Below are positions 1 to 24,724 of a stretch of DNA of 24,724 nucleotides, in pieces. The notes below the pieces were generated by a model that had not been told where the DNA came from, ran no database searches, and was given only the letters and a program-made list of their open reading frames with translations. The DNA is taken from positions 1 through 24,724 of the IMG/VR virus record IMGVR_UViG_3300012348_000042, one strand, 5' to 3'. The DNA comes from a virus (Duplodnaviria; Caudoviricetes). The first letter of the stretch is position 1. Each line of letters begins with the position of its first letter. Both the position numbers and the translations under genes were made by a program.

Positions 1-417
1 GCTGATAGTGCATGGTCGATCATTGAGGCTATGAAGGGCTGCCGAGGGGATGTCTCTGTGACTGTTCTCGGTTCTGCCTACAGCGCAGCCTCTATGATTG
101 CTTGTATGGCTAATGAGTGCTACATTGCTGAGAGTGCAGACTTCATGCTCCACACGGCTCACTATGGCTCTATCGGTACAGTACCTAACGTCAAGAACCA
201 GACTGACTTTGCTACCAAGCAGATCAACAAGCTACTGGATACCTGCTACACAGGTTTCTTGACAGCTAAGGAACTTGATGAGCTGAAGAACGGTAAGGAA
301 TTTTGGTATTCAGCAGACGAGGCACAAGCTCGCATGTTAAAACGATATAAGTATTTAAACAGCCTGAATAAGCCTAAAAAGCCTAAAAAGGAAATAGATG
401 TTCCAAAAACTGAATAA
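1..417 (+). CDS. clpP: ClpP-like (peptidase S14/S49) serine protease, N-terminus truncated by window edge
   Basis: Frame is open from base 1 (ADSAWSIIEAMKG..). It shows the ClpP-like pattern V.VTVLGSAYSAASMI (catalytic Ser) and FMLH (catalytic His), then KEFWYSADEA in place of the usual D.(W/Y)..A.EA. Confidence 0.8.
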   Translation, partial: ADSAWSIIEAMKGCRGDVSVTVLGSAYSAASMIACMANECYIAESADFMLHTAHYGSIGTVPNVKNQTDFATKQINKLLDTCYTGFLTAKELDELKNGKEFWYSADEAQARMLKRYKYLNSLNKPKKPKKEIDVPKTE

Positions 418-937
418 AACTTGTTGTTGTTGTAAAGGAGAAAAAGACATTTCTTGTTTTAATAACTCGTCAAGATCAAAAGACGGAAAACAAGCAAGAT
501 GTAAAGAATGCGTCCATCTTTATTACTTAAATAATAAGAGTGTCCGCTTACAGAAGAAAAAGGAATACTATGAAAAGAACAGAGATAAAATATTAGCTGC
601 TGAACATAAAAGATATAAGAAACAATCAGAAAGACTAAAGCAGCAGGCACGGGATTTTAGGAAGAACAACCCAGATAAGCACAACGCCTTAAACGCACGT
701 ACACGAGCTTCTAAACTACAGGCACTCCCTAAGTGGCTGAACGAAGATGATAAGTGGATGATGAAGGAGGCATATTCTCTGGCTCAACTGAGAACCCGCT
801 TATTTGGTTTCATGTGGCATGTGGATCATATCGTACCCTTGAGAGGTAAGAACGTATGTGGTTTGCATGTTCCGTGGAATCTTCAAGTAATCCCTGCAAC
901 TGAAAACTTGAGTAAAAGTAATCAGTGGATTGAGTAA
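398..937 (+). CDS. HNH homing endonuclease with N-terminal Cys4 zinc-finger
   Basis: N-term C..CKGEK...F......DG.QARCKEC; C-term WHVDHIVPLRGKNVCGLHVPWNLQVIPATENLSKSN. Confidence 0.9.
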   Translation: MFQKLNKTCCCCKGEKDISCFNNSSRSKDGKQARCKECVHLYYLNNKSVRLQKKKEYYEKNRDKILAAEHKRYKKQSERLKQQARDFRKNNPDKHNALNARTRASKLQALPKWLNEDDKWMMKEAYSLAQLRTRLFGFMWHVDHIVPLRGKNVCGLHVPWNLQVIPATENLSKSNQWIE

Positions 938-940
938 ACG

Positions 941-975
941 AAAAAGGCCACTAGAGCGTCAACTCTAGTGGCCTT
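941..975. terminator. Intrinsic terminator between convergent arms (stronger on minus strand)
   Basis: Perfect 13-bp stem AAGGCCACTAGAG (944-956) / CTCTAGTGGCCTT (963-975) with a 6-nt loop. The A-run at 941-945 gives a U-tract on the minus strand. It lies between convergent stops at 937 and 988. Confidence 0.85.
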
Positions 976-987
976 ATCTGTTTGTGC

Positions 988-1215
988 TTACAGTTTCTGA
1001 TTGTGCAATACAGCAACTACAGCAGCAATACCGCCTGCGATCCACAGGATAGGTTTAGCTACCTTAGCTACCCAATCGAGGACTGTGAAAGCCCCTTGAG
1101 CAGCATGGAAAGCAGATACCATGTCCTCTGTATCTGTTGCTACTTTGTCTACCTTAGCTTCTACCGCTATGAGCCTCTCGTAGATCTCGTTGTGGGATAC
1201 TTCCTGTTGTTTCAT
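988..1215 (-). CDS. Small membrane protein of lysis cassette (coiled-coil plus C-terminal TM; holin/antiholin-like)
   Basis: 75 aa. ERLIAVEAKVDKV coiled coil, hydrophobic PILWIAGGIAAVVAVL, and a 4-nt overlap with the holin. Confidence 0.6.
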   Translation of the reverse strand: MKQQEVSHNEIYERLIAVEAKVDKVATDTEDMVSAFHAAQGAFTVLDWVAKVAKPILWIAGGIAAVVAVLHNQKL

Positions 1216-1616
1216 TTTCTACCTTTAAGTTCCATAATCTTTTCAAGAGTGCGTCCCCCAAAGTAGAAAGACATAACGAGCATTCCCCACTGACCCAACA
1301 ACTGTACGTAGGACTCATTGGCTTTAATGCCATTAGCGTCCATGATACCGAAGATGAAGTATCCGGCAAAGATAGCTACAAGCGTCATAGGCCGGATATT
1401 CTTGGACAGCCAAGAGTCAGAGGACATATCGGCTACGTGGCGGCCAGTGAGGTTGTTCTGCTCAGTCTTGAACAGCTCAGTATCATTAGCCATCTTAGCA
1501 AGTTCGCCTGATTGAGCTAACTCCAAGAGCTTCACCTGAGCCTCTGCCTTTTGAGCAGGATCAGGGAAGAACTTGTCTAAGATTTTACCTGCGAAGGGTA
1601 AGAGTAGTTCAATCAT
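1212..1616 (-). CDS. Holin (3TM holin, GTA-type family)
   Basis: Signature DMSSDSWLSKNIRPMTL, two hydrophobic helices and FYFGGRTLEK; adjacent to the endolysin. Confidence 0.85.
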   Translation of the reverse strand: MIELLLPFAGKILDKFFPDPAQKAEAQVKLLELAQSGELAKMANDTELFKTEQNNLTGRHVADMSSDSWLSKNIRPMTLVAIFAGYFIFGIMDANGIKANESYVQLLGQWGMLVMSFYFGGRTLEKIMELKGRK

Positions 1617-2073
1617 AAAAGTGCCTCTTTTTCAGGTTCTCAGTTGCCGTAAGTAACTGTAAGTTTGCAGGGACATGAAGACCGCAAACATTTTTACCGT
1701 GTAAAGGGATAATGTGATCTACTTGATACTCTACACCAAGGGCAGCACTACGTAGTACAGCTAATGAATAGATTTCCTTGATAAATAAAGCATCTAACTC
1801 AGTCAACCAGTTAGGCGTTGCTTGCTTAACTGTCATTTTTCTTTTACGTGACCAGTTTCGCTTTTCAGCTTTTCTATTAGGCAAGGAAGCTCTTTCTTTA
1901 TCGTACTTCCGCAGCTTATCTCCTTTAAGCTCTCTGCGGGTTTTGTCGTACTGGGCTTTCAGGGCTTTCGCTTCAGGAGATTTATCACGATTGGCTAACA
2001 CTTCTTCTTTATTACGAAGATACCAGTTTCTCTTATAAATCTTATCCCGTTCTTCTTTTGTTAGAGCATTCAT
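1609..2073 (-). CDS. Free-standing HNH endonuclease inserted between endolysin and holin
   Basis: YQVDHIIPLHGKNVCGLHVPANLQLLTATENLKK, preceded by a basic helical region and TPNWL. Same subfamily as 398-937. Confidence 0.9.
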   Translation of the reverse strand: MNALTKEERDKIYKRNWYLRNKEEVLANRDKSPEAKALKAQYDKTRRELKGDKLRKYDKERASLPNRKAEKRNWSRKRKMTVKQATPNWLTELDALFIKEIYSLAVLRSAALGVEYQVDHIIPLHGKNVCGLHVPANLQLLTATENLKKRHFYD

Positions 2074-2453
2074 ATATATTTACTTCTATGTAATTCAATA
2101 TGAGGATAATCTTTAAACGTAATCCAATCCCCACCAGAGACAATTGGAATGTCCATAGACTTAGCTATCTTCTTGATGTGGTCAATTACAGGAATGTAGT
2201 ACTTAGCATCCCAAGTAACTTCGCCATCTTTGATGACAGCAATGTCCACAGCCTTACCTGTGATGTGTCTACTGTTCATCGTCTGAGACTTCCCCGCATC
2301 AAAGAGAGCCTTCTGGCGCTCCTTAGTGCGTAGACCTTCAGTGATGGAGAAGTCCAGAGGACTGTCTTTGATAGCTTCGTTAAAGACCCTCTGCAAGTCT
2401 GGGTGGACTTGAGAGAGCCTCTCGGAGCTTTTAGTTCCGAATGAGAATGTCAT
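2070..2453 (-). CDS. Endolysin, M15 family L-alanyl-D-glutamate peptidase (T5-lysin-like)
   Basis: VHPDL..V...AI, DFSITEGLRT.ERQ..L, S.TMNSRH.TG.AVD, GGDW..FKDYPH.EL motifs; no cell-wall binding domain. Confidence 0.9.
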   Translation of the reverse strand: MTFSFGTKSSERLSQVHPDLQRVFNEAIKDSPLDFSITEGLRTKERQKALFDAGKSQTMNSRHITGKAVDIAVIKDGEVTWDAKYYIPVIDHIKKIAKSMDIPIVSGGDWITFKDYPHIELHRSKYI

Positions 2454-4315
2454 TGAGGTGCTCCCATTTCTTTACGTAAAGATTCCAGTTCTTGCTGTTC
2501 AGCAGGGGAAAGCTGTACTGGTTGTTGTGGGCCTGTCTGCAAACGTTGCAACTCTTCTGGCGGTATTTTAATCTCACGATACATCTCTGCCAGTTTAGCA
2601 GCAGCAGCAGTGGCATTACCTTTACTTGCAGCCGAAGAAGCCTGTAAAAGCTTATTGGTAGCGGCGCTTGAGTAGGCAATCTTAGCGGCAATCTTAGGAG
2701 CAATCACAAGACTAGCGAGACCCGCCACAGCGCCATAACCTGCCCCCATTGAGTCCCCTGAATACACATTACCAGCAGAAGCACCCAACACGCTTGACAG
2801 AGTGGCCGCAGTAGCTAAATCTATTGATTTACCGCGCTGGCTCAGAATTTTACCTGCGTTAGCAATTACTTTAGCTCTATTCTGGACTGCCGGAGGGAGG
2901 ATAGCTTGGAACTGTTCTGCGGTAGCTTTATCCTTTAATTTGTTTGCAATGTTTGTCAATCCCCCATCAGCAAAAGTCTTCTCAAGATAAGCACGTTGAA
3001 TATTCTCAGCAAGTCCTGTAGTATCCACCCCCAGAGCTTTAGCACGATTCAACATCATCTGAGTTTCTTTCCAAGAAGAAACATTACCAGAACTAATGAT
3101 ATTATCGGCAATCTTTTCAGGATACTTATTAGCAGCAGTGGCTAACAACTTAGGATCGAGCTCAGTGATAGCCTGCTTGTAGCCGCTGTTCAATGCCTTA
3201 TAGCTATCTTTCAAAGTAGGAGAAGCTGCTTCAGCGGCTGCATCCATTGCTTTGGTGATCTCCTGCACTGCTTTGTTTACGATGTTGTAACCTACCGTAC
3301 CTTTTTCAAGCTCCCGCTGCTTTTCCAATAATTTAGAGCGCACTTCGTTAGCTTGTTTGAACGTAAGATCAGGCTTGATTGCTAATAAATCTTGGGCTTC
3401 TTTATAACCACTCGCGCCCATCAGACTAGAAGCAGACGCCCCTTCAGTCAACTTTTCCTGTGCCTGCTTAATTGCAGTAGCACCTACATTGTTAATAGAC
3501 ACCATAGACACAGGAGCTGATCCTTCTTTGTCCATGAGATTTCCAAGATTAGTTCCGTAATCCTCGTAAAGCTTGCTTCTTCCTTGCTTCTGTGCTGCTG
3601 TCAGCCCCATACCAAGCTCTTCACGCGACAGGACAGTGCTAGCAAGCTCGTCTGCTAATGCTGAGACTTCATTCGATAAGGCATTCTTCATCTCAATATC
3701 TTTAGCAGAAGCTGCTTTTGTAGGGCCGATGCGAGAGACACGCTCTGTCACTTTAAACAAAGTAGATTCAGGAGCAGCTTCTTGAATACCTAACGTAGTG
3801 CCTTGACGTTGGAGCATACGTTGAACTTCTTGCCTCGCTGCTAATTGCTCGGCTTCTGAGATTGAAGGGCCAAATAAACGGGTTCCTACAGGAGACTCTC
3901 GTAATGCTGTGGCTCCCTTAGACAGACCTCTTCCAACAACCTGCCCAATTCCTTCAGTGCCCGCACCCAAGAGAAATTCTTTAGGGTATTCTAAGGCCAT
4001 ACGAGCAGCATCTACTGGTTTATTCAGCCCGAAAGTTTCAATTAGTTGCTTACCTGCCGTACCTAATGCAGCGCCTCCTCCGGACAACCCCATACGGAGA
4101 GGAATACTGAGCTGCCCAACTCCGGGAAGCATAGTAGCAGCCATTGACCCGACCATCGGTAAAGTCTCAGCCCCAATCTCTAACGCTGTTTTGCGAGTCT
4201 GTTCCGGGTTATATTCAGGAGTTACAGCACCTGCAATAGGCTCACCGAGAGGGCCGTAGCCCATCTCTTGCCGCAGTGCTTCCAGTTCCTGTTGTTCTGC
4301 TTGTGTTAAAGCCAT
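2450..4315 (-). CDS. Internal virion / DNA ejection protein (large)
   Basis: 621 aa, helical, with Gly/Ala-rich hydrophobic segments near both ends; last of three genes after the tail tubular genes, as in podoviruses. Confidence 0.65.
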   Translation of the reverse strand: MALTQAEQQELEALRQEMGYGPLGEPIAGAVTPEYNPEQTRKTALEIGAETLPMVGSMAATMLPGVGQLSIPLRMGLSGGGAALGTAGKQLIETFGLNKPVDAARMALEYPKEFLLGAGTEGIGQVVGRGLSKGATALRESPVGTRLFGPSISEAEQLAARQEVQRMLQRQGTTLGIQEAAPESTLFKVTERVSRIGPTKAASAKDIEMKNALSNEVSALADELASTVLSREELGMGLTAAQKQGRSKLYEDYGTNLGNLMDKEGSAPVSMVSINNVGATAIKQAQEKLTEGASASSLMGASGYKEAQDLLAIKPDLTFKQANEVRSKLLEKQRELEKGTVGYNIVNKAVQEITKAMDAAAEAASPTLKDSYKALNSGYKQAITELDPKLLATAANKYPEKIADNIISSGNVSSWKETQMMLNRAKALGVDTTGLAENIQRAYLEKTFADGGLTNIANKLKDKATAEQFQAILPPAVQNRAKVIANAGKILSQRGKSIDLATAATLSSVLGASAGNVYSGDSMGAGYGAVAGLASLVIAPKIAAKIAYSSAATNKLLQASSAASKGNATAAAAKLAEMYREIKIPPEELQRLQTGPQQPVQLSPAEQQELESLRKEMGAPQ

Positions 4316-5487
4316 TATTGCCCCTTTGCTTTGCGTTCCAATTCAGCTAATCGTTTAAGCTTATCGCTTACTTCTTTTCTGGATTCCTCAGAACCTCTTA
4401 CAAAGTCGTATTCAGATAGTTTACCTTTTTGCTGATACTCATTGGCTTTCTGGTACTGTCGTTGGTTAATTAAAGCATCCTTTTCAAGATTGCTCAGAAT
4501 ACCCTTCAAACCAGCTTTAGTTGTTGCCCCTTGCCCAATAGCATCCCCCAAGATAGCCATGTCTTTATCCGACAGAGAGCCTTTAAGAACAGTAGAATTA
4601 CCGATCTTCAAGTTATTCTGCAATGAGCGAAGTTGCTCAGTCTCAGAAGTTCCTTTAATAGGGATACCAAAAGCTTCAGCAATTTGACCTGCTGTAAGTT
4701 TAGAATCAGAAGCAAAACCAGCAAAAGACTGATCAATCAAAGGTTTAATTGTTTTAACTGCCTCTAATGTCTGACCTGCCTGAATACCTGTATCCCTTAG
4801 CTTGCCAAAAGCCTCTACGTTAGATTTAGTAACAGCTTCGTCCTGCTTGACCTGAACATTGACTGAAGTACCTTTACCTTTGCGAGTGCTTTCCAGCTCC
4901 GCAGCAGCAAAAGCCTGCATCTGTTTCTGGAACTCAGGAGTACCTTCTTTCAGGCCAGCATCTTTAAGAACCTGACCATAAGTAGAAACTTTTACAGCTT
5001 CCGGAACCTCTAACAACCCAATATCATTACCTGCGTCTTGAGCAGCTTTGACAGAAGCAGGGGTTGCTTTAGCAGCCAAAGCAGCAAATACTTTCTCATC
5101 TAACCCTGCTGCTAGTTTCTCACGGTTATTCTTATTAATAACAGATTCTTTCTCACGCATAACTAAAGCTTGCTGCGCCAGTTGTTGTGCATCGGAGGGG
5201 TATTGCTCTTTAATGGCATTAGCCATCTTTAACAAACCCTCAGCACTGGTGATGTCGTACTCCTGCGCCGCACGACGCAAATCAGAAGCTCGTCGAATAG
5301 TAGGATCTTGGACATCCACACCAAAAGCACCTGCCAAACCTCGACCTAAGCCAGCACCTGCTTTATAGCCCATACCGGCTAAGCGTTGCTCTTGTGTCTG
5401 CTCAGCAAACTTAGCAGCACGTTGCTCATCAAGTTGACGTTGCATTGCTGCCTCGTCCCCTCCTAGCATATCAAATAATCCAGCCAT
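4315..5487 (-). CDS. Internal virion / DNA ejection protein
   Basis: 390 aa, starts MAGLFD.LGG, has a GAGLGRGLAGAFG segment and GTSVNV linker; position in the ejection cluster. Confidence 0.65.
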   Translation of the reverse strand: MAGLFDMLGGDEAAMQRQLDEQRAAKFAEQTQEQRLAGMGYKAGAGLGRGLAGAFGVDVQDPTIRRASDLRRAAQEYDITSAEGLLKMANAIKEQYPSDAQQLAQQALVMREKESVINKNNREKLAAGLDEKVFAALAAKATPASVKAAQDAGNDIGLLEVPEAVKVSTYGQVLKDAGLKEGTPEFQKQMQAFAAAELESTRKGKGTSVNVQVKQDEAVTKSNVEAFGKLRDTGIQAGQTLEAVKTIKPLIDQSFAGFASDSKLTAGQIAEAFGIPIKGTSETEQLRSLQNNLKIGNSTVLKGSLSDKDMAILGDAIGQGATTKAGLKGILSNLEKDALINQRQYQKANEYQQKGKLSEYDFVRGSEESRKEVSDKLKRLAELERKAKGQ

Positions 5488-5499
5488 GTTATTTCCTTA

Positions 5500-6522
5500 T
5501 CAGTAGCCGCTAAGCATAGCGTATTGCTGTTGAGTCATGTTAGTGCCTTGCTGCGGAGCAGTCCTGCCACCTAAACCAGCAATCAACTGAGCGATAGGAT
5601 CAGACAAGCCAGCAATGCCTCCTGTCAAAGCAGCACTTTGCAGTCCTGCCGCGCCGGATTGCAAAGCAGCATTGCGAGCAGCAGCAGCATTCAAAAGAGA
5701 GCCTTGATTCGAACCAGCAGCAGCTACGCTAGAACCCAACGCTGTACCTTGTGTGAGAGCGTTCTGACCCAAGCCTTCAACGGTCTGAGCACCGCTGAGA
5801 TATGACTGCCAAGGAGCCAGAGCCTGTGTCTGCAAGCCGTAGCCTTGACCTGCCAAGGCAGCACCTGTACCGAACAAACCTGCGCCGTACACAGCTTGTT
5901 GTTGTGCTTGCTGCTGAGCGTTAGCAGCCATCTGAGCATCTTGTTGAGCAATAGCGTTGTAGTAAGCAGCCATTTCAGGGTTGGTAGCAGCACGATCCCC
6001 TGCCATTGTAGCGCCTGTGGCTAAACCACTACGGCCTGTTTGCTGTAGGTTGTTACGAATCTGTGCTAACTGTTGTTCACGCTGAGGAGCTAACAAACCT
6101 TGCTGTTGGCCCATCACCCGCTGTGCAGCAGCTTCAGGGGATTCAGCAATATACTGCTGACCTAAGTTGAATAAACCTTGAGCAGCTCCAGTCAGTGGAG
6201 CTTGAAAGCCCTGAGCAGCTTGAGCCTGTGCTAAAGAACCACCGGCCATGCCCAACAGTGCTTCACGCTGAGCAGCAACGTCAGGAGCTACTTGGTAGCC
6301 CGCACCTGTCAAGCGACCATTAGCGTCATAGTTAAAGCCTGAAGAGCCAAAGCGAGTAGTGACACCCACAGGGCGGAAGGCAGCAGCTTCAGCGGCTTGC
6401 TGTGCAGCAGCAGTGTTAGCATTAGCCACATTCTGTTGAGCACCCGCTGCTTGGTTAGCTGAGTAGATAGTGCCTGCTGCGTTGATTGCAGGCCCGATTA
6501 AAGATGTCCAATCAAAAGCCAT
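5500..6522 (-). CDS. Internal virion / pilot-like ejection protein (Ala/Gln/Gly-rich)
   Basis: 340 aa, A/Q/G-rich, FRPVGVTTRFGSS motif, hydrophobic N-terminus; first of the ejection cluster. Confidence 0.65.
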   Translation of the reverse strand: MAFDWTSLIGPAINAAGTIYSANQAAGAQQNVANANTAAAQQAAEAAAFRPVGVTTRFGSSGFNYDANGRLTGAGYQVAPDVAAQREALLGMAGGSLAQAQAAQGFQAPLTGAAQGLFNLGQQYIAESPEAAAQRVMGQQQGLLAPQREQQLAQIRNNLQQTGRSGLATGATMAGDRAATNPEMAAYYNAIAQQDAQMAANAQQQAQQQAVYGAGLFGTGAALAGQGYGLQTQALAPWQSYLSGAQTVEGLGQNALTQGTALGSSVAAAGSNQGSLLNAAAARNAALQSGAAGLQSAALTGGIAGLSDPIAQLIAGLGGRTAPQQGTNMTQQQYAMLSGY

Positions 6523-6524
6523 AA

Positions 6525-6755
6525 TTAATAACTCCCGCCTTCAAGTGTTGCAAGTAATGTTCCTGTCACAGTCAGATTTACTGCTGTGGCTGTCCCTGTC
6601 AGAGCAGGGCTGGCTTTATCAGCCTTTGAGTTAACTGCCGAGGCAATAGAATTGAATTCAGTGTCAATCTCTGTGCCTTTGACCAGCTTGTTAGAGTTCC
6701 CTGATGCCAGAGAATCTTTAACAGCAAAGTCAGTAGCTTTGGTGTAATTACTCAT
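6525..6755 (-). CDS. Small virion/tail protein ending in a GGxY motif
   Basis: MSNYTKATDFAVKD.L.SGN..K.VKGTEID.EF..IA.AV.SKAD resembles a fibre/needle N-terminal anchor; C-term TLEGGSY. Confidence 0.65.
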   Translation of the reverse strand: MSNYTKATDFAVKDSLASGNSNKLVKGTEIDTEFNSIASAVNSKADKASPALTGTATAVNLTVTGTLLATLEGGSY

Positions 6756-6764
6756 AGTAGTACC

Positions 6765-8306
6765 TTATTTAGTTCTTCCAGCTTTGACGTAACAATCAAG
6801 CTTTTGAAGAGATAATTCAAAACCATTGATTTCAGCTTCCATTCCGATCTGTAACACATTACCTGATCCCGAAGCATTGATCTGTTTGTTGTCGAATACA
6901 ACACCTGCTGTGTATTCACCGATGTTATACTCAGCTACTCCATACTCGGCAATGTTGATATTACCTAAAGTGATGCTTCTAGACAAGAAACTAGGGCTGT
7001 AATCAAAGCCATACTTGACAATCAAATCAGCACCAGTGCCGCCCACCAATGTCATGTTAATCTTCTTCAAGATCTTCAATGCGGTAGGGGAACCGAAGTC
7101 AAAGTAGTTAGTGTAATATTTTAACCGATATGAGGCATCGTTGTCAAGGTTATTTTCGTATTTACCGATAAAACTTTCTTGTCCAAGCAATAAATCTTTA
7201 CTCCGAGTGTACGCAAAGGCTTTAGGTGTGATATTATTCCACACCGTAGTCCTAGCTGCACCGTTCTGAAGCGTAGCTCTCATGTCAAAGCAGTAGACAA
7301 TGTTAGTAGTAGGTAAGGACAACAAGTAGAAGGCATCCTTATCGGAATACACAGCTTTAATGTCTTCCGCCTGTTCATTCAGGACATCAGCTACCAAATC
7401 ATCCTTGACGTTGAGACTGATCTCTCGCATAGGTGCTGACTTCTCCTGCACTGTACGCATAATAGAACGTACACCTGTATCGGACAAGAACACCACATCA
7501 CCGCCTGTAACCACTACCGAGTCACGAGCTACACAGCCCACACCGCTAATAGAGTCAGTAAGAGTCATTGTTGAAGGGTCTTTAGCACCTGAGTAAATCA
7601 GGATTTGCCTACGACCAAAGATCATCAGGAAGCCGTTATGGGCTGCCAAAGCAATAACTTCATCAGCTCCGTTAGGCCATATCTGAGCTACGTTCAAAGT
7701 ACCTGAAGTACCTGTATTCAGTACATGACCAGAAAGCAAGTCAGAGAACTGAATGGTATTCTTGTCCACTGAGGTATTAGCTGACCATGTACGGCCATAG
7801 GCACTGATTACACAGTTAGCACTCTGGACAGTACCTAAGTAGCCAGAAGCTTCTGAGATACGCCTGTACTGTGTCGTACTGACAGCAGGGTCAAACACCA
7901 GAGGAGCATGGCCTGCTTGATACAAGTACAACCGACCGTTCAAAGGAGCCATCTGCCAGTTGTCGTTAGAGATAGTAGGGGCTACGCCTCCACCGCCATA
8001 GGTCAACTCAGTCAGGGTAGCACCCACCAGTTTAAAGAGTTTATTAGCTCCTCCGGCAACGATGTAGCTAGTACCGTCATTGCCAATCAATTCGTGGATA
8101 GCTTTGACATAAGAACCCGAGAGAGCTGCAAGAGATGCGTGAGCAGTGCTCCATCCCCTACGTGCTCCAATACGTCCAAACTTATCAATAACACAGTTCT
8201 GAGCAACAGTAGCATAACCATTATCCAAGCTAACCGAAGAGTCTTGGAGGTTGAGGCCCTGAAAGCCCGGAGCTTGAATAGTTGTGGTTAATAGTTGTTC
8301 AGCCAT
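6765..8306 (-). CDS. Tail tubular protein B / packaged-DNA stabilisation (nozzle) protein
   Basis: 513 aa, beta-rich, GF.GLN...S N-term, NCVIDK.GRI..R.G and GVGC.ARDS.......V.FLS..GVRS; follows the adaptor gene. Confidence 0.75.
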   Translation of the reverse strand: MAEQLLTTTIQAPGFQGLNLQDSSVSLDNGYATVAQNCVIDKFGRIGARRGWSTAHASLAALSGSYVKAIHELIGNDGTSYIVAGGANKLFKLVGATLTELTYGGGGVAPTISNDNWQMAPLNGRLYLYQAGHAPLVFDPAVSTTQYRRISEASGYLGTVQSANCVISAYGRTWSANTSVDKNTIQFSDLLSGHVLNTGTSGTLNVAQIWPNGADEVIALAAHNGFLMIFGRRQILIYSGAKDPSTMTLTDSISGVGCVARDSVVVTGGDVVFLSDTGVRSIMRTVQEKSAPMREISLNVKDDLVADVLNEQAEDIKAVYSDKDAFYLLSLPTTNIVYCFDMRATLQNGAARTTVWNNITPKAFAYTRSKDLLLGQESFIGKYENNLDNDASYRLKYYTNYFDFGSPTALKILKKINMTLVGGTGADLIVKYGFDYSPSFLSRSITLGNINIAEYGVAEYNIGEYTAGVVFDNKQINASGSGNVLQIGMEAEINGFELSLQKLDCYVKAGRTK

Positions 8307-8957
8307 TTATGTAGCACTCCATTCCATTTCTTCATTGTAGTGGTTGCGCTCAATAGCAACAGCATCTGCCAAGGCTAAACGGTACATCTGGTAAGCTTCA
8401 GAACTTAACAAGCCAGAATCCTCACCTCGCTCAGCAATAGCCTTAGAGTAAGTCAACATAGCTACCAAATGATCAGGCACTAAGATACGTGTGTTGTCCA
8501 CAACCAAATCAGCCTGAGGGATAACCAAGTTAAAGCGAATGTTATACACACCATCAGGGATAGGGTACATATCCACTTGAGTATCGCCATTAGAGTCTAC
8601 ACCGTTAAAGTTGTAGTACAGAGGCTCACCCTTTTGAGTATCAGTCAGGAGATACTGTCTGTTCATCCATGTGGAAGGGGCGTAACGTAGATTAAAGTCA
8701 CTGGTGTCGTTAAGAACATCCATGACCCTAAAACGTGTACGAGAACCTGTCAGCACATAGTTGAATACAGCGTCAGAAGTTACCGCTGTCAAGGTATCAG
8801 TTAAAGCGTTCCAATCGTAGGCATCTTCTACCTCACGCTTGGCATCATTAATCATGACTCCAATCATAGCGCTGTACTCAGTGTCATTGACAGAGGATAC
8901 TACAGGCTCACGCAAGCGTCTGAGCACATTGTTAACGATGTCTAAATACGTAGCCAT
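8307..8957 (-). CDS. Tail tubular protein A / head-tail adaptor
   Basis: MATYLDIVNNVLRRLRE..V, INDAKREVE...DW, YPIPDGVY: typical podovirus adaptor pattern. Confidence 0.8.
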   Translation of the reverse strand: MATYLDIVNNVLRRLREPVVSSVNDTEYSAMIGVMINDAKREVEDAYDWNALTDTLTAVTSDAVFNYVLTGSRTRFRVMDVLNDTSDFNLRYAPSTWMNRQYLLTDTQKGEPLYYNFNGVDSNGDTQVDMYPIPDGVYNIRFNLVIPQADLVVDNTRILVPDHLVAMLTYSKAIAERGEDSGLLSSEAYQMYRLALADAVAIERNHYNEEMEWSAT

Positions 8958-8959
8958 TC

Positions 8960-9295
8960 TTAGACTCCTTCTTTCTTATACAATTCAAAGGTGCAGATAG
9001 TACTGAAAGAGCTACCTGCTTCACTCGCCATGACAACAGTATCGCCTTCTTCCATGATCACATAAGCACCACCATCCATGCGAACGTAACTACCTGATGC
9101 GATAGTGCCGTTGTGCACGTGGATGTTTGCGGATGCACTATGGTCATGCCAGTAGGCAGCGATGCTCTGGGTAGAGCCTGTATTGTTAAACAGGTACATC
9201 AGTGACCACTTAGCATAGTAACCAAGCGGAACTGTGTACACTGTTGTAGGTGTCGCTGCTGTGAGGTTAATACCTACTGATACAGGGCGTGTCAT
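8960..9295 (-). CDS. Small beta-rich virion structural protein
   Basis: 111 aa, TTVYTVP and MEEGD.V motifs, located in the tail module. Confidence 0.6.
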   Translation of the reverse strand: MTRPVSVGINLTAATPTTVYTVPLGYYAKWSLMYLFNNTGSTQSIAAYWHDHSASANIHVHNGTIASGSYVRMDGGAYVIMEEGDTVVMASEAGSSFSTICTFELYKKEGV

Positions 9296-9474
9296 CGACT
9301 AGCTGCCCCGTCAGTGCCGTTATCCGCAGGTAGTGGCATGTTGCCCTCGGCCAGCCATTCCAGGTACTCAGTGTAGTCTGTGTTGGCGGGGTCAAAAGGT
9401 ATGAATGCATTGTCAGCAATGCGCTTGATGCAGGTTGCTGCGCCCATTGGGGTGTCGGGTAGAAGTTGGTACAT
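9292..9474 (-). CDS. Tail-fibre-associated small protein (probable assembly chaperone)
   Basis: IKR..DNAFIP.DP.N.DY.EYLEWLAEGN.P.PAD, directly downstream of the fibre gene. Confidence 0.7.
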   Translation of the reverse strand: MYQLLPDTPMGAATCIKRIADNAFIPFDPANTDYTEYLEWLAEGNMPLPADNGTDGAASR

Positions 9475-9477
9475 GAT

Positions 9478-10719
9478 TTAAAGCTCCGCAGAAAGGTTTA
9501 CCACTTCCCAAAACTGCCCTGTGGCAGTTGTCGACAAGCTTCTATAAGCGGAAATGTATGCAGGGCCTCCCGCGTAATTAGAGGTGTTAGCGGTCACGTT
9601 GATTTGTGAATATGGCCCCGTATTCGATCTCTGCGCGGCTGTTGGGCTGGCTCGCATGACTACTGGAAGCGAGAGCCAGCACATTATGTTTTGACCTGCT
9701 GGCCCATATCCAATCGCACCAATGTCCTGAACTTGGCAGTACCGCTGACACATAATCAGCTCACGCCCGTAGTCCCTGCGCTCAAACGGGGATGCAACAG
9801 TACCTGCTTCTAACTGGACTCCGGTAATATAGAAGGTGGCTCCGCTTGTGCCGACTACTGAGGTTGCGCCTGTGGCTGAAATGTAATAAGAGCCAGACCA
9901 AGAGCCAGCAGTTCCACTATATGTCGAGCCAACACCCAAACCAAAATACAACTCAAGACCTTTACCGTTATCTTTAAGCCAAGTGCCAGAAGTATCCCCC
10001 GCAACAGTTACAGTCTTTTGCTCCCATGTGTTTGCAGATGAGATTGTGTATGTAAATGGGTAAGTTCTGGAGCCACCGCTGTTTGACAATGACCCGCCAA
10101 ACGTGCCAGTAAGACTTGAACGAACCCAGAAAGAGAATGTAATTGGCTGTGCGCTTGCAGTCCCCCACGCAAGGTCTGCTACGTTAAACCCCTCAATCTT
10201 TTGCCCCACGTTAAAGTAACTTGCGGCTAAAACAGAATAAGCAGAAAGGGAGGTAACACCAAGATAGTTTGTAAACCCCGCTGGAGGAGTTACCGAACCA
10301 GCATTCTGCTGAACTGAGTATTTTGAAGCCGCAGATAAAAAACATTGCCAGCGATCAATAGAGTATTGAGCGTCAGTGGGTGTAACACTCGCCCCGTTAT
10401 TCCTCTGGTCAATCCGCATGTCACCGTTGATGATGCGGTTGCGGAAGCCAAAGCCCTCATTGCTTGCCAGATAAGTGGCTCGATCCGCAGATGCGCCAGC
10501 CAACGTGGACAGTTGTGCGTCATAGGCTTGTACCGACACACCAATATCTGTAGGCTTCAAGCCTGTCAGTTCAACAACAGTACCTGAGCTGTTCTTGACG
10601 TACAGCTTCTTATCCGCTGTGTTGACAGCCAGCTCAGCACCTCCTGCTGCGTTGGTCAAGTCCCCCGCCAGGGGTACAGAGGATGCTGTGTCACTCTTTT
10701 TAGTTAACAAGGTAGCCAT
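9478..10719 (-). CDS. Tail fibre / receptor-binding protein with Mtd-N-like N-terminus and carbohydrate-binding-like domain
   Basis: N-term K.S..A..VP...DL....ELAVNTAD.KLY.K; then NRIINGDMRIDQR..DRW...Q.IEG...TFSFWVRS...GVQLEAG..A.PFE.R....EL..CQRY. Confidence 0.8.
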   Translation of the reverse strand: MATLLTKKSDTASSVPLAGDLTNAAGGAELAVNTADKKLYVKNSSGTVVELTGLKPTDIGVSVQAYDAQLSTLAGASADRATYLASNEGFGFRNRIINGDMRIDQRNNGASVTPTDAQYSIDRWQCFLSAASKYSVQQNAGSVTPPAGFTNYLGVTSLSAYSVLAASYFNVGQKIEGFNVADLAWGTASAQPITFSFWVRSSLTGTFGGSLSNSGGSRTYPFTYTISSANTWEQKTVTVAGDTSGTWLKDNGKGLELYFGLGVGSTYSGTAGSWSGSYYISATGATSVVGTSGATFYITGVQLEAGTVASPFERRDYGRELIMCQRYCQVQDIGAIGYGPAGQNIMCWLSLPVVMRASPTAAQRSNTGPYSQINVTANTSNYAGGPAYISAYRSLSTTATGQFWEVVNLSAEL

Positions 10720-11768
10720 TAGTATGTGCCTCCATTAATCGTTGATGTCGTGTATAAACCGTTTGTAACCGTGGCTGCATTGCCATTAATGGAGCCTGAG
10801 ATGGTACTAGAAAAAGTCTTAGTACCTGCTATCGTTTGATTACCTGTTATTAGTACCGCAGAAGCCAGTACGTTAGAAGCCTCTGTAGCACTCGCAGCCG
10901 CTGCCGTGGCGCTGTTAGCTGCACTCGTAGCACTATTGGAAGCACTGGTAGCACTGTTAGCTGCGTTAGTGGCAGAGGTGCTTGCATTACTTGCAGAGGT
11001 TGATGCAGATGATGCCGATGTAGACGCTGCCGATGCACTAGATGCTGCATTGGTAGCCTGCGTAGCTGCCGAGGTAGCCGAACTAGCAGATGTCGTTGCA
11101 CTTGTAGCTGCATCAGAGGCACTAGAAGCTGCATTGGTAGCTGCTGTAGAAGCCGTAGAAGCAGAGTGACTAGCTGCTGTAGCACTACTTGCTGCATTGG
11201 TTGCAGAGCCAGAAGCTGCTGTTGCACTAGATGCCGCTGCTGTAGCTGAGCTAGCTGCTGCGTTCTTACTCGCTAAAGCATTGGTTTCACTGGCTGAAGC
11301 GTTGGTAGCTGCTGTAGAAGCTGTTGTTGCAGAACTTGCTACACTGGTAGCTGAACTAGCAGAAGCTGATGCACTAGTACTGGCTGCTGAAGCACTGGTA
11401 CTAGCTGCTGAGGCAGACGTGGATGCCGCTGTAGCGCTGGAAGCAGCGTTAGTAGCGTGTCCTGAGGCTGTAGTTGCACTTGAAGCAGCAGCAGTAGCGG
11501 ATGAGGCAGCCTCGGTAGCGGATGTAGCTGCTGTAGTAGCTGACGAAGCAGCCGCTGTAGCACTTGTAGCTGCTGCGGTTACACTAGAAGCTGCCGAGGT
11601 AGCTAAGGATGCCGCAGTAGTTGCCGAAGAAGCTGCTGCGGTAGCCGATGTAGCCGCCGCTGCTGCGGAGACAGATGCCTCGTTAGCCTTAGCAACAGCC
11701 AATAGAACTTCACTTGAAGCATCGTTGGTAGCGTCCCCAGAACCTCCGGGGCCACGATAAATAGCCAT
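10719..11768 (-). CDS. Ala/Ser/Thr-rich tail fibre shaft (lambda Stf-like repeats)
   Basis: MAIYRGPGG.GDA N-term; long run of A.xSAT.A 7-residue repeats; V..TGNQTIAG.KTF and I.GNA.T fibre motifs; C-term INGGTY. Confidence 0.8.
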   Translation of the reverse strand: MAIYRGPGGSGDATNDASSEVLLAVAKANEASVSAAAAATSATAAASSATTAASLATSAASSVTAAATSATAAASSATTAATSATEAASSATAAASSATTASGHATNAASSATAASTSASAASTSASAASTSASASASSATSVASSATTASTAATNASASETNALASKNAAASSATAAASSATAASGSATNAASSATAASHSASTASTAATNAASSASDAATSATTSASSATSAATQATNAASSASAASTSASSASTSASNASTSATNAANSATSASNSATSAANSATAAAASATEASNVLASAVLITGNQTIAGTKTFSSTISGSINGNAATVTNGLYTTSTINGGTY

Positions 11769-11788
11769 ATAAATTACCTTTACTTAAG

Positions 11789-12724
11789 TTACCAACCGCC
11801 GACACCGGAGTTATCTGAAGCCGTGCTGTCAGCGGAAGAAGACGATGTTGAGTCTCCACCTCCGTAAGACTGAGAATTATCAGATGGTTGTGTTCCGGTT
11901 GACGTCCCTGTATCAGGAGGAGCGCTTGTGTTTACACCTAAGTTAGAAGCTGTAATAGCTGCTGCTTCTGCGTAAGACAAGCCCGGATTAGATGCTATTG
12001 TTTCATTAATCTGCTGTCCAACCGACTGAGCAATTGTTCCGTACTGCTGTGCTGTCAGGCCCTCAGGAGCCAGCCCCGCTAAGCTGTTAACAATACCTCC
12101 CAATACCGGGTCTGTCCCTGCTTGCATATATCCAGCGAACTGTCCTGTTGTGCCAAACTGATTAGCGAGAGATTGGGATGCCTGTACCGTGTCTGGAGAA
12201 GCACCAAATAAACCTTGAAGAGCAGAGGTAAAAGGATTAACCTCATCTCCTAGAGTGCCTCCATACAAGCCTACAACGTCATTAAGTTGATTAGCATTAA
12301 GAGCACTTTGATAGCCGCCGAGAGCACCTCCCAGTCCGTAAGGAGCTAAGCTTAAAAGAGCTTGTACAAGAGGATTGTTCAGATTTTGAATATTGCCAAA
12401 CAAGTCGTATTCTTGTGGGTTAAGGCCTGTGCTTGAATCATATCCGCTACTTCCTGTATCTCCGCCTATTGGGGCAGAGGGAGGAGGCTGAGTAGTTGCA
12501 GGAGATTGAGCAGGCTGAGCATAAGTGTTGCCTCCATAATTAACCTGAGATGAATTACCATACCAGTCCTGCAAAGCCTGTGTGTCTAAGGACTGAGTGG
12601 GCAAGTAACCTTGATAGTAATTCTGAACCTGATTAAAGTACTCAGGGGTATATCCTTGAGTAGTTTGCTGCTTAAGCGAGTCAGGAAGCATATCACCAAA
12701 TAAAGATGCTGTAATTTCAGCCAT
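11789..12724 (-). CDS. Low-complexity acidic virion-associated protein, function unknown
   Basis: 311-aa ORF tightly packed in the late operon; Q/G/S/T/Y-rich. Confidence 0.6.
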   Translation of the reverse strand: MAEITASLFGDMLPDSLKQQTTQGYTPEYFNQVQNYYQGYLPTQSLDTQALQDWYGNSSQVNYGGNTYAQPAQSPATTQPPPSAPIGGDTGSSGYDSSTGLNPQEYDLFGNIQNLNNPLVQALLSLAPYGLGGALGGYQSALNANQLNDVVGLYGGTLGDEVNPFTSALQGLFGASPDTVQASQSLANQFGTTGQFAGYMQAGTDPVLGGIVNSLAGLAPEGLTAQQYGTIAQSVGQQINETIASNPGLSYAEAAAITASNLGVNTSAPPDTGTSTGTQPSDNSQSYGGGDSTSSSSADSTASDNSGVGGW

Positions 12725-12726
12725 GA

Positions 12727-12900
12727 TTAATCTTTCTTAGGACGACCAATATTGCGTTTTGTCGGTACTTGTTCAGAACTACCTACATCTTGTTCTTCTA
12801 CAACTTCTTCATAGCTTGTGTGGGTACGCATAGTCTTAATATCATGCTCATGCGTGAACTCAAACACATTGCCTGATTGTTTGCATCTAAATTTAGCCAT
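12727..12900 (-). CDS. Small protein downstream of capsid (57 aa; not in ORF track)
   Basis: Hand translation: MAKFRCKQSGNVFEFTHEHDIKTMRTHTSYEEVVEEQDVGSSEQVPTKRNIGRPKKD*. SD AGAAAGG upstream; C-terminal GRPKK motif. Confidence 0.75.
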   Translation of the reverse strand: MAKFRCKQSGNVFEFTHEHDIKTMRTHTSYEEVVEEQDVGSSEQVPTKRNIGRPKKD

Positions 12901-12946
12901 TGTTATATGAACCTTTCTTATAAGCTATCAAGAACGATAACGTATG

Positions 12947-12978
12947 AAAAAGGCTCCCTGCCTTGTGAGCAGGGAACC
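12947..12978 (-). terminator. Intrinsic terminator after major capsid gene
   Basis: Minus strand GGTTCCCTGC-TCACAAG-GCAGGGAGCC followed by TTTTT, about 10 nt after the capsid stop. Confidence 0.85.
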
Positions 12979-12987
12979 ATTTAACGC

Positions 12988-13893
12988 TTAGGCCGGGACA
13001 GCCAGAGCAACAGCGGAGCCATCACGCAACTCGTCAGCACCGAACAGAACGTCAGCAGTGAACAAGTTAGCGAGCCACTCTTGTTTGTATTGAGTCTGAG
13101 TGCGAACACCCATTTGCTCAACCAACACAGCGAACTCTTTGTGAGCCAACAGGCAGATACGGTCACCATCGGTAGCAGCATCAGCGTTGGTGGTCACGAA
13201 CACGGGGATACCGTACACGTTACCAATTTCACCGTTGCGGATGGTGTTAGAAGCACCTGTCTCGCCCACAAAGGCTTGCTCGGTGAAACGAGCGATACCC
13301 ATCAAGGTGTTGCGAGTGGAAGGAGGAACGATCAAAAAACGACCGTCCATAGGAACATCGTTGTCGTCCAAGCGCTGGATCGAGCGGCGGATAGCAGCAT
13401 CGGTCAGAGCACCGGCAGTACCTGTGTAGGCGGTAGAACCGTCAGCACCAGAGTAAGCACCAGTGTAAGCAGCAGTACCGTCACCACCGTTAGCCTTACG
13501 GCCCAACTGGATCAGAGTAGAGTCAACTTTACGACCCAGAGCGTAACCAGCGTCATCAGTGTAGAACTGACGCAGCGAGGCCAATGCCTGAGCTTCCACG
13601 ATGTCTTCGATCAGACGCGAGTATTCCCAGTGTTGGTTGATAGAGACAGTCTTCTCGCCTTCGGTAGCAGCGATCAGGGTAACCTGAGTCGAAGCAGCCT
13701 TAGCAGAAGCATCACCACGAGTAGGTGCAGGAATGTGAACGGTGTCACCTTTCTTGCCCTTGAAGCTCATCTTCTTGACGAGATTGGCAGCAACCAAGCT
13801 CTTCTTGTAAGCAGCGATAATTTCATCAGACCAGACTTCTGGAATGAAGTTTGCTGCGGTTGTAACGGTCACGTTGTTAGTACCTAAAGCCAT
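12988..13893 (-). CDS. Major capsid protein (HK97 fold, P22-coat/N4-gp56-like)
   Basis: FIPEVWS.EI...., GKKGDTV.IP, AGYALG.KVD, LDD.DVP.DGRFL.V.P, G.IG..YG..V; between scaffold and terminator. Confidence 0.92.
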   Translation of the reverse strand: MALGTNNVTVTTAANFIPEVWSDEIIAAYKKSLVAANLVKKMSFKGKKGDTVHIPAPTRGDASAKAASTQVTLIAATEGEKTVSINQHWEYSRLIEDIVEAQALASLRQFYTDDAGYALGRKVDSTLIQLGRKANGGDGTAAYTGAYSGADGSTAYTGTAGALTDAAIRRSIQRLDDNDVPMDGRFLIVPPSTRNTLMGIARFTEQAFVGETGASNTIRNGEIGNVYGIPVFVTTNADAATDGDRICLLAHKEFAVLVEQMGVRTQTQYKQEWLANLFTADVLFGADELRDGSAVALAVPA

Positions 13894-13933
13894 TTTAAAA
13901 TTCTCCTAAGAATTAATATTCAATTGTTGTTTG

Positions 13934-14707
13934 TTATTTGACCCTGCCATCAGCATAAGCAGACATAATTTCATCCTGCATAGCTTCATAACGGTTTGGG
14001 TCGGTCATACGTAGCCGGATAAGGTCGGCACGGCGATATACTTTCTTCGCTGATTCACCAGTTCCACCAACATCAACTGCTGCGGCACGAAGGTTCTGCT
14101 GGCGTACTTGTTTGCCTGCGTCTTGTGTCTGTGCTGTCTTAGCTGTACGGATCTGTTTAAAAGTAGACAAGAGCTCGTCCGCTGCTGTGAAATCATAGTT
14201 TGAGTGAGCCATTGCATACATATTTAAACGTAGCGGGGAACCCTTAACCCATTCAATGAACTCACCATCATTAGCAATCTCAGCATAATCAGGATGTTTC
14301 TTTTGAAGCATCGACTGTGTTTGCATCGCTTGCATTTGCTGTGTTGCCTTTTTAGCGGCTACCACATCAGGGTGATTCTCAACTGCTTTCTGAACTGCCT
14401 TCTTCGGATCTTCAAAGAAATCAATCTCAGTTTCTTCATTTGGTTGTGCTTGTTCTTGTTTACCGGAGAGTTGCTGCTTAATCAGATCATCTGCGAGTCG
14501 TCGAACTTCTCCTACTTCCTGAGCTTGCCTACCAATGAGCTTTTCAGCCTCTTGGTGCATCTTTACAATGTCTTCAAAGTTCTTACCCTTGTATTTCTCG
14601 GGAACCTCGTTGACACCTTGTTTAACTTCTTCTACAGGAGATTGTTTCTGTTCTTCGGCATCCAATTCACTGATTGAATCCAGTTCTTCATTTTCAATTA
14701 AAGCCAT
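13934..14707 (-). CDS. Capsid scaffolding protein
   Basis: Acidic N-term, PEKYKGK...DIVKMHQEAEKLIG.Q..EVGE.R, DFF.DP, C-term LRM.DP.RY.....EI..AY..GRV. Confidence 0.85.
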   Translation of the reverse strand: MALIENEELDSISELDAEEQKQSPVEEVKQGVNEVPEKYKGKNFEDIVKMHQEAEKLIGRQAQEVGEVRRLADDLIKQQLSGKQEQAQPNEETEIDFFEDPKKAVQKAVENHPDVVAAKKATQQMQAMQTQSMLQKKHPDYAEIANDGEFIEWVKGSPLRLNMYAMAHSNYDFTAADELLSTFKQIRTAKTAQTQDAGKQVRQQNLRAAAVDVGGTGESAKKVYRRADLIRLRMTDPNRYEAMQDEIMSAYADGRVK

Positions 14708-14771
14708 ACCTAACCTTTCCTTGCCCCGTGGGGTTCTAAGGATTAAATTTAAAATAGATTCAGAGTTGTGC

Positions 14772-15005
14772 TTATACAGCGTTCTGTTTCTGCTCGATTG
14801 TGAGCTTTTCAGCCCTTACTCTTGACCACTTATCGTAGGCATCGGGGAAAGCTCCTGAGAACCCTTCCAGTTTGCTACGAGGAGCAGCAAGAGCTTTGAT
14901 AGCGTCCTTACCACAATGCGGACATACAATAGCCCGAACACTATCTTCTCTTAACGCTTCGGTGACATGGTTGTCAGCACATTTGAAGTCACTCATAATT
15001 TTCAT
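14772..15005 (-). CDS. FmdB-like zinc-ribbon small protein
   Basis: DFKC...H..E ... CPHCG..A.K....P. Start moved to ATG 15005, which has GAGGAG 7 nt upstream. Confidence 0.7.
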   Translation of the reverse strand: MKIMSDFKCADNHVTEALREDSVRAIVCPHCGKDAIKALAAPRSKLEGFSGAFPDAYDKWSRVRAEKLTIEQKQNAV

Positions 15006-15231
15006 TAAGTAACTCCTCATACACTTGCTCGCATGCTTCCTTACGTTTAAGAATCAAATCTAGAATGTCCAACTGTCCTAGTCGGTAATGTAATGATTGT
15101 TCGTCTTTCACAGTGCGAACATTAACTAGATTCTCTTCTATCTTTTTGAGGTCTTCTATCAACGATTTCCACCCATCGGTAGCCATCATTGCAAAAGAGT
15201 CCTCGTAATACTTCTGTAACTCTGGGGCCAT
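14989..15231 (-). CDS. Conserved small protein downstream of portal
   Basis: ELQKYYE..F.MM.T.GWK.L.ED ... L.YR.GQL.IL; SD AAGGA upstream. Confidence 0.75.
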   Translation of the reverse strand: MAPELQKYYEDSFAMMATDGWKSLIEDLKKIEENLVNVRTVKDEQSLHYRLGQLDILDLILKRKEACEQVYEELLNENYE

Positions 15232-15251
15232 TACGGTTATCCTTCGTTATG

Positions 15252-17246
15252 TTATTGTTTGTTTTTCATCATCTGAAGTGTTGCAATTCGCTCATTTGAA
15301 GCAATATCAGCAGCTTTCAGATTAACTTGTTTCTCTTTGAGCATCATGTCAGCCAGTTTCAAGCGTTTCTCAAAGTCATCACCGTTATCTAGGTTAGTAG
15401 CGGCACTTTGGATGACATCAATACGCATCTTCTCTGGCATTAACTGAGTCTCAACCTGTGTTTGCTGTGCTTCAGCACCGGATTTAGCAGCTTTAGCCTG
15501 TAAATCTTGGATTTGAGCCTGTAACAGGGCCATATTCAGCTGTTGCTGCTGCATCTGAGCTTGCTGAGCCTCTGGGTTAGGCTGACTCATCTGCTCAAGC
15601 GTCTGAATCAACTCACCACGATTAGTCAACGAGCTGTTTTGCAAGATTCCCTTGAGGATCAGGGGCAGAACAGGAGTATTTGGGCCTAATGTCTGCAACA
15701 GAGCAATCATTTGCTGCTGTTCAAACTCACGAGCCAAGATACCAAGAGTAGCTGTCGGGATAAAGTTCATGTCCACTGAAGGATAACGCTCACTATCGAA
15801 CTGCATATAGCGATAAGCAGCTTTGTTGATGAACGGGATCATGAAGTCTTCTTGGAAGTTACTAAGAGTACGTTTGTACTTCTTAATAATTCCAGCCATC
15901 GCCATTGACATACCACCAGCGCCAGCGTCACGAGGGACGTTAGAAGGCATTCCGGCACTATCAACAGTACCCGTGGCTTGCAAGAGCATACGTTCAAAGT
16001 TCTGAGCAGCAGCGGCTGCATTACCGTCTGTCTGACCGAACTTGAAGGGATATAGAATCTCAGCAGGATTACCGTTAGTCAGGATAGCTTTACCGGGCTT
16101 AATCTCGAACTTAGCACCACGAGGTAAGCGGGTAGCGTCCATGGCAATCATAGGAGCTGTTGTGAGGGCTAAGGAGTCCATATAAGCACGAAGCTGACCA
16201 TCAATGGCCTTCTGCATGTTATAAGCCTTCTCCACCGTACCACGACCCCAGAAGCGGCCGGGAACCGTATCATCTTGGTAGGCCAAGATAGGACGATCCT
16301 TCATCATGTAAGGGTTAGCTTCTGCCTTGAGCAAGATACCATCGTTAGCAATAACGATAATGGCCTCTACCAAGTTGCAGTGCTCATCAGCATCCGAACC
16401 TTCAGGGAAGATTTCTTCGTATTCTTCTTCTTCGCCATCAGTCAGGTATTCACGAGGAACCAAACCGTAGTAAGTAACCAGTTTAACCTTGTCATCCTGA
16501 TACTGCTTCAAGTCCTGTGTAGGCTCTAAGTCTTGATCATCGTAGGTAGAGCCAATATCCACACGCTTGTAGATACCGTTCTCAATGCCTTCAACAACCT
16601 TGTGCAAAGAGACATACTTCTCAACAGCAACACCCATAGCATCTTCGATAGAATCAGCGTTAGGGTCAATCAAGAAGTTCTTAGGGTTGACTGGCTTAAT
16701 CTTGACAGCAACACGCTCACTCTCTTTAACGCCGATAGCTGCTGTGTTAGCAATACCGGGAATAGCTTGAGTAGCTGGGATGTATTCTTTCTCTGACTTA
16801 ACGATGATCTCGCCGATACCTGTACCGTAGATTTCAGCCATCAGTTCGATGTGGTCAATAGATTTCTTGATCTTGTCCTTCTTGAAGTCTTCCATCAACT
16901 GGTTCTTCAGATTCTCAACATCAAGAGAGTTACCGTTCACATCTTTAATATCATCTTCAATGTCAAAGAACTCGCCCTGACCGAAGATAGCCTCCATGAT
17001 CTCAGCGTGACGTGTCTCCACAGCTTGCTGAGTGGCAGGGGAGATGATACGGCTACGTTCACTCTCACGGGTCTTGTCTTGGGAGTCCCACTGACCACGG
17101 AAAATACGCTCATATTCAAGCCATGTATCCATGTAGTTAGCATCCCGATGATCACGCCATCGAGTGATGTGATCAGTTACCCACGAGGTAAGTTCTTTCT
17201 CAGCCTCTGTGGGTTCCTCAAAACGAGGGTTGGTCATATCTTCCAT
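15252..17246 (-). CDS. Portal protein (P22-like, with C-terminal Gln-rich barrel)
   Basis: 664 aa after terminase; IYGTGIG, V.P.NF.IDPNA, PGRFWGRG..E, Q-rich C-terminal helix. Confidence 0.9.
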   Translation of the reverse strand: MEDMTNPRFEEPTEAEKELTSWVTDHITRWRDHRDANYMDTWLEYERIFRGQWDSQDKTRESERSRIISPATQQAVETRHAEIMEAIFGQGEFFDIEDDIKDVNGNSLDVENLKNQLMEDFKKDKIKKSIDHIELMAEIYGTGIGEIIVKSEKEYIPATQAIPGIANTAAIGVKESERVAVKIKPVNPKNFLIDPNADSIEDAMGVAVEKYVSLHKVVEGIENGIYKRVDIGSTYDDQDLEPTQDLKQYQDDKVKLVTYYGLVPREYLTDGEEEEYEEIFPEGSDADEHCNLVEAIIVIANDGILLKAEANPYMMKDRPILAYQDDTVPGRFWGRGTVEKAYNMQKAIDGQLRAYMDSLALTTAPMIAMDATRLPRGAKFEIKPGKAILTNGNPAEILYPFKFGQTDGNAAAAAQNFERMLLQATGTVDSAGMPSNVPRDAGAGGMSMAMAGIIKKYKRTLSNFQEDFMIPFINKAAYRYMQFDSERYPSVDMNFIPTATLGILAREFEQQQMIALLQTLGPNTPVLPLILKGILQNSSLTNRGELIQTLEQMSQPNPEAQQAQMQQQQLNMALLQAQIQDLQAKAAKSGAEAQQTQVETQLMPEKMRIDVIQSAATNLDNGDDFEKRLKLADMMLKEKQVNLKAADIASNERIATLQMMKNKQ

Positions 17247-17255
17247 TTTGTTCCT

Positions 17256-18515
17256 TTAGTAGCCCGAAATTGGGTCTAAAATTTCATATTCATCGTCTTC
17301 GTAGTCAGCGTTATAGTTAGCAATAGCAAGCTGATCCACGTAGGACAAAGCATCAACCAAGTCATCATGGATACCTACTGTAGGGAACATGATTAACTGG
17401 TCTTTAAACTCAGTCCAGTCACGCGCAGTATTGAAGCTTACTCGGCCATGCTCCATACGCCCTTGAAGGCTCCAGACAACACGGTCAGTCTTCTTCCTGT
17501 TACCATGAGTTAAGTCTTGAATATGCGAATAGATGTTATTCTTACGCATCAGGTCATTGAGATAAGGCAGAACAGCATTCTTCAATGCTCCTCTTTCAAT
17601 GCCTACGGAGATCGGTTGATAGTCTCTGATAGCCTTTAAGATGTTCACAGCAGTCTCTCGGATGTCCCATCGACCATGCTCAATCTTATCTACCCACCAA
17701 TCACCGTTATCTTCTACCTTGACGATGGCGATGGCTGACTCGTCTAGCCGCTTCTTAGCAGCACCTGCGTTCTTAGCCACATCCTCAAAGCCTGCCAAGT
17801 CAATAGCTACCACGTAACTACCATACTTAGGCTCAGTGGCTAACTTGAACCACTCTTCTTTGAAGATGTCAGCGCCTGCGTTATCGAAGCTGGACAGATA
17901 TTCCTGTTTGAAAGCAAAGCTACTGAGTGTACGCTTGGCTGCTTCAACTTCTTTAGGGTCAATAGTCTCGTTATCTTGAGTGGTGAAGTGCCATGACTTC
18001 CATTCCTCATCTGTCTCTTCTTGGCCTAGCTTATAAGTATCATAGAACCAATTACGACCAGAAGGAGTAGAAATGAACAGTGCTCTGCCTTTCTTGTCCG
18101 ACAAAGAAGCTCGAATAACCTTTTCCCAAATCTCCTGCTTAATGAAAGCACATTCGTCCAGTACCACGTACACAAGGGACACACCACGAAGACTATCGGG
18201 GTTATCAGCGCCTCGAACCAGAATCTTTCTTCCGTTGACAAGGGTAATCTCAAGGTTGTTAATGTGAGAGGACTTAATCACTGGACGACCTAAGTCATGC
18301 AGTAAGTCCCAGATGATCGTACGTGCCTGCCCAAGCGTTGGAGCGATGTACATCACCGCTGACCCTTCAGGGCAGTTCAAAGCCTCGATAAGGAGCGTTA
18401 CAGCCGACAGCCGGGACTTACCGCAGCGACGACCAGCAGCTACAACCTTGAAGCGATGAGAGTCTTTAAAGACCTCTTGTTGCCAGTTCAGGAGTGCAAA
18501 GTTAAGTTCAGACAT
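17256..18515 (-). CDS. terL: Terminase large subunit
   Basis: Walker A VVAAGRRCGKS, Walker B YVVLDE, FISTP coupling motif, nuclease AIDLAG and HDDLVDALSY. ATG 18515 has GAGGA upstream. Confidence 0.95.
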   Translation of the reverse strand: MSELNFALLNWQQEVFKDSHRFKVVAAGRRCGKSRLSAVTLLIEALNCPEGSAVMYIAPTLGQARTIIWDLLHDLGRPVIKSSHINNLEITLVNGRKILVRGADNPDSLRGVSLVYVVLDECAFIKQEIWEKVIRASLSDKKGRALFISTPSGRNWFYDTYKLGQEETDEEWKSWHFTTQDNETIDPKEVEAAKRTLSSFAFKQEYLSSFDNAGADIFKEEWFKLATEPKYGSYVVAIDLAGFEDVAKNAGAAKKRLDESAIAIVKVEDNGDWWVDKIEHGRWDIRETAVNILKAIRDYQPISVGIERGALKNAVLPYLNDLMRKNNIYSHIQDLTHGNRKKTDRVVWSLQGRMEHGRVSFNTARDWTEFKDQLIMFPTVGIHDDLVDALSYVDQLAIANYNADYEDDEYEILDPISGY

Positions 18516-18882
18516 CAATTATGTCCTCATCGCTAACACTGCTTACAGTGGGCGTATTCAAGCCTGTAATGTTGATGCTGATCTGAGGTGCTCCACCAGC
18601 TTGTTTAGCCGCATCGAACATAGACACAGGGAGGATACGATCAACAGCTAACTTCATAGCTGCCATCTGTCCGGGATGTCCGTCAGTCATGGCAATCTCT
18701 ACCATCTTGTCTAAGATACGACGACCGCCAGTAGCGAGCAATCGTTCCTTGAACTCTTGAAGTCTGGCAGCATCGCCAGCAGGACGACCTACCTTACCTT
18801 TGGTTCGATCCTTCACTGCTTGAAGGTCAGACTTAGGTGGCCTACCCTTACCTCGTAACTTAGGCTGTACTGTATCTGTCAT
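18508..18882 (-). CDS. terS: Terminase small subunit (probable)
   Basis: Immediately upstream of terL; basic GRPP/GRPA N-term, HPGQMAAMKL..DRILP, I.INITGL C-term. ATGA overlap at 18879-18882. Confidence 0.75.
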   Translation of the reverse strand: MTDTVQPKLRGKGRPPKSDLQAVKDRTKGKVGRPAGDAARLQEFKERLLATGGRRILDKMVEIAMTDGHPGQMAAMKLAVDRILPVSMFDAAKQAGGAPQISINITGLNTPTVSSVSDEDIIDV

Positions 18883-19148
18883 GCGCTTGCTTTCTTGCAC
18901 TCTTTGCAGTAGCTAGAGTAGCCAGAGTAGCTTTTCTTATCAGCGTAGAAGTCAAACAACTTCTTCTCTACACCGCACTTAGCACAAGACTTAACACCCT
19001 TGCTTAAAGACTCTTTAACAGCTTTCTGCTGTGCGTACCTACTCTTGTTATATTCCTCACGCTCATCCTGTGGTTTAGACAAATGATGTAAGTGTTCTGT
19101 TAAAACCTTAGTTTCTTGAACGTCATACAGACGTGGTGTGTTTTCCAT
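18879..19148 (-). CDS. Cys4 zinc-finger protein (HNH-associated type finger, no nuclease domain)
   Basis: KSCAKCGVEKKLFDFYADKKSYSGYSSYCKEC. Start ATG 19148 has AGAGGA SD; the longer track start at 19280 lacks support. Confidence 0.7.
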   Translation of the reverse strand: MENTPRLYDVQETKVLTEHLHHLSKPQDEREEYNKSRYAQQKAVKESLSKGVKSCAKCGVEKKLFDFYADKKSYSGYSSYCKECKKASA

Positions 19149-19266
19149 TTTGATTCCTCTTGAAAAGCTACAGGTGTTCAGACACACGCACCTGTAAACG
19201 TGTTTCAAGCCTATCACTAGGTGTCTTTTGTTTGGTAGACATACCTTAAGTATAGACACCCTGTTA

Positions 19267-19401
19267 GTTAGACAAAACATCTATGCTTACCGTGCTTCGC
19301 ACTTAAAGTACTTTAAAGGAACGTATAAGTTAAGAACTTACTAAGTTAAATATTATAAGTACTTGTTATAAGTAACTGTTAGTAGGTTAACTTATACATT
19401 C
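19267..19401 (-). other. AT-rich structured element, copy A (origin-like or ncRNA)
   Basis: 15-bp inverted repeat 19319-19333 / 19387-19401 flanks a core homologous to 22637-22675; GCGAAGC mini-hairpin at 19292-19302. Confidence 0.6.
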
Positions 19402-19481
19402 GTTGTATCAACTGTCCAGATTCCTGCTTAGCAACATAAGAGTCCATCACCTTCTTCGTCACTTCATAGTACAGTATAATA

Positions 19482-19509
19482 AGTATAGCATGCTTTTGTC
19501 GGAATGCAA
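19482..19509 (-). promoter_or_regulatory. sigma70-type promoter for the late/packaging arm
   Basis: TTGCAT-N16-TATACT on the minus strand, with A-rich upstream sequence. Confidence 0.6.
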
Positions 19510-19687
19510 GCTTTTTCTTCATTTTGTTACAATTATTTACATATGTTACTTTCTTAAGCCATCTACTTCTTACATTTACGACTATGCACTCGTAGGATTG
19601 TCTAGTCTACCTACTTTCCTTTACCGATCAACTACTTAGCGCTTTAAGGGCTGAGGCCTAATCTGTCCCTAATTAAGTCTATTTTGA

Positions 19688-19890
19688 CCTTTTTGTGAGC
19701 GTCAGCAGTGACGTTAGTCACGTAAGGCTCCATTTCCTTTTTTGTGAGCGTCAGAGGCTCCTGCAAAGTTAAACACTAAAGCCCTACCCCTCCCCCCCAT
19801 GACTTGATAGTCTGCAAAGTTACTAAGCAGTCACAATCCATACAGTCTAGTCAGTGACTAAGCAGTCTAGTAAGATACTAGTCAGTCACT
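19688..19890. repeat. Cluster of short direct repeats and a C-rich tract (candidate genome end/packaging region)
   Basis: TTTTTGTGAGCGTCAG x2, CTGCAAAGTTA x2, ACTAAGCAGTC x2, CTAGTCAGT x2; CCCTACCCCTCCCCCCC at 19782-19798. Confidence 0.7.
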
Positions 19891-19940
19891 TTGTCAACAC
19901 TATAGGTAGTGTCTGAACTGGGTAGTGTACGCTATAGGTA

Positions 19941-19974
19941 GTGTATGCCTGTACAGTACTGTATAGAAACACAG
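19941..19974. promoter_or_regulatory. Tandem LexA (SOS)-box-like sites
   Basis: CTGT-ATAGAAAC-ACAG (19959-19974, preceded by TA) and one-mismatch GTGT-ATGCCTGT-ACAG (19941-19956). Confidence 0.55.
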
Positions 19975-19996
19975 GTGTGAGAGGCAGTGTAGGTGC

Positions 19997-20045
19997 CTAC
20001 AACGTACACTACAACGTACACTACAACGTACACTTGAACGTCACA
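19997..20045 (+). repeat. 12-bp tandem repeat x3 plus a degenerate fourth unit
   Basis: CTACAACGTACA at 19997, 20009 and 20021, then CTTGAACGTCACA. Confidence 0.9.
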
Positions 20046-20126
20046 CATCAGAGACCCAGCAAAGGATCAAGGGATCAAAGAGTTGAGTCTGTTACAAACT
20101 GTTACACTTTAAAGGTCAACAAAGGG

Positions 20127-20154
20127 TTGACAAGTCACAGGATGGGTATATGAT
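20127..20154 (+). promoter_or_regulatory. sigma70 early promoter
   Basis: TTGACA-N16-TATGAT about 50 nt upstream of the first early ORF. Confidence 0.75.
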
Positions 20155-20204
20155 TCAACCATGCCAACGCAATAGTGCAAGGCAGCCACCAAGGAAACAT
20201 CATC

Positions 20205-20297
20205 ATGCACAAGATCATAGACACTATCACTGCCATCACTATCGGCCTTATGCTTACTGCATTGGCCTTGCATTACTTTGACGTCCTGGTCAAGTAA
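20205..20297 (+). CDS. 30-aa single-TM peptide, first early gene
   Basis: MHKIIDTITAITIGLMLTALALHYFDVLVK*; SD AAGGA at 20191-20195. Confidence 0.7.
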   Translation: MHKIIDTITAITIGLMLTALALHYFDVLVK

Positions 20298-20332
20298 GAT
20301 ACAATCAGTCAACACACACACGGGAGAATACA

Positions 20333-20533
20333 ATGAAAGCATGGACAATCAAGCAACTCTACGAAGCGCTTCAACATGATCTCACACTGTGCCATACTGC
20401 CTTTGAGCGCTCAATGGTCAAGGCCATTAGCGGCAAAGAGATCCGTGAGAAAGCTATCGAATGGGCAAAACAACGTAAACTGACACCTATGGAAGTAGCT
20501 ATCGCTCAAGAGTACGGCTATCAAGGGGAGTAA
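20333..20533 (+). CDS. Hypothetical early protein
   Basis: 66 aa, GGGAG SD, tight packing. Confidence 0.75.
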   Translation: MKAWTIKQLYEALQHDLTLCHTAFERSMVKAISGKEIREKAIEWAKQRKLTPMEVAIAQEYGYQGE

Positions 20534-20534
20534 C

Positions 20535-20759
20535 ATGAAGAGCATTGATGATCTGTATGCTCTCGCTCGAAGTGTAGGCGGCTCTGTGTATTCTCATGGA
20601 GACTACGGTCAACGACCTACAAAACTGCTCTTAGGTTTTGCAGAACTTGAGCGCCTTTTAGAGGGGTTTGAAGTAGAGAAACGCCAAGCCTACTTAGAGG
20701 GCGTGAAAAGTGGGATTGAAGCGTCAAAGGCTTATGGCTCAGAGGTTCTGGTTAAGTGA
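20535..20759 (+). CDS. Hypothetical early protein
   Basis: 74 aa, GGGGAG SD, starts 1 nt after the previous stop. Confidence 0.7.
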   Translation: MKSIDDLYALARSVGGSVYSHGDYGQRPTKLLLGFAELERLLEGFEVEKRQAYLEGVKSGIEASKAYGSEVLVK

Positions 20760-20762
20760 TTC

Positions 20763-20841
20763 CACCGTGTAAGGTTCTGACTATGTTAGAATCTTATGCA
20801 GTGCAATTAAGTGCACTAGATCCCGCCAGTGATGTACTGGC
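20763..20841 (+). other. Intergenic RNA hairpins (RNase III-site-like long stem)
   Basis: GTGTAAGGTTCTGAC-TAT-GTTAGAATCTTATGC pairs fully with G-U wobbles on the plus strand; then GTGCA/TGCAC and GCCAGT/ACTGGC hairpins. Confidence 0.6.
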
Positions 20842-20861
20842 ACACCTCAAGGACTTACACC

Positions 20862-21188
20862 ATGAAACAATCAATCAATTTCTCTCAGTTTGTCGATGCC
20901 TTCCGTGCTCATGATCGCTATGATTCCTTTGGTTATGCAGGCCTTCGGGTGATCTTTGACTATTTGGAAGACTACGAAGAACAATGCAACGAAGAAATAG
21001 AGCTTGACGTTATCGCCATTTGCTGCGACTACAACATAATGGACATCGAAGACATCGTTAAAGAATACCGGATTGATGTCTCTGATGTTGACGCTGACGA
21101 TTTGGAAGGGTTTGTATTGGAGTATCTGAACAACAACACTATGGTGTTGGGTCAGTGTGTTGATGGTGTTGTCTTCCAATGCTTTTAA
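20862..21188 (+). CDS. Highly acidic early protein (possible DNA mimic / anti-restriction)
   Basis: 108 aa from ATG 20862 (AAGGA SD); 25 D/E versus 6 K/R by hand count; IELDVIAICCDY motif. Confidence 0.7.
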   Translation: MKQSINFSQFVDAFRAHDRYDSFGYAGLRVIFDYLEDYEEQCNEEIELDVIAICCDYNIMDIEDIVKEYRIDVSDVDADDLEGFVLEYLNNNTMVLGQCVDGVVFQCF

Positions 21189-21198
21189 GGGGCCTGCC

Positions 21199-21489
21199 AT
21201 GAATGAAAATCTTATTACCTACACTAACCACGATGGGGTTAAGCAAACAATTAAGGGCTTGTCGTTATCCCAAGATAAGGTGGGCCGATATTGGCTTTGG
21301 CACGATAGCTTAGAACAAAACTTGGCATACAAAACTAAGACCCGCGAAGATACGCTGTTGGCTGCTTTAGATTCTGCCCTGTTCCTGCTGAGTCTCAAAC
21401 AAGAGCGAATCGATGAGCTATCCATTATGTGTGACAGGGTTCAAACCTTCATTGAAGCTATTAAAGGAGATCAAGATGAGTCGATATGA
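21199..21489 (+). CDS. Hypothetical early protein
   Basis: MNENLITY... start with AAGGGG SD; 96 aa. Confidence 0.7.
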   Translation: MNENLITYTNHDGVKQTIKGLSLSQDKVGRYWLWHDSLEQNLAYKTKTREDTLLAALDSALFLLSLKQERIDELSIMCDRVQTFIEAIKGDQDESI

Positions 21490-21670
21490 AGTCCAATTCA
21501 AATCATCAGGTATAGTAGCTTTCAGCGCCTCTGAACGGGGTATCTGTCAGCACTGGCTAGAATGTAACGACTATGAACCTGAAACGCCCTGCGTTGACCT
21601 TGATACTAACCTTGTTCGGTGGGTTAGGGGTGAGTGTCTAGGCTTGTTCGTCCTTAAGAAAGTAAACTGA
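21476..21670 (+). CDS. Hypothetical early protein
   Basis: MSRYEVQFK... start with AAGGAG SD; 64 aa. Confidence 0.7.
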   Translation: MSRYEVQFKSSGIVAFSASERGICQHWLECNDYEPETPCVDLDTNLVRWVRGECLGLFVLKKVN

Positions 21671-21672
21671 CT

Positions 21673-21774
21673 ATGTGGCCTTTCCCGTCCTTTCCCAACC
21701 CACTGGACAGCGGCCATAAGAAGCCTAAATTCAACCCTTCAAACCATGAAGATGCACCATTGTGCAAGGAGTAA
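21673..21774 (+). CDS. 33-aa Pro-rich peptide (MWPFP...EDAP)
   Basis: MWPFPSFPNPLDSGHKKPKFNPSNHEDAPLCKE*; fills the gap between neighbours exactly. Confidence 0.6.
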   Translation: MWPFPSFPNPLDSGHKKPKFNPSNHEDAPLCKE

Positions 21775-21780
21775 ACGAAG

Positions 21781-21951
21781 ATGAACATTCAAGCAATTAC
21801 ACACGCTTACCGTGACTATGGCGACCCTTACCCTATCGCATTAGAGGCCGAACGGCGTGCCTTTGCCGAGGGAAACATAGAATTATCACAATGCTATGCT
21901 TTTATTAGTGATCTATTGTTAGAGGTTGAAAGGTTGACACCTAATGACTAA
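21781..21951 (+). CDS. Hypothetical 56-aa early protein
   Basis: MNIQAITHAYRDYGDPYPIALEAERRAFAEGNIELSQCYAFISDLLLEVERLTPND*; AAGGAG SD. Confidence 0.7.
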   Translation: MNIQAITHAYRDYGDPYPIALEAERRAFAEGNIELSQCYAFISDLLLEVERLTPND

Positions 21952-22159
21952 GATTAAGCAATTCGCATACACGATCAGAGGCTTTGAGTTCTACGGTCTC
22001 TGTGAGGCGCAATCTATCGAGGCTTTGCCCTTGATCGTTACCTGCACCGACCTCTACCTCGAACACTTGCCGGGTGACCACGATGTAAAGAACATCGTTG
22101 ACTATCAGGTGATCTTGGACATCGAGGACATGGTTAGATTGGAGGCTGAAAATGCCTAA
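21944..22159 (+). CDS. Hypothetical early protein
   Basis: 71 aa, overlaps both neighbours by 8 nt. Confidence 0.65.
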   Translation: MTKIKQFAYTIRGFEFYGLCEAQSIEALPLIVTCTDLYLEHLPGDHDVKNIVDYQVILDIEDMVRLEAENA

Positions 22160-22241
22160 CTACCCTAACCACTGGCTAGTGCTGTCAGTAGTGCTTTTAG
22201 CTTATATGATCGCGGGATACTATGATTCAATACATTATTGA
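22152..22241 (+). CDS. 29-aa single-TM peptide
   Basis: MPNYPNHWLVLSVVLLAYMIAGYYDSIHY*; GGAGG SD at 22141-22145. Confidence 0.65.
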   Translation: MPNYPNHWLVLSVVLLAYMIAGYYDSIHY

Positions 22242-22341
22242 GCTTCTGCTACCTTCACGAAAGGCTCACCGAGGCCCTTTAAAGGCTCAGGAAGGCCCTC
22301 AACTCACCAAAGACATATCCAAGGAAGGATTTACATCATGA
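22222..22341 (+). CDS. Possible 39-aa peptide
   Basis: MIQYIIELLLPSRKAHRG...GFTS*; ATGA overlap with the next gene. Confidence 0.4.
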   Translation: MIQYIIELLLPSRKAHRGPLKAQEGPQLTKDISKEGFTS

Positions 22342-22583
22342 CACGCTGCGTTTGCTGCAATAAACAACTGAATGACTACGAATCAACACGTAGACACGCC
22401 ATCACCAATGAATTCTTAGACACCTGCAATCGGTGCATGAAGGACATCCCTAACATTCCGACCAAGGACAGACAGGACTTGCTGAAGGAAGCTGACTACG
22501 ATGACGATATGGACAGCGACTACATTGACGTAGAAGCCAAGGTTGTCACATCTTGTTACAATTTAGGGCTTGACAAGGATTGA
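22338..22583 (+). CDS. Small Cys4 zinc-binding protein
   Basis: RCVCCNK.LNDYESTRR....EFLDTCNRC with an acidic tail; AAGGA SD. Confidence 0.75.
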   Translation: MTRCVCCNKQLNDYESTRRHAITNEFLDTCNRCMKDIPNIPTKDRQDLLKEADYDDDMDSDYIDVEAKVVTSCYNLGLDKD

Positions 22584-22597
22584 ACTGCGGATATAAT
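22570..22597 (+). promoter_or_regulatory. Consensus sigma70 promoter for the replication genes
   Basis: TTGACA (22570-22575)-N16-TATAAT (22592-22597). Confidence 0.85.
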
Positions 22598-22612
22598 AAT
22601 ACTTAAGAGACT

Positions 22613-22768
22613 GAGACGTTGCTTCTATGCATTGATGTTAACCTACTATAAGTTACTTATACTAAGTACTTATAACATTAACGTATAAGCATTGATGTAA
22701 ACGTCTTAGGACTTTAAAGTAACATTAAAGTCTCTATGTAACATAGACAATGTTAGATTGTTGTCTAA
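22613..22768 (+). other. AT-rich structured element, copy B (origin-like or ncRNA)
   Basis: Nested stems AGACGTT/AACGTCT and TTGATGTTA/TAACATTAA surround the conserved core; GACTTTAA/TTAAAGTC and TAGACAA/TTGTCTA hairpins follow. Confidence 0.6.
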
Positions 22769-22800
22769 ATGTTACTAACTTTCAACAACTGGATGTTAAA

Positions 22801-22986
22801 ATGAATGATTTGTCTATCACCATGTACGAAGAACTTGATGCACAGGAGCAAGAACTTGTACGCTTTGAGTGCTGGTATCACTCTGTGATTGATGATATGG
22901 CTGGTCTTATACGTGCCAACGGCTATGAACAGGTCATGTATGACGTAATGTGTGCTGTGAAGCGAATGTCTGAGGATGAACAATGA
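22801..22986 (+). CDS. Hypothetical acidic protein
   Basis: MNDLSITMYEEL..., 61 aa; GGA SD upstream of 22801. Confidence 0.7.
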   Translation: MNDLSITMYEELDAQEQELVRFECWYHSVIDDMAGLIRANGYEQVMYDVMCAVKRMSEDEQ

Positions 22987-23039
22987 TTGTCTCACTGTTT
23001 GTGGGTGTCTTAACACTTTTAAAGGTGGTGCTTAAATGA
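22983..23039 (+). CDS. 18-aa hydrophobic peptide
   Basis: MIVSLFVGVLTLLKVVLK*; GAGGA SD; ATGA overlaps at both ends. Confidence 0.55.
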   Translation: MIVSLFVGVLTLLKVVLK

Positions 23040-23317
23040 GCAACAACAACCCGTATAGCTTGATCGTTAACGTTGAGAACGCTACCTGTGTTGTCGAGTT
23101 CGATGTTGATCGCTTTGGTGACATCAACTATGAGACATGGGAAGTGTTCTATCACAAGGACTTTAAGAGAGACGCTAAGAAGATCTTAAACAATGACCAA
23201 TGGACACTGGTCAATGACCTGATCCATGACAAGACATGGGAGTCCATTGAAGACCAGATTAAGGCACAATGGAAGGATGTAGAGGAACAACAGAGGGCTT
23301 ATGATGAGCAGTACTAG
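23036..23317 (+). CDS. Hypothetical protein
   Basis: 93 aa, AAGGTGG SD, overlaps the primase-helicase start. Confidence 0.7.
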   Translation: MSNNNPYSLIVNVENATCVVEFDVDRFGDINYETWEVFYHKDFKRDAKKILNNDQWTLVNDLIHDKTWESIEDQIKAQWKDVEEQQRAYDEQY

Positions 23318-24724
23318 CAAGTTCCTCAGGCATATCGCCTGTGATCACTGTGGTAGCTCTGACGCAAACTCGCTGTATGATGACGGCCATACTCACTGCT
23401 TCCAATGCGGTACAACAGAGCATGAACATGAAGCTGAAGATCGACACGTTATTAGACACAACATGGCACGAAAGATCGTGACACCTATGGAAATCAAAGG
23501 ACAATTCAAATCAATCCCCGACCGAGGAATCAGTCAGGCAACTTGTGAGAAATACGGAGTAACGACAGATGGAGACAACCAATATTATCCTTACACTGAC
23601 GCAGCAGGAGTTAGAACGGCTGTTAAACAACGCACTGTTTCTACAAAGAAATTCTCTATCTCAGGAGACTTCAACGGAGCAACTCTATTCGGTCAGTCTC
23701 TCTTTCACGAAGGAGGAAAGGCTCTCACCATCACAGAAGGAGAACTTGATGCTCTCGCAGCTTTCCAGATGCAAGGAAGTCTCTACCCTACAGTGAGCAT
23801 CCGTAATGGCGCTCAGGCAGCGTTAAAGGACTGCAAAGCTCAGTATGAGTGGATCAATACCTTTGACTCTGTAGTCATCTGCTTCGATGCTGATGAGCCG
23901 GGGAAGAAGGCTGCTAAGGAAGTGGCTGAGTTGTTCGGCAACAAGGCCAAGATCATGCAGTACAAGGATGGATACAAGGATGCTTGTGAATACTTGCAAT
24001 CAGGTGCGTCTAAGGAGTTTGTTAATGCTTGGTGGAGGGCTGCTCCTTATGTGCCTGACGGTATTGTCAACGCTGCTGATCTCTGGGAGGAAATCTCCAA
24101 GCCAGAGCCTGTGGCAGAGGCTCAGTACCCTTGGAAAGGCTTGAATAAGCTCTTGTATGGTATCCGCCCATCAGAGTTGATTACAGTCACCGCAGGCAGC
24201 GGGTTAGGTAAGAGTCAGTTCCTTCGGGAGATCTTATACTCCCTGTTGAAGACTACGGAGTGGAACATCGGTGGGCTCTTCCTTGAGGAATCTACTCGTA
24301 AGACAGCACGGAGTATTATGAGTCTCCATGCTAACAAACTGTTACACTTGCCTGATACGCCCACGACTGAACAGGAATTGAAGGAGGCTTTTGATGCCAC
24401 GCTTGGAAGTAATCGTATCTATTTGTTTGATCATTTTGGTAGCAGTGACGTTGACAATATTAGCAATCGAATCCGCTACATGGCTAAGGCTTGTGACTGT
24501 CGGGTGGTTTTTCTTGACCACATCTCTATTGTTGTTAGTGGCCAGGATGTGGGAGATGAGAGAAAGGCCATAGACAACATGATGACCAAGCTACGCACAC
24601 TGGTGCAAGAGCTAAACATTACTCTGATCTGTGTCAGCCACCTTAAACGTCCTCAAGGCAACCAAGGACACGAGGACGGTGGTAGTGTGTCATTGTCACA
24701 GTTGCGAGGCTCTGGAGCCATTGC
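23304..24724 (+). CDS. T7 gp4-like DNA primase-helicase (runs off window end; missing from ORF track)
   Basis: Zn-binding CDHCGSSDANSLYDDGHTHCFQC; TOPRIM ITEGELDALA and CFDADEPG; Walker A TAGSGLGKS (24189 on); FLDHISI, VSHLKRP and LRGSGAI helicase motifs. Confidence 0.95.
   Translation, partial: MSSTSKFLRHIACDHCGSSDANSLYDDGHTHCFQCGTTEHEHEAEDRHVIRHNMARKIVTPMEIKGQFKSIPDRGISQATCEKYGVTTDGDNQYYPYTDAAGVRTAVKQRTVSTKKFSISGDFNGATLFGQSLFHEGGKALTITEGELDALAAFQMQGSLYPTVSIRNGAQAALKDCKAQYEWINTFDSVVICFDADEPGKKAAKEVAELFGNKAKIMQYKDGYKDACEYLQSGASKEFVNAWWRAAPYVPDGIVNAADLWEEISKPEPVAEAQYPWKGLNKLLYGIRPSELITVTAGSGLGKSQFLREILYSLLKTTEWNIGGLFLEESTRKTARSIMSLHANKLLHLPDTPTTEQELKEAFDATLGSNRIYLFDHFGSSDVDNISNRIRYMAKACDCRVVFLDHISIVVSGQDVGDERKAIDNMMTKLRTLVQELNITLICVSHLKRPQGNQGHEDGGSVSLSQLRGSGAI

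What the first reader, a model, noticed from the sequence alone, without database searches (positions are those of the whole stretch)
19267..22768. Pair of homologous, divergently oriented promoter-linked structured elements (twin origins or a new ncRNA motif)
Seen: 19353-19391 (reverse complement GTTAACCTACTAACAGTTACTTATAACAAGTACTTATAA) matches 22637-22675 (GTTAACCTACTATAAGTTACTTATACTAAGTACTTATAA) at 35/39. Both copies are followed, in the same order, by CTTTAAAGTA and TAGAT..TTGTCTAA. In each copy the core is framed by a long stem whose outer sequence differs: A is a 15-bp IR 19319-19333/19387-19401; B is 22614-22620/22700-22706 plus 22632-22640/22673-22681. Mismatches in these stems become G-U pairs on the strand transcribed from the adjacent sigma70 promoter (19509-19482 minus; 22570-22597 plus). 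Conserved core, variable stem and strand-specific wobbles suggest a functional single-stranded structure. Established: T7 and T4 origins are a promoter followed by an AT-rich unwinding element. Inference: either two transcription-primed origins pointing into the two genome arms, or a duplicated leader RNA (anti-termination or protein-binding) heading both the late and the replication operons. I do not recognise it as a named motif.
Basis: partly seen in the sequence, partly recalled or inferred. Interest (0 to 1): 0.85.

Follow-up and report, generated by a model that had tools for sequence, protein, structure and literature searches.

The report
Twin palindrome arrays at phage promoters
In a large family of uncultured aquatic phages, the promoters that head the DNA-replication genes and the virion genes are each followed by a matching AT-rich array of one 8-letter palindrome, likely a landing pad on double-stranded DNA for a single protein that would control both gene sets together, rather than a folded RNA.

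Summary
The two copies are real (35/39 identical, far above shuffles) and conserved across a wide family of T7-like phages in which no RNA polymerase was seen. The structured-RNA reading fails its main test. In 26 B copies the 30-bp "stem" shows no covariation, while the same test detects it in two small hairpins found only in A. The stems arise because each leader is built from a degenerate palindrome, CWWNNWWG (strict form CWTNNAWG, 10-18 times enriched). Copies are spaced 8-11 bp, the first often sits on the predicted start site, and they flank the least stable duplex in the locus. A and B change type together (37 of 40 genomes) and follow the replication genes, not the adjacent terminase gene. 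A distant clade uses CTATATAG at both sites, also upstream of the promoter. Best reading: paired double-stranded DNA sites for one dimeric protein that co-regulates both host-sigma70 promoters (0.40). Twin transcription-primed origins remain a serious rival (0.25). The binder and the host are unknown. No Rfam match. The closest geometric analogue found is the inverted-repeat pair of phage T5.

The parts
19482..19509 (-). P_A, sigma70-type promoter (TTGCAT, 16 nt, TG-n-TATACT) heading the late operon
   Evidence: Sequence. RNA contigs of relatives in 3 studies stop at 19442, 19445 and 19444, about 30 nt inside the predicted start (weak hint)
19262..19481 (-). Element A, whole leader
   Evidence: homologous leader called in 119 loci
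19398..19460 (-). A-only 5' module (small hairpin plus a block invariant in the window's clade); the module at the same place in the sister clade holds two covarying hairpins
   Evidence: Alignments; covariation 0/500, (tested on the sister clade, not on the window's clade)
19319..19401 (-). 15-bp inverted repeat of A enclosing the shared core; one arm holds a one-mismatch unit at 19322-19329
19349..19391 (-). Shared AT-rich core, copy A (78% AT over 19324-19391; least stable 60-bp window of the window starts at 19324)
19462..19469 (.). 8-bp unit CWWNNWWG, 13 nt after the -10 box
19311..19318 (.). 8-bp unit CTTTAAAG
19278..19285 (.). 8-bp unit (CATAGATG on the minus strand)
22570..22597 (+). 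P_B, 12/12 sigma70 promoter inside the 3' end of the zinc-finger gene, heading the replication operon
22598..22800 (+). Element B, whole leader: units at 22622, 22630, 22682 (one mismatch), 22690, 22712, 22723
   Evidence: homologous leader called in 135 loci
22637..22679 (+). Shared AT-rich core, copy B (75% AT; third least stable 60-bp window starts at 22639)
22338..22583 (+). Conserved C4 zinc-finger gene with acidic tail, directly 5' of B; candidate binder or regulator, untested
   Evidence: 109 loci; invariant C4, C7, C30, C33; small zinc-finger fold, no significant fold match
22801..22986 (+). First gene after B; acidic two-helix protein, not a ribbon-helix-helix
   Evidence: 116 loci; model pLDDT 87, helices only; best Z 5.9
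23301..24724 (+). T7-like primase-helicase (runs off the window)
   Evidence: Pfam on the relative L139
18879..19280 (-). Endonuclease-VII/HNH-like ORF lying between A and terS in the window and a few relatives
   Evidence: PHROGs E 4e-10
18508..18900 (-). Probable small terminase (by position; two GRP motifs), followed by TerL 17256-18518
   Evidence: no family hit for this ORF itself
19670..20050 (.). Non-coding short-repeat region between P_A and the early promoters (20127, 20278); probable genome end region (inferred)
   Evidence: Repeat families D9, D15, D18

Best explanation
A and B are two co-evolving copies of an AT-rich array of an 8-bp palindrome (CWWNNWWG) at the start of the replication and late operons, and they likely act as double-stranded DNA binding sites for one dimeric protein that would switch both host-sigma70 promoters together. 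Shown: the unit, its enrichment, its 8-11 bp spacing, its position across the predicted start site, the lack of covariation in the long stems, and the joint change of A and B between lineages. Inferred: that a protein binds the unit, and that a copy on the start site plus downstream copies blocks or delays initiation until the binder is titrated by replicating genomes or displaced by an early phage product. The binder is unknown. A phage product of the replication module (the zinc-finger gene at 22338-22583 is the positional candidate) or a host nucleoid or silencer protein are both open. The long hairpins are read as a by-product of inverted copies of a self-complementary unit.
For: (1) CWT-N2-AWG: 67 vs 6.9 expected in 27 A representatives and 114 vs 6.3 in 32 B representatives. 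In the wider family, C-N6-G gives 253 vs 78.5 (49 A) and 239 vs 55.5 (51 B); other lengths are at or near background. (2) A unit starts within 7 nt of the -10 box in 22 of 49 A and 33 of 51 B leaders (about 2 expected), against 4 of 48 candidate early promoters of the same loci. Such a copy straddles the predicted start, so it cannot be wholly RNA. (3) In 16 loci of a distant clade (primase 37-41% identical; several near-identical), all 5-7 copies of CTATATAG lie in the A leader, within about 520 bp upstream of P_A, or at the 3' end of the zinc-finger gene. B there mostly has 1-2 units and no long stem. (4) L382 and L389 carry 4 and 6 units at an exact 10-bp period. Spacing peaks at 8, 9-11 and 21-22. 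(5) The 30-pair B stem is 81.6% paired vs 81.1% shuffled (133/500; other measures 318, 54, 293, 58 of 500). C, T, A and G positions of the unit stay paired while W and N positions break in up to 18 of 24 rows. The positive control in A gives 0/500. (6) A and B share their type in 37 of 40 genomes. A-core similarity follows B (rho 0.59), primase (0.51) and the zinc finger (0.46) far more than terS (0.15) in 48 genomes.
Against: No binder is identified and no binding is shown. The relaxed unit is common genome-wide: 7.3 per kb in the window, and clusters of 4 or more number 82 in A/B but 486 elsewhere in 927 kb. Specificity must therefore need flanks or context. The window's own leaders lack a perfect unit on the start site (B has a one-mismatch copy; A's first unit is at +13). 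B leaders do fold better than shuffles (median z -3.6, 32 representatives) with a slight sense preference (24 of 32). One A hairpin made of two units covaries. Within the window's clade, own-genome A-B similarity is not significantly above permuted pairs (p 0.10, 15 genomes). The tree shows only about three independent type shifts. A promoters were chosen partly on TA-richness of the following sequence, which favours AT-rich leaders. Repression of replication and late genes is unusual for a lytic phage (my judgement).
Confidence: 0.4

Rival explanations
1. Twin transcription-primed replication origins: host RNA polymerase from P_A and P_B primes inward-moving forks, the AT core is the unwinding element, and the units are iteron-like sites for an initiator or helicase loader (the zinc-finger and two-helix genes flanking B). 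It shares the DNA-binding premise of the best explanation and could co-exist with it.
For: A and B hold the two least stable 60-bp windows in 57 of 70 loci that contain both (4 A only, 4 B only, 5 neither). The layout promoter, units, AT core, units lies next to a conserved two-gene cassette before the primase-helicase. No RNA polymerase was among 31 ORFs scanned in L139 (part of one genome). Promoter-plus-unwinding-element origins of T7 and T4, and origins inside initiator genes, are recalled, not read.
Against: In the distant clade B is reduced to 1-2 units and A is mostly not the weakest window. (G/T)(G/T)GTC primase sites show no strand bias: 23 vs 24 in A, 20 vs 17 in B. Four-fold-site skew differs between early, replication and late genes in a way codon usage can explain. 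47 of 83 relatives carry a separate DnaA-box cluster near the end region, an alternative origin candidate, though the window lacks it.
Confidence: 0.25
2. A duplicated structured leader RNA (antitermination, protein-binding or translational control) in which two units pair to make a duplex with tolerated mismatches that a protein reads in RNA.
For: B folds at z -5.75 and at a median z of -3.6 across 32 representatives. One RNA contig covers the A core and terS together (18614-19442). The two small A-only hairpins covary (28 vs 9.3 double changes, 0/500), and the arms of the first are themselves units.
Against: No covariation in the long stem; RNAalifold consensus energy is only -1.6 kcal/mol. 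A folds at z -0.5 with no strand preference (13 of 27). Units lie across the start site and upstream of the promoter. No Rfam family.
Confidence: 0.15
3. Genome-entry checkpoint or end-processing signals, like the inverted-repeat pair of T5: the two copies bracket the early genes and are bound together to pause injection, or mark both cuts of a long terminal repeat.
For: Geometry matches T5, whose 131-bp inverted pair lies 3180 bp apart (1851-4258 in relatives) around early genes, with palindromes and DnaA boxes (bioRxiv 10.1101/866236, passages). Here the spacing is 3245 nt, and 2.2-4.7 kb in 42 genomes. DnaA-box clusters lie nearby in 47 of 83 relatives. The probable terS has two GRP motifs in most of 17 sequences shown.
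Against: No DnaA box inside A or B or near them in the window. No sequence match to T5. A's type is independent of terS type. Contig ends show no sharp peak at A or B. The T5 model is itself a hypothesis in an unreviewed preprint.
Confidence: 0.1
4. RNase III processing stems that trim both leaders.
For: Some B stems score -21.8 to -24 with the E. coli in vivo matrix, above the -25.5 cut-off used in that paper's Table S5.
Against: My reading of the matrix gives half-sites 4 nt apart; that spacing is not enriched (8 vs 7.5, 5 vs 5.8). The best register moves between homologues and the antisense strand scores equally in the 26 leaders scored. The paper reports about 90% pairing at the two central positions (PMC6212723), whereas the unit's centre is often unpaired.
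Confidence: 0.05
5. Neutral by-product: slippage and template switching in unconstrained AT-rich spacers, homogenised by gene conversion between A and B.
For: Unit copy number varies among close relatives; dinucleotide composition is strongly biased.
Against: Only the 8-bp length is strongly enriched, the first copy is fixed at +3/+4 after the -10 box, and the sites persist at 37% primase identity.
Confidence: 0.05

Closest known systems
Tandem operator arrays of small dimeric repressors (MetJ boxes, P22 Arc operator; recalled, not read)
   Same: Short degenerate palindromes in tandem at 8- or 11-bp spacing overlapping a promoter start.
   Different: Different consensus. No ribbon-helix-helix protein was found (the gene after B is all-helical). 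Here two distant copies carry a shared AT core.
Phage T5 IRC-spacer-IRD / IRD'-spacer-IRC' inverted pair in the injection-stop region (bioRxiv 10.1101/866236; passages read)
   Same: Two inverted, palindrome-rich non-coding copies about 3.2 kb apart with variable spacing, bracketing early genes near a genome end; DnaA boxes in the neighbourhood.
   Different: T5 copies contain paired DnaA boxes; A and B contain none. No sequence similarity. A and B directly follow sigma70 promoters of the replication and late operons.
T7 primary origin and T4 ori(uvsY)/ori(34): promoter plus AT-rich unwinding element (recalled; the search found no direct source)
   Same: Promoter immediately followed by an easily melted AT-rich stretch, next to T7-like replication genes.
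   Different: Host rather than phage promoter; arrays of a palindromic unit; no strand-biased primase site.
H-NS/MvaT silencing of AT-rich phage DNA and anti-silencers (LUZ24 Mip; PMC4635203, passages read)
   Same: LUZ24 is also a podovirus fully dependent on host sigma70 promoters; AT-rich DNA is a silencer target and small early proteins relieve it.
   Different: The passages describe AT-rich binding, not a fixed C-N6-G unit; no anti-silencer was identified here.
PeSL promoter/stem-loop cassettes of T4-like phages (PMC4122927, first third of text read)
   Same: Repeated promoter plus stem-loop cassettes sharing sequence within a genome.
   Different: PeSLs are terminator-promoter units repeated in variable regions to shuffle genes; here there are two copies at fixed operon heads.
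Lambda nut / HK022 put antitermination leaders (recalled)
   Same: Two homologous leader elements after divergent promoters.
   Different: Those work as RNA; the shared part of A and B shows no covariation. Only the A-specific hairpins look RNA-like.

Membership tests
Any Rfam family | Match at gathering score | tested here: not met
   0 hits in the window; 3 chance hits at E 6-7.4, none on A or B
Conserved structured RNA (shared A/B part) | Covariation of the stem above shuffles | tested here: not met
   133, 318, 54, 293 and 58 of 500 shuffles reach the observed values
Conserved structured RNA (shared A/B part) | Folding preference for the transcribed strand | tested here: inconclusive
   B 24 of 32, A 13 of 27
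Conserved structured RNA (A-only hairpins) | Covariation above shuffles | tested here: met
   31 sister-clade sequences, 15 pairs, 0/500; related rows inflate this, and DNA hairpin repair could give the same
E. coli-type RNase III site | Half-site geometry of the in vivo matrix at a conserved register | tested here: not met
E. coli-type RNase III site | Stem long and paired enough to score as a substrate | tested here: inconclusive
   Best scores -21.8 to -27.9 sense, -21.5 to -28.4 antisense, ungapped only
Operator array | Repeated degenerate palindrome overlapping the promoter start | tested here: met
Operator array | Cognate DNA-binding protein | tested here: inconclusive
   No significant family or fold match for the flanking genes
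Operator array | Binding changes transcription | not testable with these tools
   Needs experiments
Transcription-primed origin (T7/T4 type) | Promoter followed by an unwinding element | tested here: met
   57 of 70 loci; weaker in the distant clade
Transcription-primed origin (T7/T4 type) | Strand-specific primase site after the AT stretch | tested here: not met
   the recognition sequence is assumed from T7 (recalled)
Transcription-primed origin (T7/T4 type) | Replication initiates there | not testable with these tools
   Skew inconclusive; no DNA read coverage laid
T5 injection-stop inverted pair | Inverted pair 2-4 kb apart around early genes | tested here: met
T5 injection-stop inverted pair | Paired DnaA boxes within each copy | tested here: not met
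   The only consensus box in the window is at 8542
PeSL | Multiple promoter-terminator copies in variable regions | tested here: not met
   Two copies only; no terminator-like site on A or B

The most novel reading that the evidence does not exclude
A and B are twin origin-operators of a large family of T7-like phages without their own RNA polymerase. A tiny phage zinc-finger protein binds arrays of an 8-bp palindrome to open the AT core for the primase-helicase and, with the same sites, couples firing of the replication and late promoters to genome copy number. That would be a replication-initiation and timing system not described for T7-like replisomes.
Probability: 0.2. Interest if true: 0.85.

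Novelty: new variant of a known kind. Interest (0 to 1): 0.58.

Why it matters
T7 opens its origin and times its genes with its own RNA polymerase (established knowledge, recalled). This abundant aquatic family has a T7-like replisome, no polymerase among the genes scanned, and near-consensus host promoters. How it delays late genes and starts replication is open. The finding supplies a precise cis-element, a consensus, lineage variants (CTATATAG against CWTNNAWG) for swap experiments, and a candidate protein. It is also a clear example of a long predicted hairpin that is probably a DNA motif array and not an RNA.

Tried and rejected
RNase III: my first idea, from a recalled consensus. Table S4 of PMC6212723 showed the recalled register was wrong, and the tests failed. 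Ribbon-helix-helix repressor after B: the model is helices only; fold hits to GapR (Z 5.8) and the TurB N-domain (Z 5.0) are below meaningful levels. Zinc finger: no Foldseek hit at E<=0.001, best Z 3.0. Pfam leads are below cut-off (zf-FLZ 23 of 40 members, Gin 9 of 40). The Atlas was blank, and 574 homologues had no useful name among the 120 listed. The homodimer prediction gave no verdict. The deep representative search could not be run, so remote homologues stay unexplored. TerS as co-evolving binder: A does not follow terS. Primase-site bias: none. Skew: inconclusive. Contig-end clustering: of 68 ends, 9 lie within 400 nt of terL, 27 at 408-1537 nt and 32 beyond, a decline that contig length can explain. 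GNA-triloop bias: about 5 distinct C(GNA)G hairpins on the sense strand, none reversed, too few to use. Spread beyond the family: 42 of 125 hits to a 16-mer had clade genes within reach, at least 2 more were clade leaders, and the rest looked like chance. Bacillus phage SP-15 hit at E 0.9 was not pursued. Host: only two binned contigs (a Sediminibacterium bin, 3.4 kb; a Burkholderiaceae bin, 59% primase), so unresolved. RNA runs were contigs only, so no ends or strand; uncovered stretches prove nothing. Earlier scan findings: none. Literature: searches found no description of this element. In PMC10690425 six short motifs were absent from supplements 3, 5 and 6 and a partly different six from supplement 4. 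The two zip files and three large files could not be read and may hold it.

Full report
Context. The window is part of an uncultured podophage-like genome. Late genes lie on the minus strand (major head, portal, TerL), early genes and a T7-like primase-helicase on the plus strand. Relatives in IMG/VR reach 37-40 kb. In L139, 31 ORFs scanned include PolA, exonuclease, endonuclease I, ThyX and RNR but no RNA polymerase (only part of one genome). No isolate is close: TerL and primase are below 60% identical to all phage records. The host is unresolved.

Observation. It holds as written. The match is 35 of 39, it is the best inverted repeat in the window, and the alignment score of 67 compares with shuffle maxima of 35 and 38. 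The stems and both promoters are where stated. The wobble argument rests on one G-U in each of two stems. Rfam has nothing.

Homologues. I collected loci with TerL, primase, two DNA patterns and two divergent proteins. A promoter-led leader was called upstream of terS in 119 loci and after the zinc-finger gene in 135; 57 more had that gene but no promoter call. In the first set I dropped 7 A loci with visibly mis-called promoters, and any under 60% AT, before taking 27 of 59 A and 32 of 71 B as representatives. In one search, A promoters were ranked partly on TA content, a bias towards AT-rich leaders.

The long stems are not selected for pairing. B leaders fold better than shuffles (median z -3.6; sense better in 24 of 32), A leaders barely (z -1.7; 13 of 27). 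On 26 B copies the 30-pair stem is no more paired or covarying than column shuffles (133, 318, 54, 293 and 58 of 500), and RNAalifold keeps 11 pairs at -1.6 kcal/mol. The failures are periodic. Pairs at C, T, A and G of an 8-mer are nearly invariant, while the positions between are unpaired in 7 to 18 rows. The same test does detect covariation in two small hairpins at the 5' end of A in the sister clade (28 vs 9.3 double changes, 0/500), so it is not blind.

The unit. CWT-N2-AWG occurs 67 times against 6.9 expected in A and 114 against 6.3 in B. Across the wider family the unit relaxes to CWWNNWWG: 253 vs 78.5 and 239 vs 55.5, with other C-to-G lengths at or near background. Spacings peak at 8, 9-11, 17-18 and 21-22 nt, and L382 and L389 show 4 and 6 copies at an exact 10-bp period. 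A copy begins within 7 nt of the -10 box in 22 of 49 A and 33 of 51 B leaders, against 4 of 48 candidate early promoters. In a distant clade, all 5-7 exact CTATATAG copies per locus (16 loci, several near-identical) lie in A, just upstream of P_A, or at the end of the zinc-finger gene. L409 also has CTATATAG at +3 of its minus-strand promoter. Against over-reading: the relaxed unit is common elsewhere (486 clusters outside A/B against 82 inside), and the window's own start sites lack a perfect copy.

Concerted change. In 42 genomes own-genome A-B scores average 50.5 against 41.2 for other pairs. The excess is significant in the sister clade (p 0.0001, 24 genomes) but not in the window's clade (p 0.10, 15 genomes). 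Against the five nearest primase neighbours the own pair wins in 34 of 48 (mean +2.2). A-core similarity follows B, primase and the zinc finger (rho 0.59, 0.51, 0.46), not terS (0.15). On a primase tree of 40 hand-picked genomes, A and B have the same type in 37 (8 of these are unclassified in both), never cross types between the two main clades, and ignore the two terS types. This is about three independent shifts. A shared trans-acting factor or occasional gene conversion would explain it.

Mechanism. The shown anatomy is promoter, unit on or near the start, further units on both sides of an AT core. That core is among the two least stable windows in 57 of 70 loci. I infer a dimeric protein reading C and G with A/T-degenerate inner positions on duplex DNA, binding cooperatively. 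A site on the start point most simply blocks initiation, so I favour a common switch for the replication and late operons (0.40). The same sites could serve an initiator at twin origins (0.25). That fits the meltable core and the gene cassette, but the core is not kept in the distant clade, primase sites are unbiased, skew is uninformative, and 47 of 83 relatives have a separate DnaA-box cluster. An RNA role for the shared part gets 0.15. RNA contigs show the A core on a contig with terS and ends at 19442-19445 in three studies, a weak hint only. A T5-like entry or end signal gets 0.10, RNase III 0.05 and neutral origin 0.05.

The binder is not found. The gene after B is a two-helix acidic protein. 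The gene before B is a conserved C4 zinc finger without a significant family or fold match. A host silencer is possible, as for LUZ24 (PMC4635203, passages).

Comparison and sources. Operator arrays (MetJ, Arc), T7/T4 origins and nut/put are recalled, not read. RNase III rules come from PMC6212723 (passages and Table S4), PMC1540722 (abstract and first part of Results), PMC5371410 and PMC8708148 (passages). PeSLs come from PMC4122927 (first third). The T5 pair comes from bioRxiv 10.1101/866236 (passages; supplements not seen). Eight paper searches and part of the supplements of PMC10690425 showed no description of this element; its unread alignment archives may contain it.

Verdict. A real, family-wide, undescribed pair of cis-elements. 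It works most like an operator or iteron array and is not a member of any tested RNA family. Novelty: new variant of a known kind. Interest 0.58.

Noticed in passing
300-750 nt upstream of P_A in relatives, e.g. L176, L392, L061, L070; absent in the window: Clusters of 2-8 DnaA boxes in the end region. At least one box in 47 of 83 loci, 2.3 per kb against 0.07 elsewhere. An optional host-DnaA element, as in T5.
   Followed up: partly
L028:9400-9470 and homologues; positional counterpart at window 19398-19460 (-): A-only module of two covarying hairpins, one with a near-invariant 10-nt loop, one with a 3-nt loop; a candidate real RNA element. The window's clade has a different invariant block here.
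   Followed up: partly
window 18879-19280 (-): Endonuclease-VII/HNH-like ORF inserted between A and terS in the window, L092, L101 and L127; two more HNH-like ORFs at 398-937 and probably 1609-2073.
   Followed up: no
window 17256-18900 against 19262-24724: Mosaic: the window's terS type and TerL are closer to the sister clade, while A, B and primase belong to the other clade.
   Followed up: partly
window 19564-19705: Short conserved stretch with very high contig depth in two RNA runs (about 260 and 1720; 82% cut-off). It may be a collapsed terminal repeat, carried-over DNA or a small RNA.
   Followed up: no
window 19670-20050: Short tandem repeats: 12-mer x3 at 19997-20041, a 32-mer pair at 19674/19723, a 24-mer family at 19809-19887.
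   Followed up: no
window 18508-18900 (-): Probable terS carries two GRP motifs resembling AT-hooks (label recalled) in most of 17 family members shown.
   Followed up: partly
L317:1110-1210 and L322:2310-2400: In distant relatives the AT-rich block moves: before the zinc-finger gene in L317, directly before the primase in L322.
   Followed up: no
window 22338-22583 (+): Zinc finger has sub-threshold Pfam similarity to the anti-sigma factor Gin in 9 of 40 members, so it may bind RNA polymerase rather than DNA.
   Followed up: no
window 10719-11768 (-): Ala/Ser/Thr-rich repetitive tail-fibre-like protein, the source of most direct repeats.
   Followed up: no
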